Shown here: positions 1-64,000 of the stretch, in pieces
Position numbering within the stretch: the stretch's first letter is position 1
Layout of the letters: the number at the start of each line of letters is the position of its first letter
Assembly (NCBI GenBank): GCA_938073895.1
Contig: CALJFB010000004.1
Span: forward strand, 23,534 to 87,533
Source: an uncultured Flavobacteriaceae bacterium
GTDB taxonomy: Bacteria; Bacteroidota; Bacteroidia; Flavobacteriales; Flavobacteriaceae
Length of the DNA: 64,000 nt
Direction: 5' to 3'
Position numbers and translations under genes: made by a program
Notes under the pieces: generated by a model
Seen by the model: the letters and a program-made list of their open reading frames with translations, nothing else
Told to the model about the DNA's origin: nothing
The model's database searches: none

Positions 1-63
1 AGGTGCCATTTTTGTTCCTTTATACTTTTCTTTTAAATTATGTAAATTACTTTTCAACCCCAT
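1..63 (-). CDS. nqrB: Na+-translocating NADH:quinone reductase subunit B, N-terminal fragment (runs off window)
   Basis: ATG at 63 just after the nqrA stop; reads MGLKSNLHNLKEKYKGTKMAP, like flavobacterial NqrB N-termini; expected position after nqrA. Confidence 0.8.
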   Translation of the reverse strand, partial: MGLKSNLHNLKEKYKGTKMAP

Positions 64-65
64 AA

Positions 66-1421
66 CTATCCTATTTCTTTATACATTAAGTCTAAACCTT
101 CACGAATAATTTGTTGATGTGGTTGTTTAGACACACAAACAAATTCTGTAAGGGCAAAATCTTCTGGAGCAACTTCGTACATACCTAAAGCCTCCATTTC
201 ATCTAAATCTTGATATTTACAAGCTTTTAAAATTTGTAATGGAAAAATATCTAATGGAAAAACTTTTTCGTAGTTACCTGTAGTAACAAAAGCTCTGTGT
301 TCTCCGTTAGTATTTGTATTTAAGTCGTACTTTTTATTTGGTGTTAACCAAGAAAAAGTTAAAGCTCTAGATGTTGATACTTTATTAAAAACCGGCTTAT
401 TCCATCCAAAAAACTCGTAATCGTCTCCTTCTGGAATTACAGAAATTATATTACTATAATAATCTAAACTTCCATCTGGTTTAATTTGTTTTCCAGATAA
501 TACATTACCAGAAATAATACGGTCATTACCATCTTGTTCTACGCCATTATCGTAAACCATTGTAGACACTTCTGCACCTATTTTAGTTTTAAAATAACGC
601 GGCTTTTTTACTGAAGAACCTACAAAAGCAATAATACGTTCTGCATTAAACTTTCCTGTTAGTAACAACTCTCCAATTATAACTAAGTCTTGAGCACTTA
701 AAGTCCAAACAACTTCGCCTTTATTAATTGGGTCTAATTTATTTATTTGAGTTCCTACGTTTCCAGATGGATGTGGTCCTGTTACTTTATGTAACTTAAC
801 ATTATCTAAGCTTTCTAAAGGAGATTTACCTTTTTTAGCAACGCTAACGTGAACTTTTCCTGCTGTTAATTTAGACAATGCTGTAACTGCAGCTTGAATT
901 TCAGCTTGTTTACCTTCTAGCGTATAATTTAAATCTGCTGCCAATGGCGCACTTGCATAAGCTGAGATAAAAATTGACTTTGGTTCTAACTCAGGATTTG
1001 CAATAACATCGTAAGGACGTTGTTTTACAAATGCCCAACATCCAGATTCTAATAAACGTGCTTTAATGTCTTCCGGTTTAGCCGAATCTACATTTAAAGT
1101 ACCAAAATCGTGAAAATCTTGAGTTTTATCTGCTTGAACTTTTACGGCTAAAACTTTACGCTTTTCGCCACGCTCAATTTCTACCACTTCACCAGAAACT
1201 GGCGATACAAACTTAACAGCTTCGTTAGCTTTATTGTAAAACAAGGTTTCCCCAGCTTTAACCTTAGCACCAACTTTAACTGTTAATTTCGGAGTAACTA
1301 GATGAAAATCTTCAGGACGCACGGTATAGAAATTGCTTAAAACAGCACTCTCAGTAACCAACTCTGCTTGTCCCACAAGCTTTATATCTAGACCTTTTGA
1401 AATCTTAATGTCTTTTGACAT
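66..1421 (-). CDS. nqrA: Na+-translocating NADH:quinone reductase subunit A
   Basis: 451 aa; MSKDIKISKGLDIKLVG start, SPVSGEV..IERGEKR, GPHPSGNVG and C-terminal LTEFVCVSK..Q..IREGL motifs. Confidence 0.96.
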   Translation of the reverse strand: MSKDIKISKGLDIKLVGQAELVTESAVLSNFYTVRPEDFHLVTPKLTVKVGAKVKAGETLFYNKANEAVKFVSPVSGEVVEIERGEKRKVLAVKVQADKTQDFHDFGTLNVDSAKPEDIKARLLESGCWAFVKQRPYDVIANPELEPKSIFISAYASAPLAADLNYTLEGKQAEIQAAVTALSKLTAGKVHVSVAKKGKSPLESLDNVKLHKVTGPHPSGNVGTQINKLDPINKGEVVWTLSAQDLVIIGELLLTGKFNAERIIAFVGSSVKKPRYFKTKIGAEVSTMVYDNGVEQDGNDRIISGNVLSGKQIKPDGSLDYYSNIISVIPEGDDYEFFGWNKPVFNKVSTSRALTFSWLTPNKKYDLNTNTNGEHRAFVTTGNYEKVFPLDIFPLQILKACKYQDLDEMEALGMYEVAPEDFALTEFVCVSKQPHQQIIREGLDLMYKEIG

Positions 1422-1602
1422 ATTACAATCTATTTGTTAATAGTTATACTGAATTTGATTATAAAAATCGATGCGAATTTACGAATTAATCACTAAAAAA
1501 ATTAGCAATATATTGATTGAAAAAATTATTTATAACTATTCTAAATAACGAGCAACCATAAGGCATAGATTTTGCTTATCTTTACATATAAAAAGTATTA
1601 AA

Positions 1603-2856
1603 ATGAATACAATGATAAAACACGTATTTCTAGTATTAATTATCACACAATTTTCTTTTGCTCAAGTCGTAGAAGTTAACGAACCTGACTACATTAAAAC
1701 TATTACCTTTAAGGGAAATACGCCAGAAAGCCAATTACCTGTTATAAAATTAGGAGACTTTATTACAATGGAATTTGATGATTTAAATGGAGATGAAGCA
1801 GATTACTATTACAGAATTAAGCACTATAATTACGATTGGACAGAATCCGTTCTAATGAAAGTTGAATATCTTGATGGTTTCGATGATCAACGTATTAGAA
1901 CTTACGACAACTCTTTTAATACCTACCAACTTTACTCGCATTACGATCTTACCATTCCAAATGAATTTACAAAAGGACTAAAAAAGTCTGGAAATTATAT
2001 GGTCTTTATTTATAATGATTATGATGAAATTGTTTTTTCAAGAAAATTTATGATTCACGAAAATGGCGCTAATGTTGGCATAGATATTAAACGTTCTAGA
2101 GATGTTAATACTATAGAAACTAAACAAACAGTAGATATTATTATAGACCCAATAAACTTTAGATTAAATAATCCAAAAGAGACTATTAAAACACTAATTG
2201 TTCAAAATAATAATTTAACAACATCTATTGGCGGCATAAAACCGCAATACATTTTAGGAGACCAATTAACTTACAAATACACAAAAGAAACTGCCTTTGA
2301 TGGTGGAAATGAATTCCATTTTTTCGAGAATAAAGATTTGCGTGTGGCTAATTACGGCATACAGCGCATAGAACTTAACGATTTATACGAAAATATTTTA
2401 TGGACCAACTTACCACGATTTAATTTACCATACACTTACAACCCAGATATTAATGGAAATTTTCTAGTTACTGTTCTAGATAGAGAAGATCCAGACACAG
2501 AAGCAGATTATGCTTTTATCCATTTCTCTCTTAAAATGGACGAGTTAAAACCAAACGAATCAATCCACGTTTATGGAAATTTTAATAATTACCATATTAC
2601 AGAAAACACAAAAATGGTTTATAATTATGAGAATAGAATTTACCAAAAACCACTTTTATTAAAACAAGGGTTTTACAATTATAAATATGTTATTGTTAAT
2701 AACGATACCAAAGAAATTAACCACAATAAAATAGATGGAAATTTTTGGCAAACAGAAAACAGCTACAAAGTCTTAGTGTATTACAGAGATTTAGGAGCTA
2801 GATATGATAGATTAATTGGATTTGGAGAAAATAGCTCTACAAGAATTACAAATTAA
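1603..2856 (+). CDS. DUF5103 family protein (type IX secretion system plug protein-like)
   Basis: 417 aa with signal peptide; FDDLNGDEADYYY, YDNSFNT, GGNEF..FENKD, DGNFWQTEN.Y.VLVYYR..G.RYDRLIG motifs. Confidence 0.8.
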   Translation: MNTMIKHVFLVLIITQFSFAQVVEVNEPDYIKTITFKGNTPESQLPVIKLGDFITMEFDDLNGDEADYYYRIKHYNYDWTESVLMKVEYLDGFDDQRIRTYDNSFNTYQLYSHYDLTIPNEFTKGLKKSGNYMVFIYNDYDEIVFSRKFMIHENGANVGIDIKRSRDVNTIETKQTVDIIIDPINFRLNNPKETIKTLIVQNNNLTTSIGGIKPQYILGDQLTYKYTKETAFDGGNEFHFFENKDLRVANYGIQRIELNDLYENILWTNLPRFNLPYTYNPDINGNFLVTVLDREDPDTEADYAFIHFSLKMDELKPNESIHVYGNFNNYHITENTKMVYNYENRIYQKPLLLKQGFYNYKYVIVNNDTKEINHNKIDGNFWQTENSYKVLVYYRDLGARYDRLIGFGENSSTRITN

Positions 2857-3039
2857 ACAGACTAAAATCATAACAAAAGAACACAAAAATTACCAATAAT
2901 TAAAAAACTAACCAAAACAACCCTAATAGGAAACAAACACCAACTTAATATTAAGAATAAATGATTTACTTAAGCTAAACTATTAATGTAAAAATAATTA
3001 ACTTAGCATAACAACTAGCCCAATTTAAATACTTTAAAA

Positions 3040-3426
3040 ATGGTAGAACACATTACTTCGGGAATTAAAATTCAGGTAAAAACAAATTTTGAAGACAGTT
3101 TTTATAAAGACTACAAAATGCTTTTTGCTTTTGGCTATAAAATCACCATAAAAAATCAAAGCCAAGATCCAGTGCAACTTAATGCTAGATACTGGATTAT
3201 TAAAGATGCTTTAAATAGAACAGAAACTGTTTATGGTGAAGGTGTTGTTGGTGAAAAACCATTATTATTACCAGGAGAATCTCACACATATAATTCCGGA
3301 TGCTTACTAACATCTCCAATTGGGGCAATGAAAGGATTTTATCAAATGATTAACTTTACTACTAACAAAACTTTTAAAGTTGAAATTCCAAATTTTAAAC
3401 TTAATGCGCCACATGCTTTAAACTAA
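3040..3426 (+). CDS. apaG: ApaG domain protein
   Basis: 128 aa; FAFGYKITIKN, VQL..RYWII, V.GEGVVGEKP.L.PGESHTYNSGC, G.MKGFY. Confidence 0.93.
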   Translation: MVEHITSGIKIQVKTNFEDSFYKDYKMLFAFGYKITIKNQSQDPVQLNARYWIIKDALNRTETVYGEGVVGEKPLLLPGESHTYNSGCLLTSPIGAMKGFYQMINFTTNKTFKVEIPNFKLNAPHALN

Positions 3427-4413
3427 ACTTACAAATTTAAAACACCTATTATTTTGATGAATTAGCAAACCACTACAATTGCTATGGTAATTAAATTTAT
3501 ACGTTTTATTAATATCGAAAGACGCATTATCTACTTTAAAAACAGCCAAAACATCTACTGTACCAAAACCAGATGTTCGTTTAAAAATAAATTCATCTTT
3601 AATTTCAGTTTCAAAAAGCTCAAACCATGCACCTGAACCAATTCCGGATAACCATTGTGCTTTTTTAGATAAACCATTTACAATTTTTGGTTCTAAATTT
3701 CCTTGAAAATTACTTTTGTAGGATTTTATAGGATCAAAAAAACAACTAATAATCTCCTTACTTTTCTTATTTTTAAATATTGAAATATCTCCAGAATTAC
3801 TAACTTCAAAAACCTTTGTAGCACTACTTACTGCCAATACATTTCCAATAGGACTTGGGGTAAAAAGCTTTGTTTTATTTAATTTTTTAATTAATATATT
3901 ATTTTGCAGAGAAGCTAAAAGGACATCGGTTACAAATCTGGCACAATTAGTAGCGTTCTTTTTAAAAGCAGAATAAGGCACTAAATAATTGGCTTGAATA
4001 TTAGCTATAAACTCCTTTGCTTTAATGTAATTAACCTCGGAACAAACTGTGGTAATTAATCGTCCTTGACCATGAGTTAGCTTAGATTTTGTGGCAAAAA
4101 AGATTAAAATTGCTTCTAAATTTACAATAGCATCATTTTTAATTTCGGCTTTAAAATTTATAGTTAATTCGTTATCTGTAATTGCAGACCTAACTCGTCC
4201 ATAAGGTTCTGGCGTAATATAGCGACCAAAATCAAAATACTCTATTAATCCTGTTTCCTTCTCGATTAATATAAATGCAGCATGACCTGCTTTAAGGTAA
4301 TCTTTTTTTCCTACACCTAAATAGTGAATATGTTTTATATACCATTCGTTAGAAACTCTAACTATGGTGTCTGGAAATGCAAATGGTATTATAAATGCGG
4401 TATTATTAACCAT
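3418..4413 (-). CDS. Conserved Bacteroidota hypothetical protein (DUF6695-like), possible permuted papain-like hydrolase
   Basis: 331 aa; AFPDT, GHAA, YFDFGRYITP..GRVR, NCARFV and GIGSGAWF motifs; family label from memory. Confidence 0.6.
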   Translation of the reverse strand: MVNNTAFIIPFAFPDTIVRVSNEWYIKHIHYLGVGKKDYLKAGHAAFILIEKETGLIEYFDFGRYITPEPYGRVRSAITDNELTINFKAEIKNDAIVNLEAILIFFATKSKLTHGQGRLITTVCSEVNYIKAKEFIANIQANYLVPYSAFKKNATNCARFVTDVLLASLQNNILIKKLNKTKLFTPSPIGNVLAVSSATKVFEVSNSGDISIFKNKKSKEIISCFFDPIKSYKSNFQGNLEPKIVNGLSKKAQWLSGIGSGAWFELFETEIKDEFIFKRTSGFGTVDVLAVFKVDNASFDINKTYKFNYHSNCSGLLIHQNNRCFKFVSLV

Positions 4414-5128
4414 TTACAACAGCACTTAATTGCATTTTTTTTGTTACCACTTTTTTAGTCTTAAAATCTTCAAATCGCATACTTAATGTATTGCCATTTT
4501 TTTCAATTTGAGTAATACTTGTCGTTTTTACAGATGTTCTATCCATAACAACACCATAATCCAAATTATCTTTTCCTGCTGTTTTATGAAACTCCAAAAA
4601 AGCAGATGCATTAAGATTATTATTACCTATAAAATTAGTAAACCAATTTTGTCTTTCTATTTTCTGACTTGGATTATATAAAGTTGCCGATGACCAAACA
4701 CATGTAGATAAATCTAGGTCTTTAATATGAGACGTTTGGCCATCCCAAACTACTTCAATAAATTTTAATGATAAATTCCAATCTACAAATACAATTGTAA
4801 ATGGTTCAATATTAGAAAAATTATAGTCTTTTAAATCCTCTAAAGTTTTCATTTTAAGAAAATCGCTAACCACAACACCTCTACTCTGCCTGTAAGGCAA
4901 AACACGTTTATGTTTAACAAAACCACCATTAAGCAAACAAACTACACGGTTTTTAGAACTCGCACCAATCCAGCTTCCGCCAGACAATTTATCTTTTGGC
5001 ATTAAAACCTTAGTTAAATTATCTTGATAAATTTCGGGATGTAAAGCAATTCTATTTGGTGCTTCATCTCTATTAGATGTTAACACGAAATCTGAATTAC
5101 CTTTATAAAATACGCTAACTGTACACAT
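4406..5128 (-). CDS. NRDE family protein (Ntn-hydrolase-like)
   Basis: 240 aa; N-terminal MCTVS, SNRDE, GGSWIG, LLNG, SRG motifs. Confidence 0.92.
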   Translation of the reverse strand: MCTVSVFYKGNSDFVLTSNRDEAPNRIALHPEIYQDNLTKVLMPKDKLSGGSWIGASSKNRVVCLLNGGFVKHKRVLPYRQSRGVVVSDFLKMKTLEDLKDYNFSNIEPFTIVFVDWNLSLKFIEVVWDGQTSHIKDLDLSTCVWSSATLYNPSQKIERQNWFTNFIGNNNLNASAFLEFHKTAGKDNLDYGVVMDRTSVKTTSITQIEKNGNTLSMRFEDFKTKKVVTKKMQLSAVVNG

Positions 5129-5161
5129 TGATAAGAGCTTGATTTAGATTTTAGCAACTTA

Positions 5162-5169
5162 CAAAAATA
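5162..5169 (-). promoter_or_regulatory. Bacteroidota -7 promoter box for the NRDE operon
   Basis: TATTTTTG on the minus strand, 34 nt upstream of the NRDE start; matches TAnnTTTG. Confidence 0.55.
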
Positions 5170-5229
5170 TTATAAAATTAAGAAATGAATAGCTATCCGA
5201 TTCAGAATAAGAAATCGCAAAAAAATTGG

Positions 5230-5237
5230 TAACTTTG
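5230..5237 (+). promoter_or_regulatory. Bacteroidota -7 promoter box for pruA
   Basis: TAACTTTG followed by CACC, 35 nt upstream of ATG. Confidence 0.7.
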
Positions 5238-5272
5238 CACCATCAATTTAAATCTTAAAAATACAACATATT

Positions 5273-6898
5273 ATGGGAAAAGGATTTTTTAATGTACCAG
5301 TTGCAGTAAACGAACCAGTTAAAAGTTATGCTCCAGGAACACCTGAGCGCGAAGCTGTTTTAGCACAGTACGATACTTACTACAATGGCAATACAGAAGT
5401 TGCTATGTATATTAACGGTAAAGATGTAAAAACGGGTAATACTCGCACAATGTCTCCACCTCACGATCACAAACATGTTGTTGGAACATATCATTTAGCA
5501 GAAAAATCTAATGTAGTTAACGCTATTGACACTGCTTTAGAAGCTCGTAAAGCTTGGAGCCAAATGCCTTGGGAACATCGCGCTGGAATTTTCTTAAAAG
5601 CTGCTGAATTAATTGCTGGACCATACCGCGCAAAAATTAATGCATCTACAATGATTGCTCAATCTAAAACAGTACACCAAGCTGAGATTGACGCATCTTG
5701 TGAATTAATTGACTTTTTACGTTTTAACGTGCAGTTTATGACAGACATGTATCATGAACAACCAGAAAGTACAAGCGATGCTTGGAATAAATTAGAATAC
5801 AGACCTTTAGAAGGTTTTGTATATGCTGTAACACCATTTAACTTTACAGCAATTGCTGCAAACTTACCTGCATGTATGGCTTTAATGGGTAACGTTGTTG
5901 TTTGGAAACCATCTGACAGTCAAATATTTTCGGCTAAAGTAATTATGGATGTTTTTGAAGAAGCTGGAGTTCCTGCAGGTGTTATTAATGTTGTTTTTGG
6001 AGATCCAAAAATGATTACTGATACTGTTTTAGCACGCAAAGAATTTGCTGGATTACACTTTACAGGTTCTACTTATGTATTTAAAGAATTATGGAAACAA
6101 ATAGGTAACAGCATTCACACTTACAGTACATATCCAAAAATTGTTGGAGAAACTGGAGGAAAAGATTTTATTGTTGCCCATGAATCTGCAAATGCTAAAC
6201 AAGTTGCTACAGCAATTGTTAGAGGTGCCTTTGAATTTCAAGGTCAAAAATGTAGTGCTGCTTCTAGAGCGTACATTTCTAAAAGCATTTGGAATGATGT
6301 AAAGAAATATGTTATTGAAGATGTTAAATCTATAACAATGGGATCTCCTGCAGATACTAATAACTTTATGACTGCTGTTATTCACGAAGGTTCTTTTGAT
6401 AAATTAGCAAAATACATTGATGAAGCTAAAGCAGACAAAAGTGTTGAAGTAATTACTGGTGGAAACTACGACAAATCTAAAGGTTACTTTATTGAACCTA
6501 CAGTTTTATTAGCAGAAAGTGCAGATTACGTAACTATGTCCGAAGAATTATTTGGACCAGTTATTACAATATTTGTTTTTGATGATGATAAATATTCTGA
6601 AACTTTAAAAATAGTAGACGCAACTAGCGATTACGCATTAACTGGAGCTATTATAGCAAAAGATAGATACGCAGTAGACGAAGCTGTTAAAGCCTTAGAA
6701 AACTGTGCAGGTAACTTCTATATTAACGATAAACCAACTGGAGCTGTTGTAGGACAACAACCATTTGGTGGAGCTAGAGGTTCTGGAACTAATGATAAAG
6801 CAGGTTCTATTTTAAACTTACAACGATGGGTTTCTCCTAGAATGATAAAAGAAACTTTTGTAACACCAACAGATTATAAATATGCCTTTTTAGGATAA
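5273..6898 (+). CDS. pruA: L-glutamate gamma-semialdehyde (P5C) dehydrogenase
   Basis: 541 aa ALDH; TPFNF, WKPS, FTGST, ETGGK, FEFQGQKCSA, EELFGP, QQPFGGARGSGTNDKAGS. Confidence 0.95.
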   Translation: MGKGFFNVPVAVNEPVKSYAPGTPEREAVLAQYDTYYNGNTEVAMYINGKDVKTGNTRTMSPPHDHKHVVGTYHLAEKSNVVNAIDTALEARKAWSQMPWEHRAGIFLKAAELIAGPYRAKINASTMIAQSKTVHQAEIDASCELIDFLRFNVQFMTDMYHEQPESTSDAWNKLEYRPLEGFVYAVTPFNFTAIAANLPACMALMGNVVVWKPSDSQIFSAKVIMDVFEEAGVPAGVINVVFGDPKMITDTVLARKEFAGLHFTGSTYVFKELWKQIGNSIHTYSTYPKIVGETGGKDFIVAHESANAKQVATAIVRGAFEFQGQKCSAASRAYISKSIWNDVKKYVIEDVKSITMGSPADTNNFMTAVIHEGSFDKLAKYIDEAKADKSVEVITGGNYDKSKGYFIEPTVLLAESADYVTMSEELFGPVITIFVFDDDKYSETLKIVDATSDYALTGAIIAKDRYAVDEAVKALENCAGNFYINDKPTGAVVGQQPFGGARGSGTNDKAGSILNLQRWVSPRMIKETFVTPTDYKYAFLG

Positions 6899-6922
6899 AC
6901 TAAAAACATACTTATTACCAAT

Positions 6923-6955
6923 AAAACCCAAAACAAAACGTTTTGGGTTTTTTTT
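6923..6955 (+). terminator. Intrinsic terminator after pruA
   Basis: AAAACCCAAAAC-5nt-GTTTTGGGTTTT plus T tract. Confidence 0.85.
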
Positions 6956-6994
6956 ATTTTAAATTTATTACTTTAGGAGTAAATACTAAGTAAT

Positions 6995-9340
6995 ATGAAA
7001 TACAAACTACTTTTTTTTACATTATTAGCAACAATACTTTTAAAAGCACAAAACAGCACTAATTCCATAGAACTAGAAAAACCATTTGTAGCTTTTAGTC
7101 CTTTTGGTGCTCCAGATACTTATCAAGACAAAATAAACAATGCCTTTAATTTTTTACAAGTTAAGAAACTCCTATCTAAACACTCTAAATTAAATAAAGC
7201 TAAATTATTTAACGTAAAAACCACAGAAATAAGTAAAAGAGTAAATCTTGGTCTAATCTTATCTGAATACGAGACATTAACCAAAAATTATTTTAACGAT
7301 ACTATTTCTAACACAGAAAGACAATCCATTGAAAACTTAAAATTAGATGCTAGTATAAAGACATCATCATCTATAGGAATACTAAGTCCACTTGCCATTA
7401 ATCATAAAGGATTAAGCATTGAATTTATCTTAAAAAATGAAAACATACTAAACACAACAGAAAAGGAAATCGAATTTATAGAAATAGATTTTAATGATGG
7501 TTTAGGCTATAAAATCATTCAGAAAAACGTACCAATACATTTAAATTACACTACTAAAGGTGAGAAAAAACTGAAAACAAAAATTACACTAAATAATGGA
7601 GAAAACTATTACTCAGAATCTAAATTAAACATCCTATTATCTCCTACAGATTTAAACAGAATTTACAATTTAGCGGTAACAACGTTTCAGTCTACTAACG
7701 TAGCTAACCCAGCAGATATTACTATCTATAATGAGGAAACAACTAATAATATTGGTACTGGAGAATATGACATTTATTTAAGTGCAGATGGCGTTTTAGA
7801 TAAACCTATTTTTTTAGTAGATGGCTTTGATCCTGGCGATTCTAGAAATACACAGAGCATCTATGAACTTCTAAATTTTGATGACAATGGCACCTTATCT
7901 AACTTAGGCGATTTAGTTAGAGCTGAAGGTTTTGATGTGGTTGTTTTAAATTTTCCAATTTACACAAGACAATCAGACGCAATGATTATTGATGGTGGCG
8001 TAGATTATATAGAACGAAATGCAATGCTACTTGTAGAACTAATTACTAAAATAAATAACGACAAAATTGGCACAGAACCAAATGTAGTAATTGGACCAAG
8101 TATGGGCGGACTTATTACTAGATATGGTTTAAATTTTATGGAAAATGAAGGTTTAAATCACGACACAAGATTATGGATAAGCTTTGATTCGCCTCAATTA
8201 GGTGCAAATGTACCAATAGGTTTTCAGTATTTATTTAATAGAATGGCTTATGGACTAGACTTAGGTAGTATTGCTGGAGACCAAAGCATTGTAGCTATAA
8301 GACCAATAATAGATGGAATGCTAAAATCAAGTGCAGCAAGACAAATGCTAACAGATCAATTTGAACCGCATCTTCAAAATGGTAGTATTGTAGACTTTAA
8401 TCCTAGTTTAACATTGCCAATAGCACATAACTTTCACCATCTATTTTTTAACAATCTAAACAACTTAACAACTTCTGGTTATCCAGAAAATCTTAGAAAA
8501 GTATCAATGATTAATGGTAGTGGACTAAACAATCGTTATAATGATAAAAACAATAATCCTATTTATCCAAACAGAGAAATACTTAACACAACTATAGAAG
8601 ATGTTGCTGTTCTTACTGATGCAACATTTAGAACTCGATTTTCTCCATATTTTAATGGTGTTGCTGAATCTGCTTATATTTTTATTGACGCACCATTTTT
8701 ATGTTTTTGCGATTTAGAAGTTAGTGCTAGCACAAAAGCTTTTAACTATACAGATGGTATAGATGCAGCTTCTGGTGGATTATTTGACTTAGGCGCACTA
8801 GCTGGCAGCTTAGGAACAGATCCTACAATAAATGCTTTTTTTGATGCTTTACAAACAGACTTTTTTAACTTTATTCCTTCTGTTAGTGGTATGGCTTTTG
8901 AAGTTACAAATAATGAAATAGACTGGTACCATACACCAGATAATGTTACTTCAAAAACTATAAACGCTGTTAATAGTGTTACTCCATTTGATAACTGGTA
9001 TATGCCAGATGAAAACCAACCTCATATTACTTTAACTCCAGAAAATGTAGCTTTTGCATTATCTGAAATTATACCAACTAGCTTAAATGTAAACACTAAC
9101 CATTTTAATGCTATTGATTTAATTAAAAACCCAACCAGTAATCTCATTGCAATAAAATCAACAAAAACATACAATAATGTTAATCTAAAAATTATAGACC
9201 TTAGCGGAAGACTAGTTTATAACACAAAAATAAATCTTACCTCTATAACAAAAATACCTATATTACTCTCTAGAGGAAATTATATACTATCTTTAGAGAA
9301 AGAGGAACTAAGTAAACGACTTAGATTAGTTATAGAATAA
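6995..9340 (+). CDS. T9SS type-A sorting domain protein with alpha/beta-hydrolase (lipase/esterase-like) domain
   Basis: 781 aa; signal peptide; KPIFLVDGFDPGD, GPSMGG nucleophile elbow, SFDSPQLGANVP; C-terminal KNPT...DLSGRLV...RGNYIL CTD. Confidence 0.8.
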   Translation: MKYKLLFFTLLATILLKAQNSTNSIELEKPFVAFSPFGAPDTYQDKINNAFNFLQVKKLLSKHSKLNKAKLFNVKTTEISKRVNLGLILSEYETLTKNYFNDTISNTERQSIENLKLDASIKTSSSIGILSPLAINHKGLSIEFILKNENILNTTEKEIEFIEIDFNDGLGYKIIQKNVPIHLNYTTKGEKKLKTKITLNNGENYYSESKLNILLSPTDLNRIYNLAVTTFQSTNVANPADITIYNEETTNNIGTGEYDIYLSADGVLDKPIFLVDGFDPGDSRNTQSIYELLNFDDNGTLSNLGDLVRAEGFDVVVLNFPIYTRQSDAMIIDGGVDYIERNAMLLVELITKINNDKIGTEPNVVIGPSMGGLITRYGLNFMENEGLNHDTRLWISFDSPQLGANVPIGFQYLFNRMAYGLDLGSIAGDQSIVAIRPIIDGMLKSSAARQMLTDQFEPHLQNGSIVDFNPSLTLPIAHNFHHLFFNNLNNLTTSGYPENLRKVSMINGSGLNNRYNDKNNNPIYPNREILNTTIEDVAVLTDATFRTRFSPYFNGVAESAYIFIDAPFLCFCDLEVSASTKAFNYTDGIDAASGGLFDLGALAGSLGTDPTINAFFDALQTDFFNFIPSVSGMAFEVTNNEIDWYHTPDNVTSKTINAVNSVTPFDNWYMPDENQPHITLTPENVAFALSEIIPTSLNVNTNHFNAIDLIKNPTSNLIAIKSTKTYNNVNLKIIDLSGRLVYNTKINLTSITKIPILLSRGNYILSLEKEELSKRLRLVIE

Positions 9341-9346
9341 TTTCAT

Positions 9347-9378
9347 AAAAAAAGCCTTGCAATAGCAAGGCTTTTTTT
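9347..9378. terminator. Bidirectional intrinsic terminator between convergent genes
   Basis: AAAAAAAGCCTTGC-AATA-GCAAGGCTTTTTTT perfect 14-bp stem. Confidence 0.9.
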
Positions 9379-9394
9379 ATGAATTATTGAAGGC

Positions 9395-10123
9395 TTATAA
9401 TTTAGCTGTCTTCTTAATAATTTTTGGTAATTTTTTATTTAAATCTTTTAACAAACGCTCTAAAGCACTTTCGCACATTGGTAAGATCTTTTTTGTACTC
9501 ATAACTGGAATACCACCAACCATTACCGATGTTTTTTTAGAATTAGCACCTTCTTTAATTACATATACTTTTTCTCCATTAGAATCGTAAAGACCCATTC
9601 TTACATTTGCTCTCATTTTAACAGTTGCAGTTCCTCCAATTCCAAATCCTTTTATTAAATCGAAAGAGATAGTAATAAACATTACACCATCTGCAGTTTC
9701 TTTAAAGATATTTGCTACAGAAACCTCATTAGTTTTTCCCATGAAACCTTCGTGTATTACTTTATAACCTTTATAAACCGCAAATCTTTTTAACTCTTCT
9801 TCTGATTTATCAAACTTTGGCACGTAAGCTTTATAAGCTTCATTACTTAAAACGTCTTCTTCATTTATTATTTTAAATGGAAACTCCTTGGAAAATTTGT
9901 TAAAGAACTCTGCATGAAACTTTTCTAAAATTGGAGTTAGATCAAAATCTGGGTTATCTCTTAACTTTAAAACAGATTCCAACATCTTTTCACTTCCAAT
10001 ATCTAAATCACTAAAACCAATAATTTTATCGGTATTAAAAGTAACAATAGCTACATTTTTATCTTGAGCATTAGCAAATCCAAACACTAAAATTAAACCT
10101 AGAATTAAACTTATTTTTTTCAT
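9395..10123 (-). CDS. Hypothetical exported protein
   Basis: 242 aa; Sec signal peptide MKKISLILGLILVFGFANAQ; no family recognised. Confidence 0.75.
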   Translation of the reverse strand: MKKISLILGLILVFGFANAQDKNVAIVTFNTDKIIGFSDLDIGSEKMLESVLKLRDNPDFDLTPILEKFHAEFFNKFSKEFPFKIINEEDVLSNEAYKAYVPKFDKSEEELKRFAVYKGYKVIHEGFMGKTNEVSVANIFKETADGVMFITISFDLIKGFGIGGTATVKMRANVRMGLYDSNGEKVYVIKEGANSKKTSVMVGGIPVMSTKKILPMCESALERLLKDLNKKLPKIIKKTAKL

Positions 10124-10217
10124 ATTCTTTATATTTTAAAATTTTTAGTAAATATAAGCTTATATTTATATATAAAGCAATAGATAATTTTAGTTTGCAT
10201 AAACAGATTTTCTGCAT

Positions 10218-10248
10218 AAAAAAAGTCTATACTTTCGTATAGACTTTT
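10218..10248 (-). terminator. Intrinsic terminator of tRNA-Tyr
   Basis: Minus strand AAAAGTCTATAC-GAAA-GTATAGACTTTTTTT. Confidence 0.9.
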
Positions 10249-10255
10249 AATATTG

Positions 10256-10337
<82 letters not shown>

Positions 10338-10348
10338 GAAGCCGGTTG

Positions 10349-10356
10349 CAAATATA
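10349..10356 (-). promoter_or_regulatory. -7 promoter box for tRNA-Tyr
   Basis: TATATTTG-CAAC, 11 nt upstream of the tRNA 5' end. Confidence 0.75.
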
Positions 10357-10379
10357 TTATATGTTATCTAAAAAACAAG

Positions 10380-10409
10380 AAAAACTTCTCGAAATTTCAA
10401 GAAGTTTTT
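10380..10409 (-). terminator. Terminator of the GLPGLI/beta-barrel operon
   Basis: AAAACTTCT...AGAAGTTTT inverted repeat just after the stop at 10433. Confidence 0.65.
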
Positions 10410-10432
10410 CTTTAAAAATAAAACTACTAATT

Positions 10433-13144
10433 CTACAGGTTATAAATAGCTCTAATAGTAACAAATCTTGGCTGTATAAAATACTCTGAAGCACTTACAG
10501 AAAGGTTTGATGCACTAGATTGATTTTGAGAACTTGTATCTAATAAATTGGTTGCCTTCAATTCAAATTCCCATTTAGAATCTTCGTCTTTTCTAAAAGC
10601 TAATGAAGCATTCCAAAATTCAAAAGTATTTAATGAAGCTGATTCATTTCTAAAATCGTTAAATGTATAATCTGTTTTAAATGTAAACGTTTTAAATATT
10701 AAAGCATCTAATTCTATAGAAGGTGCATGTGTATAAAACTTAGTTCTTGATTGACCTTGATCGTTATCTTGAATTCTATAATTATAAATTAGCCCAAAAT
10801 TTGGTGCTGATCTAAAATTAGAACTAAAATCAAGTTTGTAATTCTGTGTGTAATTCTCGTTAATAGAAACGTTACCATTAACTAATTGATTAAACTTTGA
10901 ATAGTTAAGTGAACCTCTAAGAGATGCTTTTAACTTTCCAAAAGTTCTTTGAAAACGACCACTTGCTGTTAAGTTTTCGTCTGAAAAATTAGAATTAAAT
11001 GGACTACTAACATTAACAACACTTCCTGGACTAAACTGAGATTGATTTCTAATATTATCAACACTTTTAGTATAACTTATTGTTCCAAAAACATTGGTGT
11101 AATTAAACATATTAAAACTAGAATAAAATAAGTTCAAATTATGAGATAAAGAATTTTCCAACAATGGATTTCCAGACTTTAAAGAGTTATAATTATTTAA
11201 AACTAAACCTTGCGCTAATTGAGAGACATCTGTAAACTGATTTTGCATTCGATAGTTTAATGTAATTTGCTCGCTATTTTTTAATTGCATTCTAACATTA
11301 AAATCTGGCAATAAACGTGTAAATGTTTGGCTAAAGTCTTGTCCAAATTGCTCTGTGTTTAGTGAAAAGGCATGTGCAGAAAACCCAGGTGTAAATGTAA
11401 AAATACCTGCTTTTAATCTGTAATGCAATCCTAAATAAATATCACTAAAATTGTAAGTTGTATTATTTCCTACTAACCCATTATTTATTGTTGGTGTTGG
11501 ATTAATTACAGAACCATCGTCTAGGGTTTGAAAAATATTACTATCAAAATCTTGTCTGCTCAAAATAGTTCCAAAAGTTAAATTAATATCACTTTTTTTA
11601 CTTAAAATATTCCAGTAATCTAGCTTAGCATCTAATTGATTAGACTTTACTCGTCTGTCTTGCCCTATATTGTAACCTGTTTGAAATTTGTCTAAACCTA
11701 AAGCATCTGCTGTAGAATCGTAATTTAATTTATCTTCTAAAAAAGAATTATAAAAAGGGTCTTCATCTGATATTAAATGTTGAGCGTTTAGTGCAAAAAT
11801 GTTTTTTTCGTTTAAAGTATAATAGTAATCTAAATTTTGATTTATACTAAATGGAGTACTAGATTCTAACTCGTTTACATTTCCTATTACAGAAGACGCA
11901 ACATTTTGTGTTTGAGATTCTTTAGATAGTCTTCCTAAAATCTCGTAATCTAATTGATTGTTACTATTTGGCTTGTAACTAGTGTTTAGCTTTAACATTC
12001 CTAAATCACTTTTTTGGTGTGTTAAACTTTCTGTATTCTCATTTGGAATACCTAACGTTTGATCTGTAAATACACGACTATTATTTTCTTGTAGATCTAT
12101 ACGACTGCTAGAAAATATACCAAATCCACCAATATCTAACTTCTTATTAGGTGATACACTAAAGTTAGCGGCTCCAAATTTAGTGTTAATATCTTTTGCC
12201 TTATTATTTTGTAGTTGTAAGAAACTTAAGCTATTGTTACCAAGGTTTAAGTTAGTACCACTACTTTGGCTAGGTGCATTAAAACCTCCAGTAAAATTAA
12301 AATAATCTCTTCTAGAAAAAGCGACTTCGCCTAAATTATTTAAATCTCCTATAACGTTAATGCTATATTTAGGGCTGTAATAAAATAATTTTGGTTGTGC
12401 TAAATACAAACCATTTGGATCTGCTATTCCAGATCCAGCAGTTATTGTTCCAAACCAAAAATTCTTTTTACCGTCTTTAAGTTTAATATTAATTGCAATA
12501 TTGTCTTGGTTGTTTTTTACACCACTTAATTGACCTACTTCTGCATAGTTTTTTAAAACCTGCACTTTATCTACAGCATTTGCAGGAATATTTTTAGTGG
12601 CAAGTTTAGAATCTCCATCAAAAAAATCTTTTCCTTCAACCATTACTTTCCCCACTACTTTTCCTTCAACTTCAATCTGTCCTTCGTCATTAATCTCAAC
12701 TCCTGGTAGCTTTTTAAGTACATCTTCTAGCTTACGTTCCGTACCATTTTTAAAAGAGTCTGCATTATAGATTAATGTATCTCCGCTAATTGTTACAGGC
12801 ATTTCGTAAGTTAATTCTACTTGATCCAAGCTATTATCTTCCTTTAAAACAAAGGTTTTATCCATGTTTTCTGACTTAGTCTGCATTATTATATCGGCAG
12901 ATTTCATTCCTATATAACTTACTTGAATATTGTAAGATGTATTTTCTTCTAAATTAAGTTTAAAGCGACCTTTATCGTTAGTAATAGCGTAAGAGTCCAT
13001 CTTTTTTGTGGCTTGATTAATAGCCACAATATTTGCTAATTCTAAAGGTTCGCCAATACTATCCTTAACAGTACCTTGATATTTTATTTGAGAAAAAGAT
13101 ACAGTTACAACTAGTAGTAGTACCAAAGAAATTAAGTTTTTCAT
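10433..13144 (-). CDS. Outer-membrane beta-barrel protein with N-terminal carboxypeptidase-regulatory-like domain (TonB-dependent-receptor-like)
   Basis: 903 aa; signal peptide; GTVKDS.GEPLE.AN, GDTLIYNADSF, LEDVLKKLPGVE, V.GKDFF.GD.KLATKNIPA; C-terminal YFIQPRFV...YNL. Confidence 0.8.
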   Translation of the reverse strand: MKNLISLVLLLVVTVSFSQIKYQGTVKDSIGEPLELANIVAINQATKKMDSYAITNDKGRFKLNLEENTSYNIQVSYIGMKSADIIMQTKSENMDKTFVLKEDNSLDQVELTYEMPVTISGDTLIYNADSFKNGTERKLEDVLKKLPGVEINDEGQIEVEGKVVGKVMVEGKDFFDGDSKLATKNIPANAVDKVQVLKNYAEVGQLSGVKNNQDNIAINIKLKDGKKNFWFGTITAGSGIADPNGLYLAQPKLFYYSPKYSINVIGDLNNLGEVAFSRRDYFNFTGGFNAPSQSSGTNLNLGNNSLSFLQLQNNKAKDINTKFGAANFSVSPNKKLDIGGFGIFSSSRIDLQENNSRVFTDQTLGIPNENTESLTHQKSDLGMLKLNTSYKPNSNNQLDYEILGRLSKESQTQNVASSVIGNVNELESSTPFSINQNLDYYYTLNEKNIFALNAQHLISDEDPFYNSFLEDKLNYDSTADALGLDKFQTGYNIGQDRRVKSNQLDAKLDYWNILSKKSDINLTFGTILSRQDFDSNIFQTLDDGSVINPTPTINNGLVGNNTTYNFSDIYLGLHYRLKAGIFTFTPGFSAHAFSLNTEQFGQDFSQTFTRLLPDFNVRMQLKNSEQITLNYRMQNQFTDVSQLAQGLVLNNYNSLKSGNPLLENSLSHNLNLFYSSFNMFNYTNVFGTISYTKSVDNIRNQSQFSPGSVVNVSSPFNSNFSDENLTASGRFQRTFGKLKASLRGSLNYSKFNQLVNGNVSINENYTQNYKLDFSSNFRSAPNFGLIYNYRIQDNDQGQSRTKFYTHAPSIELDALIFKTFTFKTDYTFNDFRNESASLNTFEFWNASLAFRKDEDSKWEFELKATNLLDTSSQNQSSASNLSVSASEYFIQPRFVTIRAIYNL

Positions 13145-13170
13145 TATTTATTTTTAATTTTAATTAAATA

Positions 13171-14067
13171 TTAGCGTCTTCCACTTTTGCCACCTCTGCG
13201 CCCACCATACATTTCTCGCATTTCTTCCATTTTTTTCTTTACAATATCTTGGTATTCCTTTTTAGTTACTACTTTACCTTTAGTAGGTTCTTTAATAGTT
13301 TCTTTTTGAGATGGATTTAAAGTTATAGAAGAACATAATACTGTTGTCTTACCAGAATTAACCTCTAGAATTAAACCAGGCAAACCAGAAAACTCACCAG
13401 GTCCACTACTTACAGGTACTTGCATTGTATACCAAGCAGTAACCTCTACTTCTTTAGGCATTTCAATATCCTCCATAAAACTAGATGTTTTTATTTTAGT
13501 GGAATCTTTTACAACCTTAGCTTGGTCTTTAGTTTTATCTTTTTTGGGACTTTTACGTCTCATATTTGAAAAATCAAATTCGTCTACAGGTTTCATAGCT
13601 GTTGCTTTAAAACACATGTACTTTCCAATTTGCTTTGTTTCTCCAGACATTTCCCAATCTAGTTTTTGAATAGAATCTATAACCAAAAATTGCTTTCCAA
13701 AAAAATCTTGTTCCTGTTTAATATTTCCTTCTTTAACATTTTTATATTGAGCGCCACCAGTAAAACTTTTCATCATACCGCCAAAACCTCTTCCGCCTCC
13801 AGGTGCATCTAATTGCTCTTCTTCTTTATAAGTAGATTCTGTTTTGCTAAATGTTAACACATACGTTTTCTCTAAAAAACTTTTCATGCGTTCCTGCATC
13901 ATTTTTTTTCTTTCAGGAGATAGTTCTTTTCCGCCCCATTTATCTAAATCTATTGTAGTTTTAGATATGTATGTTGCTTTTCCTTGAAAATCAGATTGGG
14001 AAAACCCTGACATTGTTACTAATGTAAACAATGTGCAAATAGCTAATTTTATTGATAATATTCTCAT
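13171..14067 (-). CDS. GLPGLI family protein
   Basis: 298 aa; signal peptide; IGKYMCFKAT, TAWYT..PV..GP.EFSGLPGLILEV. Confidence 0.93.
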   Translation of the reverse strand: MRILSIKLAICTLFTLVTMSGFSQSDFQGKATYISKTTIDLDKWGGKELSPERKKMMQERMKSFLEKTYVLTFSKTESTYKEEEQLDAPGGGRGFGGMMKSFTGGAQYKNVKEGNIKQEQDFFGKQFLVIDSIQKLDWEMSGETKQIGKYMCFKATAMKPVDEFDFSNMRRKSPKKDKTKDQAKVVKDSTKIKTSSFMEDIEMPKEVEVTAWYTMQVPVSSGPGEFSGLPGLILEVNSGKTTVLCSSITLNPSQKETIKEPTKGKVVTKKEYQDIVKKKMEEMREMYGGRRGGKSGRR

Positions 14068-14088
14068 TTTTATAATTTTTTAAGATGA

Positions 14089-14096
14089 CAAATTTA
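14089..14096 (-). promoter_or_regulatory. -7 promoter box for the GLPGLI operon
   Basis: TAAATTTG on the minus strand, 21 nt upstream of ATG. Confidence 0.65.
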
Positions 14097-14110
14097 GTCT
14101 TATTATAATG

Positions 14111-14132
14111 TAAGACGATATTAAGACGATAT
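14111..14132. repeat. Perfect 11-bp tandem direct repeat (TAAGACGATAT x2)
   Basis: Read directly at 14111-14121 and 14122-14132. Confidence 0.9.
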
Positions 14133-14317
14133 TGTTAAGGCTAAATCTGTTAAATTAGTGTTAAAAAAAATAAAATCATAAAATCTAACCTAAAGTTAAA
14201 AGCTTTAATCGCACTATATTGTGGTAAACAAGTAACGCAAGCATAGAATAATACAAAAAATAAATGCGCGTTCTTTTATTTACAAACTAACGATATAATT
14301 TTTGTAACTTGCTTTTC

Positions 14318-15091
14318 ATGAAAAAAGTACTATTAATTATAAGTCTTCTTATATCTACACTTACCTTTTGTCAAATTAAAGTAGATTTAATAGGCATTAA
14401 TCAATACAAAAGAGATTCTATAATTAGCATAGACAGCTTTACCTTTAAATACTATCTTAATGGTAATAAGTTGAAAAAAGAAAATAAATTTACAACATTT
14501 AATTACAGCAACTTAAAGCTTGGACGTGTTACAAAAGTAGAAGCCTTTAACGCTTTAAAAACATTGGTTCTTTACAGAGATACAAATACTACAGTAATTT
14601 TAGATAATAGATTTGCTGAAATTAGAATTATTGATTTTAATCAATTAAAAGATATAAAGTTAGTTTCTCATATTTCTAATGCTAACAACAATAGCTTCTG
14701 GGTTTTTAACACTATAGAAAACAGATTAGAGCTTTTTGATTATAACCTTTCTGTAACTAAAGCCAAAACAAATCCTATTACGTCAAAAATTATAGATATT
14801 ACAAGCGATTATAATTATGTATGGCTATTAACAGAAACAGATGTTTTATGTTATAATTACGCAGGTAGTTTAATTTACAAGCTACAAAACAATAATTATA
14901 AAGCAATTAAAAACTTTAATGAAAATTTAATCTTACAAAAAGAAAACGTATTATATTTTTATAATAAAGAGACTGAAAAATTAAATTTAATTTCTTTATC
15001 ACATCAACTTATAAATTCGTTTTTTGTATCGCAACAAAACCTTTATATTTGCGAACTAAATAAACTTTACACATACCAACTAAATTATTAA
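14318..15091 (+). CDS. Hypothetical exported protein (beta-strand-rich)
   Basis: Long ORF; ATG at 14318 gives signal peptide MKKVLLIISLL and is preferred to the TTG at 14309; 2 nt before the dNK gene. Confidence 0.7.
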   Translation: MKKVLLIISLLISTLTFCQIKVDLIGINQYKRDSIISIDSFTFKYYLNGNKLKKENKFTTFNYSNLKLGRVTKVEAFNALKTLVLYRDTNTTVILDNRFAEIRIIDFNQLKDIKLVSHISNANNNSFWVFNTIENRLELFDYNLSVTKAKTNPITSKIIDITSDYNYVWLLTETDVLCYNYAGSLIYKLQNNNYKAIKNFNENLILQKENVLYFYNKETEKLNLISLSHQLINSFFVSQQNLYICELNKLYTYQLNY

Positions 15092-15093
15092 AT

Positions 15094-15708
15094 ATGCACG
15101 TTGCAATTGCTGGAAATATAGGCGCAGGAAAAACTACTTTAACAAAATTATTAGCTAAACACTTTAATTGGGAACCGCAGTTGGAAGATGTTGTAGACAA
15201 TCCTTATTTAGACGATTTCTATAACCAAATGGAACGTTGGAGTTTTAATTTACAAGTCTATTTCCTAAATAGTAGATTTAGACAAGTGGCGCAAATTAGA
15301 GAAAGCGGTAAAGATATTATACAAGATAGAACCATATATGAAGATGCACATATTTTTGCACCAAATCTTCATGCCATGGGTTTAATGACTAACAGAGATT
15401 TTGAAAATTACAAATCTCTTTTTAATTTAATGGAAAGTTTTGTAGCTCCACCAGATGTATTAATATACCTAAGAAGTAGCATTCCTAATTTAGTAGCGCA
15501 AATCCATAAGCGTGGTAGAGATTATGAAAACACAATTAGTATAGATTACCTAAGTAGATTAAATGAGCGCTACGAAGCTTTTATACAAGGTTACACAAAA
15601 GGAAAACTTATTATTATTGATGTAGATCATTTAGACTTTGTTGCTAATCCTGAAGATTTAGGAGGTATTATTAATAAAATTGATGCTGAAATAAATGGAT
15701 TATTTTAA
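15094..15708 (+). CDS. Deoxynucleoside kinase
   Basis: 204 aa; P-loop GNIGAGKTT, LQVYFL..RF, QDRTIYED. Confidence 0.93.
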   Translation: MHVAIAGNIGAGKTTLTKLLAKHFNWEPQLEDVVDNPYLDDFYNQMERWSFNLQVYFLNSRFRQVAQIRESGKDIIQDRTIYEDAHIFAPNLHAMGLMTNRDFENYKSLFNLMESFVAPPDVLIYLRSSIPNLVAQIHKRGRDYENTISIDYLSRLNERYEAFIQGYTKGKLIIIDVDHLDFVANPEDLGGIINKIDAEINGLF

Positions 15709-15722
15709 AACAAGATATTATC

Positions 15723-15762
15723 AAAAAAAAGCCTTCTTTATATATAAAGAAGGCTTTTTTTT
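15723..15762. terminator. Bidirectional terminator (perfect 40-bp palindrome)
   Basis: AAAAAAAAGCCTTCTTTATA|TATAAAGAAGGCTTTTTTTT between convergent genes. Confidence 0.88.
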
Positions 15763-15863
15763 GAGTTGTATTATAAGTTATTAGGCAAGACATCTTTAAA
15801 TCTTAGCAGATATTAAAAGCTTTTTTTTAATGATTTATTTTAAATAAGCTTTAAAAATTCTAT

Positions 15864-18353
15864 TTAAAAATAAAAACCAAAACTTCCGGTTATACCAAAA
15901 GCTCTAGATTGTGGTACATTTAAATAATTTCCTCTAAAATTAAAGTCTATTCTAAACACTTTAAATATGTTTGCTATTCCAACGCTATATTCGTAATAAG
16001 CATCTTTGTTTGGAGAATTATATAATAATCCAGATGCATTAATTGCTCTATTTTCTTGAGAAACATCTCCCATAACACCACGAATCCCAATAACTTCTCT
16101 CCAATTTAATTCTCTTAAAAATGGAATTCTTGAAAACAAACGTCCATTAAAATTATGTTCTATATGAAGTGTTACATACTCATCTGATACAAACTCATAG
16201 AAATCTAAGTTAGAAAACGTATTATATATTGAAAAATAAGTTTGGTTTCCAGGAATAACACTTAATAAACCTAAAGGAACTTGTCCAAATGTTTTCCCAG
16301 CTTCTACTATTGTTGTTAGCCTACCAAAACCTCCAATTGCCCATGGCTGTCTATAAGAAAACTGCATTTTAGTGTAGTTAAAATCACCGTTTAATATACT
16401 CTTATCACCTCTTGTTATTTGAGCAAAAAGACTAGCAAAGTCACTGTTTTTAATAGTACGTTCCACACCATAACCTGTCATTTCTCTTTTTGGAAAATAG
16501 GATATAGAAAATGCTGTTTCAAACTGTTTAACTTCGCTTTTTTTGGTGGTTTGAGAAGCATCTGTATAATAGTCAAGACTAAATGTATTAGACGCAGATT
16601 CTAAGGTTCTATAAGTTGTACTTAAACGAGCTACTAAATTTTTAGATGGTTCTAACTCAAAAGCTAGTGAGGTTAGATTAATATTGGTTAATTTATCGTT
16701 TATTCCAGTTCCTACAACAGATGAGGACGCTAAACTACGACCTAAAACATCTGTACTTGTTGTTAAACTAGCTCCAATTTGCTCTACATCTCGTCTATTT
16801 CCTCCAGAGATTATAAATCTGCTTTTTTTATCTATTAACCATTTACCAGAAATACCATATTTAAACTTATTATCTTTAAATCCGTATGCCGTAAAACCTT
16901 CCAAACGCCAAACATCGTTCTGACCAAAATAAGTTCTTCCTCCTGCTCTAAGACGTAAACCTTCTACATCATTAAACCCAAAGGTTGAAAAAACGGGTCC
17001 ATAATCTAAATTTAATTCGTCTAGTTCTATATAGCCAGAAGCTAAAATACTTCCTAAGTTATACAAGCGCTTAAACTTCTTTGTGTTTTTTAAGGAGTCT
17101 AACATAACGTACACGCCTTTTTCGTCTTTGCTTAATTGTTCTAAACGTTTTTCTTCCCAAAAAGCATCATCTTTATTATAGAGTTCCTCATCAAAACTGT
17201 ATACTTTTTGGATATAAAACTCTTTATCCTTTTTAATATCGAATTTATAATTATCGTATAATGTTGTTCGCTTTCCATAAATTCCTTTGGAATCTTCTTT
17301 TTTATTAAAAGCAAAATCACTCATAAAATAATCTCGTTTCATAAGAAAAACAGAATCATTTAAAACTTCAAATTCTTGCTCTATATAAATTTCTTTAACC
17401 CAATTTATGTTGGCACTTTTAGAAGCTTGTAAATTTATTTCTTTTATTGCAAATGTGGTATCCGCAACCCAAAAATCACCTTTAAAAGTCAATTCATTTT
17501 TACGTCTTGGATAGTAAATTATGTTGTAACACCATTTATTATCTCTAAAAGAACTATCTGCCAATACATAATTGTAAGTGTTTATACCAGTTTTAGATAA
17601 AGGACTTGTAAAACTTTTATCGAAGAATTTTAAATAATTATCGTACACATCGTATTCCGAATACAAATCGTCTATAAAGTCTATTATAGTTTGGTTGTTA
17701 TTAAACCCAGAGTTCTTGTTTCCTTTAAGGATTTCTAACTTTTCGTTTGTAACATTATCTCCATAAACCTCGCTAGAAGCTTCGTTTATAAATATTGGCA
17801 AGTAGGTTTTACCAGTAACTTTAGAAGTATCTATTTGATCAAAGACAAATTCCATTCCTCTAAAAAGCTTACTTTTCATGGTGGCACTATCTATGGTATT
17901 TAAATCAAATTCTACTTTTTCGTACTTGTCGTATTCGTATTGTTTATATTTATTTAATCCGTTTGTTCTTTTATTCTGCCAAATTTTACGTAAAATATCT
18001 ATGGCCGGATTATTTTTTTTTGACTGCTTTCCGGTTACTAAAACAACTTCGTTTAGCGAGGCTATTTCTTCTTTTAAAATAATTTTAAGAGCGTAATTGG
18101 CACCTTTTTTAAGTGAATATTCTTTCGTTTCATATCCAACAAAAGAAATTACTAGAGTTTTCCAATCTACATCATCTTCCAGGTAAAACTTACCATTCTC
18201 GTTGGTAATTGTTCCTTTAGCTGAGTTTTTAAATACCACATTTGCAAATGGCACAGAACTATTAAACTCATCAAAGACATAACCACTAACTTTAGTTTGT
18301 GCTAGTGTAATAAATGAGATTAAACTAAATATAAAGAAGAGGTGTTTTTTCAT
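15864..18353 (-). CDS. DUF5686 and carboxypeptidase-regulatory-like domain outer-membrane protein
   Basis: 829 aa; signal peptide; VPFANV, YEYDKYEKVEFD, ELTFKGDFWV, FGFNDVEGLRLR, C-terminal FGFYF. Confidence 0.82.
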   Translation of the reverse strand: MKKHLFFIFSLISFITLAQTKVSGYVFDEFNSSVPFANVVFKNSAKGTITNENGKFYLEDDVDWKTLVISFVGYETKEYSLKKGANYALKIILKEEIASLNEVVLVTGKQSKKNNPAIDILRKIWQNKRTNGLNKYKQYEYDKYEKVEFDLNTIDSATMKSKLFRGMEFVFDQIDTSKVTGKTYLPIFINEASSEVYGDNVTNEKLEILKGNKNSGFNNNQTIIDFIDDLYSEYDVYDNYLKFFDKSFTSPLSKTGINTYNYVLADSSFRDNKWCYNIIYYPRRKNELTFKGDFWVADTTFAIKEINLQASKSANINWVKEIYIEQEFEVLNDSVFLMKRDYFMSDFAFNKKEDSKGIYGKRTTLYDNYKFDIKKDKEFYIQKVYSFDEELYNKDDAFWEEKRLEQLSKDEKGVYVMLDSLKNTKKFKRLYNLGSILASGYIELDELNLDYGPVFSTFGFNDVEGLRLRAGGRTYFGQNDVWRLEGFTAYGFKDNKFKYGISGKWLIDKKSRFIISGGNRRDVEQIGASLTTSTDVLGRSLASSSVVGTGINDKLTNINLTSLAFELEPSKNLVARLSTTYRTLESASNTFSLDYYTDASQTTKKSEVKQFETAFSISYFPKREMTGYGVERTIKNSDFASLFAQITRGDKSILNGDFNYTKMQFSYRQPWAIGGFGRLTTIVEAGKTFGQVPLGLLSVIPGNQTYFSIYNTFSNLDFYEFVSDEYVTLHIEHNFNGRLFSRIPFLRELNWREVIGIRGVMGDVSQENRAINASGLLYNSPNKDAYYEYSVGIANIFKVFRIDFNFRGNYLNVPQSRAFGITGSFGFYF

Positions 18354-18361
18354 ATATGGAC

Positions 18362-18399
18362 AAAAAAAACTTCATTAACAAACCATGTTAATGAAGTTT
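18362..18399 (-). terminator. Intrinsic terminator after pdhB
   Basis: 14-bp stem AAACTTCATTAACA/TGTTAATGAAGTTT with U tract on the minus strand. Confidence 0.85.
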
Positions 18400-18421
18400 A
18401 TATAGCAACGAAAATAATAAA

Positions 18422-19402
18422 TTATTTCTTATACATTACTTTTTTAACAGCTTTAATTACAGAGTTAAAGTCTGGTAACCATTCTGCCAATAAAACTGGA
18501 GAATATGGTGCTGGTGTATCTGCAGTATTTATTTTAACAACCGGTGCGTCTAAATAATCGAACGCTTCAGATTGGACTATGTAAGTTAATTCTGTAGAAA
18601 CATTTCCAAATGGCCAAGCTTCTTCTAACACTACTAAACGATTTGTTTTCTTAACAGATTTTAAAACAGTTTCCTTATCTAAAGGTCTTACAGTTCTTAA
18701 ATCAATAATTTCACATGATATGCCTTCTTCTGCTAATAAATCTGCTGCTTTGTAAGCTTCTTTAATAATTTTACCAAAAGATACAATAGTTACATCTGTA
18801 CCTTCACGTTTAATTTCTGCAACTCCTAAAGGAATTGTGTATTCACCTTCTGGTACTTCACCTTTATCACCATACATTTGCTCACTTTCCATAAAAATAA
18901 CTGGATCGTCATCACGTATTGCAGATTTTAGTAATCCTTTTGCATCGTATGGATTAGATGGCACTACTACTTTTAATCCTGGCGTGTTTGCAAACCAGTT
19001 TTCGAAAGCTTGAGAATGTGTTGCTGCTAATTGTCCTGCAGAACCTGTTGGTCCTCTAAATACAATTGGACACTTAAATTGTCCACCAGACATCTGTCTA
19101 ATTTTTGCGGCGTTATTTATAATTTGATCAATTCCAACTAAAGAGAAATTAAATGTCATGTATTCTACAATTGGTCTATTTCCAGTCATTGTAGAACCAA
19201 TAGCAATACCTGCAAAACCAAGTTCTGCAATTGGTGTATCTATAACACGTTTAGCACCAAATTCGTCTAACATTCCTTTAGATGCTTTATAGGCACCATT
19301 ATATTCAGCTACTTCTTCACCCATTAAGTAAATGCTCTCATCTCTGCGCATTTCCTCACTCATTGCTTCGCAAATAGCTTCTCTAAATTGAATAGTTTTC
19401 AT
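18422..19402 (-). CDS. pdhB: Pyruvate dehydrogenase E1 beta subunit
   Basis: 326 aa; GEEVAEYNGAYK, DTPIAE.GFAG, ATHSQ, IDLRT.RPLD. Confidence 0.95.
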   Translation of the reverse strand: MKTIQFREAICEAMSEEMRRDESIYLMGEEVAEYNGAYKASKGMLDEFGAKRVIDTPIAELGFAGIAIGSTMTGNRPIVEYMTFNFSLVGIDQIINNAAKIRQMSGGQFKCPIVFRGPTGSAGQLAATHSQAFENWFANTPGLKVVVPSNPYDAKGLLKSAIRDDDPVIFMESEQMYGDKGEVPEGEYTIPLGVAEIKREGTDVTIVSFGKIIKEAYKAADLLAEEGISCEIIDLRTVRPLDKETVLKSVKKTNRLVVLEEAWPFGNVSTELTYIVQSEAFDYLDAPVVKINTADTPAPYSPVLLAEWLPDFNSVIKAVKKVMYKK

Positions 19403-19510
19403 GTGTCGTTTTATTTTCTAAAATTAAATCTAAAGTTCTTCACTTTAGATAAACTTATCAAAAGTTACCCAAATTGTAATGCAATATTGGACTCTATTTT
19501 GATTGAAATG

Positions 19511-19518
19511 CAAAAATA
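19511..19518 (-). promoter_or_regulatory. -7 promoter box for pdhB
   Basis: TATTTTTG-CATT on the minus strand. Confidence 0.6.
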
Positions 19519-19563
19519 AGCATAAATAGAAAAAAAACATTAAAAGTTTTATTTAAAATTTAT

Positions 19564-19575
19564 TATGCATGCATA
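19564..19575. promoter_or_regulatory. Palindromic candidate operator TATGCATGCATA
   Basis: Perfect 12-bp palindrome in the divergent pdhB/etfB intergenic region. Confidence 0.45.
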
Positions 19576-19698
19576 GGATATTTTATAAAAATGTTTTAAA
19601 TTCGTAATCTCGTAATTTTTATGCTTTTTATTTTGTAATAGTTTAAAAATAACGGATTTTTACGTAATCATTTTAGATAATCTATTAAAAAAAATTAT

Positions 19699-20445
19699 AT
19701 GAAAATTTTAGTGTGTATAAGTCACGTACCAGATACGACATCAAAAATAAACTTTACAGATGGCGACACAAAATTTGATACCAATGGTGTACAATTTGTA
19801 ATTAACCCAAATGATGAATTTGGTTTAACTCGTGCTATGTGGTTTAAAGAAAAGCAAGGTGCAAGTGTAGATGTAGTAAATGTTGGTGGCGCAGAAACAG
19901 AATCTACCTTACGTAAAGCATTAGCAATTGGAGCAGATAATGCCATTAGAGTAAATACAGAAGCTAAAGATGGTTTTCAAGTTGCTAAAGAACTAGCTAA
20001 AGTAGTTAAAGATGGTGGTTACGATTTAGTAATTGCAGGAAGAGAATCTATAGATTATAATGGTGCAATGGTACCAGGAATGCTAGCCGAATTAACAGAT
20101 GCTAATTTTGTAACCAATTGTATCTCTCTAGAAATTGATGGAACTAACGTAAAAGCCGTTAGAGAAATTGATGGTGGAAAAGAAACTGTTGCTACAAGTT
20201 TACCTTTAGTTATTGGTGGACAAAAAGGATTAGTAGAAGAAAGCGACCTGCGTATTCCAAATATGAGAGGAATTATGATGGCTCGTAAAAAGCCATTAAC
20301 CGTTTTAGATCCTTCTAGCGCAACTCAAGAAACTAATAGCTTAAGCTTTGAAAAACCAGCTCCAAAAGGTGCTGTAAAATTAGTAGACGCGGATAATTTA
20401 GACGAACTAATAAATTTACTTCACAATGAAGCTAAAGTAATTTAA
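19699..20445 (+). CDS. etfB: Electron transfer flavoprotein beta subunit
   Basis: 248 aa; MKILVCISHVPDT, INPNDE, LAIGAD, AGRESIDY, LRIPNMRGIM. Confidence 0.95.
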   Translation: MKILVCISHVPDTTSKINFTDGDTKFDTNGVQFVINPNDEFGLTRAMWFKEKQGASVDVVNVGGAETESTLRKALAIGADNAIRVNTEAKDGFQVAKELAKVVKDGGYDLVIAGRESIDYNGAMVPGMLAELTDANFVTNCISLEIDGTNVKAVREIDGGKETVATSLPLVIGGQKGLVEESDLRIPNMRGIMMARKKPLTVLDPSSATQETNSLSFEKPAPKGAVKLVDADNLDELINLLHNEAKVI

Positions 20446-20548
20446 ATTAAGGTTTAAATTACAGTAAATTTATTTTGGGATATTATTTAGTTAAATTAAA
20501 ATTATTAATTTCTTGAATTAAAGTCAGGAAAAAATTAAAAAAAATTCT

Positions 20549-21511
20549 ATGTCAGTTTTAGTATATACAGAATCAGAAAACGGAAAATTTAAAAAAACAG
20601 CTTTAGAAGTAGCTTCTTATGCAAAAGCAGTAGCTTCTAAATTAGGAACAACAGTAACAGCTGTTACTATAAACGCAGAAGACACAAGTGCATTGGCTAC
20701 TTATGGTGTAGATAAAGTTTTAAACATTTTTAATACAGAATTAGACGTATTTAATGCTAAATCTTACGCATCAGCTATTGCTCAAGCGGCAAAACAAGAA
20801 GACGCTAAAGTTGTTGTAGTTAGCCAAACTGCAGACAGCAAATATCTAGCACCAATTTTAGCTATTAACCTAGAAGCTGGATATGTTTCTAACGTAGTTG
20901 AAACACCAAGTAATACAACTCCTTTTACCGTAAAGCGTACCGCATTTACAAATAAAGCATTTAACAACACATCTATTAACACAGACGTTAAAATTATTGG
21001 CTTATCTAACAATGCATATGGCTTAGTAGAAAATACAGCAAGTGCAACTAAAGAAGACTTCGCTCCTAGTTTACCAACTAATGGAGTTAAAGTAGAATCT
21101 GTAGACAAAGCAAGTAATAAAGTAAGTATTGCCGATGCAGAAGTAGTAGTTTCTGCTGGTAGAGGCTTAAAAGGACCAGAAAACTGGGGAATGATTGAAG
21201 AGTTAGCAGATGTTTTAGGTGCTGCAACAGCATGCTCTAAACCTGTATCAGACTTAGGTTGGAGACCACATGGAGAACATGTAGGGCAAACTGGAAAACC
21301 TGTAGCTTCTAACTTGTATATTGCCATTGGAATTTCTGGAGCAATACAACATTTAGCAGGAATTAGTGCTAGTAAAGTAAAAGTTGTAGTTAACACAGAT
21401 CCAGAAGCACCTTTCTTTAAAGCTGCAGATTATGGTGTCGTTGGAGATGCTTTTAATGTTGTGCCACAATTAATAGAAAAGCTAAAAGCTTTCAAAGCTG
21501 CAAACGCTTAA
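20549..21511 (+). CDS. etfA: Electron transfer flavoprotein alpha subunit
   Basis: 320 aa; VVVSAGRG, VGQTGK, YIAIGISGAIQHLAG, APFFKAADYGVVGD. Confidence 0.95.
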   Translation: MSVLVYTESENGKFKKTALEVASYAKAVASKLGTTVTAVTINAEDTSALATYGVDKVLNIFNTELDVFNAKSYASAIAQAAKQEDAKVVVVSQTADSKYLAPILAINLEAGYVSNVVETPSNTTPFTVKRTAFTNKAFNNTSINTDVKIIGLSNNAYGLVENTASATKEDFAPSLPTNGVKVESVDKASNKVSIADAEVVVSAGRGLKGPENWGMIEELADVLGAATACSKPVSDLGWRPHGEHVGQTGKPVASNLYIAIGISGAIQHLAGISASKVKVVVNTDPEAPFFKAADYGVVGDAFNVVPQLIEKLKAFKAANA

Positions 21512-21536
21512 ATACAAACAATTAAGTAATATTTTA

Positions 21537-21609
21537 AAAGAATTGTTTAAATTAGACCCCTAAAACTGACACAATCGGTTTGGTAAAGTCCTAATTTAAG
21601 CAGTTCTTT
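21537..21609. repeat. Long imperfect inverted repeat after etfA
   Basis: AAAGAATTGTTTAAATTAG ... CTAATTTAAGCAGTTCTTT; 17/19 Watson-Crick plus 2 G-T pairs, 35-nt interior. Confidence 0.7.
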
Positions 21610-21626
21610 ACTTTTTTAAAATAACT

Positions 21627-22265
21627 ATGAGCTTAGTAAGATTAAATATTAAAGGCATATCATACAGCCAAACCCAAAATGGTGCTTACGCACTTATTTT
21701 AAATGAAGTTGATGGCGAACGTAAACTACCAATAGTTATTGGCGCTTTTGAAGCACAAAGTATTGCAATTGCATTAGAAAAAGAAATAAGCCCACCAAGA
21801 CCTTTAACTCACGATTTATTTAAAACCTTTGCTAAAAGGTTCGATATTGTTGTAAAGCAAGTTATTATACATAAATTAGTAGATGGTGTTTTTTATTCAA
21901 GCTTAATTTGTGAACGCGATAAAGTTGAAGAAATTATAGACGCACGAACTAGCGATGCTATAGCATTAGCATTACGTTTTAAAGCTCCAATTTTTACTTA
22001 CAAAAATATTTTAGACAAAGCAGGTATTATTCTAAAAGGAGAAGACGAACTTACAAATACTAATAATGAAGGTGACTTTAAAGATGAAGACGATATTTTA
22101 GTTGATGCACTTTTGGCAGATACTGAAGAAGAAAAAGCAGAAACACAAAAAAATAGTTTGTCAGGAAAATCCCTACAAGAACTTAATGACCTTTTAGATC
22201 AAGCTGTAGCAAATGAAGACTACGAGAAAGCAGCTTATGTAAGAGACGAAATTTCAAAACGATAA
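21627..22265 (+). CDS. Bifunctional nuclease (DUF151) family protein with C-terminal UVR domain
   Basis: 212 aa; LPIVIGAFEAQSIA, RPLTHDL, DARTSDAIALA; C-terminal L..AVANEDYEKAA.VRDEI. Confidence 0.92.
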   Translation: MSLVRLNIKGISYSQTQNGAYALILNEVDGERKLPIVIGAFEAQSIAIALEKEISPPRPLTHDLFKTFAKRFDIVVKQVIIHKLVDGVFYSSLICERDKVEEIIDARTSDAIALALRFKAPIFTYKNILDKAGIILKGEDELTNTNNEGDFKDEDDILVDALLADTEEEKAETQKNSLSGKSLQELNDLLDQAVANEDYEKAAYVRDEISKR

Positions 22266-22270
22266 TTTTT

Positions 22271-23944
22271 ATGAAATCCACATTTCTAGTATTAGCATTC
22301 TTATGCTTTGGTCTCCAATTTTCAAATAGCCAAGAGTTAGAAAAAAAATGGTTATCCACTAGTAACACTTCAGATTTAACATTTAAAGATAATACATTTA
22401 AATTTACATCTCAAACAGATAGTTTAATTGCTACTGGAGATTACATCAAGCAAAATAATCTTTTAATAACTTACTTTTCTAAAGCAAACAATTCTGTTAA
22501 ACGATTTAAAATCGATGCATTAACAGACTCAACGTTAACATTAACATCTGAAGGTAAATCGTTTTCGTATATAAATACCATAAAAAAGAACACTGCTCTA
22601 ACTACTCCAATTAAAGAAAATACTGCACAAATAATAGCAAGTCAAGGCTTTACACTTACAAGTATTTGGCGCGGATTACTAGGAATGGTTTCTTTAATTT
22701 TTATAGCCTTCTTATTTAGTAGCAACCGTAGAGCTATAAACTGGAAAACCGTTGGAATAGGTTTATTATTACAATTGGTAATTGCAGTTGGTGTTCTTAA
22801 AGTTAATTTTATAAAAACAATCTTTGAATTTATTGGAAAAGGTTTTATAGAGATTTTAAGTTATACTCAAGCAGGAAGCGAATTCCTATTTGGTGGCATG
22901 TTAGACGTTACGTCTTTTGGTTTTATTTTTGCTTTTCAAGTTTTACCAACAATTATATTCTTTTCTGCGCTTACATCGGTTTTATTTTATTTAGGAATTA
23001 TCCAAAAAATAGTAAAACTATTAGGATTATTACTTTCTAAAGTACTTGGAATTTCAGGAGCAGAAAGTTTAAGTGTTGCAGGTAATATCTTTTTAGGACA
23101 AACAGAAGCTCCACTTTTAATTAAAGCTTATTTAGAAAAAATGAATAAGTCGGAAATTCTCTTGGTTATGATTGGAGGAATGGCAACCGTTGCAGGTGCC
23201 GTTCTGGCAGCATATATTGGCTTTTTAGGTGGAGACGATGAAGTTTTACAACTTTTTTATGCGAAGCATTTATTAGCTGCGTCTGTAATGGCAGCGCCAG
23301 GTGCTATTGTAATTTCTAAAATACTATTTCCTCAAACTGAAAGTGTAAATACAGATGTAAAAGTATCTCAAGAAAAAATTGGCTCTAACATATTAGACGC
23401 TATTGCAAATGGAACCACAGAAGGCTTACGTTTAGCTGTAAATGTTGGTGCTATGTTATTAGTTTTTGTAGCTTTTATTGCCATGATTAATGGAATGCTA
23501 GAATTAGTTGGAGATGCTACAACAATTAATACATGGATTGCTGCAAATACATCATACACCAGTTTATCTTTAGAATTTGTTTTAGGCTATATTTTTGCGC
23601 CTTTAATGTGGCTAATTGGTGTAGCTAAAGAAGATATGGCACTTATGGGGCAACTTTTAGGTATAAAATTAGCTGCCAGCGAATTTATTGGATATATACA
23701 ATTAGCAGAACTTAAAAACATAGCAAACGCAACTCATTTAACCTACGAGAAATCTATTATTATGGCTACTTATATGCTTTGTGGTTTTGCAAACTTTGCT
23801 TCTATTGGAATTCAAATTGGTGGTATTGGTTCTTTAGCTCCAGGACAACGTAAAAACTTATCTAAATTTGGTATGAAAGCTTTAATTGGAGGAACAATTG
23901 CTTCTTTAATATCTGCAACAATTGCAGGAATGATTATTGGATAA
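22271..23944 (+). CDS. nupC: NupC/CNT family Na+/nucleoside cotransporter with N-terminal exported extension
   Basis: 557 aa; FAFQVLPTIIFFS, NIFLGQTEAP, GGMATVAG, CGFANFASIGIQIGG. Confidence 0.9.
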   Translation: MKSTFLVLAFLCFGLQFSNSQELEKKWLSTSNTSDLTFKDNTFKFTSQTDSLIATGDYIKQNNLLITYFSKANNSVKRFKIDALTDSTLTLTSEGKSFSYINTIKKNTALTTPIKENTAQIIASQGFTLTSIWRGLLGMVSLIFIAFLFSSNRRAINWKTVGIGLLLQLVIAVGVLKVNFIKTIFEFIGKGFIEILSYTQAGSEFLFGGMLDVTSFGFIFAFQVLPTIIFFSALTSVLFYLGIIQKIVKLLGLLLSKVLGISGAESLSVAGNIFLGQTEAPLLIKAYLEKMNKSEILLVMIGGMATVAGAVLAAYIGFLGGDDEVLQLFYAKHLLAASVMAAPGAIVISKILFPQTESVNTDVKVSQEKIGSNILDAIANGTTEGLRLAVNVGAMLLVFVAFIAMINGMLELVGDATTINTWIAANTSYTSLSLEFVLGYIFAPLMWLIGVAKEDMALMGQLLGIKLAASEFIGYIQLAELKNIANATHLTYEKSIIMATYMLCGFANFASIGIQIGGIGSLAPGQRKNLSKFGMKALIGGTIASLISATIAGMIIG

Positions 23945-24015
23945 AATAATAAAAATTTAGCGGTTATCGATTCACAAAAAAAACGGTTACTCATAACAAA
24001 TAAATAATACAATAT

Positions 24016-24046
24016 AAAATCGGCAAACCTACTTGTCGATTTTTTT
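24016..24046 (+). terminator. Terminator after nupC
   Basis: AAAATCGGCAA-ACCTAC-TTGTCGATTTTTTT. Confidence 0.7.
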
Positions 24047-24353
24047 ATTATTAAAAAATTATTTGTACAACTCAGCTTTAAATTTCATCTTCTGCAGGAA
24101 ATACAACACTAGAAAAAACTTAAATAAGAAACATTACCTTTTATTATTCTTCTAAAAAAAAAGCTCTATAACTAATTAAATCATAAGATCATACCTAAGT
24201 ATTTAAAGTAGAATAAAATTCAGATTATTAATCTTAAATCTATTATTAAATTATTATTTTTACAAAACAATTTTAGTTTAAATATTTACTATTTTTAATA
24301 AAATTAATAATCAATTAACGTTGATCTTTAAATTTGAGAATACTTAAGATAAT

Positions 24354-25178
24354 ATGAAACAATATCACGACTTAGTAAAACACGTTTTAGAAAACGGTAA
24401 CGAAAAAGGAGATAGAACTGGAACTGGAACTAAAAGTGTTTTTGGGTATCAAATGCGTTTCGATTTAAGCGAAGGTTTTCCAATGGTTACCACAAAAAAA
24501 CTTCATTTAAAATCTATTATATACGAATTACTTTGGTTTTTAAAAGGCGATACTAATGTTGATTATCTAACCGAAAATGGTGTTAAAATCTGGAACGAAT
24601 GGGCAGATAAAGATGGAAATCTTGGTCCTGTTTATGGTCACCAGTGGCGTAATTGGAATAGCGACGAAGTAGATCAAATTAAAGAAGTTGTAACGACTTT
24701 AAAAAATAATCCTAATAGCAGACGTATGTTAGTTTCTGCTTGGAATCCATCAGTTTTACCAGATACATCACTTTCTTTTGATGAAAACGTAGCCAACGGA
24801 AAAGCGGCATTGCCACCTTGCCACGCGTTTTTTCAGTTTTATGTAGCCGATGGAAAATTAAGTTGTCAATTATACCAACGTAGTGCAGATATTTTTCTTG
24901 GTGTGCCTTTTAACATTGGTAGTTATGCCTTATTTACAATGATGATGGCACAAGTTTGTGGTTACGAAGCTGGAGAATTTATTCACACCTTTGGAGATGC
25001 ACATATTTATAACAACCACAAAGAACAATTAGAATTACAATTATCTCGTGATTGCAGACCATTACCAAAAATGACTTTAAATCCTGAAATTACAGATATT
25101 TTCGATTTTAAATTTGAAGATTTCACGCTTACAGATTATAATCCGCATCCACATATTAAAGGAAAAGTTGCAATCTAA
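24354..25178 (+). CDS. thyA: Thymidylate synthase
   Basis: 274 aa; DRTGTGT, ELLWFL.G, GPVYG.QWR, ALPPCH, YQRSAD..LGVPFNI. Confidence 0.97.
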
Positions 25179-25209
25179 AAGCGATTTAAACATTAAACGG
25201 AATAACATT

Positions 25210-26121
25210 ATGTTCGGCAAGAAAAAAATAATACCAAAAATAGACCAAGAGCAATTAGAGTTAATTACTTATGCCCAAAAACGAATTTCTCAAAAAAAGC
25301 GTTTTTACGGTCACGTGGTTTTCTTTTTTATTAGCGCTTCCGTGCTCTTAATTTTTAATATTTTTTTAAAATTAGGTGCCAATTTTACTGTTTTAGAAAT
25401 CCCTTGGAGTATTGTAGTTTCTATAGTTTGGTTTCTATTTGTAATATATCACGCTGTAAAAGTGTTTATTTTAAATGCATTTATGAATGCAAAATGGGAA
25501 AAAAAACAATTAGAAAAATTAGTTGATGCACAAAAAAAGCGTTTAGAAAAACTTAAAATATCGCTAGAAAAAGAAGACAAACATATTGCGCAATCAAAAG
25601 ATTTTAATAAAAATAATATGCAAACAATTCCAAATTTAACTTTAATAGTGGCCACAGCAGAAGCTAACGAAATTGGTAAAAACAACGATTTAATTTGGCG
25701 TTTACGTAACGATTTAAAACGTTTTAAAGCCTTAACATCTGGACATTGCATAATTATGGGACGTAAAACTTTTGAAAGTTTTCCAAAACCACTACCAAAC
25801 CGTTTACATATTGTAATTACAAGACAAGCAAATTATAATGTACCAGAAGGCGTAATAGTTGTAAATAGTCTAGAAGAAGCCTTTACTAAAATCCCAGAAA
25901 CCGAAAAACAACCTTTTGTTATTGGTGGTGGCGAAATTTATAAACAAGCCATACCTTATACAGAAAGAATAGAACTAACTAAAGTACACGCTAATTTTGA
26001 TGCAGATACTTTTTTTCCTGAGTTTGATTTAAATCAATGGAAAGAAGTTAATAACGAATTTCATACAAAAGACGAAAACCACGATTATGAATTTTCGTTT
26101 ATTACTTATATTAGAAAATAA
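25210..26121 (+). CDS. folA: Dihydrofolate reductase with fused N-terminal 2TM domain
   Basis: ATG at 25210 (MFGKKK); two hydrophobic helices; DHFR from about 25618: IG.NNDLIWRL..DLKRFK.LT, IMGRKTFES..KPLPNR, IGGGEIY, DADTFFP. Confidence 0.9.
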   Translation: MFGKKKIIPKIDQEQLELITYAQKRISQKKRFYGHVVFFFISASVLLIFNIFLKLGANFTVLEIPWSIVVSIVWFLFVIYHAVKVFILNAFMNAKWEKKQLEKLVDAQKKRLEKLKISLEKEDKHIAQSKDFNKNNMQTIPNLTLIVATAEANEIGKNNDLIWRLRNDLKRFKALTSGHCIIMGRKTFESFPKPLPNRLHIVITRQANYNVPEGVIVVNSLEEAFTKIPETEKQPFVIGGGEIYKQAIPYTERIELTKVHANFDADTFFPEFDLNQWKEVNNEFHTKDENHDYEFSFITYIRK

Positions 26122-26187
26122 TAACACACATTTTAATTAGAGTTATTAAACCATCATGTGCTTTTATAGTATCTAAAAACTCTTAAA

Positions 26188-27360
26188 ATGAAAAAAATAA
26201 CATACCTACTTTTAATATTAAGTCAGTGTATGTTTTCGCAATTAATACTAAAAAAAGTTGTTAATGCACAAGAATTAGTAAGTAACCTTGCTGGTAATGC
26301 AAAAAATGTACGCATTACAAACCCTAAAATTACCCAACAAAAACAAACTTTTGCAACGTTTAATACCAACTTAAAATATAATAATTTTATGGATTCTGGC
26401 ATTATAATGTCTACTGGACTAGCCAAAGATGCAAAAGGACCAAACAAACAACAAAACAAAACGTCTCATATTAATTTTATAAGTGATGAAGATATAAATA
26501 TAATTGCCAAACGCAAAGGTTGTTATGATACGTCTCTTTTTGAATTTGATTTAATTTCTGAAACCGACCAAATTCAGTTTAACTACGTATTTGCTTCAGA
26601 AGAATATCCAGAATACGTTAACAAAAACGTAAACGATATCTTTATATTTTTAGTTACAAATACACAAACTGGAACTTCAGAAAATATAGCCATTTTAAAT
26701 GGTGATAAAAACACGCCAATAACTGTAGACCATATAAATCCTTCAAAAAATAGCAATTATTATATTCCTAATGCACAATTCAATAAAGAGTTACTTAAAA
26801 ATACAGAAAACCTCCAGCAAATAGAATTAGCATACACGTTTCAGTACGATGGCTTTACAACAAAACTAACTGCTACAGCTAAAGTTAAGCCTTATGTAAC
26901 CTATCATTTTAAATTAGGCATAAGCGATGTTGGCGATCATAATTTTGATTCAGCAATCTTCTTAGAAGCCAATTCTTTAAGAAGTAACGGAAAAAAACCA
27001 GAATTAAAAGAAGCACTTACAAATTTTAAAGATGAATTATCTTTGGATTTCGATATTAATTTCGAGAACAATTCAGCAAACCTAAAAGACAATAACTCGT
27101 ACTTATTATTAGATAATATTATTAAAGCGCTAATCAACAACCCAACTATATTTCTCAAAATTATTGGACACACAGATAAAAACGGCACAGAAAGTAATAA
27201 TCTAAAGTTATCTTTAAAAAGAGCAAAATCTGTATCAAATTATCTTACAAAACATGGAATTAACCCAAATAGAATTATAGTAGAAGGCTTAGGAGATAAA
27301 CAATTAAAAAGCAATTTAAACAGTGAGAACAGACGCGTAGAAATTATATTTAAACACTAG
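26188..27360 (+). CDS. OmpA-family protein with N-terminal choice-of-anchor-L-like domain
   Basis: 390 aa; FNYVFASEEYPEYV...ND.F, YDGFT, DSAIFLE; C-terminal IIGHTD..G....NLKLSLKRA.SV...L, ENRRVEI. Confidence 0.85.
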   Translation: MKKITYLLLILSQCMFSQLILKKVVNAQELVSNLAGNAKNVRITNPKITQQKQTFATFNTNLKYNNFMDSGIIMSTGLAKDAKGPNKQQNKTSHINFISDEDINIIAKRKGCYDTSLFEFDLISETDQIQFNYVFASEEYPEYVNKNVNDIFIFLVTNTQTGTSENIAILNGDKNTPITVDHINPSKNSNYYIPNAQFNKELLKNTENLQQIELAYTFQYDGFTTKLTATAKVKPYVTYHFKLGISDVGDHNFDSAIFLEANSLRSNGKKPELKEALTNFKDELSLDFDINFENNSANLKDNNSYLLLDNIIKALINNPTIFLKIIGHTDKNGTESNNLKLSLKRAKSVSNYLTKHGINPNRIIVEGLGDKQLKSNLNSENRRVEIIFKH

Positions 27361-27552
27361 TAATTTAATTAACTTAAAAAGAGGTTACAATAAAAAAAAA
27401 GCTAATTTCTATTCTAATACACCAAAGCTTGCTGCTCCTAATTTAAATTTAAACCTTTTAAAAGAAACAAGTTTAGCTTACATAAATCTGTAATTCTAAA
27501 ACTGATTATACAATAGTCAGCTAATCTTAACAAAATTTCATAATTTCGCGTT

Positions 27553-29106
27553 ATGGTTAAAGACATACAACTACGTATTACACTTAAAGAAGAAGAAATT
27601 AGCGATATTTTACTAAAAAAATCGGCTGCATTTCTAAAAATTCCACGCTCAGAAATTACTGGAATTAAAGTATTACGAAAATCTATAGATGCCAGAAAAG
27701 CTAAGATTATTTTAAACTATAAATTAGCTATTTACATAAAAGAAGCCTTACCAGAAAAGTCAGACTATCAGTTTGAATACAAAGATGTTTCTAAGGCTAA
27801 ACCAGTTCATATTATAGGATTTGGACCAGCAGGAATGTGGGCTGCTTTACGTTGCATAGAGCTAGGCTATAAACCTATTGTACTAGAGCGCGGAAACAAT
27901 GTAAAAGATAGACGTAGAGATTTAAAAGCCATAAATCAAGATCATATTGTAAACGAAGATTCTAACTACTGCTTTGGCGAAGGTGGCGCAGGAACTTACA
28001 GCGACGGAAAGTTATACACACGAAGCTTAAAACGTGGCGATGTTAGAAAAATATTTGAAAATCTAGTATTCCATGGCGCAACAGACCAAATCTTGGTAGA
28101 TGCACATCCACATATTGGAACCAATAAGCTACCAAAAGTGGTTCAAAATATTAGAGAAACCATTTTAAACAATGGCGGAGAAATTCATTTTAATACCAAA
28201 GTAACCGATTTTGTAATTAAAAATAATAAAATCGAAGCATTATTACTTAAAAACGAAACCGAATTAGCAACACAACGCGTTATTTTAGCAACAGGACATT
28301 CGGCAAGAGATATTTACCAATTATTAGACGATAAAAAAATAGCATTAAAAGCAAAATCTTTTGCTATGGGCGTACGTGTAGAGCATCCGCAGCAAATTAT
28401 AGACAATATTCAATACCACTGCACAGGCGAACGTAACGAGCTTTTACCAGCAGCATCTTACAGTTTGGTACAGCAAGTAAATAGTCGTGGTGTGTACTCA
28501 TTTTGTATGTGTCCAGGCGGATTTATTGTTCCTGCAGCAACCGCAAATGGCGAAGTTGTGGTAAATGGTATGTCGCCTTCACGTAGAAATAACAAATTTG
28601 CAAATTCTGGAATAGTTGTAGAAATTAATGCCGATGTGGATTTAAAAAAATACGAAAAATTTGGCGCATTAAAAGGCTTAGAATTTCAAAAAGACTTCGA
28701 GAAATTTGCATACGTTTCTGGAGGAAAAACACAAACTGCGCCAGCGCAACGCTTAACAGATTTTGTAGATGGAAAACTCTCTAATACGTTAAACGAAACC
28801 TCTTATCAGCCAGGATTAAAATCGGTTCCAATGCATTCTTTAATGCCAAAACAAATTGGAAGTAGATTACGTAAAGGTTTTGCTGCTTTTGGTAGTAAAA
28901 TGAAAGGTTTTCATACAGAAGAAGCCAATGTTATTGGTGTAGAATCTAGAACATCTTCTCCTGTAAATATTCCAAGAAACGAAAAATTACAGCATCCTGA
29001 AATTACCAATTTATTTCCTTGTGGCGAAGGTGGCGGTTATGCTGGTGGAATTGTTAGTGCTGCTATGGATGGCGAACGTTGTGCCGAATTTGCTTGCAAT
29101 TTTTAA
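27553..29106 (+). CDS. FAD-dependent oxidoreductase (HI0933/YhiN-related)
   Basis: 517 aa; IIGFGPAG, FGEGGAGTYSDGKL, HPHIGT, FCMCPGG, ESRTSSPV, GEGGGYAGGI.SAAMDG. Confidence 0.9.
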   Translation: MVKDIQLRITLKEEEISDILLKKSAAFLKIPRSEITGIKVLRKSIDARKAKIILNYKLAIYIKEALPEKSDYQFEYKDVSKAKPVHIIGFGPAGMWAALRCIELGYKPIVLERGNNVKDRRRDLKAINQDHIVNEDSNYCFGEGGAGTYSDGKLYTRSLKRGDVRKIFENLVFHGATDQILVDAHPHIGTNKLPKVVQNIRETILNNGGEIHFNTKVTDFVIKNNKIEALLLKNETELATQRVILATGHSARDIYQLLDDKKIALKAKSFAMGVRVEHPQQIIDNIQYHCTGERNELLPAASYSLVQQVNSRGVYSFCMCPGGFIVPAATANGEVVVNGMSPSRRNNKFANSGIVVEINADVDLKKYEKFGALKGLEFQKDFEKFAYVSGGKTQTAPAQRLTDFVDGKLSNTLNETSYQPGLKSVPMHSLMPKQIGSRLRKGFAAFGSKMKGFHTEEANVIGVESRTSSPVNIPRNEKLQHPEITNLFPCGEGGGYAGGIVSAAMDGERCAEFACNF

Positions 29107-29162
29107 TAGTAAAAATTAATATATCGTGTTACATCGATACTATTTTAATAACAACACTAATT

Positions 29163-29264
29163 TTTAGGAGCTATTTCCAGCTTTCGGTACTCAATCTTTT
29201 TCTCGTACTGAATTAACTTCAGTACGAGAAAAAGGATTTCAAACAAATACCTCTATCTGGGCTA
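29163..29264 (+). ncRNA. Flavo-1-like structured RNA/repeat element, copy 1
   Basis: AGCT..CCAG / CTGG.GCT outer pairing; perfect 17-bp inner stem 29196-29212/29218-29234; core GCTTT...ATCTTTTT-stem-AAAAAGGAT shared with copy 2; family label from memory, needs cmscan. Confidence 0.6.
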
Positions 29265-29702
29265 TTTTTAAGTAATAGTAAAATGTTACTTTTCAATACT
29301 ATTTAAAGTATAATATATATATCAAAAAAAAATCTGCTAAATACCCGTAAGGTTTCTAAACGCTATTATTTAATAACGTTAAATTCCAAACCTTCAATCC
29401 CAAAAAAAACTTGTAGGTTAAAAAACAGGCCATTCTTGTTAATCTTCTAGATAGTAGAATAGATTTCCATAAACAAACGCTATAACATTATCGTAATGGA
29501 TCCTGCAACAGAGCGCAGTAAAACAAAATCAACTTACTATAACAACACAATTAGTACATATTCGTTAAACTAGTGTCCTTTTATCACGTAAAAAATCTAT
29601 TTTTTTTCATTCAACAACTCAATTCTTGAGACTTTATAGACAAGACATTATACTTTATTATAGAATATCCTTATTTTAGCCCTATAAATTAAAACACTAC
29701 AA

Positions 29703-30596
29703 ATGAAAGCATATATATTTCCAGGTCAAGGCGCACAATTTTCAGGAATGGGTTTAGACTTATACGAAAACGCTCCAAAAGCACAAGAATTATTCGAAAA
29801 AGCTAACGAAATTTTAGGTTTTAACATTACCGACATTATGTTTGAAGGTACTGCAGAGCAACTTAAAGAAACAAAAGTAACGCAACCTGCTATTTTTTTA
29901 CATTCGGTAATATTAGCAAAAACATTAGGCGAAGATTTTAAACCAGAAATGGTTGCTGGACATTCTTTAGGAGAATTTTCTGCATTAGTTGCTGCTGGTG
30001 CTTTAACGTTTGAGGATGGACTTAAATTAGTTTCTCAGCGTGCTATTGCTATGCAAAAAGCTTGCGAAGCTGCACCAAGTACAATGGCTGCAGTTTTAGG
30101 ATTAGACGATGACATTGTTGAAAAAATATGTGGTACTACAAATGGCGTTGTTGTTCCTGCAAATTATAACTGTCCAGGACAATTAGTAATCTCTGGAGAA
30201 ATTGAGGCAATTAATAAAGCTTGCGAAGCAATGAAAGAAGAAGGCGCAAGACGTGCTTTAGTATTACCAGTTGGTGGCGCATTTCATTCTCCAATGATGG
30301 AACCTGCACGCGAAGAATTAGCTGCAGCAATAGAAAACACAACATTTAGTAAACCAAATTGCCCAATATACCAAAACGTAACTGCAACAGCTATTACAGA
30401 CGAGAAAGAGATTAAAGCTAATTTAATTTCTCAATTAACAGCACCTGTTAGATGGACACAATCTGTACAACAAATGATTGCAGATGGCGCAACATTATTT
30501 ACAGAAGTTGGACCAGGAAAAGTATTACAAGGTTTAGTTAAAAAAATAAATCGTTCTGCAGAAACTGCATCTGCTACTTTTACAACTCAAGCATAA
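29703..30596 (+). CDS. fabD: Malonyl-CoA:ACP transacylase
   Basis: 297 aa; FPGQGAQ, TQPAI, GHSLGEFSAL, ANYNCPGQLVISG, GAFHS. Confidence 0.96.
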   Translation: MKAYIFPGQGAQFSGMGLDLYENAPKAQELFEKANEILGFNITDIMFEGTAEQLKETKVTQPAIFLHSVILAKTLGEDFKPEMVAGHSLGEFSALVAAGALTFEDGLKLVSQRAIAMQKACEAAPSTMAAVLGLDDDIVEKICGTTNGVVVPANYNCPGQLVISGEIEAINKACEAMKEEGARRALVLPVGGAFHSPMMEPAREELAAAIENTTFSKPNCPIYQNVTATAITDEKEIKANLISQLTAPVRWTQSVQQMIADGATLFTEVGPGKVLQGLVKKINRSAETASATFTTQA

Positions 30597-30597
30597 T

Positions 30598-31098
30598 ATG
30601 TCTAAACGTACCATTTATATACTTTTGCTTATTATATTTAATATTGCTATAGATCAAATTAGTAAAGCTATTGCAAGAGTAAATCTAGCTCCTTACGAGG
30701 AAATAAATATTTTAGGCTCATATTTTACACTTAACAATGTTGAAAACAAAGGCGCATTTTTAGGTTTAGGCAGCGATTTTAATCCTACACTAAAACTTAT
30801 TTTACTTTTAGTTTTACCTGTAGTTGTTTTAGGGTTTGTACTTAGAATGGTACTAACAGATAAAACTTTAGATAAAATTTCTATACTTGGTTTTACCGCT
30901 ATTATTGGTGGAGGAATTGCTAATGTTTACGATAGAATCTTATATGGATCTGTAACAGATTTTTTACATATAGATTTAGGTGGCGTTTTTAAAACTGGAA
31001 TTTTTAACGTTGCAGATATGTCTGTTATGTTTGGATTAGGTTGTTTATTATGGTCTAATTTTAAAAGTAAAGAGAAAACACAAATAGAAGCTAATTAA
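30598..31098 (+). CDS. lspA: Lipoprotein signal peptidase
   Basis: 166 aa; DQISK, NKGAFLG, GGIANVYDR..YGSVTDF, FNVAD. Confidence 0.93.
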   Translation: MSKRTIYILLLIIFNIAIDQISKAIARVNLAPYEEINILGSYFTLNNVENKGAFLGLGSDFNPTLKLILLLVLPVVVLGFVLRMVLTDKTLDKISILGFTAIIGGGIANVYDRILYGSVTDFLHIDLGGVFKTGIFNVADMSVMFGLGCLLWSNFKSKEKTQIEAN

Positions 31099-31128
31099 TA
31101 ATTTAGCTAAGTACTAAAATATAAAAAC

Positions 31129-31164
31129 AAAAAAATGCGAAAGAATTAACTTTCGCATTTTTTT
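31129..31164. terminator. Bidirectional terminator
   Basis: AAAAAAATGCGAAAG-AATTAA-CTTTCGCATTTTTTT. Confidence 0.88.
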
Positions 31165-31165
31165 G

Positions 31166-31366
31166 TTATGCACTTAATTGGCAGTCGCTACAATCTTTGA
31201 CTTCGCCATAATAAGTTTCTCTGTATTTGTGTAACGTGGCAATAGAAATACCAAGAAACTGCTTTTTTATGTACGTTACTTTTGCTTTAACACGTCCCAT
31301 TTTGGGGGCAAATCTGTTTTCGTATTTTGTGTGTCTTTTTACTTTAATCAATTTCATTTTATTCAA
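31166..31366 (-). CDS. Small basic hypothetical protein with C-terminal CxxC
   Basis: 66 aa; stop abuts the terminator; ...LHKYRETYYGEVKDCSDC recalled as conserved in Flavobacteriaceae (not verified). Confidence 0.65.
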   Translation of the reverse strand: MNKMKLIKVKRHTKYENRFAPKMGRVKAKVTYIKKQFLGISIATLHKYRETYYGEVKDCSDCQLSA

Positions 31367-31580
31367 TTATCATTAGGTTACAAAGGTGTAAATAATTGAA
31401 GTTTCTACCAAAATTTAGATGTTAAAGGTTGTTAAGTCTTTTAATGATGAATTAATACGTTTCATTTTAACAAATAAAAAGATTGATATTTTTAATGGTA
31501 CTTAATACATTGGCAACAATAAAACCAGCAAAAATTGTTATGTTAATTTACAGAAGCTTTTTTATGTTTGAACTAATTAC

Positions 31581-32591
31581 TTATAAACTTTTCTGCCAAT
31601 TCCAAGAAGATAGTAATGCGTCTGCTAAAGTATATTTTGTTTCCCAATCTAAAACTTGTTTTGCTTTAGTAGTATCTGCAAATGCAGTACTAATATCGCC
31701 TTGTCTTTTTGGTACTATTTTGTAGTTTAATATTTGTCCGCTAACGGTTTCGAATGTTTTAATAACTTCTAAAATAGAACTTCCGGTTCCAGTTCCTAAA
31801 TTAACTGTATCGTAAAAAGTAGCTGCTTCTTTTTTTGTTAAAACTTCTAAAGATTTTACGTGTGCTAATGCTAAATCTTCCACATGAATATAATCTCTAA
31901 TACATGTTCCATCTGGTGTTGGATATGTGTCTCCAAAAACTTGAAGTTGTTCTCTTATTCCTGCTGCGGTTTGCGTTATGTATGGCACTAAATTTTGAGG
32001 AACTCCAAGAGGTAATTCGCCAATTTTAGCCGATTTATGTGCGCCAATAGGATTAAAATAACGTAATGCTATGGCTTTAAATTGTTTTGATGATTTGTAG
32101 AGATCTTCTAGAATATCCTCGCCTATTTGTTTAGTGTTTCCGTAGGGTGATTTTGCTTTTAACTTTGGAGAAGATTCTGTAATTGGAAGCTGTTTTAATT
32201 CACCATAAACCGTGCAAGACGAGCTAAATATAAAGTTTTTTATATTGTATGTTTTTACATTTTGAAGTATGTTTACCAAAGAAAACAAGTTGTTTTGGTA
32301 ATATTTTAATGGTTGACTAATACTTTCTCCTACGGCTTTGTAAGCTGCAAAATGTATAATTCCGTCTAAATCTTGATGGGTTTTAAAAAACTGATTTACA
32401 GCTTCTTGATTGGTTAAATCTATATTATGATATTCTGGTTTGGTATTAGTTATAGCTTCTATACCATCTAAAACAAATAATCTACTATTAGATAGGTTAT
32501 CTATTATTACTACTTTATAGCCTTTGTTTTGAAGTTCTACAACTGTGTGAGATCCAATGTAGCCTAATCCGCCTGTAACTAGAATTTTCAT
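31581..32591 (-). CDS. galE: UDP-glucose 4-epimerase
   Basis: Start at 32591 (MKILVTGGLGYIGSH); HFAAYKAVGES, FSSSCTVYG, YGNTK, LRYFNP.GAH, IRDYIHV. Confidence 0.95.
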   Translation of the reverse strand: MKILVTGGLGYIGSHTVVELQNKGYKVVIIDNLSNSRLFVLDGIEAITNTKPEYHNIDLTNQEAVNQFFKTHQDLDGIIHFAAYKAVGESISQPLKYYQNNLFSLVNILQNVKTYNIKNFIFSSSCTVYGELKQLPITESSPKLKAKSPYGNTKQIGEDILEDLYKSSKQFKAIALRYFNPIGAHKSAKIGELPLGVPQNLVPYITQTAAGIREQLQVFGDTYPTPDGTCIRDYIHVEDLALAHVKSLEVLTKKEAATFYDTVNLGTGTGSSILEVIKTFETVSGQILNYKIVPKRQGDISTAFADTTKAKQVLDWETKYTLADALLSSWNWQKSL

Positions 32592-32605
32592 AAAGGTGTT
32601 GCTTT

Positions 32606-32792
32606 GCGTTAAGGATTGAAATGGCATCCTTTTTTTTATTTTACAACTTATTAGCTTTTAGAAAGCAATAAAGTGCTAAACAATAAATATGCTAGATTAA
32701 TTTCTGCATAAAAAAAAAGATATAATGTAAAGCCTGACCATTTGCTATGCTGCAAGGTTTTTTCCTTGTAAGCTTAGCAAATGGAAACGCCC
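32606..32792 (-). ncRNA. Flavo-1-like structured RNA/repeat element, copy 2 (expanded)
   Basis: Minus strand GGGCGTT...AACGC closing stem; hairpin CCATTTGCTA/TAGCAAATGG; core GCTTT...ATCT9...A8GGATGCC...CAATCC; family label from memory. Confidence 0.6.
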
Positions 32793-32796
32793 AAAA

Positions 32797-33951
32797 TTAT
32801 CTGTTAATAAATTCTTTTACGGTTTCTGTAATGAATTTTATTTGATCGTCTTCTAATTCGGTGTGCATTGGTAACGAAATTACTTCTTTTATAAGTTGAT
32901 TGGTTACTGGAAAATCTGCTTCGTTATAACGTGCATCTTTATAGGCTTTTTGCGAGTGTAATGGAATTGGATAATACACGCCACATGGAATATTATTGGC
33001 ATTTAAATGCTGTACCAATGCATCTCTATCTACGTTTGTAACTTTTAATGTGTATTGATGAAACACATGGCAGTCGCAAGTTTCGCAAATACCTGCACAA
33101 CCATTTATGGTTTTTGGTGTGGTAATTTTAGTTTCGTTTTTAAACGCATCGTTATACTTTTTGGCTGCGTTTCTACGTGCTTTATTATACGTGTCTAAAA
33201 GCGGTAATTTTGTGTTTAATACTGCTGCTTGTATAGAATCTAAGCGCGAGTTTACACCAACAACATCGTGGTGATAACGCTCGTACATGCCGTGGTTTAC
33301 AATACCTCTAATGGTATGTGCTAAATTGTCGTCGTTAGTAAAAATTGCTCCGCCATCTCCATAACAACCTAAATTTTTAGAAGGAAAAAAAGATGTTGAT
33401 GCTACGTGACCAATTGTTCCTGACTTAGCTTTTGTGCCGTCTTTATAGGTGTAATTTGCCCCAATACCTTGCGCATTATCTTCTATTACAAATAAATTAT
33501 GCGCTTTTGCAAGCTCCATTATAGCTTCCATATTTGCACATTGTCCAAATAAATGTACCGGTACAATTGCCTTTGTTTTTGGTGTAATAGCTTTTTTAAT
33601 AGCATCTATGTTAATGTTAAAATCGTCTGGATTAACATCTACCAAAACTGGCGTAAGGTTTAACAAAGCAATAACTTCTACGGTTGCTGCAAAGGTAAAA
33701 TCGGCAGTAATAACTTCGTCTCCAGGTTGTAAACCTAAACCCATCATTGCTATTTGTAACGCATCTGTTCCATTAGCACAAGGAATAACGTGTTTTACAC
33801 CTAAATAGTTTTCAAGATTCTTTTGAAATTCTTTAACTAATGGTCCGTTTATATAGCTTGTTGTATCTAAAACTGATTGAATTTGAGCATCAACCGTTTC
33901 TTTTATTTTATTGTATTGACCTTTAAGGTCTACCATTTGAATTTTCTTCAT
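32797..33951 (-). CDS. DegT/DnrJ/EryC1/StrS family PLP-dependent sugar aminotransferase
   Basis: 384 aa; CANGTDAL, IVPVHLFGQ, IEDNAQ, SFFPSKNLG.YGDGG, NSRLD.IQAA. Confidence 0.93.
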   Translation of the reverse strand: MKKIQMVDLKGQYNKIKETVDAQIQSVLDTTSYINGPLVKEFQKNLENYLGVKHVIPCANGTDALQIAMMGLGLQPGDEVITADFTFAATVEVIALLNLTPVLVDVNPDDFNINIDAIKKAITPKTKAIVPVHLFGQCANMEAIMELAKAHNLFVIEDNAQGIGANYTYKDGTKAKSGTIGHVASTSFFPSKNLGCYGDGGAIFTNDDNLAHTIRGIVNHGMYERYHHDVVGVNSRLDSIQAAVLNTKLPLLDTYNKARRNAAKKYNDAFKNETKITTPKTINGCAGICETCDCHVFHQYTLKVTNVDRDALVQHLNANNIPCGVYYPIPLHSQKAYKDARYNEADFPVTNQLIKEVISLPMHTELEDDQIKFITETVKEFINR

Positions 33952-34033
33952 AATACAAATTTACAAAAATTTCGTTTAGTTAAAACAACTAAAAAAAGTT
34001 TAAAGATTGGTATTTTAGCATAAACATTTAACA

Positions 34034-35266
34034 ATGCGTTTTATTTACACCATTTTCCTGATAAAAGTTTCTATACTTATACGCTTTTTAGGCCTTTTTA
34101 ATACAAAAATTAAAAAAGGAATAATTGGAAGACAAGAAACTTTTAATAAAATAAATCAAGCAATAAATGCTGAAGATAAAACCATTTGGTTTCATTGTGC
34201 ATCTTTAGGAGAATACGAACAAGGCTTACCTGTTTTTGAAGTTATTAGAGCTCAATATCCAAATTATAAAATACTATTAAGTTTTTTCTCGCCTTCTGGA
34301 TACGATGTTCGTAAGAACACTAAAGTGGCAGATATTGTGGTGTATTTACCTTTAGATACTACTAAAAACGCAAAACGTTTTATTACAAAGTTAAAACCTG
34401 AATTATCTGTATTTGTTAAATATGATATTTGGCCCAATTATTTAAATGAATTACAGAAATTAAATTTAAAAGCTATTTTAATATCTGCAGCTTTTAGACC
34501 AAATCAAATCTATTTTAAATGGTATGGTAGTCTTTTTACAAAAGCATTAAAATCTTTTGATTATATATTTACCCAAAACGAATTAAGTAAAACATTATTA
34601 AATAATAGTAACTATAATAAGGTTACAGTTTCTGGAGATACGCGCTTTGATCGTGTAAGTAACCAGTTAAAAGCCAATAATACTTTAGATTTTATAACTG
34701 AATTTAAAGATAACAAAACAACTTTAGTTTTTGGAAGTTCTTGGCAAGAAGACGAAAACGTTTTTATTGATTTTATAAATAATGCCAACACTAATTTAAA
34801 ATTTATAATTGCACCGCACGAAATAAAAGATGATACTATAAAAAGACTTAAAAGCTCAATAAATAAGAAAACTGTTTTATTTACTAACAAAGAATATAAA
34901 GATTTAAACACGTATAATGTCTTTATTATTGATACAATTGGCTTACTAAGTAAAATATATAGTTATGCAGATATTGCCTACGTTGGTGGCGCAATGGGAA
35001 AAACTGGATTACATAACATACTAGAACCTGCAACATTTGGAATTCCAGTGCTTTTTGGTAAAAACCATAAAAAATTTCCTGAAGCAAAAGCATTGATAGA
35101 ATTTGGTGGTGGATTTGAAATTACATCAAAAGAAAATTTTAAAAAAACAGCAACAAAACTACTAGAAAATAAAGAGATATATCTAAACAGCTCTAAGCTT
35201 TCTAAATCTTTTATTTCTGAACAGAAAGGTGCTACAAAAACGATTACCGAACATTTATTCAAATAA
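34034..35266 (+). CDS. waaA: 3-deoxy-D-manno-octulosonic acid transferase
   Basis: 410 aa; IWFHCASLGE, YLPLD, WPN, GDTRFD, AYVGG, HNILEPA.FGIPV.FG. Confidence 0.93.
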   Translation: MRFIYTIFLIKVSILIRFLGLFNTKIKKGIIGRQETFNKINQAINAEDKTIWFHCASLGEYEQGLPVFEVIRAQYPNYKILLSFFSPSGYDVRKNTKVADIVVYLPLDTTKNAKRFITKLKPELSVFVKYDIWPNYLNELQKLNLKAILISAAFRPNQIYFKWYGSLFTKALKSFDYIFTQNELSKTLLNNSNYNKVTVSGDTRFDRVSNQLKANNTLDFITEFKDNKTTLVFGSSWQEDENVFIDFINNANTNLKFIIAPHEIKDDTIKRLKSSINKKTVLFTNKEYKDLNTYNVFIIDTIGLLSKIYSYADIAYVGGAMGKTGLHNILEPATFGIPVLFGKNHKKFPEAKALIEFGGGFEITSKENFKKTATKLLENKEIYLNSSKLSKSFISEQKGATKTITEHLFK

Positions 35267-35588
35267 GTATTTATTAAATTTTTAGACTGTAAATTATCTT
35301 CTTAGTGCATGTTTTAAAGAAGTCTAAATAATAAAAGCAATCTAGTTTGATGCATTAGTGTTAGACGCTATATACTATTACATCTAATAAAAAGTTAAAC
35401 AAAACGAAAAAAGCTGAAGGAGATAAACACAAAAAAAACCAAACAAATGATTAATTTCTGAATCAGAAAAAAGACAATTATTACTGATGAGTATTTTTTT
35501 TTGAAAAAATTAAAAATTTTTGTAACATTTCTAAAACATCTCACGTATAATAAATGAAGACTTATTAATTTAAAGCCTAAACTTTTAA

Positions 35589-36452
35589 ATGAGACAACTT
35601 AAAATTACCAAACAGGTAACCAATAGAGAAACTGCATCACTAGATAAATATTTACAAGAAATAGGAAAGGTAGATCTTATTACTGCAGACGAAGAGGTAG
35701 AATTAGCTCAACGTATAAAAGCAGGAGACCAAATAGCTTTAGAAAAACTAACTAAAGCAAACCTACGTTTTGTTGTATCTGTTGCAAAACAATACCAAAA
35801 TCAAGGTTTAACCTTACCAGATTTAATTAACGAAGGTAATTTAGGTTTAATTAAAGCTGCTCAACGATTTGACGAAACTCGTGGTTTTAAATTTATATCT
35901 TATGCCGTATGGTGGATTAGACAATCTATTTTACAAGCTTTAGCAGAACAATCTAGAATTGTACGTTTACCCTTAAATAAAATTGGTTCTATTAATAAAA
36001 TTAATAAAACATTTGCTCATTTAGAACAAGCGCACGAACGTCCGCCAAGTGCTGAAGAAATAGCAAAAGAATTAGACATGACTATTAACGATGTTAAGGA
36101 GTCAATGAAAAATTCTGGAAGACACGTAAGTATGGATGCACCTTTAGTTGAAGGTGAAGATTCAAACCTATACGATGTTTTAAATTCTGGTGAGTCTCCA
36201 AATCCAGATAGAGAATTATTACACGAATCTTTACGTACAGAAATTGAACGTGCTTTAGAGACATTAACACCACGTGAAGCAGATGTAATTCGTTTATACT
36301 TTGGCTTAGGAAATCAACATCCAATGACTTTAGAAGAAATTGGTGAAACCTTTGACTTAACACGTGAACGTGTTAGACAAATTAAAGAAAAAGCAATTAG
36401 AAGATTAAAACATACCTCTAGAAGTAAAATTTTAAAAACGTATTTAGGATAA
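35589..36452 (+). CDS. rpoD: RNA polymerase primary sigma factor (short Bacteroidota sigma70 lacking region 1.1)
   Basis: 287 aa; [59 protein letters not shown]. Confidence 0.95.
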
Positions 36453-36477
36453 TCTTTTCTTTAAATAATTAATTTAG

Positions 36478-36510
36478 AAACCCTTAGTTAACGCTAAGGG
36501 TTTTTATTTT
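36478..36510 (+). terminator. Terminator after rpoD
   Basis: AAACCCTTAG-TTAACG-CTAAGGGTTTTT. Confidence 0.85.
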
Positions 36511-36513
36511 TAA

Positions 36514-36521
36514 TATATTTG
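36514..36521 (+). promoter_or_regulatory. -7 promoter box for rpe
   Basis: TATATTTG-C, 22 nt upstream of ATG. Confidence 0.7.
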
Positions 36522-36543
36522 CTTAACATTAAAAACACTACAA

Positions 36544-37206
36544 ATGGCATCTAAATTAATTGCACCTTCGGTTTTAGCAGCAGACTTTGCTAACCTACAA
36601 AGAGACATTGAAATGATAAACGCTAGTGAAGCAGATTGGTTTCATATAGATATTATGGATGGTGTTTTTGTTCCTAATATATCTTTTGGAATGCCAGTTT
36701 TAAAAGCGATTACTAAACACACTAAGAAAACAGTAGATGTACATTTAATGATTGTAAATCCGGATCAATACATCCAAACATTTGCAGATTTAGGAAGTGA
36801 TATTCTTACAGTACATTACGAAGCTTGCACACATTTAAATAGAACATTACAGGCTATAAAAGCTGCTGGTATGAAAGCTGGTGTAGCATTAAATCCACAT
36901 ACAAACATTAACGTTTTAGAAGATACTATAAACGCTATTGATATGGTTTGCATTATGAGTGTAAATCCTGGCTTTGGAGGGCAAAGTTTTATAGAGAACA
37001 CTTATAATAAAGTCAAACAACTTAAGCATTTAATTACAAAAAAAGGCGCTTCAACATTAATAGAAATTGATGGTGGTGTAACTAACAAAAACGCAAAGCA
37101 ATTAGTAGATGCTGGCGCAGATGTTTTAGTTGCAGGTAGCTATGTTTTTGGTGCAGAAAACCCTACAGAAACTGTAAAAGATCTAAAAGCTTTAGCAAAT
37201 AGTTAA
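36544..37206 (+). CDS. rpe: Ribulose-phosphate 3-epimerase
   Basis: 220 aa; APSVL.ADF, HIDIMDG.FVPN, DVHLM, MSVNPGFGGQ, IDGG, VAGS. Confidence 0.97.
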   Translation: MASKLIAPSVLAADFANLQRDIEMINASEADWFHIDIMDGVFVPNISFGMPVLKAITKHTKKTVDVHLMIVNPDQYIQTFADLGSDILTVHYEACTHLNRTLQAIKAAGMKAGVALNPHTNINVLEDTINAIDMVCIMSVNPGFGGQSFIENTYNKVKQLKHLITKKGASTLIEIDGGVTNKNAKQLVDAGADVLVAGSYVFGAENPTETVKDLKALANS

Positions 37207-38052
37207 TTAATAATTAGCAAAATTAAACTTTAAAAGCTGTTTCACTTTTCTGTAAAGATCTGGGAAATGGCTTTTAAAATTTTCGGGGGTTTCTATAAAA
37301 TTCTCAATTAAAACCGCTAAAAATTCAAATTGATTAGTAAATGCATAATCTCTAAAGTAAGCAGAAGCTATTAACTCTTTTCTTAGCGACTCATTTTTAC
37401 TTAAAAACAATGCTAAATCATTAAAGCTTTTTTTAAAAATTTTGGCGCTGTAATCGTTCTGACTTAAACTATTAAAGTGTATAGCGTGCGTAAACTCGTG
37501 AATACCTAAATTTAAATTATCGTTATCTATTTGGTAACCAGATAAAAAATCTTCCCAAGAAAATACTATAGCTTTTAAGTTAGGGTTAAACTCTCCTTTG
37601 TGATTATTATTATTTATTGTTGAGTAGAAAGCCTTTGGGTAAATAATTATAAGATCTATTACTTTAATTAAGTAATTCTTCATACCAAACGTAAGCATAA
37701 TTGCAGTTGCAGAAATTAACAACTTTACATTTTTTGTTACCTCAAAATCCTGCCTACCTATAAACTGTTTTTCTTTTAAGAAAACGGCAACTCTATGCTC
37801 AAAATTACGCTTACTTTTTGGGTTTAAATTCTTATAAAATTTAAAATGAATGGATAAGTAGTTCTTATCAGATTCTGGTAACTTCTTTTTTACGGGATAA
37901 AAATGAACGAGCATTGATTTATTAAAAAATCTATAATATAATCTTTGGGAGAGTTTATACATTAAAAACAAGAACACAAAAAAAAGAAACACATTAAAAA
38001 ACGTGTAAAATGTTTTGTTTTCAATTACTAATAAAGATGTAAATAATATCAT
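37207..38052 (-). CDS. Zinc-dependent peptidase, M90/MtfA family
   Basis: HEFTH zincin motif, GEFNP, FSWEDF, RDYAFTNQFEFLAV..E.F.E.P; start uncertain (ATG 38052 or TTG 38061). Confidence 0.85.
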   Translation of the reverse strand: MILFTSLLVIENKTFYTFFNVFLFFVFLFLMYKLSQRLYYRFFNKSMLVHFYPVKKKLPESDKNYLSIHFKFYKNLNPKSKRNFEHRVAVFLKEKQFIGRQDFEVTKNVKLLISATAIMLTFGMKNYLIKVIDLIIIYPKAFYSTINNNNHKGEFNPNLKAIVFSWEDFLSGYQIDNDNLNLGIHEFTHAIHFNSLSQNDYSAKIFKKSFNDLALFLSKNESLRKELIASAYFRDYAFTNQFEFLAVLIENFIETPENFKSHFPDLYRKVKQLLKFNFANY

Positions 38053-38067
38053 ATAGAACAAAAAAAT

Positions 38068-38102
38068 AAAAAAGCCTAAAACTATTGTTATAGGCTTTTT
38101 TT
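38068..38102 (-). terminator. Terminator after the O-antigen-ligase-like gene
   Basis: AAAAAAGCCTA...TAGGCTTTTTT. Confidence 0.7.
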
Positions 38103-38120
38103 AAATAATAAAACGATTAA

Positions 38121-40532
38121 TTAATCAAATTTTGAAGCATCCATTTTTAAAGCTAATGGATAACCTTTATTTCTACTGGTTGTAAAATCTTTTCTTGCAT
38201 TTACTTGATCTCCAAGATATAAGTAAGCTGTTGCTCTATTATACTCTGGTCTTCCATCGTTTGTAAAATCATCATTAATTACTTTTGTAAAATAGTCTAT
38301 ACTTTTTTGATAATTTTTTGTGTTTTTTTCAAGAAAACCAAGCTTATAAAATATTGGAATATTTCCTGGAGAAATATCTAAAGCTTTTAAATATTCTATT
38401 CTAGCTGCATTATAGTTTTTAGCTGTAAAAAAGTTATTTCCTTTATCAAAATAGGCCTTTAATTGATTCTCTTTTTCTTCAAACTCTTTACTGTTTAATG
38501 TAGGTAACTCAGTATTAACGGAACCTTTAGCCTTTTCAATTTTCTGTTTTGCACCAATTAATACTTTACTTTCGGGATTATAATATAATCCTGAGTCTAA
38601 AACTCTTATGGCTTGTGGTACATCTTTCCTATACTTTAAAACACAAGACGCCTTTTGTCTCCATATATTGTCCGATTTAGGAACTACACTAAGATGCTTA
38701 TTTAACACTTTAAATAAATTTAATGTATCCTTATTGTAAACGTAAAGGTTTGCTAAAATAGTTGTATTTGCTGTTATACTTGGCGTTTTGTCAAAAACCT
38801 CGCGAGCGTAATACATAGAACTATCATACTGTTTTAAATTATGAAATACCATTGCTTTTAAACCTTTAGACACATATGAGTTTGGAAAATTGTGTATTGA
38901 CTTACTTAAATGATCTAATGCCAAAGGTATATCTCCATCACTAATAGCATATAATGCCTTAGTATGCTCTATAGATTCGCCTAAAATCATTGCATCTGGA
39001 AACTCAGGGAAACGTCTCAAGAAGGTATTGTAACTCATAGAAAATTTAGTCTCGAATGCATTCTTCTTAGTAGTATCTTGTATAACTAATAATTGCATCT
39101 GAGCAGATTGAAACATTTTGTAATTAATAATAAAAGTAAATACACCTAAAGCTAAAACGGCTATTGCAATTGCTTTTTTATTTACTAATTTTTCTGTCTC
39201 AGTATCATGGTTGTTACTTTTAGCGTTACCAGTAAAAGTTAGTGCTAAAACTAAAAATAATGCAAAAAAGATTTGTATTGTTGGCCTTTCATGAGGGAAA
39301 TTTAAGAAAGCATCTATAGTATAAGCCATTAAGGCAGATGCAATAGTAACAATTATAAACTTATGCTCTACTAATTTGAATGCATATAATTTTTTTATTA
39401 AGATAATTAAGACAATTACATAAATTGCTAAGTAAAATAAGAAACCAAAAATTCCTTCTTCTAAAAAATGCTGAAGAAAATCATTATGAGGTTGGCCCAA
39501 ATTCATATAAGCTGTATTTGGAGATGCTGCTAAAACCTCATCACATTCATCAAATTTCCAGTTACCAGAACCAAGGCCTAATATTGGATTTTCTTTAATA
39601 TCCTTTAAAGCTTCTTTCCAGAATAAAAAACGCCCATTACTATCTACTAATGAGGTCGAAGGTAAATCTAAGTATAAATCTTTCTCAAACCTTAATTCAA
39701 CTAAATCTTTAAAACTATTAAAACCACTATTGATTTTATTAGTTGATAATGATAAAAGAATTGCAAAAAAACCAACAATAATTAAAGAAATAGTTGTCGA
39801 AAAACTATTTTTAATATCCTTTTTATTTATAATTAAATAACTGATAACAATTAAAATAAAAGTGGCTAATATGGCTAAAATAGAAGTTCTAGCGCCTATA
39901 AATAAAACACTAGATATTGCTATAAGAACTACAAAACCAGAAACAACTTTTATAATGCGCTTTTGGGTTAAGAATAAATACAATGCAAATGGCAATTTAA
40001 TTGCCAATGCAATTGCTAAAATATTCCTATTACCATAATAATGTTTTAAACCAAGTACAAGTTCTACAGACCTTGGATCGCTATAATGCGATAAAAAATA
40101 GGACACAACACTAAAGCTTTCTGCCAACAACACAATACTTATTAGCTTAGCTACTGTATTGAAATCTAACTTATTTTTTTTGTTTAAAATAAAATAAAAG
40201 TTAAGAATAGCGCCAAAAAAAGTAGCGTACCATGAAATGTATAGTAAACTCTCGTCTGTACTAATGGACTTTACCATTGATACTACAGAAATTAATAAAA
40301 AGCCTATATGAGACAGAAAAAAGAAACTTGTAAGTTTATTTTTAATATTTATTTTTAATTCGTCTCTAGTGTACAAAAGAAACCCAAAGACCACTAAGTT
40401 TACAATAGATAAATACAACCACTGCGGTGTCATTATTTCGTAGCTTCTTAATTCTGGTACAAAAACTACAGCCATATATAAGGCTAAAATAATTATACTT
40501 TTGTAGTCTAATAATTTCTTTACTTTATCCAT
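38121..40532 (-). CDS. O-antigen ligase (Wzy_C)-like polytopic membrane protein with C-terminal TPR repeats
   Basis: 803 aa; about 12 TM helices, GNRN, ARTS, GRFLFW..AL..IKENPILGLGSGNW, PHNDFLQ; TPR-like helical C-terminus. Confidence 0.82.
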   Translation of the reverse strand: MDKVKKLLDYKSIIILALYMAVVFVPELRSYEIMTPQWLYLSIVNLVVFGFLLYTRDELKINIKNKLTSFFFLSHIGFLLISVVSMVKSISTDESLLYISWYATFFGAILNFYFILNKKNKLDFNTVAKLISIVLLAESFSVVSYFLSHYSDPRSVELVLGLKHYYGNRNILAIALAIKLPFALYLFLTQKRIIKVVSGFVVLIAISSVLFIGARTSILAILATFILIVISYLIINKKDIKNSFSTTISLIIVGFFAILLSLSTNKINSGFNSFKDLVELRFEKDLYLDLPSTSLVDSNGRFLFWKEALKDIKENPILGLGSGNWKFDECDEVLAASPNTAYMNLGQPHNDFLQHFLEEGIFGFLFYLAIYVIVLIILIKKLYAFKLVEHKFIIVTIASALMAYTIDAFLNFPHERPTIQIFFALFLVLALTFTGNAKSNNHDTETEKLVNKKAIAIAVLALGVFTFIINYKMFQSAQMQLLVIQDTTKKNAFETKFSMSYNTFLRRFPEFPDAMILGESIEHTKALYAISDGDIPLALDHLSKSIHNFPNSYVSKGLKAMVFHNLKQYDSSMYYAREVFDKTPSITANTTILANLYVYNKDTLNLFKVLNKHLSVVPKSDNIWRQKASCVLKYRKDVPQAIRVLDSGLYYNPESKVLIGAKQKIEKAKGSVNTELPTLNSKEFEEKENQLKAYFDKGNNFFTAKNYNAARIEYLKALDISPGNIPIFYKLGFLEKNTKNYQKSIDYFTKVINDDFTNDGRPEYNRATAYLYLGDQVNARKDFTTSRNKGYPLALKMDASKFD

Positions 40533-40565
40533 AATATTAAAAATACATAATTATTATCGTTTTTC

Positions 40566-41015
40566 TTAAGCTAATTTAGATTTTACAATATTAGATATAG
40601 TTTTTCCATCTGCTTTACCTGCTAACTCTGCACTTACAACTCCCATAACTTTACCCATATCTTTCATTCCTTGAGCACCAATCTTGGAAATTATTGCTTC
40701 TACAACTTTTGCAACATCATCTTCGGACATTGCTTCTGGTAAGAACTCAGAAATAACTTTTGCTTCTGCTAGTTCTGGCTCTGCTAAATCTTCTCTTCCT
40801 TGATCTAAATAAACAGCTGCACTATCTTTTCTTTGTTTTACTTGTTTTTGTAAAATTTTTAACTCTTGGGCTTCTGTTAGCTCTTCTTTAGCCCCACTTT
40901 CTGTTTGAGCTAATAGTATTGCTGACTTTACTGCTCTTAAAGCTGTTAAAGCTACTTTATCTTTACTTTTCATAGCCGTTTTTAATGCTGCCATTATATC
41001 TTCTGATAAACTCAT
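40566..41015 (-). CDS. GatB/YqeY domain protein
   Basis: 149 aa; AMKSKDK..L..LRAVKSAI, KQVKQRKDS, MKDMGKVMG, GKADGK. Confidence 0.93.
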   Translation of the reverse strand: MSLSEDIMAALKTAMKSKDKVALTALRAVKSAILLAQTESGAKEELTEAQELKILQKQVKQRKDSAAVYLDQGREDLAEPELAEAKVISEFLPEAMSEDDVAKVVEAIISKIGAQGMKDMGKVMGVVSAELAGKADGKTISNIVKSKLA

Positions 41016-41055
41016 ATTATCTTATTTGTTAGTTTGTTTGCTAATATAAAAAAAT

Positions 41056-41090
41056 AAAACCCAAGATAAACTATGTCTATTTTGGGTTTT
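41056..41090 (-). terminator. Probable terminator of the dcw operon after ftsZ
   Basis: AAAACCCAAGATA...TATTTTGGGTTTT inverted repeat. Confidence 0.6.
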
Positions 41091-41111
41091 AGAATATTTA
41101 TATAAATATAT

Positions 41112-43136
41112 TTAATCTACGTTGTCGTGTAAAAATGAATTATTACTTCTTAATTGTATATCATCATTATCATCTGTACCAAGCATAGTTCTAGATATAT
41201 TATTATCTGATGAATGTTGTCCTTCTTCAATATCTAAGCCTTGACGCTTATAAGCAGGTACTTTTTCTATCTCGTCTACTTTAGATGTGTTAAACTTATA
41301 ATTAAATAATTTCATTTTCTTGCGGCGCTCTTCTGCACCACTTTTTAATAATTCTGATATTGGCGTATGAAGTGGATCGATATTTTCTTCTTCATGATCT
41401 GTTTTAATTTCTAGTATGGTAGGCTCAATAATTTTAGTTTCAAAAACAACTTCATCTTTATCAGCACTGTCAGCTTCTGCAACTTTATTTACAGCAGATT
41501 CTTCAGCTTCATAATCGTCTAAAGCATATCTAACAACTTCTGGATCTGTTGTTTCTGATATAGGGCTAATCTCTATTTCGTGTTTAACTTCTATTTGCTT
41601 TTCTTCCTCTGTTAGCTGGTGAATTATAGGCTGATTTGACTCAGACTTTATTTCGTTTTCTATTGCTTCAGAGGGTTTTTCAATATCAAATTTAACTTCT
41701 TCAAACTCGACATCTGAATTTACAGGCATATCAAAAGTTAACGTAATTTGTTGCTCATGTTCTTCAACTTGATCACTGTTAACTTTGTCTTGAGCCGATG
41801 TTATTACAAAATCGTTTAAGTCTTCAGCATTTACTGAAACCTCGTTATAAAAAACATCTATATTTTCTATTAATTCTGAAGTTGGAATTAATTCAACCTC
41901 ATCTTCATTATTTATTTCAACCTTTGGTTTTAAAGCTGCTTTTGGTACAAAAGAAGTATTTACAATATCGAAATCCTCTTCTAAATCTAATGTATGTTTT
42001 ATAATTGGCTCTGGCTTTTTCTCAACAAAAACTGGCTTTTTAGATACAACTGGTGCTTCTGGTTTTATTGACTCTACAATAGTTGGAGCTGTTTTTTCTT
42101 CTAAGGAATGTACAACCTTTTTGGTTTCTATATTAGTAATTTCGTTTTGTTGTTCTACATCAAATCCTGTAGCAACTATAGTTACAGAAATAGCTTCTTT
42201 TAAACTCTCGTCGTCCCCAACTCCCATAATAATGTTAGCGCTATTACCTGCTTCATCTTGAATATGGTCGTTTATTTCTCCTATTTCATCAATTGTAATT
42301 TCTGAAGAACCAGAAACGATTAGCAACAATACGTTTTTGGCTCCTGTAATTTTATTATCGTTTAACAAAGGCGAATCTAAAGCTTTTGTTATAGCTTCAT
42401 GAGCTCTATTTGTTCCTTCTGCAGTAGCAGAACCCATTATTGCAGTTCCACTATTACTTAAAACTGTTTTAGCATCACGTAAATCAATATTTTGTGTATA
42501 ATGGTGTGTAATAACCTCGGCAATTCCTCTAGATGCCGTAGCTAATACCTCATCTGCTTTAGAAAAACCTGCTTTAAACCCTAAGTTACCGTAAACTTCT
42601 CTTAAGTTATTATTATTAATTACAATTAAAGAATCTACCTCTTTTCGTAATTTTTCTATTCCTATTTGAGCTTGTTCGTTTCGCATTCGACCTTCAAACT
42701 TAAATGGAATAGTAACAATACCAACGGTTAAGATATCTAGATCTTTAGCCATTTTAGCAATTACTGGAGCGGCACCAGTTCCTGTTCCTCCGCCCATTCC
42801 TGCTGTTATAAATACCATTTTTGTGTTGGTATCTAACATACGTTTAATTTCTTCGTAACTTTCTACAGCAGATTCTTCTCCAACCAAGGGATTGGCTCCT
42901 GCGCCTAATCCTTCTGTTAAATGAACGCCTAACTGTATTTTATTAGGTACGCCACTATTTTGTAATGCTTGAGAATCTGTATTACAGATTACAAAATCTA
43001 CACCTTTTATACCTTGTTGAAACATGTGGTTAATGGCATTGCTTCCGCCGCCACCAACACCTATAACCTTAATAACATTTGATTTGTTTTTAGGTAAATC
43101 AAATGCTATACTTTCGAATTCGCTGTTGCTGCTCAT
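41112..43136 (-). CDS. ftsZ: Cell division protein FtsZ (long acidic linker)
   Basis: 674 aa; [36 protein letters not shown]; C-terminal E..PAYKRQG...[10 protein letters not shown]. Confidence 0.97.
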
Positions 43137-43197
43137 AAATTCTATTTTATTCGTTTTCTTTTGCTTTTATTCAATCTTATCAAGAAAATACTCTTAT

Positions 43198-44559
43198 CTA
43201 TTCTGCGTTATCTAAAAAATCTTTAATTCTAGATGTGAAATTTTCCATAAACGATCTACGCTCTTTTTTTGGAGCTGTTGATTTAACTTCTGGCTCAACT
43301 GTTTCACTTTCGGTATCGGCAGTTGTTAATTCTGATACTTTTGCGGTTTCTTGAGCTTCATTAATAACCTCTTCTTCTACAGTTTCTTCTCTTTTTCGCT
43401 CTTGACGCTGTAATCCATCCATAACTAAACCTACTGCTGTTGCGTATAATGGACTTGTTATTACATCATCGCTATCTCCAGCTAAATGCTCGTTTGGATA
43501 TCCTATTCTGGTATCCATTCCTGTAATATATTCTACTAATTGCTTTAAATGTTTTAACTGGCTTCCGCCGCCTGTTAATACAATACCACCTATTAATATT
43601 TTCTTTTGTTCTTCGTGTCCGTAATTTGTGATTTCAATAAAAACCTGTTCAATAATTTCTTTAACTCTTGCGTGAATTATTTTAGACAAGTTTTTTAAAG
43701 TAATTTCCTTTGGTTCTCTACCTCTTAATCCTGGAATAGAAACTATTTCGTTATCCTTATTATCTCCAGGCCAAGCACTACCAAACTTAACTTTTAAGAG
43801 TTCTGCCTGTTTTTCTATTATAGAACAACCTTCTTTTATATCTTCTGTAATTACATTTCCTCCAAATGGTATTACTGCAGTATGACGAATAATACCATCT
43901 TTAAAAACGGCTAAATCTGTTGTTCCGCCGCCTATATCAATTAAGGCTACACCAGCTTCTTTTTCTTCTTGACTTAAAACTGCATTTGCAGATGCTAAAG
44001 GCTCTAAAGTAATACCTTCTAATTCAATATCTGCAGACTGTACACAACGTGCAATATTTCTAATAGAAGTTACCTGACCAACAACAACATGAAAATTAGC
44101 TTCCAAACGTCCACCATACATCCCAATAGGTTCTTTTATTTCTGCTTGACCATCTATTTTATATTCTTGAGGTAAAACATGTATAATTTCTTCTCCTGGC
44201 AGCATTACTAATTTATGCACCTGATTTATTAATCGGTCAATATCATCTTCATTTATAACCGTATCTGCATTATTACGTGTTATATAATCGCTATGTTGCA
44301 AACTTCTAATATGTTGTCCGGCAATACCAACAGTAACACCATCAATTTTTTCGGATGCTACAGCTTCGGCTTCTTGAATGGCTAATTGAATAGATTGAAT
44401 TGTTTGCGTAATGTTGTTTACAACGCCACGATGTACACCTAAACTTTTAGATTTTCCAATACCTAAAATCTCAACTTTACCATATTCATTCTTACGACCA
44501 ATCATAGCCACAATTTTTGTGGTTCCTATATCTAATCCTACTGCAATATTTTGTTCCAT
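43198..44559 (-). CDS. ftsA: Cell division protein FtsA
   Basis: 453 aa; GLDIGTTKI, IDIGGGTTD, GGNVITEDI, VLTGGGS, DTRIG. Confidence 0.97.
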   Translation of the reverse strand: MEQNIAVGLDIGTTKIVAMIGRKNEYGKVEILGIGKSKSLGVHRGVVNNITQTIQSIQLAIQEAEAVASEKIDGVTVGIAGQHIRSLQHSDYITRNNADTVINEDDIDRLINQVHKLVMLPGEEIIHVLPQEYKIDGQAEIKEPIGMYGGRLEANFHVVVGQVTSIRNIARCVQSADIELEGITLEPLASANAVLSQEEKEAGVALIDIGGGTTDLAVFKDGIIRHTAVIPFGGNVITEDIKEGCSIIEKQAELLKVKFGSAWPGDNKDNEIVSIPGLRGREPKEITLKNLSKIIHARVKEIIEQVFIEITNYGHEEQKKILIGGIVLTGGGSQLKHLKQLVEYITGMDTRIGYPNEHLAGDSDDVITSPLYATAVGLVMDGLQRQERKREETVEEEVINEAQETAKVSELTTADTESETVEPEVKSTAPKKERRSFMENFTSRIKDFLDNAE

Positions 44560-44562
44560 AAC

Positions 44563-45285
44563 TTAAAATTTGGTACAAACAACTTGGTTATCAAATTGCA
44601 AATTCACTTTTTTATATTGACCTAAAACTTTATTTTTATTGGCCTTAATAAAAAATGCCTTTAGGTTGTTTATTTTTTTCTCTAATTGATTTAATGTTCC
44701 AATTTGCACAACAAATGCAGCAGATCTTAATTTTAAATCTATTGTTTTATCATCATTTTGATGAATTTCTATTACCTGTTTTTTCAGAAAATCGTCTTTA
44801 TTTATGTAATCTGAAATAGTAAATACTGTTTTCAAATCTGTTCTAATCACTTTTCCTGTTACTAATGGTACACGTTCTGTATAATTATTAGACAAAGGCA
44901 TAAAACCACCTTTACTATCTATATAAAATTGTGTTGCACCAATAACGCGTGCAATAGGCTGTTTTTGTTCAACTTTTGCACTTAATTGCCCAAGCGTATT
45001 AACGTAAACCTCTGCACTTGAAACCATTGGGTTATTAGTTAACGACTGCTCTAAACTATTCAAATTTAAAACATCTTTTGTAACACTTTGTGCACTGCCT
45101 TGACTTTGTATTAACAAGTTACTAACAGCTTGACTTGTTATAAACATATTTGTGTTAGACCCAACAAAAGAAACTTCTGGATTGCTAACTATTCTTTTTC
45201 CATTTTTAACTGATGAGAAAGACCAAATTGTTATTAAAAAAGTAAACAATCCTATAAATTTTATTAGAGTATAATTAATCTTCAT
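44563..45285 (-). CDS. ftsQ: Cell division protein FtsQ/DivIB
   Basis: 240 aa; single N-terminal TM, POTRA-like region, Q.QPIAR; between murC and ftsA. Confidence 0.85.
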   Translation of the reverse strand: MKINYTLIKFIGLFTFLITIWSFSSVKNGKRIVSNPEVSFVGSNTNMFITSQAVSNLLIQSQGSAQSVTKDVLNLNSLEQSLTNNPMVSSAEVYVNTLGQLSAKVEQKQPIARVIGATQFYIDSKGGFMPLSNNYTERVPLVTGKVIRTDLKTVFTISDYINKDDFLKKQVIEIHQNDDKTIDLKLRSAAFVVQIGTLNQLEKKINNLKAFFIKANKNKVLGQYKKVNLQFDNQVVCTKF

Positions 45286-46648
45286 TAAGCAAAGCTTTTT
45301 TAATTGATTGAACTTCTACTCCAATATCTCCAGCTCCTAAAGTCAAAATTATTTTTGCTTTTGATGCTTTTATTTCATTAACCAAATTTTCTTTTTTTAC
45401 TAATTTCTTATTATCGTTTTTAATTTTATCAAACAACCATTCTGCTGTTACACCTTGAATTGGCAATTCTCTTGCTGGATAGATATCTAACAATAAAATC
45501 TCGTCGAAATTAGATAAACTTTCTGCAAACTCCTCAACAAAATCCTGTGTTCTAGTAAATAAGTGTGGCTGAAAAGCAACCAAAACCTCCTGATTAGGAT
45601 ACATTTCTCTAACTGCCTGATGTATAGCATTAATTTCTTCTGGATGATGTGCATAATCGTCTACATAAACCAAGTTAGTAGACTTAATTTGATATGAAAA
45701 TCGTCTTTGCACGCCTTTAAAATCAATTAAAGCTAATTTCAATTCTTCTACATTACAACCGTATTCCAAAGCCATTGCTAAAGCCACTAAAGCATTAGAT
45801 AAATTATGTCTTCCTGGAAAACTAAAACTAAATCCTTTGTGTGTTTCAGTTGGCGTTTTTACATCAAAAAAGTAACTATTGTCTTGTATTGTAATATTGT
45901 TTGCGCAATAATCCGAATTATCTTCTATACCATAAGTTAAACCTTGAATTGGTAAGCCATTTTTTACAAATAACTTTCCGTTAGGTTTTATCTTTTTAGT
46001 AAAATCTCTAAAAGATTCATGTAATGCTTCTTTAGAACCATAAATATCCAAATGATCTGCATCCATAGAAGTTATACAAGCTAAATCTGGAGATAAGGTT
46101 AGAAAAGATCTATCAAACTCGTCTGCCTCTATAACACTTACCTCGTTACCATTTAATATTAAGTTAGAATTATAATTCTCGCTAATTCCCCCTAAAAATG
46201 CTGTTAACTTTACATTACAAAAACGTAATAAATGCCCTAAAATTGTAGATGTTGTGGTTTTTCCGTGAGTTCCTGCTACTGCCAAACTATAAGTGTTTTG
46301 GGTAATAATTCCTAAGACCTCAGAACGCTTCATAATAGTATATGGACTATTCTTAAAATGCGCCATTTCTCTGCTATCTTTTGGAATTGCTGGTGTATAG
46401 ACTACTAATGTTCTATCGTAGTTTAAAAAAGACATTGGCACATTAGAAACAGAATCTTCGTAATGAATTTCTATACCTAACGCTTCTAACTCTGCTGTTA
46501 ACTTTGTTTTTGTCTTATCGTATCCAGCAACAACTTTTCCGTTAGCGTGAAAATAACGTGCCAAAGCACTCATACCTATTCCTCCAATTCCAAGGAAATA
46601 AATATTAGACCATCTAATTTTACTTATATGTGCTTGCACTTGACTCAT
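45275..46648 (-). CDS. murC: UDP-N-acetylmuramate--L-alanine ligase
   Basis: 457 aa; GIGGIGMSALA, VAGTHGKTTT, EADEFDRSFL, GVQRRF, DDYAHHP. Confidence 0.96.
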   Translation of the reverse strand: MSQVQAHISKIRWSNIYFLGIGGIGMSALARYFHANGKVVAGYDKTKTKLTAELEALGIEIHYEDSVSNVPMSFLNYDRTLVVYTPAIPKDSREMAHFKNSPYTIMKRSEVLGIITQNTYSLAVAGTHGKTTTSTILGHLLRFCNVKLTAFLGGISENYNSNLILNGNEVSVIEADEFDRSFLTLSPDLACITSMDADHLDIYGSKEALHESFRDFTKKIKPNGKLFVKNGLPIQGLTYGIEDNSDYCANNITIQDNSYFFDVKTPTETHKGFSFSFPGRHNLSNALVALAMALEYGCNVEELKLALIDFKGVQRRFSYQIKSTNLVYVDDYAHHPEEINAIHQAVREMYPNQEVLVAFQPHLFTRTQDFVEEFAESLSNFDEILLLDIYPARELPIQGVTAEWLFDKIKNDNKKLVKKENLVNEIKASKAKIILTLGAGDIGVEVQSIKKALLNED

Positions 46649-47752
46649 TTACTTTAAAAGTTTTTCAACCTCATTAACAATATCTTTTGTTGCATTTACT
46701 AATGCTAATTCTTTTATATTTTTACTTAATAACGTTTGTTTTTCTACTGAACCAATCAACTCAGAAAATTGTATTTCAAACTGTTTATCTAATTGGCTTT
46801 GGGCAATTAAAATTGCAGCGTTTTTAGATGAAATAGCTTCGGCATTTTTGGTTTGATGATCTTCTGCCACATAAGGTGAAGGCACAAAAACCACTGGTTT
46901 ACCAACAATACATAATTCCGAAACAGAACTTGCTCCTGCTCTTGAGATAATAATATCTGCAGCAGCATAAGCTAAATCCATTCTGTTTAAAAAAGTATGT
47001 ACTTGCACATCATCAACCTTACTATATTTCTCGAATTTATTTTGATATAATTTTCCGCATTGCCAGATCACCTGAATATTATTAGATTTAAAATAATACA
47101 ATTCTTTTTCAATTAACTCGTTTATTGCTTTAGCACCTAGACTTCCACCAAGAACTAACAACGTTTTTTTATCTTTTTTTAAGTCGAAAAACTTTTTTGC
47201 CTCATCTACTTTAGAGGTTATATCTAATAAATCTTGTCTTACTGGATTTCCCGTAAGCTTTATTTTATCTTTTGGAAAGAAGCGCTCCAATCCTGAATAA
47301 GCCACACAAATTTTGTTAGCTCGTTTTGCTAATAACTTGTTTGTTATTCCTGGATACGAATTTTGCTCCTGTATTAATGTTGGTACAGATTTTAAATTAG
47401 CCATTTGCAATAATGGGCCACTTGCAAATCCTCCAGTACCAATAGCAACATCTGGTTTAAACTTTAAAATAATTTTGTAAGCGTTATATAAACTACTTAT
47501 TAATTTAAATGGAAACATTAAATTTTTAGCACTTAGACTTCTTTGCAAACCAGATATCCAAAGTCCTTTTATACTATAACCTGCTTGAGGCACTTTTTCC
47601 ATTTCCATTCTATCTTTTGCTCCAACAAACAAAAATTCGGCATTTGGAAAACGGAATTTTAATTCGTTAGCAATAGCAACTGCAGGATATATGTGTCCGC
47701 CAGTTCCACCACCAGAAAGAATAATTTTATATGTTTTACTCTTGTCTATCAT
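46649..47752 (-). CDS. murG: Undecaprenyldiphospho-muramoylpentapeptide beta-N-acetylglucosaminyltransferase
   Basis: 367 aa; [47 protein letters not shown]. Confidence 0.97.
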
Positions 47753-47753
47753 T

Positions 47754-48965
47754 TTATAATGCTTCAGATAAGATTTCTAAAGGATTTTCTTCTAAATCCG
47801 AATCTATTTCTTCGTTTTCTTTTTGTTTAATCTCTTCACGCTTGGCGCTTACACTTAATATTATACCTATTGCCAAACACGACATCCAAATACTTGTTCC
47901 ACCACTACTTACTAATGGTAAGGTTTGACCGGTTACAGGAAACAACTCTACTGCTACCGCCATATTAATCATTGCTTGAAAAATTATTGGCAAACCAACA
48001 CCAAGCACTAATAATTTTCCAAAAACAGAATCGCTTTTTTGCGCTACAATTACAATGCGCAATAGCAATGCCATGTAAGCAATAAACAAACCTAATCCGC
48101 CAATTAAACCAAACTCTTCTATTATAATTGCGAAGATAAAATCTGATGATGATTGTGGTAAAAAGTTCTTTTGAACACTTTTTCCAGGTCCAACACCACT
48201 AATTCCACCAGACGCTATAGCTATTTTAGCGTTTTTTATTTGATAATCTTCAGTAGCATTTTCTGTATCTGTAAAACTATCTATTCTACTAATCCAAGTA
48301 TCTACACGATTTGGCATTGCATCTGGAAAAGCTTTAGCTACTAAAACAAACATTGTTAAACTAATAAAACCAGCACCAATAATAGCAACTAAATATCGTA
48401 ATGGATAACCGCCTAAAAAAGTTAGCACCACAACCATAACAAATATAATTGCTGTGGTAGAAAAATTACTTGGTAATATTAGCGCAAGTACAATAAATAC
48501 AGGTGCCCAAAGTGGCACTAAAGAGTCCTTAAACGTAACGACTTGATCTTTAACTTTAGATAAATATCTTGCAACATAAACCATTAAAACAACCATTGCC
48601 AAAGTAGACGTTTGAAAAGACCAACCAACAATTGGTATTTTAATCCATCTACTTGCATTTGCTCCTTCAATTGTAGTTCCTTGAAACATTGTTACCACTA
48701 ATAAAACAATTACAAAAGGCATAGCCATTAAAGATAAACCTCTAAAGTAACGATACGGAATTTTATGTACAGCAAACATTATAGAAAAGCCTAAAACTAG
48801 ATGCACAAAATGTTTTATTAAGAATGAAATTGTATTTCCATTTCCATACGTGTAAGCTAAATTACTTGAAGCACTATAGACAGGTAAAAATGAAAACATA
48901 GCCAATAAAGCTACAATAGCCCATATTAACCGATCTCCTTTTATATTTTTAAATAACTGCTTCAT
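47754..48965 (-). CDS. ftsW: Cell division protein FtsW (SEDS)
   Basis: 403 aa polytopic; ASRWI, DYQ, GVGPG.S.QK.FLP...[26 protein letters not shown]. Confidence 0.93.
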
Positions 48966-49015
48966 TAATTTTTTAAATATGACGCTTTTAAGACGCTATA
49001 ATTATATCTTTTCTA

Positions 49016-50353
49016 TTATAAATTTCTAACTGCATTTTTAAATTGTCTTCCTCTATCTTCATAGTTTTCAAACAAATCAAAACTTGCACAACAAGGAGAC
49101 AACAATACGTTTTCTCCTGCTTCTGCAACTTTATAAGCTATTTTTACTGCTTCGCTCATAAATTCGGTTTCAACAAAAACATCAACCATACCTGCAAAGT
49201 TTTCCTTTAACTTCTCGTTGTCTTTTCCTAAACAAATAATAGCTTTTACTTTTTCATTAACAAAGGAGAATAATTCGGAATAATCGTTTCCTTTGTCTAC
49301 ACCACCAACAATCCAAACCGTAGGTGCATCCATACTTTCTAAGGCAAAATATGTAGCATTAACATTTGTTGCTTTAGAATCGTTTATATACTGAACCTTG
49401 TTAATTTTTAAAACATTCTCTAAACGATGCTCTACACCTTGAAAATTTTCTAAACTCTCTCTAATAGTTTGCTTTCTAATTCTAAGTAAGCTCGCTACAG
49501 TAGAAGCTGCCATTGCGTTTTTTATGTTATGATTTCCGCTAAGTGCTATATTTTTTGTTGGCATAGTAAAAGTGTTGTTATTAATTGTTACGGTTAGGTT
49601 GTTATCTTTTATATAAGCACCGTTTTCGAATGTCTTTGTTAACGAAAACGGTAATAATGTTGATTTAATTTGATGTGTTTTAATGTATTCTATTAAAATA
49701 TCGTCGTCTGCATCGTAAATTAAATAGTCAGCTTCTGTATGATTTTGAACAATTCTAAACTTAGAAGCCACATAGTTTTCTAATTTATAATCGTATCTAT
49801 CTAAATGATCTGGTGTTATGTTTGTTATTACAGCAATTTTTGGATTAAAGGCATAGCAATCGTCTAGCTGAAAACTACTTACCTCCAACACATAATTAGG
49901 GTAATTATAATTTAATACTTGCAGAGCAAAACTATCGCCAATATTTCCTCCTAATCCAACTTTTAACTCTTGCTTTAAAATATGATGCGTAAGCTTTGCC
50001 GTTGTTGTTTTTCCGTTACTTCCCGTAATTGCCACACAAGTTGCATCTGTAAATTCTGATGCGAATTCTATTTCCGAAATTACTTTAGCCGTTTTACGCA
50101 ATTGCTTTACCAATGGTACAGAATCTGGAATTCCAGGACTTTTCATTACCACATCTGCATCATCAATTTTAGATGTAGTATGCTGTTTTTCTTCAAATTC
50201 AATGGTATTATCCTGTAGCACTTTTTTGTACTTCGAACTTATTTCGCCTTTATCAGACACAAAAACGTTGTAACCTTTAGCTTTTGCTAAAAGTGCTGTT
50301 CCAGTTCCGCTCTCGCCAGATCCTAATACAACTATTTTTGATTTATGATTCAT
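49016..50353 (-). CDS. murD: UDP-N-acetylmuramoyl-L-alanine--D-glutamate ligase
   Basis: 445 aa; ITGSNGKTTT, GGNIG, EVSSFQL, DHLDRY, INDSKATN, LLSP.CASFD. Confidence 0.97.
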   Translation of the reverse strand: MNHKSKIVVLGSGESGTGTALLAKAKGYNVFVSDKGEISSKYKKVLQDNTIEFEEKQHTTSKIDDADVVMKSPGIPDSVPLVKQLRKTAKVISEIEFASEFTDATCVAITGSNGKTTTAKLTHHILKQELKVGLGGNIGDSFALQVLNYNYPNYVLEVSSFQLDDCYAFNPKIAVITNITPDHLDRYDYKLENYVASKFRIVQNHTEADYLIYDADDDILIEYIKTHQIKSTLLPFSLTKTFENGAYIKDNNLTVTINNNTFTMPTKNIALSGNHNIKNAMAASTVASLLRIRKQTIRESLENFQGVEHRLENVLKINKVQYINDSKATNVNATYFALESMDAPTVWIVGGVDKGNDYSELFSFVNEKVKAIICLGKDNEKLKENFAGMVDVFVETEFMSEAVKIAYKVAEAGENVLLSPCCASFDLFENYEDRGRQFKNAVRNL

Positions 50354-50430
50354 TTTAATTCCTGTATAAACTTTACTTCTATTTTTTGTTAGTCTTAACT
50401 AAATTCTAATAATTGTTTGTATTAATTTCG

Positions 50431-51663
50431 TTACCTTAATTTTAATGTAACAATGGATAAAATCGCCAAGAAAATACCTACAATCCAAAAACGAGTTACA
50501 ATTTTACTTTCGTGAAAACCTCCTTTTTGATAATGATGATGCAATGGCGACATTTTAAATATGCGTCGTCCTTCGCCATACTTTTTTCTTGTATATTTAA
50601 ACCAACTTACTTGTAATATTACCGATAAAGATTCTGCAAAGAAAATTCCACATAACAATGGAATTAAAAGCTCTTTTCTTACTGCAATAGCTATTACAGC
50701 AATAATTCCACCAATAGTTAAACTTCCTGTATCACCCATAAATACTTGAGCTGGAAATGTGTTATACCACAGAAAACCAATTAACGCACCTGTAAAAGCA
50801 GCTATAAAAACAACTAACTCGCCTAATCTTGGAATAAACATAACGTTGAGATAATCTGAGAAAACAATATTTCCAGAGATAAAAGCAAAAACAGCTAATG
50901 CAAAGACTATAATTGCAGAACTTCCTGCAGCTAAACCATCTATTCCATCTGTTAAATTTGCACCATTAGAAACTGCTGTTATTATAAGTATTACAATTGG
51001 AATAAAAACCAACCAAGCATATTTTCCTGTTTCATCTCCAAACCAAGATGTAATATCTGCGTAATCAAATTCGTTATCTTTTACAAAAGGAATGGTTGTT
51101 TTTAAAGATTGCTCTTCTACTCTAAGTTCTAAGGGTGAATTTTGAGTGATTTTTTCGTTTAAAATCTCAGGATTAATCTTTTCTTGCTTTACTGTAACTC
51201 CAGGATGAAAATACATAATACAACCTACAAAAACACCTAACCCAACTTGACCTAAAACTTTAAACTTGCCACTTAAACCTGCTTTGTCTTTTTTAAATAC
51301 TTTAATATAATCGTCTGTAAAACCTACAATTCCCATCCAAATTGTAGTAACAATTAGCATAATAACGTAGATGTTTTCTAGTTTTGCAAATAACAACACA
51401 GGAATTAAAGTAGCCAAAATTATAATAATTCCACCCATAGTTGGCGTACCAGCTTTCTCTACTTGGCCGTCTAAACCTAAATCACGAACAGATTCTCCAA
51501 CTTGCATTTTTTGAAGTAGTAAAATGATTTTTTTTCCGAATATTGTAGAAAATAATAATGAAAATATAATAGCCAATGCCGCACGAAAAGTTATAAACTG
51601 AAACACACTTGCACCAGTTAATTGGTATTCTTTTTCTAAAAATTCGAATAAATAGTATAACAT
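50431..51663 (-). CDS. mraY: Phospho-N-acetylmuramoyl-pentapeptide transferase
   Basis: 410 aa; [43 protein letters not shown]. Confidence 0.97.
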
Positions 51664-51670
51664 CTGTAAT

Positions 51671-53134
51671 TTATTTATCTAATTGGATTAATAATTCTTT
51701 TACAATTTTTAAATCGTCGAAATCCGATTTTACACCATTTACATCTTGATAGGTTTCGTGACCTTTTCCGGCAATTAAAATAATATCTCCCGGATTTGCC
51801 ATTTGACAAGCCGATTTAATGGCTTGTTTTCTATCTGAAATAGAAACTGTTTTTTTGAAATTTTGAGACGCTACACCTTTTTCAATAGCTTCTATAATAG
51901 CTTGCGGTTCTTCGGTTCTTGGATTATCGCTTGTAAAAACCACTTTAGTACTTAAAGCCGAAGCTATATGTCCCATTTTTGGCCTTTTAGTTGTATCTCT
52001 ATCGCCACCACAACCAACAACTGTAATTAGTTCTTCGTTTTTAGTTCTAATAGAATTAATGGTTTCTAATACATTTTTTAACGCATCTGGCGTATGTGCA
52101 TAATCTACAATTGCTGTAATTCCAGTACTTGAAACTATGTATTGAAAACGGCCACTTACAGATTCTAAAATGGAAAGCAATCTTAATATTTCTGGCTTTT
52201 CTAAGCCTAATAATTCTGCTGTAGCATAAATAGCTAAAACATTATAAGCATTAAAATTTCCTATTAATTTTGTCCAAACGTCTTGATTATTAATTTTTAA
52301 TAACAATCCGCTTAGCTGGTTTTCTAATATTTTAGCTTGATAATCTGCTATGCTTTTTAGAGCGTAAGTTTGTTTTTTTGCTACGGTATTTTGTAGCATA
52401 ATCATCCCATTTTTATCGTCTGCGTTAGTTAATGCAAAAGCATTTTTTGGTAACTGATCGAAGAAACGTTTTTTAACATCTCTATATTCTGCAAACGTAT
52501 CGTGGTAATCTAAATGGTCGTGACTTAAATTGGTAAAAATTCCACCTTCAAAATGTAGCCCTAAAGTTCTATTTTGATCAATTCCATGAGAACTTACCTC
52601 CATAAAACAGAAGTCGCAACCAGCAGCATTCATTTCATCTAAATAATAATTTATTTTAATAGAATCTGGCGTTGTATGTGTTGCAGGAAACTCTGTAGCA
52701 TCTACCATAATTTTAACTGTAGACAACAGACCAACTTTAAAACCTGCATTTTTAAATAACTGATATAATAAGGTTGCAATAGTTGTTTTTCCATTGGTAC
52801 CTGTTACACCAACTAAACGCAATTTAGATGATGGATTTCCGAAATAATTTGATGCCATTATTGCTAATGCCACAGAAGAATCTTTAACCTGAATATAAAA
52901 GATATTCTCATTCTTATCTTCTGGTAAAACTTCGCAAATTATAACCTTAGCACCTAACTTTATAGCAGAATCTATATACTTATGTCCATCTACTACACTT
53001 CCATTTATGGCAATAAAAACATCATTACCTTTAACTAACTTAGAATTAAACTGAAGCGCATTAATTTCTATTGCTGGATTACCAACAACACTTTCTATGG
53101 CTACTTTATATAGTATATCTTTTAACTGTTTCAC
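51671..53134 (-). CDS. murE: UDP-N-acetylmuramoyl-dipeptide--2,6-diaminopimelate ligase
   Basis: 487 aa; [51 protein letters not shown]. Confidence 0.96.
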
Positions 53135-55140
53135 TACACGTTTAATATTATGGTTTGATTTCGTTTTATTTTTATTCCTTTTGCAATAGATTGCGATTTA
53201 ACTTTTCCGGTTTGATTAAACTGTACTTTTAAACCCATATTTTCTAAAAGTGCTACCGCATCCATTATTGGCATTCCAATTACATTTGGCATTATAGTTA
53301 AATACGTACTTGATTTTTCCTTGTAAGCATTGTAAGACTTATCTATTTGAGCTAGATTAACCTCTAAAGAATTTAACTCGTTTTTAATTGGTGTGTCTGT
53401 AAATATTTTTTGAGCTACTTTTTTAAATACTGGACCAGAAACATCTGCCCCATAATATCCTACACTTTTATCTGGCTCATGAATAACTACTATACAAGAG
53501 TATTTTGGATTTTCAGCAGGGAAAAATCCAGCGAAAGATGATATATAAGCTAGCTTATCTTTATCCTTATAATCTTTTTGACAAGTTCCTGTTTTACCAG
53601 CCATAGAGAAATTCTCAGAATATAATCTATGTCCTGTTCCGTGTTTTTTCTCGACTACATTTTTAAGTAATTGCTTAACTTTAGCGGTAGTCTCTTTAGA
53701 ACAGATTTGCTTATTAATAACCTCTTTTTCAAAAGGCACAACAACCTCATCAAAACGTTTAACTTCTTTTAGAAATTTAGGTTTTACCATTTCGCCATCA
53801 TTAGCAATAGCATTATAGAATGTTAACGTCTGTAATGGCGTAAAAGAAACACCATAACCATAAGCCATCCATTGCAAAGCAATACCAGACCAACGATTAT
53901 TCTTAATTCTTGGATCTGGAATTATTGGTAAAGGTTCTCCAACAATTGGTAAATCTAAACTGTTGTTTAAATTCATAGCATATAACCTATCTATAAATTG
54001 AGATGGTTTTTTTCTATATGCTTTATCTATAGCTGCAACAATTCCGGTATTTGATGACACTTCAAAAGCTCTAGATAATGTTATTTTACCATAACCGCCA
54101 TACTTAGAATCTCTTACTTTTTTTCCGTAGAAACTTAAAACTCCTTTTTTAGTATCTACAATATCGCTAGTGTCAATTTTTTTATCTTCTAAAGCTGCAG
54201 TTAATGCCATTAATTTAAAAGTAGATCCAGGTTCGTGAGATTCTCCAACCGCATAATTTAGTCTTTCGTAATAATAACCTTTACTGTTTCTTCCTAAATT
54301 AGAAATGGCTTTTATTTCGCCGGTTTTAACCTCCATAACAACTACGCAACCGTGATCTGCTTTGTATTTTTCAAGTTGTTCTAAAAGTGCATGATGCGCA
54401 ATATCTTGAATATTTACATCTATAGTTGTATAAACATCTAAACCGTCTTTTGGCTCTTTCTGATTAGAATCTGAAATTGGCTTCCATTGTCCTTTTCCAA
54501 TTTTCTGTTTTAAATGCGAGCCATCTGTTCCTTTTAAGTACGTTTCGCCATAAGCACCATCTATTCCTGGTCTTGTAACATTCCCATTAGCATCTTTACG
54601 CTCGTAACCAATAGTTCTTTGGGCAATTCCTCCAAGTGGATATTCTCTTTTTGTATTTTGCTCTACTATTATTCCACCTTTATAAGCACCAAGGTTTAAT
54701 AAAGGCAAATTTCTAAACCAGACATAATCTGAATAGCCAATATCTCTAGCTAATAAGAAGTAACGGTTTTTATTTTTACGTTCTTTTCTTAATTTTTTTG
54801 TATAATATGAAGATGTATTCCCGAAGTAAATAGCTAAAGAATCAGATAAATCGCCAATATGCTTTTCGAAACGCTTATTTGTTGGTGTTAATAAATCGAA
54901 TCTAATATCGTATTTAGGAATTGATGTTGCTAATAAATCACCATTTGAAGAATACACATTTCCACGATTTGCGGGCACAACCATTTCTTTACTTGAAATT
55001 TTCTCGGCTAAAGCACGATATTTAGCGCCATGAACAAACTGAATTGAGACCAATTTAAACACCACAAGAACTCCGAAGAAGAACATACATCCTGCCACAA
55101 AATACAAACGGTTTAATATGTCTTTCTCTGTTACTGCCAC
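53134..55140 (-). CDS. ftsI: Peptidoglycan transpeptidase FtsI/PBP3 with C-terminal PASTA domain
   Basis: 668 aa; EPGSTFK (SxxK), SSN (SxN), AGKTGT (KTG); C-terminal MPNVIGM..MDA PASTA. Confidence 0.93.
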   Translation of the reverse strand: MAVTEKDILNRLYFVAGCMFFFGVLVVFKLVSIQFVHGAKYRALAEKISSKEMVVPANRGNVYSSNGDLLATSIPKYDIRFDLLTPTNKRFEKHIGDLSDSLAIYFGNTSSYYTKKLRKERKNKNRYFLLARDIGYSDYVWFRNLPLLNLGAYKGGIIVEQNTKREYPLGGIAQRTIGYERKDANGNVTRPGIDGAYGETYLKGTDGSHLKQKIGKGQWKPISDSNQKEPKDGLDVYTTIDVNIQDIAHHALLEQLEKYKADHGCVVVMEVKTGEIKAISNLGRNSKGYYYERLNYAVGESHEPGSTFKLMALTAALEDKKIDTSDIVDTKKGVLSFYGKKVRDSKYGGYGKITLSRAFEVSSNTGIVAAIDKAYRKKPSQFIDRLYAMNLNNSLDLPIVGEPLPIIPDPRIKNNRWSGIALQWMAYGYGVSFTPLQTLTFYNAIANDGEMVKPKFLKEVKRFDEVVVPFEKEVINKQICSKETTAKVKQLLKNVVEKKHGTGHRLYSENFSMAGKTGTCQKDYKDKDKLAYISSFAGFFPAENPKYSCIVVIHEPDKSVGYYGADVSGPVFKKVAQKIFTDTPIKNELNSLEVNLAQIDKSYNAYKEKSSTYLTIMPNVIGMPIMDAVALLENMGLKVQFNQTGKVKSQSIAKGIKIKRNQTIILNV

Positions 55141-55141
55141 A

Positions 55142-55465
55142 TTAATCTTCTTGAAATGATTTTACTAATATTTTTTTTGGTGGAATTTCTGAAGGCATTA
55201 TGCCTTTAATTTTCATTTTTTCTACAATTGACGATTCCATTTTCAACTGCATTAACTCGGTTCTACCATCAAACAAAGCAGAACGTAATTCTTTGACTTG
55301 GTTTGTTAAATATGCAATTTGATGCACCTTTTTATCGGCACTATGCGAACTTCCAATCATTACTAAAGCCAACAGAGAAATAAATAGAATAACACGCCAA
55401 TTCTTAAACGAATCGTCGCTTATCAAAAACTTACCTCTTAGTATATTATAAAAGCCTTGCTTCAT
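55142..55465 (-). CDS. ftsL: FtsL-like cell division protein
   Basis: 107 aa; one TM plus leucine-rich coiled coil; between rsmH and ftsI. Confidence 0.8.
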   Translation of the reverse strand: MKQGFYNILRGKFLISDDSFKNWRVILFISLLALVMIGSSHSADKKVHQIAYLTNQVKELRSALFDGRTELMQLKMESSIVEKMKIKGIMPSEIPPKKILVKSFQED

Positions 55466-56377
55466 TTATAGTTTTTTAGCTACTCTAAGCTTTGCACTTC
55501 TAGCTCTATTGTTTATTTTAATTTCTTCTTTTGATGGAATTACAAGACCACCAACTTTTTTAAGTGGCACTTCAAAATTACCATACATATCACGTTCTGG
55601 TTCACCTTCAAATAAACCATTTCTAATAAAACGTTTTACCAATCTATCTTCTAGAGAATGATACGATATTAAACTTATGCGACCATTAGGTTTTAAAACC
55701 TCTGGCATTTGCATTAAAAACTCTTTTAACACTTCTATTTCTTGATTAACTTCTATCCTAATTGCTTGATAGATTTGTGCTAGAATCTTATTCTCAAATC
55801 TTGGCGATAAAAATTTAGCCAACACTTTTTTTAATTGCTCGCTTGTTACAATTGGATTGTCTTTTCTAGCTTCTACAATGGTCTTTGCCATTGCTGGAGC
55901 AGAACGTAATTCGCCATATTGCGCTATAACATCTCGCAATTGTTCTTCTTCATATTCGTTAACTACATTATATGCCGATAATTTAGACTTTTGATTCATT
56001 CGCATATCTAAATCAGCTTCAAAACGCGTAGAAAAACCTCTTTCTGCCACATCAAATTGATGTGATGACACACCAAAATCTCCTAAAACGCCATCGACTT
56101 CTTTTGCACCATAAAATCTTAAAAATCGTTTTATATATCTAAAATTCTCATGAATTAACGTAAATCTTGGATCGTCTAACTTATTAGCTAAAGCATCTGG
56201 ATCTTGATCAAAAGCAAACAACTTTCCGTTTTTACCTAAACGATTCAAAATCTCTTTTGAATGTCCGCCGCCACCAAAAGTAACATCAACATAAACGCCA
56301 TCTGGCTTTATATTTAAACCATCTACGGTTTCGTGTAATAAAACAGGATTATGATATTCCATTTGCATTGTCTTCAT
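55466..56377 (-). CDS. rsmH: 16S rRNA m4C1402 methyltransferase
   Basis: YHNPVLL, DVTFGGGGHS, DFGVSSHQ, LDMRM, QAIRIEVN, SYHSLEDR, NRARSAKLR; true start may be a slightly later ATG. Confidence 0.96.
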   Translation of the reverse strand: MKTMQMEYHNPVLLHETVDGLNIKPDGVYVDVTFGGGGHSKEILNRLGKNGKLFAFDQDPDALANKLDDPRFTLIHENFRYIKRFLRFYGAKEVDGVLGDFGVSSHQFDVAERGFSTRFEADLDMRMNQKSKLSAYNVVNEYEEEQLRDVIAQYGELRSAPAMAKTIVEARKDNPIVTSEQLKKVLAKFLSPRFENKILAQIYQAIRIEVNQEIEVLKEFLMQMPEVLKPNGRISLISYHSLEDRLVKRFIRNGLFEGEPERDMYGNFEVPLKKVGGLVIPSKEEIKINNRARSAKLRVAKKL

Positions 56378-56825
56378 TAAAGTTACCCATTACTTCTTCT
56401 GCTAAATCTGCAAAATCAATAGCGGTTTCATTTATAGATTCTTCGTATTGGGTTTTATCCCAAATCTCGATAACACTAACAGCAGAAGACAATACGACTT
56501 CTTTTGCTATATCTGCAAAACCAATTAAATCTTTAGGAATTAACAAACGACCATTATTATCTACCTCAACCATTTTTACACCAGCCATAAAACGACGAAT
56601 AAAATCGTTGTGCTTCTTCTTAAAACGATTTAGCTTGTTCATTTTTTGCATTTCCTGTTCCCATTCTTGCATTGGCCACAACTCTAAACAGGACTGAAAA
56701 ACAGATCTTTTTAACACAAACCCATTTTCCATTACAGGTAACAACTGCTTTTTTAACGCCATAGGAATGGCTAATCGTCCTTTGGCGTCTGCTTTACACT
56801 CGTATGTTCCTATTAATGAGTTCAC
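56349..56825 (-). CDS. mraZ: Division/cell wall cluster transcriptional repressor MraZ
   Basis: GTG start; DAKGRL.IP and D.NGRLLIP repeats, IEIWD. Confidence 0.95.
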   Translation of the reverse strand: MNSLIGTYECKADAKGRLAIPMALKKQLLPVMENGFVLKRSVFQSCLELWPMQEWEQEMQKMNKLNRFKKKHNDFIRRFMAGVKMVEVDNNGRLLIPKDLIGFADIAKEVVLSSAVSVIEIWDKTQYEESINETAIDFADLAEEVMGNFNEDNANGIS

Positions 56826-56856
56826 AAGAAATTTTACAATAAAATGGTTTAGTCTT

Positions 56857-56864
56857 CAAATATA
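56857..56864 (-). promoter_or_regulatory. -7 promoter box of the dcw operon
   Basis: TATATTTG on the minus strand, 31 nt upstream of the mraZ GTG. Confidence 0.7.
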
Positions 56865-56875
56865 TCGAAAATAAT

Positions 56876-56900
56876 ACCACTTTTTACCACAAAAACCCAC
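56876..56900 (-). promoter_or_regulatory. MraZ operator: three GTGG(T/G) boxes at 10-bp period
   Basis: Minus strand GTGGG-TTTTT-GTGGT-AAAAA-GTGGT overlapping the expected -33 region. Confidence 0.85.
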
Positions 56901-57013
56901 ATTGTTAATAACTTAATACTTTTTGAACGCTTATTAACATTTCAAAAAAAATAGATAAATAAAATTTAAACTGTAATAAATTAGATTAGGTATTGATTTT
57001 TATCGGAATTAAC

Positions 57014-57021
57014 TATATTTG
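57014..57021 (+). promoter_or_regulatory. -7 promoter box for the hydrolase-engB operon
   Basis: TATATTTG, 26 nt upstream of ATG 57048. Confidence 0.65.
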
Positions 57022-57047
57022 TTTTTGGACGAAACCAGAACAGATTA

Positions 57048-57812
57048 ATGACGGATCAATTAACCACAGAAGGTAAATACACATACTTAGAAGTAGGCGA
57101 AGGCACACCACTATTAGTGCTTCACGGCTTAATGGGCGGATTAAGTAATTTTGATGGCGTTACGTCTCACTTTAGTGCTAAAGGCTATAAAGTTATAGTT
57201 CCTATTTTACCTATCTACACAAAATCGCTTTTAAAGACCAACGTTAAGTCGTTTTCTAAATACGTTTATGAGTTTATTAAGTTTAAAAAATTAGACCAAG
57301 TTATACTTTTAGGAAACTCTTTAGGTGGACATATTGGTTTATATTTAACAAAATTACATCCAGAATGTATTAAAGCACTAGCTATTACTGGAAGTTCTGG
57401 CTTGTACGAAAACTCTATGGGAAGTAGTTACCCAAGACGTGGCGATTACGAAGTGATTAAAAAGAAAGCACAAGATGTTTTTTACGATCCCGAAGTTGCA
57501 ACTAAAGAAATTATAGATGAAGTTTATGAAACCATAAACGACAGAAATAAATTAATAAAAACATTAACCATTGCTAAAAGTGCTATTAGACATAATATGG
57601 GTAAAGAACTCCCAAAAATGACTACAAACACTTGTATTATTTGGGGTAAAAATGATATTGTAACACCACCAGAAGTGGCAGAAGAATTTCACAGACTTTT
57701 ACCAAATTCAGAATTATTTTGGATTGACAAATGTGGTCATGCTGCAATGATGGAACATCCAGAAAAATTTAACCAAATTTTAGATGCTTGGTTAACAAAA
57801 CACAACCTTTAA
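57048..57812 (+). CDS. Alpha/beta fold hydrolase
   Basis: 254 aa; LHGLMG, GNSLGG nucleophile elbow, WGKND, CGHAAMME. Confidence 0.9.
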   Translation: MTDQLTTEGKYTYLEVGEGTPLLVLHGLMGGLSNFDGVTSHFSAKGYKVIVPILPIYTKSLLKTNVKSFSKYVYEFIKFKKLDQVILLGNSLGGHIGLYLTKLHPECIKALAITGSSGLYENSMGSSYPRRGDYEVIKKKAQDVFYDPEVATKEIIDEVYETINDRNKLIKTLTIAKSAIRHNMGKELPKMTTNTCIIWGKNDIVTPPEVAEEFHRLLPNSELFWIDKCGHAAMMEHPEKFNQILDAWLTKHNL

Positions 57813-57824
57813 CCCTTTTTTATT

Positions 57825-58445
57825 ATGCGTATTAAGTCGGCAGAATTTTTAGTAAGTAATTCTGATGTATCAAAATGCCCTAAAGATTTAATTCCTGAGT
57901 ATGCTTTTATTGGTAGAAGTAATGTTGGAAAATCTTCTTTAATAAATATGCTAACTAATCAAAAAAGTTTAGCAAAAACATCTGGAAGACCAGGAAAAAC
58001 TCAACTTATTAATCATTTTAAGATTAATAACGAATGGAACTTAGTGGATTTACCAGGTTATGGTTATGCAAGAGTTAGTAAATCATCTAAAAAAACGTTT
58101 CAGAAATTTATTACACAATACTTTAACCATAGAGAACAATTAGTTACCGCTTTTGTTTTGGTAGACGTTAGACATTTACCTCAGCCTATAGATTTAGAAT
58201 TTATGAAATGGATGGGCGAAAATGGCATTCCTTTTTCTGTGGTTTTCACAAAAGCCGATAAATTAAAACCTAACGCCATTACTAAACACGTTGAGGATTA
58301 CAAAAATGTAATGCTTAAAACTTGGGAAGAAATGCCTAACTACTTTGTAACATCGTCTTCTAAGTTTGTTGGTAAAGATGAAGTCTTAGGATATATTGGA
58401 GAACTTAACGAAAATATGGAAGCTCAAGGATTTTTGAAGAATTAG
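57825..58445 (+). CDS. engB: Ribosome biogenesis GTPase YihA/YsxC
   Basis: 206 aa; GRSNVGKSSLIN, TS.RPGKTQLIN, DLPGYG, TKADK. Confidence 0.96.
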   Translation: MRIKSAEFLVSNSDVSKCPKDLIPEYAFIGRSNVGKSSLINMLTNQKSLAKTSGRPGKTQLINHFKINNEWNLVDLPGYGYARVSKSSKKTFQKFITQYFNHREQLVTAFVLVDVRHLPQPIDLEFMKWMGENGIPFSVVFTKADKLKPNAITKHVEDYKNVMLKTWEEMPNYFVTSSSKFVGKDEVLGYIGELNENMEAQGFLKN

Positions 58446-58688
58446 TTATTAATTTAATCTTAGTTTTTTGTTTCTTTCTAAAATTTGATATTGAAATATA
58501 CTTACACAATCTTTTTTAGTGACTCTACCTTTAGCGTATTCTTTTTTAATTAGCGTAACTAATTCATCGTCGGCTGAATGATGTCTAAAAACATAATTAA
58601 TATCATGTGCTGCTTTACATTTATTTTTAAACCGGGAACTTAATGGATAGTCGAATAACTAAAACTTATTCTTCCTAATTAAATAGTA

Positions 58689-59780
58689 CTAACTCTTCAC
58701 GTCTAAAGCATCGCGCAAGGCATTTCCAATTAGCATAAATGCCATTACTAAGACCATAATACATAAACCAGGCACTAAAGCCAAGTATGGTTTTCCAAGT
58801 ATTATATAATTATAATGATCTTTAATCATTGCGCCCCAACTTGCCATTGGTGGCTGCGCTCCAATTCCTAAGAAGCTTAAACCACTTTCTATTAAAATAG
58901 CAGCTGCAAAATTTGCCGCACAAATAACAATTACTGGCGCCATAATATTTGGTAGAATATGTTTTGAGATAATTCTGTAATTATTAAATCCTAATGCTTT
59001 TGCTGCGGTTACATACTGTAACTCTTTAGCACTAATTATTTGTCCTCTAACTACTCTGGCAACTTCTACCCACATTGTTAAACCTACCGCAATAAAGACT
59101 TGCCAAAAACCTTTCCCTAAAGCTAAGGTTATGGCTATAACTAATAATAAGGTTGGAATGGACCAAGTAATATTTATAATCCACATTATAAACGCATCGG
59201 TTTTTCCACCATAAAAACCTGCTATACTTCCTAAGCTTATTCCTATTAATAACGATATTAAAACGGCAATAAAACCAATAGAAAACGAAATTCGAGAACC
59301 AATTAATACACGACTTAATAAATCTCGTCCGTATTTGTCTGTTCCTAAATAATAGGTTTTAGATTCTACTAAATCTTCTGGCGATTTAGAATATTTTGAA
59401 ACGTCTAACTGCTTGTCTTGACCTATTAACCCATCGGAAGCATATTCTGTGTAACTAATAATGTCTCCTTCAACTTTATAGGATGAAATTGGTATGAGTA
59501 GATCTGGATTTTTGTCGCCTAAAAACCATTTGCTAAAAAAACCTTGCTTGTTTGTCTTTAATGAAGGTAAAACTATAGTCTTGACTGAAAATCCTGGCGA
59601 TTTACTATGTATACTTAATTGGATTTGATTAGCGTTTTCCGAATTATCTGGTGCTAAAACATAAGCAAACAATGCAAAAAAACCAATAAGTACTACAAGC
59701 GTAAAACTGAAAACGCCCCAAAAATCTTTTTTAAATTTTTGGAGCGCAATACTTGTTAATGACGTTGATTTATGTATCAA
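58689..59780 (-). CDS. Peptide/nickel-type ABC transporter permease (DppC/OppC-like)
   Basis: 363 aa; LGTDKYGRDLLSR, G..AGFYGG..D, ARVVRGQ, EAA-like YVTAAKALG, ESGLSFLG.G. Confidence 0.9.
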   Translation of the reverse strand: MIHKSTSLTSIALQKFKKDFWGVFSFTLVVLIGFFALFAYVLAPDNSENANQIQLSIHSKSPGFSVKTIVLPSLKTNKQGFFSKWFLGDKNPDLLIPISSYKVEGDIISYTEYASDGLIGQDKQLDVSKYSKSPEDLVESKTYYLGTDKYGRDLLSRVLIGSRISFSIGFIAVLISLLIGISLGSIAGFYGGKTDAFIMWIINITWSIPTLLLVIAITLALGKGFWQVFIAVGLTMWVEVARVVRGQIISAKELQYVTAAKALGFNNYRIISKHILPNIMAPVIVICAANFAAAILIESGLSFLGIGAQPPMASWGAMIKDHYNYIILGKPYLALVPGLCIMVLVMAFMLIGNALRDALDVKS

Positions 59781-59789
59781 TTATTTAAT

Positions 59790-59874
59790 ATTTAACGTTG
59801 TTGTATATGGTTTTTTGCGTGTTTTAAATAAACAAATACTTGCCAAAAGCAATTGATTATACACGTTGTTACCA
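59790..59874 (-). repeat. attC-like site of the SIMPL cassette
   Basis: Minus strand TTGGTAAC-AACGT-GTATA...TTGC...GCAA...TATAC-AACAAC-GTTAAAT; begins 1 nt after the SIMPL stop. Confidence 0.65.
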
Positions 59875-59881
59875 AATATTT

Positions 59882-60613
59882 TTATTCTACTTTATAAACC
59901 AACTTCATTGTAATTGAAGCTGTTTTTTCTCTTGAACTAGTGTTAAAAGTTCCTCCCCACGAATAATCTTCCTTTGAATTTTGTCCAGTAATTTGAAATA
60001 CTCCCATTTTAGCAGATTCTAATTTACCCAATTTTCCACCTGAAAACTCTGAAATTTTTTCTGCTCGTATTCTGGCATCTTCTGTAGCTTTAGAAATCAT
60101 TTCAATTTTGAGATCAGCCAATTTTGTATAATAATACCTAGGTGAGTCTGAATAAAACTGAACACCTTTATTCAATAATTCAGTAATTTCTCTAGATACT
60201 TTCTCAATTTTATCCACGTTTTCAGATTCAATTTGGACAGATTGGGTTAATTCATAACCTACAAACTCGTCTCCAATATAATTTCCATCTGATGAGTAAA
60301 TCTGTTTGTTTTTTTGATTTGTACTGACAGCACTATAAATAAGTTGTTCAATATTAATTCCTTTTTTTTCTATATATTCGTTTATAACGGATTTATTTTC
60401 TTCTAAAGTCAAATAGGCTTGTTTTAAGTCAATATTTTCAGCTCCAAACCTACCTTCCCAAACTATTAGGTCAGAAGAAAAATCTGCTTTACCTAATCCA
60501 GTTACTTGAATTTCGCCTTCAACCTTATTTCTATCTGTATATGCTTTTCCTAGGAAAATTGAAGATGCAACTATTGCAATTCCAAAAATTATTGAATTCG
60601 TATATTGTTTCAT
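59882..60613 (-). CDS. SIMPL (DUF541) domain protein, cassette cargo
   Basis: 243 aa; N-terminal TM, I.VTG.G, KIEMISKATEDAR.RAE.I, GKL...MGVFQIT; flanked by a perfect 13-bp inverted repeat. Confidence 0.85.
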   Translation of the reverse strand: MKQYTNSIIFGIAIVASSIFLGKAYTDRNKVEGEIQVTGLGKADFSSDLIVWEGRFGAENIDLKQAYLTLEENKSVINEYIEKKGINIEQLIYSAVSTNQKNKQIYSSDGNYIGDEFVGYELTQSVQIESENVDKIEKVSREITELLNKGVQFYSDSPRYYYTKLADLKIEMISKATEDARIRAEKISEFSGGKLGKLESAKMGVFQITGQNSKEDYSWGGTFNTSSREKTASITMKLVYKVE

Positions 60614-60636
60614 TATTTCTCTGTCTTTTTAATATT

Positions 60637-60689
60637 TGGTAACGGTTGTTGTAAAATGCGTTTTAATGTATTTTTACATAGTGTTATAG
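60637..60689 (-). repeat. attC-like site of the upstream cassette
   Basis: Minus strand CTATAAC-ACTA-TGTAAAAAT...ATTTTACA-ACAACC-GTTACCA; L-like arms differ by one unpaired base. Confidence 0.7.
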
Positions 60690-60702
60690 CCAGCTTTATT
60701 TT

Positions 60703-60974
60703 TCAATTCGCTATTCCTATTAGAAAAATCATCCCAATCATATAAAGTGGTATAAGTACAACTTGTGTCCAAAGGATGATTTTATATTTTTTTTCAGTTT
60801 TGGGTCTGCCTCTTCTCTAATTACTCTTCTAAACTCGATCAGTTCTCTTGGTGTCAGCCAGAAATATGATACTTTTTCACCCTTACTTTCCATTATTCTG
60901 AGCATTTTATACCAAAGCATCAATCCTGTTATTCCTCAGATTAGAAAGTATACGAATGGAAGTATTGGAAACAT
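60703..60974 (-). pseudogene. Decayed ~90-aa two-TM membrane protein gene (cassette cargo)
   Basis: ATG 60974; in-frame TGA at codon 13 (60938-60936); one extra A in the A8 run (60787-60794) restores ...LKKKYKIILWTQVVLIPLYMIGMIFLIGIAN* ending at 60703. Confidence 0.7.
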
Positions 60975-61070
60975 TCTTTTATTTTAATTGGCTACAACGT
61001 TTAAAAAAAAACTTTAAAATAACTATTCTTAGAAAATAGGTCTCTACAGTAATTTAATAAAACCGTAAAA

Positions 61071-63221
61071 CTAATCTTTTATAGTTTCTGTAATTTTAAT
61101 AGCATAAGTGGTCTTTAAATCTTGTAACACATGAATAGCTTCTTCCACATATACATCTTGATTTAAATTCTTATGCCATCTATTACGTTTTTCTTTTAAA
61201 ATAGTGTCTTGCTCAAATAACGCTTTTTCGTAAGGCAAAGAATTAAACACTAAATCTGTTTTATACTTAGATATAGAATCAAATTGTTTTGCTTCTTTTT
61301 CGTTTTGATCTAATTCTGCTTTGTACGTTTTATAGTTTAATGCATATTCTTTTTTATCCATTTTAGTTTTTGCCCATTTAGCATTAGCTTCAATTAAGCG
61401 TAATTGTTGATTTGCTTTCATACGTTCTTTACTACTTGCAATGGTTTTATCGTAATCAAAATAACGATTCCATTCTTGATACTTGGCAGGTTCAATTTTA
61501 TCCCAAGCTAATGGATTTTCTTGATCTCTTTCACCTATATCAATATAACTGTAACGATCCGGCACAACAACATCGCTGGTTACACCTTTTAACTGTGTAG
61601 ATCCGCCATTAATTCTGTAAAACTTTTGACGTGTTAATTTTAATGCGCCTAAATCTGTATGAGAACTACTTCTAACCATACGGTTTAAATCTAATACATT
61701 TTGAACTGTTCCTTTTCCATACGTTTGCTGACTTCCAATAATAATAGCACGTTTATAATCTTGCATTGCAGCAGCTAAAATTTCGCTAGCCGACGCAGAT
61801 AATTCGTTTACCATAATTACTAATGGTCCATCCCAAACAATAGATTTATCTGTATCCTCCAAAACCTCTTGCGTTTCTCCTGCAGAACGCACTTGTACAA
61901 TTGGGCCATCTTTAATAAAAAGACCTGCCATATCTACAACAGTTTTTAAAGATCCACCACCATTATCTCTAAGGTCTAACACTAAACCTTCAATACCTTC
62001 TTCTTTTAAACGCTCAATTTCTTGTCGAATATCTGATGCCGCATTTCTATTCTTATAATCTGTAAAATCAATATAAAAACGTGGTAAATTTATAATACCA
62101 AATTTTTTATTTTCCTTTTCTACAATAGAAGATTTTGCATAGGTTTCTTCCAACTCTACAACATCTCTTACAATAGTAATATCTTCTACAGAACCGTCTA
62201 CTTTTCTAACGGTTAAAATAACTTTGGAATCTTTTGGGCCTTTTATTAATTTAATAGCATCGTCTATACGCATACCAACAACACTAACGGCAATTTTTTC
62301 TTTTTGTTGGCGTACTTTTAGAATAACATCTTCAACTTCTAATTCTTCGCCTCTCCAAGCTGGTCCACCAGAAACTAGAGAAATAATTTTTATATTATCG
62401 TTTTTCTTTTGAAGTCTTGCACCAATTCCTTCTAATTTACCAGACATTTGTTGGTCAAATTTCTCTTTCTCTTTTGGAGCTAAGTAAGATGTATGCGGAT
62501 CAAACTCTTCTACAATAACGTTTATATATACAGAAAACCAATCTTCGCGATCCATATCTTCTAAATAGTCGTTATAGTAAGAATCTAAAGAACTTAACGT
62601 TTCCTGTCTGGCTTTAGCTTCTAGTTCTTTAGAAGACATTGTTTTAACATCTGTAGTATTTTCTACTTTAAAATCTGGTTTGTTTTCTATTTTCTTTTGC
62701 TCTACCAAATCATCATAATTAGATAAAACGGTATATTTTAGTTGTTTTCTCCAACGTTCTTTTAATGCTTTTTTATTTTTTGGGAATTCTAATTTCTCAA
62801 AATCAGCATTGTAAAATTCGTCTTTAGAAAAATCAAAAGGTTTATCTAAGATGTCCTTAAAATAACTTTTAGCTTCTTGCTGGCGAATTAACATTTTCTC
62901 GTTAACTAGATTAAAAAACGAAATATCGTAAGCCTTAAGCTGATCGTCTATTTTTGTTTCAAAAGCTTTAAATTCTTTAATATCTTGCTTAATAAAGTAG
63001 CGTTTAAATGGATCTACAGCTTGTAAATAATCCGAATAAACTTCTTTAGAAAAATCGTCGTTAATATCTTTAGGCTCAAAGTGCAATTGCTCTAAAGCCA
63101 TAGTAATAATTTGGATTAATAATTTATCTTTATTGGGATCGTTGTCTACTTTAGATGTAAAGCTACAAGAGCCAAAAGCAAACAAGACTAAAAGTACTAA
63201 AACGCTATAATTCCTCTTCAT
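61071..63221 (-). CDS. prc: Carboxy-terminal processing (tail-specific) protease, S41 family lipoprotein
   Basis: 716 aa; lipobox FGSC; DPHTSY, GIGA, PDZ (GGPA), DLRDNGGGSL, SASASEI, TYGKGTVQ. Confidence 0.93.
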   Translation of the reverse strand: MKRNYSVLVLLVLFAFGSCSFTSKVDNDPNKDKLLIQIITMALEQLHFEPKDINDDFSKEVYSDYLQAVDPFKRYFIKQDIKEFKAFETKIDDQLKAYDISFFNLVNEKMLIRQQEAKSYFKDILDKPFDFSKDEFYNADFEKLEFPKNKKALKERWRKQLKYTVLSNYDDLVEQKKIENKPDFKVENTTDVKTMSSKELEAKARQETLSSLDSYYNDYLEDMDREDWFSVYINVIVEEFDPHTSYLAPKEKEKFDQQMSGKLEGIGARLQKKNDNIKIISLVSGGPAWRGEELEVEDVILKVRQQKEKIAVSVVGMRIDDAIKLIKGPKDSKVILTVRKVDGSVEDITIVRDVVELEETYAKSSIVEKENKKFGIINLPRFYIDFTDYKNRNAASDIRQEIERLKEEGIEGLVLDLRDNGGGSLKTVVDMAGLFIKDGPIVQVRSAGETQEVLEDTDKSIVWDGPLVIMVNELSASASEILAAAMQDYKRAIIIGSQQTYGKGTVQNVLDLNRMVRSSSHTDLGALKLTRQKFYRINGGSTQLKGVTSDVVVPDRYSYIDIGERDQENPLAWDKIEPAKYQEWNRYFDYDKTIASSKERMKANQQLRLIEANAKWAKTKMDKKEYALNYKTYKAELDQNEKEAKQFDSISKYKTDLVFNSLPYEKALFEQDTILKEKRNRWHKNLNQDVYVEEAIHVLQDLKTTYAIKITETIKD

Positions 63222-63339
63222 AAAATTGTTTATTGGGGTAATAATTTACTAAAGTAAAGAAAAAACTATGCCAATAAAATGAATTAACTCTAATTTTTTG
63301 TTAAACTCGGCTAAATGTGATAAAACTAACTAAAATATG

Positions 63340-63347
63340 TATTTTTG
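63340..63347 (+). promoter_or_regulatory. -7 promoter box for surE
   Basis: TATTTTTG-CAAC, 21 nt upstream of ATG 63369. Confidence 0.7.
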
Positions 63348-63368
63348 CAACAAACAATTCAGCTTTAA

Positions 63369-64000
63369 ATGTCTAAAAAACCTTTAATTTTAATAACAAA
63401 TGATGATGGCGTTACAGCTCCAGGAATAAAAGCCTTAATAGATGTAATGCTAACTATAGGCGATGTTGTGGTAGTTGCTCCAGATAGTCCGCAAAGCGGA
63501 ATGGGACATGCTATTACATTAAATTCTGTCCTACATTTAGATAATTTAACACAGAAAAAAGACAATTACAAAACCTACAGTTGCTCTGGGACACCAGCAG
63601 ATTGTGTAAAAATTGCTATTAACGAAGTTTTAAACAGAAAGCCAGATCTTTGTGTTTCTGGAGTAAATCACGGTTCTAATGCATCAATAAATGTAATTTA
63701 TTCTGGCACAATGAGTGCAGCTATAGAAGCTGGTATTGAAGGTATTCCTGCTATTGGATTTTCTTTATTAGATTACAATTGGAATGCCAATTTTGAACAT
63801 AGCAAACCTTACATTAAACAAATTGCGCAGCAGGTTTTGAATAATAAATTACCCGAAGGCATTGTTTTAAATGTTAATATTCCTAATTCTGATAAAAAAG
63901 AAATTAAAGGAATTAAAGTTTGCCGACAAGCTAAAGCCAATTGGAAAGAAAAATTTGACAAACGTAAAACACCACAAGGTAAAGATTACTATTGGCTTAC
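63369..64000 (+). CDS. surE: 5'/3'-nucleotidase SurE (truncated by window end, so absent from the ORF track)
   Basis: MSKKPLILITNDDGVTAPGI, APDSPQSGMGHAIT, SGTPADCVK, SGVNHGSNASINVIYSGTMSAA.EA, LNVNIP. Confidence 0.95.
   Translation, partial: MSKKPLILITNDDGVTAPGIKALIDVMLTIGDVVVVAPDSPQSGMGHAITLNSVLHLDNLTQKKDNYKTYSCSGTPADCVKIAINEVLNRKPDLCVSGVNHGSNASINVIYSGTMSAAIEAGIEGIPAIGFSLLDYNWNANFEHSKPYIKQIAQQVLNNKLPEGIVLNVNIPNSDKKEIKGIKVCRQAKANWKEKFDKRKTPQGKDYYWL

Follow-up and report, generated by a model that had tools for sequence, protein, structure and literature searches.

The 1202 bp inserted between prc and an ABC permease gene in the window, by which we mean the whole stretch of 64,000 nucleotides analysed, probably consist of two promoterless cassettes of an integron-like system of marine Flavobacteriales that entered at a secondary G|TT site. 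In the literature searched we found no description of flavobacterial cassette arrays, and the system is apparently undescribed there. The features of the locus, in the order in which the minus strand reads them, are as follows.

61071-63221, minus strand: prc, tail-specific protease of 716 aa (Pfam TSP_NTD, Peptidase_S41, PDZ and DUF3340), the upstream housekeeping flank
60999-61070, minus strand: left flank, native prc-permease intergenic DNA, colinear with the intergenic region of L001
60989-60998, minus strand: left junction G|TT and start (R'-like) box of cassette A, GTTGTAGCCA; homology to L001 stops at the G
60643-60997, minus strand: cassette A, 355 bp, with G|TT at both ends, a 9/10 match to its own start, and missing from 10 relatives
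60703-60974, minus strand: gene A, decayed, for a two-TM protein of ~88 aa with homologs P0363, P0366 and P0368
60643-60692, minus strand: attC-like site of cassette A, as folded after closure with the start box of this cassette
60631-60643, minus strand: A/B junction G|TT and start box of cassette B, GTTACCAAATATT, which is the edge of SIMPL homology in L028-L031
59796-60642, minus strand: cassette B, 847 bp, missing from 10 relatives and found in unrelated contexts elsewhere
59882-60613, minus strand: SIMPL/DUF541 gene, 243 aa, intact, with an N-terminal signal or anchor (Pfam PF04402, E 2e-20)
59796-59880, minus strand: attC-like site of cassette B, from its fold and from homologous 3' sites of unrelated cassettes
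59781-59795, minus strand: right flank, native target sequence TTAAATATTAAATAA resuming past the right junction, identical to L001
58689-59780, minus strand: OppC-type ABC permease of 363 aa with a TTG start (Pfam BPD_transp_1 and OppC_N), the downstream housekeeping flank

The boundaries of the insertion are given by the relative L001, which retains the empty site ...AATAG|TTAAATATT in an intergenic region colinear with that of the window. Compared with L001, the window has 1202 bp extra (60997-59796), placed precisely at G|TT, and the right flank TTAAATATTAAATAA corresponds to L001 7206-7220 (GTTAAATATTAAATAATTGA). In 10 relatives (L001-L009 and L013), whose prc orthologs show 60-91% identity, the permease gene follows prc immediately, without SIMPL or gene A. 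Before the insertion, the target would have been ...AAACG|TTAAATATT, a secondary chromosomal G|TT site between the two genes. The left flank contains a small hairpin, CTATT..AATAG (61039-61023), and a T9 run, together resembling a terminator, and ends with ...AAAC ahead of the target G (60998); the G residues of the two further G|TT sites are at 60643 and 59796. All six conspecific sequences sampled contain the insertion, so no ongoing mobility was seen at this locus. Motif and nhmmer scans found no further cassette sites in the 64-kb window. A preliminary description of this DNA had recognized two cassettes of 355 and 847 bp between prc and the permease, and the location and both units (60997-60643 and 60642-59796) stand, while its interval, 59797-60998, was off by one at the start. 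The comparison of the prc-permease interval across relatives that it had proposed revealed the empty site at the same G|TT, so SIMPL is not fixed there across the relatives.

Each cassette contains a start box and a complementary end box, paired as previously reported. On the minus strand, GTTACCAAATATT (60643-60631) and AATATTTGGTAAC (59880-59868) of cassette B are complementary at 13/13 positions, and GTTGTAGCCA (60998-60989) and TGGCTATAAC (60692-60683) of cassette A at 9/10. Taken alone, the repeats of the window are at chance level, as it contains seven perfect long-range inverted repeats of at least 13 nt against 6.0 ± 2.75 in 60 dinucleotide shuffles, and the 9/10 match of cassette A is weaker still. 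A first-triplet count of inverted repeats (10 nt, at most one mismatch), too noisy in AT-rich DNA, showed no enrichment of GTT...AAC. The pattern is considered real because of the comparative data across genomes and not because of the window by itself.

In 12 independent cassettes from six genomes, we observed reverse complementarity between the end box and the start box of the same cassette, which extends the rule first noticed here for cassettes A (9/10) and SIMPL (13/13). The other matches are 10/10, 9/9, 12/13 and 10/10 in L105, 9/9 in L115, 9/9 in L113, 8/9 and 9/10 in L104, and, in L116, 10/10 for the McrBC cassette and a match with one bulge for c1. A run of at least 9 is reached by only ~1e-4 of all AAC anchors. 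Pairing of the end box with the start of the same cassette is as expected of circular intermediates.

The ATG lies 24 nt after the junction G in gene A (60974) and 30 nt after it in gene B (60613), and the intergenic parts of the cassettes contain no Bacteroidetes -7 box (TAnnTTTG) and no excess of sigma-70-like sites, in agreement with the earlier view that both genes start within about 30 nt of GTT with no promoter-like box. The claim that both also stop within about 10 nt of the AAC box holds for SIMPL, whose stop codon ends 1 nt ahead of the end box, but for gene A only in the ancestral reading frame. Gene A has an in-frame TGA at 60938-60936, where its homologs (P0363, P0366 and P0368; 84-90 aa) have a conserved Cys, and a frameshift near 60738; a 28-bp deletion is polymorphic within the same species. 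It is a pseudogene, and cassette A is decaying.

The 3' sites of the cassettes share one geometry, namely AAC, 1-5 nt, stem...stem, 5-7 nt and G|TT. In cassette A, the site comprises R'' TGGCTATAAC (60692-60683), spacer ACTA, L'' TGTAAAA (60678-60672), a 15-nt loop, L' TTTTACA (60656-60650), spacer ACAACC and the G (60643). Closed with its own start box, it is predicted to form a 10-bp stem, a 4x6 internal loop and a 7-bp stem. The site of cassette B comprises R'' AATATTTGGTAAC (59880-59868), spacer AACG, L'' TGTATA (59863-59858), a variable part, L' TATACA (59807-59802), spacer ACAAC and the G (59796), and its closed form has a 13-bp stem, a 4x5 loop and a 6-bp stem. The folding energies are -7.7 kcal/mol (z -2.25) for the closed site of A, -14.0 kcal/mol (z -2.3; bottom strand -16.8, z -3.55) for that of B and -26 kcal/mol (z -6.5) for the SIMPL site of L028; closing a site in this way builds the complementary boxes into its z-score. 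In their array setting, the hairpins are no more stable than shuffled sequences (z -0.06 to -0.6), and the predicted folds appear only when the site is closed with the start box of its own cassette; the hairpins that had been described at the cassette ends are upheld in that closed form but not as drawn in the array. The same attC-type geometry (R stem, internal loop, L stem) is found in sites of L028, L105, L113 and L116, with single mismatches or bulges in some L stems and no conserved extrahelical base definable of the type that sets strand choice in the L box of classical attC sites. The variable stems align poorly with one another. A generic scan for AAC-spacer-stem...stem-spacer-GTT was too loose alone, giving many false hits in coding DNA, and was informative only for stems of at least 10 in the intergenic regions of arrays. 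Rfam gave no match in 58500-61500.

SIMPL is 99-100% identical across five conspecific contigs, and unrelated contexts contain the unit with 85-94% identity. At least four of these (L028-L031) keep the start box, the end box and the ...CG|TT end, so that the SIMPL homologs elsewhere do carry the terminal complementary boxes anticipated for a mobile unit. The homology in L028-L031 starts exactly at TTACC, and the preceding base is G in 4/5 contexts and A in 1/5. The boxes of the L016 SIMPL differ by one compensatory C:G to T:A change. Homologs of the cassette B site also occur at the 3' ends of unrelated cassettes, namely in Vicingus (L115), Tenacibaculum (L105) and L094 (nhmmer E 6e-11), and the 13-nt start box of cassette A is the same as that opening the first cassette of the intact platform L116.

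Elsewhere, cassettes are stacked in arrays that begin immediately after the gene for a 382-aa Xer-like tyrosine recombinase, and we found this platform in L028, L104, L105, L113/114, L115 and L116/117. It is ordered as recombinase stop, hairpin, GGTTG|TT (GGATG in L116 and AATTG in L105) and first cassette, the hairpin showing compensatory changes in 7/12 pairs, and in six platforms the first cassette directly adjoins the conserved site behind the Xer-like gene. In the arrays of L104, L105, L113, L115 and L116, other promoterless genes are bordered by hairpin sites. The array cargo includes McrBC, SymE/HTH, a group II intron and IS110, and at the ZapA-M23 syntenic position L105 and L116 carry different cargo. 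Some copies of the recombinase gene are damaged: T. ovolyticum DSM 18103 has a pseudogene, L028 a truncated copy and L104 one with a frameshift at an A7 run; that all copies are split genes was rejected, as intact 382-aa copies are common. The flanks of L028 may be IS6 ends that truncate the recombinase. Within the 64-kb window we found no recombinase of any kind, which agrees with the earlier statement on tyrosine recombinases. Both the hairpins beside other promoterless genes and the tyrosine recombinase beside clusters of them, which the preliminary description had suggested searching for, are thus found, in both cases in other genomes. Its idea of a dispersed cassette system acting at ordinary sites fits the window, where the insertion is at a secondary site, but does not cover the dedicated recombinase and array platform elsewhere. 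The link between recombinase and cassettes is one of adjacency only, and the Xer-like enzyme is the probable catalyst, which would have acted at the window locus in trans or formerly.

Each cassette opens with TT and its start box, followed by the gene, an end box that finishes with AAC, a spacer, the stem...stem part, a second spacer and G. Upon circularization, the end box would pair with the start box of the same cassette, and the 3' element of the circle would fold into an attC-like structure with two stems and an unpaired central spacer. We infer that recombination takes place on the folded single strand of the site, with the crossover between G and TT. In the window, A may have been followed by B through site-by-site recombination, B may have been followed by A, or both may have entered as one circle. 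The cassettes are at a GWT-type site, ...AAACG|TTAAATATT, outside any att platform, and GWT is the consensus of attG off-platform insertion sites (bioRxiv 10.1101/2022.09.11.507474). The reading of the insertion as an off-platform, attG/SALIN-like event is supported, and in this the locus resembles the isolated cassettes of CALIN, SALIN and attG insertions at ordinary G|TT (GWT) genomic sites.

Like integron cassettes, the flavobacterial ones are promoterless, mostly single-gene units with a 3' imperfect palindrome made of an R stem, an unpaired central spacer and an L stem, and they use a G|TT crossover, hence the match of the end box to the start of the same cassette. The two units of the window show both the G|TT boundary with the own-start complement and the folded structure with the unpaired central spacer. 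The arrays adjoin a tyrosine recombinase, carry toxin-antitoxin and defence cargo and, as in chromosomal integrons, are invaded by a group II intron and IS110. It is nevertheless unlikely that we are dealing with ordinary integron cassettes (CALIN), a classical IntI being located elsewhere in the genome or in the donor and the Xer-like gene being incidental. The attC geometry and the G|TT crossover are what this explanation predicts, published examples of CALIN, SALIN and attG insertions exist (PMC9024848; bioRxiv 10.1101/2022.09.11.507474), and the integron integrase model TIGR02249 does match the recombinase with 196.8 bits. However, this score is below the cut-off of 265, and the enzyme lacks the ~43-aa IntI-specific insertion (29 aa in place of the 72 of IntI4), carries an additional N-terminal domain of ~110 aa and is closest to XerA/XerC/XerD. 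The sites are AT-rich and deviate from the attC core consensus, since only 2/10 start boxes fit GTTRRRY/RYYYAAC and GTTR alone is constant; GTTGTAG and GTTACCA of the window are outside the consensus, as had been pointed out. A CALIN is a cluster of at least two attC sites with no integrase nearby, and whether the window, with its two sites and no recombinase within 64 kb, would qualify turns on this consensus. Moreover, in six platforms the conserved site links the Xer-like gene to the first cassette. The host clade is Flavobacteriales, and integrons, presumed scarce in Bacteroidota by the preliminary description, are reported to be nearly absent from this phylum (PMC9024848), IntegronFinder surveys of Bacteroidetes having yielded only In0 and one Salinibacter integron, and nothing in a genome of Tenacibaculum.

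By definition, an integron has IntI, and the extra I2 insertion of this enzyme is regarded as essential for the recombination of folded attC sites. The window contains no IntI of this type beside an attI, and the array recombinase elsewhere also lacks the insertion. Because the associated recombinase is Xer-like and without the IntI insertion, the name integron cassettes in the strict IntI sense is not supported. In Treponema and Chlorobi chromosomal integrons, intI is co-oriented with the cassettes. The flavobacterial recombinase is likewise upstream of the array on the same strand and is followed by the conserved hairpin and GGTTG|TT, which sets the platform apart from integrons of the usual kind, but the Treponema/Chlorobi-type integrons have a true IntI, complete with the I2 insertion, and attC cores of the canonical form.

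We regard as quite improbable that the units are Xer-dependent double-stranded modules (IMEX or the Acinetobacter pdif type), in which the recombinase would act on short dif-like duplexes at the junctions while the long hairpins would be irrelevant, for example terminators. The affinity of the recombinase to XerA/XerC/XerD, the inversely oriented recognition elements that bound the modules and the tandem accumulation at one site are common to both, and pdif modules are flanked by inverted boxes. The flavobacterial junctions, however, have no dif-like duplex site of 28 bp, with two ~11-bp arms and a centre of 6-8 bp as in the 11-6-11 form; instead, AAC and GTT are conserved, 40-190 nt apart, the DNA between them being self-complementary and the spacers constant in length. 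The junction elements are hairpins of 50-190 nt with attC geometry, and the stems of the SIMPL site covary between the window, L028 and L030 versions. In addition, the platform gene differs in being a supernumerary paralog of 382 aa that is extended at the N-terminus, and in some genomes it is a dispensable pseudogene.

A small non-autonomous transposon or MITE carrying SIMPL between 13-bp terminal inverted repeats is very improbable. The perfect 13-bp inverted repeat does closely bracket SIMPL, but its right arm stops 72 nt short of the right boundary set by the empty site, the ends share (AC)GTT with no further target duplication, and the repeat sequence differs per cassette, which no single transposase would tolerate. 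Among >80 SIMPL loci, we found no copies bounded at the repeat tips with target-site duplications. That the repeats are chance occurrences around ancestral genes deleted in relatives, as the shuffle-level repeat count of the window would allow, is scarcely credible and effectively refuted, because both genes are missing in 10/10 relatives, SIMPL is 85-94% identical in unrelated contexts whereas the prc genes of these genera share only 60-73% identity, SIMPL keeps the same boxes in L028-L031, and the own-start rule holds in 12 cassettes.

Returning to the cassette system of marine Flavobacteriales, we give an even chance to the wider proposal that these bacteria own an integron-analogous platform, from which cassettes would also spread to G|TT sites of the ordinary kind, the window being an example. 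At that same even balance, the platform would consist of a small divergent zinc-ribbon-like gene, the 382-aa Xer-like recombinase, an attI-like hairpin with GGTTG|TT, and AT-rich attC-like arrays. Its hosts, equally balanced, would be Flavobacteriaceae and Vicingaceae, and perhaps Crocinitomicaceae, judging from protein-homolog distribution alone. With the same half-weight, the integron principle might have been invented here independently, or the platform might be a relative of integrons that has survived from the Xer stage.

If a Xer-like enzyme without the I2 insertion runs an attC-like system, the evolution of integron integrases from Xer would become directly testable. If the proposal is true, current integron finders miss a large reservoir of mobile genes, including McrBC defence, toxin-antitoxin and envelope genes such as SIMPL, and the host setting would be the abundant marine flavobacteria. 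Secondary-site insertion of the attG type would then be a general way to reshape core operons, beyond proteobacterial integrons.

On the minus strand, prc is separated by 72 intergenic nt from unit A, which is followed by unit B and an OppC-type ABC permease gene. The features are as follows.

63221-61071, minus strand: prc, the upstream flank of the insertion
60998-60989 and 60692-60683, minus strand: cassette A box pair, GTTGTAGCCA and TGGCTATAAC, 9/10 complementary
60643-60631 and 59880-59868, minus strand: cassette B box pair, GTTACCAAATATT and AATATTTGGTAAC, 13/13 complementary
59780-58689, minus strand: OppC-type ABC permease, the downstream flank of the insertion

Both box pairs of the preliminary description were reproduced at their exact positions, as were the unit sizes of 355 bp (A) and 847 bp (B), taking the G of G|TT at 60998, 60643 and 59796. 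Taken alone, the box repeats are at chance level, because the window holds seven perfect inverted repeats of at least 13 nt with arms 100-1200 nt apart, versus 6.0 ± 2.75 in 60 dinucleotide shuffles of the window. The window also has two long-range perfect inverted repeats other than the cassette boxes (17447-17461/18235-18249, 15 nt; 3672-3685/4794-4807, 14 nt), a number in keeping with chance.

A search with the prc protein, one genome per species, gave ten flavobacterial loci. Identity is 90-91% for MAGs of Aurantibacter and Mesoflavibacter, 73-74% for five Olleya species, an uncultured Olleya and a further Aurantibacter MAG, and 60% for an uncultured Flavobacteriaceae bacterium. The permease follows prc by 3-95 nt in all ten, and neither gene A nor the SIMPL gene of unit B lies between them. 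In one of these relatives (L001), the intergenic region is colinear with the window flanks and reads ...TTTTATTGAATAG|TTAAATATTAAATAATTGAC, while the window reads ...TTTTTTTTTAAACG|[1202 bp]|TTAAATATTAAATAATTGAT across the same junctions. Therefore, the 1202 bp (60997-59796) are an insertion with both ends at the predicted G|TT, and the comparison proposed in the preliminary description reveals an empty site. The target, ...AAACG|TTAAATATT, lies just past a small hairpin and T-run downstream of prc. Within the 5' coding part of the permease gene (codons for ALQKFKKDFWGVF) there is also a 15-pair terminator-like hairpin with a T-rich tail (59747-59713, minus strand), which probably reflects coding sequence because it is kept in three comparison loci (L001, L002 and L009).

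Five more conspecific metagenome contigs (L107, L109-L112) also have this insertion, and among them SIMPL is 99-100% identical. Two cassettes of the flavobacterial system would have entered at ...AAACG|TT, away from any recombinase-bearing platform. A may have entered first, with B then recombining at the 3' site of A; B may have entered first, followed by A at the same G|TT; or both may have arrived as a single two-cassette circle. These three histories fit equally well.

The unit B product is a SIMPL/DUF541 protein (Pfam E 2e-20), as originally described, while gene A is not an intact ORF. Gene A has few homologs (P0363, P0366 and P0368; 84-90 aa, two hydrophobic helices each), and in the window an in-frame TGA (60938-60936) replaces their Cys and a subsequent frameshift puts the C-terminal helix out of frame, which makes gene A a pseudogene. 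The TGA is present in all five conspecific contigs, three of which also carry a 28-bp deletion in gene A. We found no Bacteroidetes -7 box in the intergenic parts of the insertion, so we infer that the cassette genes would be expressed by read-through.

SIMPL proteins 80-94% identical to that of the window occur in Oceanihabitans, Tenacibaculum, Polaribacter, Lacinutrix, Winogradskyella, Formosa and Crocinitomicaceae, whereas prc identity between neighbouring genera is only 60-73%. Their contexts are mutually unrelated: the gene neighbours a TIR/NB-ARC gene, is flanked by MOSC and peptidase M3 or, in Tenacibaculum, lies among small ORFs. The homology begins precisely at TTACC in five different contexts, four with G and one with A just before it, and the units terminate in ...CG|TT. 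Among 80 metagenome loci, the box pair is retained in those at 85-88% identity (L028-L031). L016 has TTACT as its start box and TTTAG as its end box, with a C:G pair replaced by T:A in compensatory fashion. In L029 the unit lies within an array, and the preceding gene is trailed by a similar ~100-nt element ending ...ACAAAACCG|TTACC. SIMPL thus appears to be a mobile unit with fixed ends. The nearest relatives (93-94% identity; L015-L017, L024-L026) are all followed, ~245 nt downstream, by a 1188-aa TIR/NB-ARC/TPR gene. Between L016 and L024 there is a ~110-nt indel precisely where the cassette starts, following ...ACAAAACG|TTAAAA.

Folded as they lie in the array, the hairpins do not outperform shuffled sequences (z -0.06 to -0.6). 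Closed with their own cassette's start box, mimicking a circle, the sites fold as follows. Site A (-7.7 kcal/mol, z -2.25) forms a 10-bp R stem, a 4x6 internal loop (ACTA/ACAACC), a 7-bp L stem (TGTAAAA:TTTTACA) and a 15-nt loop. Site B (-14.0, z -2.3; bottom strand -16.8, z -3.55) forms a 13-bp R stem, a 4x5 loop (AACG/ACAAC), a 6-bp L stem (TGTATA:TATACA) and a variable top. The SIMPL site of L028 has a different, longer stem (-26.1, z -6.5). In the closed sites, AAC and GTT face an unpaired central spacer with a second stem beyond, the same layout as in attC sites of integrons. Unrelated cassettes of Vicingus serpentipes (L115), Tenacibaculum ovolyticum (L105) and L094 have 3' sites that share sequence homology with site B (nhmmer E 6e-11).

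The proposed rule that the end box complements the start of the same cassette extends to 12 cassettes, in which the box at G|TT was compared with the AAC-ending box at the foot of the 3' hairpin.

Start box and end box matches within the same cassette
Window: A, 9/10; B (SIMPL), 13/13
L104: c1, 8/9; c2, 9/10
L105: c1, 10/10; c2, 9/9; c3, 12/13; c4, 10/10
L113: c1, 9/9
L115: c1, 9/9
L116: c1, one bulge; McrBC, 10/10

Runs of at least 9 occur at only ~1e-4 of ~31,000 AAC anchors in all DNA retrieved, and most of these anchors belong to true sites or to duplicates of them. GTT followed by a purine is all that the start boxes have in common, and two of ten fit GTTRRRY, in line with the deviation noted initially. 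The window A start box GTTGTAGCCAATT (60998-60986) is identical over 13 nt to the first-cassette start of the intact L116 platform (11191-11203); the end boxes are alike (GGCTA-TAAC and GGCTACTAAC) and the genes differ. This identity may be chance, because the same 13-mer occurs once in unrelated coding DNA of L115 (minus strand).

In L028, the SIMPL unit begins 42 nt past the stop of a truncated tyrosine recombinase. A single architecture recurs in six contexts (L028, L104, L105, L113/114, L115, L116/117): a small divergent gene, the recombinase, TAA-ACACATAAT, a 12-bp hairpin, GGTTG|TT and co-oriented cassettes. The divergent gene (111-122 aa, CxxC...GRxDKxFC...CK..Y) lies on the minus strand just upstream of the recombinase, is homologous in the four loci compared, has no Pfam match and may encode a regulator or accessory factor.

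L104:4820-5155, minus strand: small divergent gene
L105:4853-5212, minus strand: small divergent gene
L113:9533-9886, minus strand: small divergent gene
L115:9547-9915, minus strand: small divergent gene
L028:3527-3568, L104:6391-6432 and L113/L115:11150-11195: post-recombinase ACACATAAT and 12-bp hairpin

L116 has a divergent 121-aa gene at the equivalent spot (9541-9906). The hairpin varies in sequence by genome while its pairing is retained, with 7/12 pairs compensatory among only four sequences, and is followed by GGTTG|TT, invariant in L028, L104, L113 and L115 (GGATG|TT in L116, AATTG|TT in L105); together they are a candidate attI equivalent or terminator. In L028 (2868-3220 and 4690-4810), an IS6-like transposase fragment and a pair of ~110-nt inverted repeats with ends like GGGTTCTGTCGCAT enclose the SIMPL cassette together with the truncated recombinase before it and the cassette after it, also truncated; the segment looks like a pseudo-compound transposon with a captured platform part.

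Among the genes carried by the arrays are those for a TPR protein and an Rce1-like protease, a 196-aa/HTH/SymE module, MBOAT with a second gene, and a complete McrBC restriction system in a 4.3-kb two-gene cassette (L116:12521-16818) with 10/10 own-start pairing. L105 and L116 share ZapA-peptidase M23 flanks and carry different cassettes. Cargo and downstream genes of L105, where the 196-aa/HTH/SymE module is among the cassette cargo, lie at 7512-8822 and 10955-12444, and its array is followed by an HTH gene, a DNA methylase and an ATPase. In L104, a group II intron reverse transcriptase directly follows a cassette end box (7691-9630), and the same array holds an IS110-family transposase (10690-11670), an arrangement reminiscent of integrons with their attC-targeting group IIC introns and IS1111-attC elements.

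Intact 382-aa homologs of the recombinase are abundant: nearly all of 8000 scored candidates match, the best 120 at 65-90% identity. The recombinase has the catalytic motifs (R, HxxRH, H and Y) and, at its N terminus, an additional domain of ~110 aa. Among NCBIfam models XerA fits best (NF040815; 231.7 bits, cut-off 220), and the protein scores 196.8 bits, in two pieces, against the integron integrase model TIGR02249 (cut-off 265). The IntI-specific insertion is absent, since 29 aa (277-305) stand for the 72 aa (175-246) of the solved IntI4 structure (2a3v); by these comparisons, the platform recombinase is not an IntI. In T. ovolyticum DSM 18103 (L105:5387-6444), a TAA stop and a frameshifting deletion have turned the recombinase gene into a pseudogene. 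The gene is truncated in L028, and in L104 (5238-6390) it has a frameshift at an A7 run, for which a long-read homopolymer error or phase variation could account. Within the window, homolog and motif searches found no tyrosine recombinase, as stated at the outset.

Among known systems, integron cassettes and the CALIN/SALIN/attG phenomena come closest (PMC9024848; bioRxiv 10.1101/2022.09.11.507474). The flavobacterial cassettes fail the defining membership tests of Xer/dif modules and of TIR transposons. With integron cassettes they agree in geometry, crossover point, array organisation and cargo; tested for the core consensus and for IntI, they show neither, so strict membership is withheld, and the sequences point to a system that works like integrons outside the integron family proper. 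In IntegronFinder surveys, Bacteroidetes have only In0 and one Salinibacter integron, and a Tenacibaculum genome has none. The literature searched, of incomplete coverage, holds no description of flavobacterial cassette arrays, and an earlier description is possible.

In summary, the boxes and units first observed stand, corrected on three points: gene A is decayed, the hairpins in situ are weak and the repeats by themselves do not exceed chance. The interpretation is upheld and widened by the empty site, the recurring SIMPL unit, the own-start rule and the platforms elsewhere, which support reading the window insertion as one at a secondary site, derived from an integron-like system with an associated Xer-like recombinase.

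Follow-up and report, generated by a model that had tools for sequence, protein, structure and literature searches.

The DNA stretch analyzed here (referred to as the window; 64,000 nucleotides, G000:C4:23534-87533) is derived from the genome of an uncultured Flavobacteriaceae bacterium (G000; 2.26 Mb in 65 contigs, A+T-rich, 92.67% complete). As shown in Table 1, the genes encoding a tail-specific protease (prc) and an ABC permease are separated in this genome by a DNA segment that carries two open reading frames, a 61-codon ORF (ORF61) and a gene of the SIMPL/DUF541 family (Pfam PF04402, E 2e-20), as well as two hairpin-type elements, designated A and B. Element B, on the plus strand, lies between the two minus-strand genes, with ORF61 upstream and the SIMPL gene downstream.

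Table 1. Features of the prc-permease region and the candidate recombinase (window positions, except for the recombinase, which is given in contig coordinates).
Feature	Position	Strand	Description
prc (tail-specific protease)	61071..63221	-	PF17804, PF03572, PF11818, PDZ; upstream flank
ABC permease (OppC-like)	58689..59780	-	PF00528, PF12911; downstream flank
Insertion	59781..61070	.	1.29 kb from prc stop to permease start; absent in 7/7 relatives
Left junction	60986..60999	+	AAT-N7-AAC-G box, no hairpin of its own
Putative cassette 1	60643..60998	-	~356 nt; ORF61 (60738-60923), ends in element B
Putative cassette 2	59796..60642	-	~847 nt; SIMPL/DUF541 gene (59882-60613), ends in element A
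Element B	60641..60685	+	folding strand +, opposite the genes; placed from sequence, repeat arms and family consensus
Element B, AAC-G box	60641-60644	+	followed by 5' spacer
Element B, stem arms	60650-60660 and 60665-60678	+	loop between arms; extra T at 60671
Element B, TGTT box	60682-60685	+	preceded by 3' spacer
Element B, full match to covariance model R1	60630..60700	+	model positions 1-70 of 70
Element A	59794..59870	+	follows SIMPL stop; end boxes and spacers as in B
Element A, boxes and arms	AAC-G 59794-59797; arms 59802-59807 and 59858-59863; TGTT 59867-59870		50-nt interior
Xer-like tyrosine recombinase	G000:C15:47-1177		376 aa; PF13495 and PF00589

The insertion between prc and the permease gene

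Comparative analysis of seven relatives (four of the same genus and three of other genera) revealed that prc is directly followed by the permease gene in every one of them. The gap between the two genes is 3-5 nt long in G004, G001 and G002 and 95 nt long in G003; G006, G007 and G008 likewise have them side by side. Since prc and the permease gene are neighbors in all the relatives examined, the DNA separating them in the window is an insertion. The permease gene starts with TTG in the window and in G003, and with ATG in G004. The 95-nt spacer of G003 matches the left junction of the window up to a GTT triplet, and the right junction from GTT onward, and such a switch at GTT is what strand exchange at this triplet predicts. 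Read on the gene strand, cassette 1 begins at GTT 60998-60996. The %GC of the insertion (0.292, compared to 0.307 for the window) falls in the 26th percentile of 1290-nt windows, i.e. it shows no skew.

ORF61 has no Pfam or NCBIfam match and no homolog in the 150 other genomes of the family, and may not be a gene. Homologs of the SIMPL gene are present in 44 of the 151 family genomes. No elements of the A or B type were found beside them at the seven loci read (from seven other genera), and BLAST searches with A, B and the upstream flank against 11 SIMPL loci gave nothing. Since the SIMPL loci searched lack such elements, the SIMPL cassette could not be traced to another array.

Element A is an internally shortened copy of a long-type element of about 150 nt, while B represents a compact type. 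A was not detected when the window was searched with the covariance model of the compact type (R1; see below). BLAST with the two halves of A identified related sequences in 85 of the 151 family genomes (up to 97% identity), and the halves occur once more in G000 (C57:20271-20397), after the stop codon of a gene encoding a 241-aa protein.

The order A-SIMPL-B-ORF61 is bridged by public metagenome contigs from three other samples (X2 and X3 cover 59815-60747; X5 covers 59710-60955). In two of these samples B carries clustered changes at 60648, 60649 and 60651, one of which turns a stem pair into A.C. Many other metagenome contigs share only the part of A at 59794-59827 and diverge exactly before AAC; the bin containing this shared part has 4 to ~1900 times the summed depth of the flanks. 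A is a very common repeat, whose shared part starts at the AAC box. Among the contigs of four public runs, which drop rare variants, no joint was found that skips a cassette or fuses prc to the permease gene.

Element B and its family

Element B (AAC-GGTTGT-TGTAAAA-TGCGTT-TT-AATGTA-T-TTTTACA-TAGT-GTT) had been described, in a reading of the sequence alone, as a compact attC-like hairpin with a single bulged base and strand-biased folding. The proposed parse was checked by script and is letter-perfect. It starts with AAC (60641-60643) and ends with GTT (60683-60685); the 7-nt arms 60650-60656 and 60672-60678 are perfect complements that leave T60671 unpaired, and the spacers of 6 and 4 nt are asymmetric as claimed, which is also the consensus of the whole family (see below). 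The two G.T wobbles of the inner arm exist, but the six pairs assigned to this arm cannot all form, because a loop of 2 nt would remain; at most five pairs are possible, two of them G.T.

In silico folding of B as an isolated sequence gave an unexceptional result. The minimum folding energy (MFE) of the 56-mer as single-stranded DNA is -3.7 kcal/mol for the plus and -3.3 kcal/mol for the minus strand (z -0.42 and -0.46, respectively, compared to 200 shuffles). Among 9135 sliding windows of 56 nt, as many as 27.7% equal or surpass B in folding on the plus strand, and 52.7% show a strand difference of at least 0.4 kcal/mol. The entire structure of the sequence-only reading has an energy of -0.2 kcal/mol (plus) or +1.2 kcal/mol (minus), the MFE structure being a different fold (-3.4 and -3.1 kcal/mol, respectively). 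Moreover, the 301 bases around B contain 14 inverted repeats of 6 nt or more. Given this ordinary MFE, the share of sliding windows and the local number of inverted repeats, the hairpin of B is, by energy or repeat count, no more than expected by chance, and the strand bias of this copy is negligible. A search of G000 for the arm pattern returned 10 places, compared to 4 in the control; three similar places correspond to the unrelated Flavo-1 RNA (RF01705). A loose regular expression for AACG...TGTT hairpins yielded mostly noise and was dropped.

These statistics are what would be expected of a fortuitous inverted repeat in AT-rich intergenic DNA, and it is the relatives of B that refute this explanation, leaving it with practically no probability. 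When the whole intergenic region was used as a DNA query against 40 relatives, only the hairpin part was matched, and this in other genera (G023, G013, G016, G012 and a second site of G023). The first G023 copy is 88% identical to B over 59 nt, and the aligned copies fall into two variants that differ by a paired exchange of the outer stem, the center being constant. A covariance model (R1) was built from seven copies, including B. The score of B against this model is 76.7 bits (E 7.7e-14), whereas the second-best place of the 64-kb window reaches 16.9 bits (E 0.52; filters off). Since B is one of the seven seeds, its score is partly circular; at the level of sequence, independent support for its membership in the family is provided by the identity to the G023 copy.

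Homologous hairpins, the existence of which the sequence-only reading had left to be checked, are widespread: R1 matches are present in 59 of the 151 family genomes (up to 24 copies per genome), with one further copy in G000 (C16:26095-26164). Elements of one or both types (compact, long) were identified in 100 of the 151 genomes, i.e. about two thirds. For a detailed analysis, 44 loci were fetched, which contained 95 R1 matches (83 distinct). Twelve duplicate rows, three short partial matches on the reverse strand and one reverse-strand duplicate were dropped, and 79 distinct full-length copies were analyzed.

Written on the plus strand, the consensus of the family opens with AAT and, after seven bases, AAC-G; about six unpaired bases then lead into a stem, which has up to 12 pairs and ends in a loop. 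Past the second stem arm come four unpaired bases and TGTT-R and, after another eight bases or so, a G with a T-run, which is located ~15 nt past the TGTT box and does not adjoin the stem. The R1 match around B accordingly takes in the conserved AAT (60631-60633), seven bases ahead of AAC, and the T-rich tail. Among the 79 copies, the loop that joins the two stem arms is 2 to 95 nt long, while the end boxes and spacers stay fixed. Pairing of the end boxes AACG and TGTT is well preserved (A/T pairs in 75/79 copies, C/G in 60/79 and G.T in 70/79); at the position next to the AAC/GTT core a Watson-Crick pair is found in 33/79 copies, and at the positions beyond in 18-32/79. A counterpart of the bulged T of B occurs in just 7 of the 79 copies and other stem insertions in 1-5 of them, so the single bulged base, which had been put forward as a characteristic feature, proved to be incidental.

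In an alignment fitted to the model (A3), 95.9% of the stem cells are paired, compared to 77.3% in shuffles and 30-50% with slid partners, and both sides change at 8 of the 12 stem pairs. Since A3 was fitted to R1, the test was repeated after aligning 51 compact copies with MAFFT, a procedure blind to structure; this alignment again predicts the hairpin, with compensatory changes at 6 of 9 pairs. The existence of the family and the covariation of its stem are thus established.

The claim of strand-biased folding, which failed for B itself, holds for the family. In plus orientation, i.e. on the strand opposite the flanking genes, the stem cells of the 79 copies contain 131 G.T but 13 A.C pairs. 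The MFE of single-stranded DNA is lower for the plus strand in 70 of 79 copies, equal in 3 and lower for the minus strand in 6 (mean difference of 1.76 kcal/mol in favor of plus). The excess of G.T is found mainly at three positions (columns 15/160, 30/148 and 37/142), and at seven stem pairs for which all seeds are Watson-Crick the numbers are 12 G.T and 8 A.C, so that few independent events back the choice of strand; the search model R1 itself also favors G.T. In summary, B is weak and unexceptional as an isolated fold, but real as a member of a conserved, structured family of cassette-boundary elements.

Arrays and the associated tyrosine recombinase

Analysis of the genetic context revealed that the elements have a strict position relative to genes. 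In 65 of the 79 copies, the opposite strand carries an ORF of at least 80 aa whose end falls between -40 and +25 nt relative to the right end of the element (mirror control, 4/79), and in 43/79 the next such ORF starts at the left end (mirror control, 3/79). Same-orientation arrays, with elements spaced by 0.5-6 kb, were identified in six genomes (G069:C47, G055:C1, G068:C1, G139:C14, G016:C20 and G123:C18). In four of these (G068, G069, G139 and G055), the gene of the genome most similar to the integron integrase model TIGR02249 directly adjoins the array; in G068 the recombinase gene is followed, after 68 nt, by a gene encoding a protein with a beta-lactamase fold and then by an element. A non-systematic count gave 13 loci at which recombinase and element lie on one contig within 25 kb, and in 13/13 of them the recombinase gene comes first and is co-directional with the cassette genes. 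At 80 named recombinase loci, all eight R1 matches are located downstream of the gene on the opposite strand. The orientation and position of the elements relative to genes, and the occurrence of arrays beside the recombinase gene, are therefore direct observations. At the genome level the link is weak and loose: elements are present in 30 of 37 genomes with the N-terminal domain of the recombinase (see below), compared to 70 of 114 without it (Fisher p 0.03, a value that ignores kinship).

The window contains no recombinase gene; the TIGR02249-like matches of G000 are on contigs C15, C24 and C34, not C4. The sole candidate recombinase of G000, a 376-aa protein called XerD by some sources, is thus encoded on a different contig than B. 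This contig stops 46 nt past the stop codon of the gene, at a hairpin followed by CGTTG; many contigs with homologs also end shortly downstream of the recombinase gene. The protein matches NF040815 with 230.5 bits (cut-off 220), while its score for TIGR02249 is 209 bits (cut-off 265). No match to TIGR02249 above the cut-off was detected in G000 or in any of five array-bearing relatives. Among solved structures its best relative is VchIntIA (2a3v, E 3.1e-40), followed by XerA (5hxy, E 1.9e-39). In the comparison with VchIntIA, chain residues 176-248 of the latter (73 residues) are left unaligned and correspond to 30 residues of the recombinase, whose catalytic part is collinear with XerA and XerD (1a0p). 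Given this difference and the collinearity with XerA, the recombinase lacks the insert that is typical of integron integrases. This supports the suggestion, made from the sequence of B, of a recombinase with distinct specificity, in that the associated enzyme is not an integron integrase.

The recombinase has an additional N-terminal domain of ~105 residues, found in 37 of the 151 family genomes. A structural model of this domain (pLDDT 80.9) gave nothing at E 0.001 or better when compared to the PDB with Foldseek. VIA-align pointed to T4 UvsW (Z 6.8, rmsd 2.3, 62 residues) and to the N-terminal half of XPB (Z 6.2), but since both Z values are below the safe level of the tool, this likeness is merely a lead. 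The matched parts of T4 UvsW and archaeal XPB are DNA-structure-recognition domains (the structural likeness is weak). Homologs of the recombinase with 54-72% identity are encoded in many genera of Flavobacteriaceae, and further homologs were found in records of Cyclobacteriaceae, Vicingaceae, Brumimicrobium, Fluviicola, Chitinophagales and Jiulongibacter.

The above results bear on the view that the elements have no role in recombination and are selfish or regulatory intergenic repeats, e.g. REP-like sequences, antisense RNA hairpins or terminators. They are indeed high-copy intergenic repeats, present in many genomes and metagenomes, they have a T-rich tail in plus orientation, and they occur in 100 of the 151 genomes while the N-terminal domain of the recombinase occurs in 37. 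An intrinsic terminator at B is nevertheless ruled out: its stem is A+T-rich, no T-run follows the stem on the gene strand, and the region 60300-61200 contains no terminator-like site. The same region has three promoter-like sites (5.0 expected), and a scan of it against Rfam 15 (E up to 10) placed no family over the element. For the family as a whole, a terminator would be expected to have its T-run at the stem, and G.T pairs turn into C.A on the mRNA strand. A REP-type element is unlikely, since no gene for a Y1 transposase (PF01797) was found in G000 (92.67% complete; a control search was positive in 6 of 14 known genomes). Moreover, a simple repeat leaves unexplained the strict gene orientation, the arrays that start at the recombinase gene and the GTT junctions. 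We consider this alternative improbable.

A putative cassette-boundary site and its relation to known systems

Taken together, the data indicate that element B is probably a recombination site that closes a gene cassette, and that it is the counterpart of attC in an integron-like gene-capture system of Flavobacteriaceae. In the proposed mechanism, the end boxes AAC-G and TGTT would pair with each other, and the unequal unpaired spacers would part them from the longer stem, whose loop may be of any length. On the folded strand, opposite the cassette genes, the recombinase would then find two duplexes to bind, spaced by about six bases as in the core site of a tyrosine recombinase. This likeness would arise only when the plus strand folds, from the short duplex of the end boxes and the longer duplex of the stem. 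The candidate enzyme is the 376-aa Xer-like recombinase with its N-terminal domain, which heads the co-directional arrays of the relatives and presumably acts on these sites. Strand exchange is predicted to take place at or next to the GTT of the end box (gene strand). ORF61 with B and the SIMPL gene with A would thus have been inserted away from the recombinase-bearing platform, at GTT between prc and the permease gene; copy B may still be active. With its two junctions and an unoccupied relative for comparison, the window provides a clean natural example of an insertion outside the platform.

The same recombinase might instead use the site as duplex DNA, the inverted arms being two dimer-binding sites that do not fold. 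Compact copies, with 11-12-nt arms around a 6-8-nt center, do resemble a core site, the enzyme is Xer-like, palindromic binding sites would covary as well, and the G.T excess at three positions could reflect arm-specific contacts. However, the distance between the arms ranges over 2-95 nt while the end boxes and spacers are fixed, a variation that is incompatible with a duplex core site whose spacer is fixed. In addition, the end boxes pair via G.T in 70/79 copies, the plus strand folds better in the same proportion of copies, and the junctions are located at the AAC/GTT end boxes and not at the center of the palindrome. Loop variability, G.T pairing and the location of the junctions at the end boxes led us to rank the reading as a folded site above that as a duplex, which we regard as unlikely, and we infer that the site acts as folded single-stranded DNA.

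More tentatively, we suggest a broader proposal, which might well turn out either way: cassettes would be captured through folded single-stranded hairpins without the IntI-specific domain, in that an Xer-like recombinase with a new N-terminal domain would operate a system akin to integrons in marine Flavobacteriaceae and in other Bacteroidota and drop cassettes at bare GTT triplets between housekeeping genes, with the rAID-1 arrays described below as one branch. Integrons are the textbook mechanism for the collection and reshuffling of single genes by bacteria. Their chemistry is believed to require a domain unique to integron integrases, yet the family described here shares the design logic of attC while being tied to a recombinase without this domain. 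Should the sites indeed function in folded form, the principle of integrons would have to be older, or to evolve more readily, than assumed, and a large reservoir of mobile cassettes in marine bacteria would be overlooked by standard tools. The junctions of the window, together with the unoccupied relative, make the crossover point directly testable.

No description of a flavobacterial cassette system was found in the open-access papers and bioRxiv texts searched. Compared by description, the closest system is that of the Bacteroidales rAID-1 clusters (for recombinase-associated acquired interbacterial defence), reported in 226 of 423 genomes of this order (Ross et al., bioRxiv 10.1101/471110). 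In the available portion of that text, rAID-1 is defined by a recombinase more than 44% identical to B. fragilis BF9343_RS08045, low G+C and a cargo of immunity genes, a definition repeated in the available portion of a follow-up preprint (10.1101/2025.05.03.651265). According to the same passages, these clusters have a XerD-type tyrosine recombinase at the 5' end and short co-directional genes behind it, the layout also seen in the flavobacterial arrays, as well as conserved repetitive intergenic sequences that their authors call "reminiscent of integrons". At least two co-directional genes with intergenic motifs, as the rAID-1 passages stipulate, are present in the flavobacterial relatives, while the window itself is without a recombinase. 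Several features set the two systems apart. The accessible parts of the rAID-1 descriptions contain no folded site, AAC/GTT boxes or crossover point; and the insertion in the window is ordinary in its G+C content and lies away from any recombinase. The cargo of rAID-1 is given as orphan immunity genes; that of the window consists of the SIMPL/DUF541 gene and ORF61, which matches no family.

A second point of reference is Xer/dif recombination, to which the flavobacterial enzyme is linked by its catalytic part, collinear with XerA and XerD. Xer recombinases use short duplex sites in which the spacer is fixed, and XerA acts on duplex dif sites. The flavobacterial sites differ from these in their variable loops, strand asymmetry and arrangement in arrays, and the recombinase differs in its added N-terminal domain.

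The likeness to attC, which the sequence-only reading had emphasized, is upheld for architecture and context, but not for membership in the classical attC family. A classical attC site recombined by IntI, with the window as an orphan attC cluster, would explain the AAC...GTT end boxes with the junction at GTT, the unpaired central spacer, the variable terminal loop, the better folding of the bottom strand (opposite the genes) and the location 3' of ORFs. As in integrons, every cassette has a single site at its 3' end, the sites of an array have the same orientation, and a pair of orphan sites occurs away from an integrase; integrase-less attC clusters (CALIN) are reported as common by the IntegronFinder authors. 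Against this stand the absence of TIGR02249 matches above the cut-off in G000 and five array-bearing relatives, the 30 residues of the array-linked recombinase in place of the 73 of VchIntIA, the rarity of the bulged base and the low frequency of Watson-Crick pairs past the core. Bacteroidetes are, moreover, almost integron-free in the IntegronFinder surveys, and the accessible part of the IntegronFinder 2.0 paper reports one complete integron in this group, in Salinibacter. We therefore regard a classical attC as very improbable.

In the flavobacterial family, moreover, the recombinase gene lies ahead of the cassettes and in the same direction, there is no conservation of extrahelical bases, and an extra AAT box is present seven bases outside AAC. 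The 7-nt boxes of attC have the sequences RYYYAAC and GTTRRRY and are mutually complementary. Unlike these, the boxes of B read TGGTAAC and GTTATAG, of which only TAAC and GTTA pair. Since no IntI was detected, extrahelical bases are unconserved and pairing past the AAC/GTT core is not kept, B is placed outside the classical attC family, yet it is attC-like in its design and genetic context.

Element B and hairpins with the same arms

In contigs from two other metagenome samples (X2 and X3), element B, the compact cassette-boundary hairpin at 60641–60685 (plus strand), carries three clustered changes, which fall in the 5′ spacer and in the second stem pair. The latter turns from G-C to A·C, with no change listed for the partner arm.

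Three other hairpins of the same genome, on contigs C1, C5 and C13, have arms identical to the 7-nt arms of element B. They were rejected as cassette sites, being unrelated Flavo-1 RNA motifs that score 43–44 bits against RF01705 (gathering score 42).

Coordinates of the features described
Feature	Location	Remark
Element B changes, X2 and X3	window 60648, 60649, 60651	
Flavo-1 RNA hairpins with element-B-like arms	L007:1470-1554; L009:1474-1558; L010:1466-1554	RF01705 match
Permease start codon	window 59778-59780	TTG
Inverted repeat at ORF61 end	window 60725-60734 / 60774-60783	perfect, 10 nt
Region around second compact copy of G000	L022:5000-16000 = G000:C16:21000-32000	between hydrolase gene and AraC-family gene
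Contigs starting just ahead of element	G023 C11, C12, C16 (positions 43-113); G052:C7:17-86	
Contig end at start of G000:C15	L001:1-80	behind recombinase
Added N-terminal domain of recombinase	L001:854-1177	residues 1-108

The insertion between prc and the permease gene

The permease gene starts with TTG both in the window and in the related genome G003 (L079), and in both it is preceded by extra DNA; in G004, where prc abuts the gene, the start codon is ATG. The original permease start region appears to have been replaced by inserted DNA. Within the insertion, the end of ORF61 is spanned by the longest inverted repeat of the region.

Other copies and contig ends

The second compact copy lies, together with its hydrolase and AraC-family neighbours, in an island adjoining topA, which also contains genes for a 503-aa tyrosine integrase, a serine recombinase and a DNA methyltransferase-like protein.

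Several contigs of relatives start at a shared offset, 43 nt ahead of an element. Another repeat abutting the sites, or systematic assembly breaks there, may be the cause.

The recombinase and its surroundings

The contig encoding the Xer-like tyrosine recombinase ends 46 nt past the stop codon of this gene, the end being immediately preceded by a hairpin and then the letters CGTTG. At the equivalent place in G068, a hairpin is followed by TTGTTGGCA. The hairpin and CGTTG may represent the platform's own attachment site.

The model of the N-terminal domain has a confidently predicted β-β-α-β-β-α core (pLDDT >90 at residues 10–70). Its best structural matches, which are weak, are DNA-structure-recognition domains: the N-terminus of T4 UvsW, the XPB damage-recognition domain and the HARP domain of SMARCAL1.
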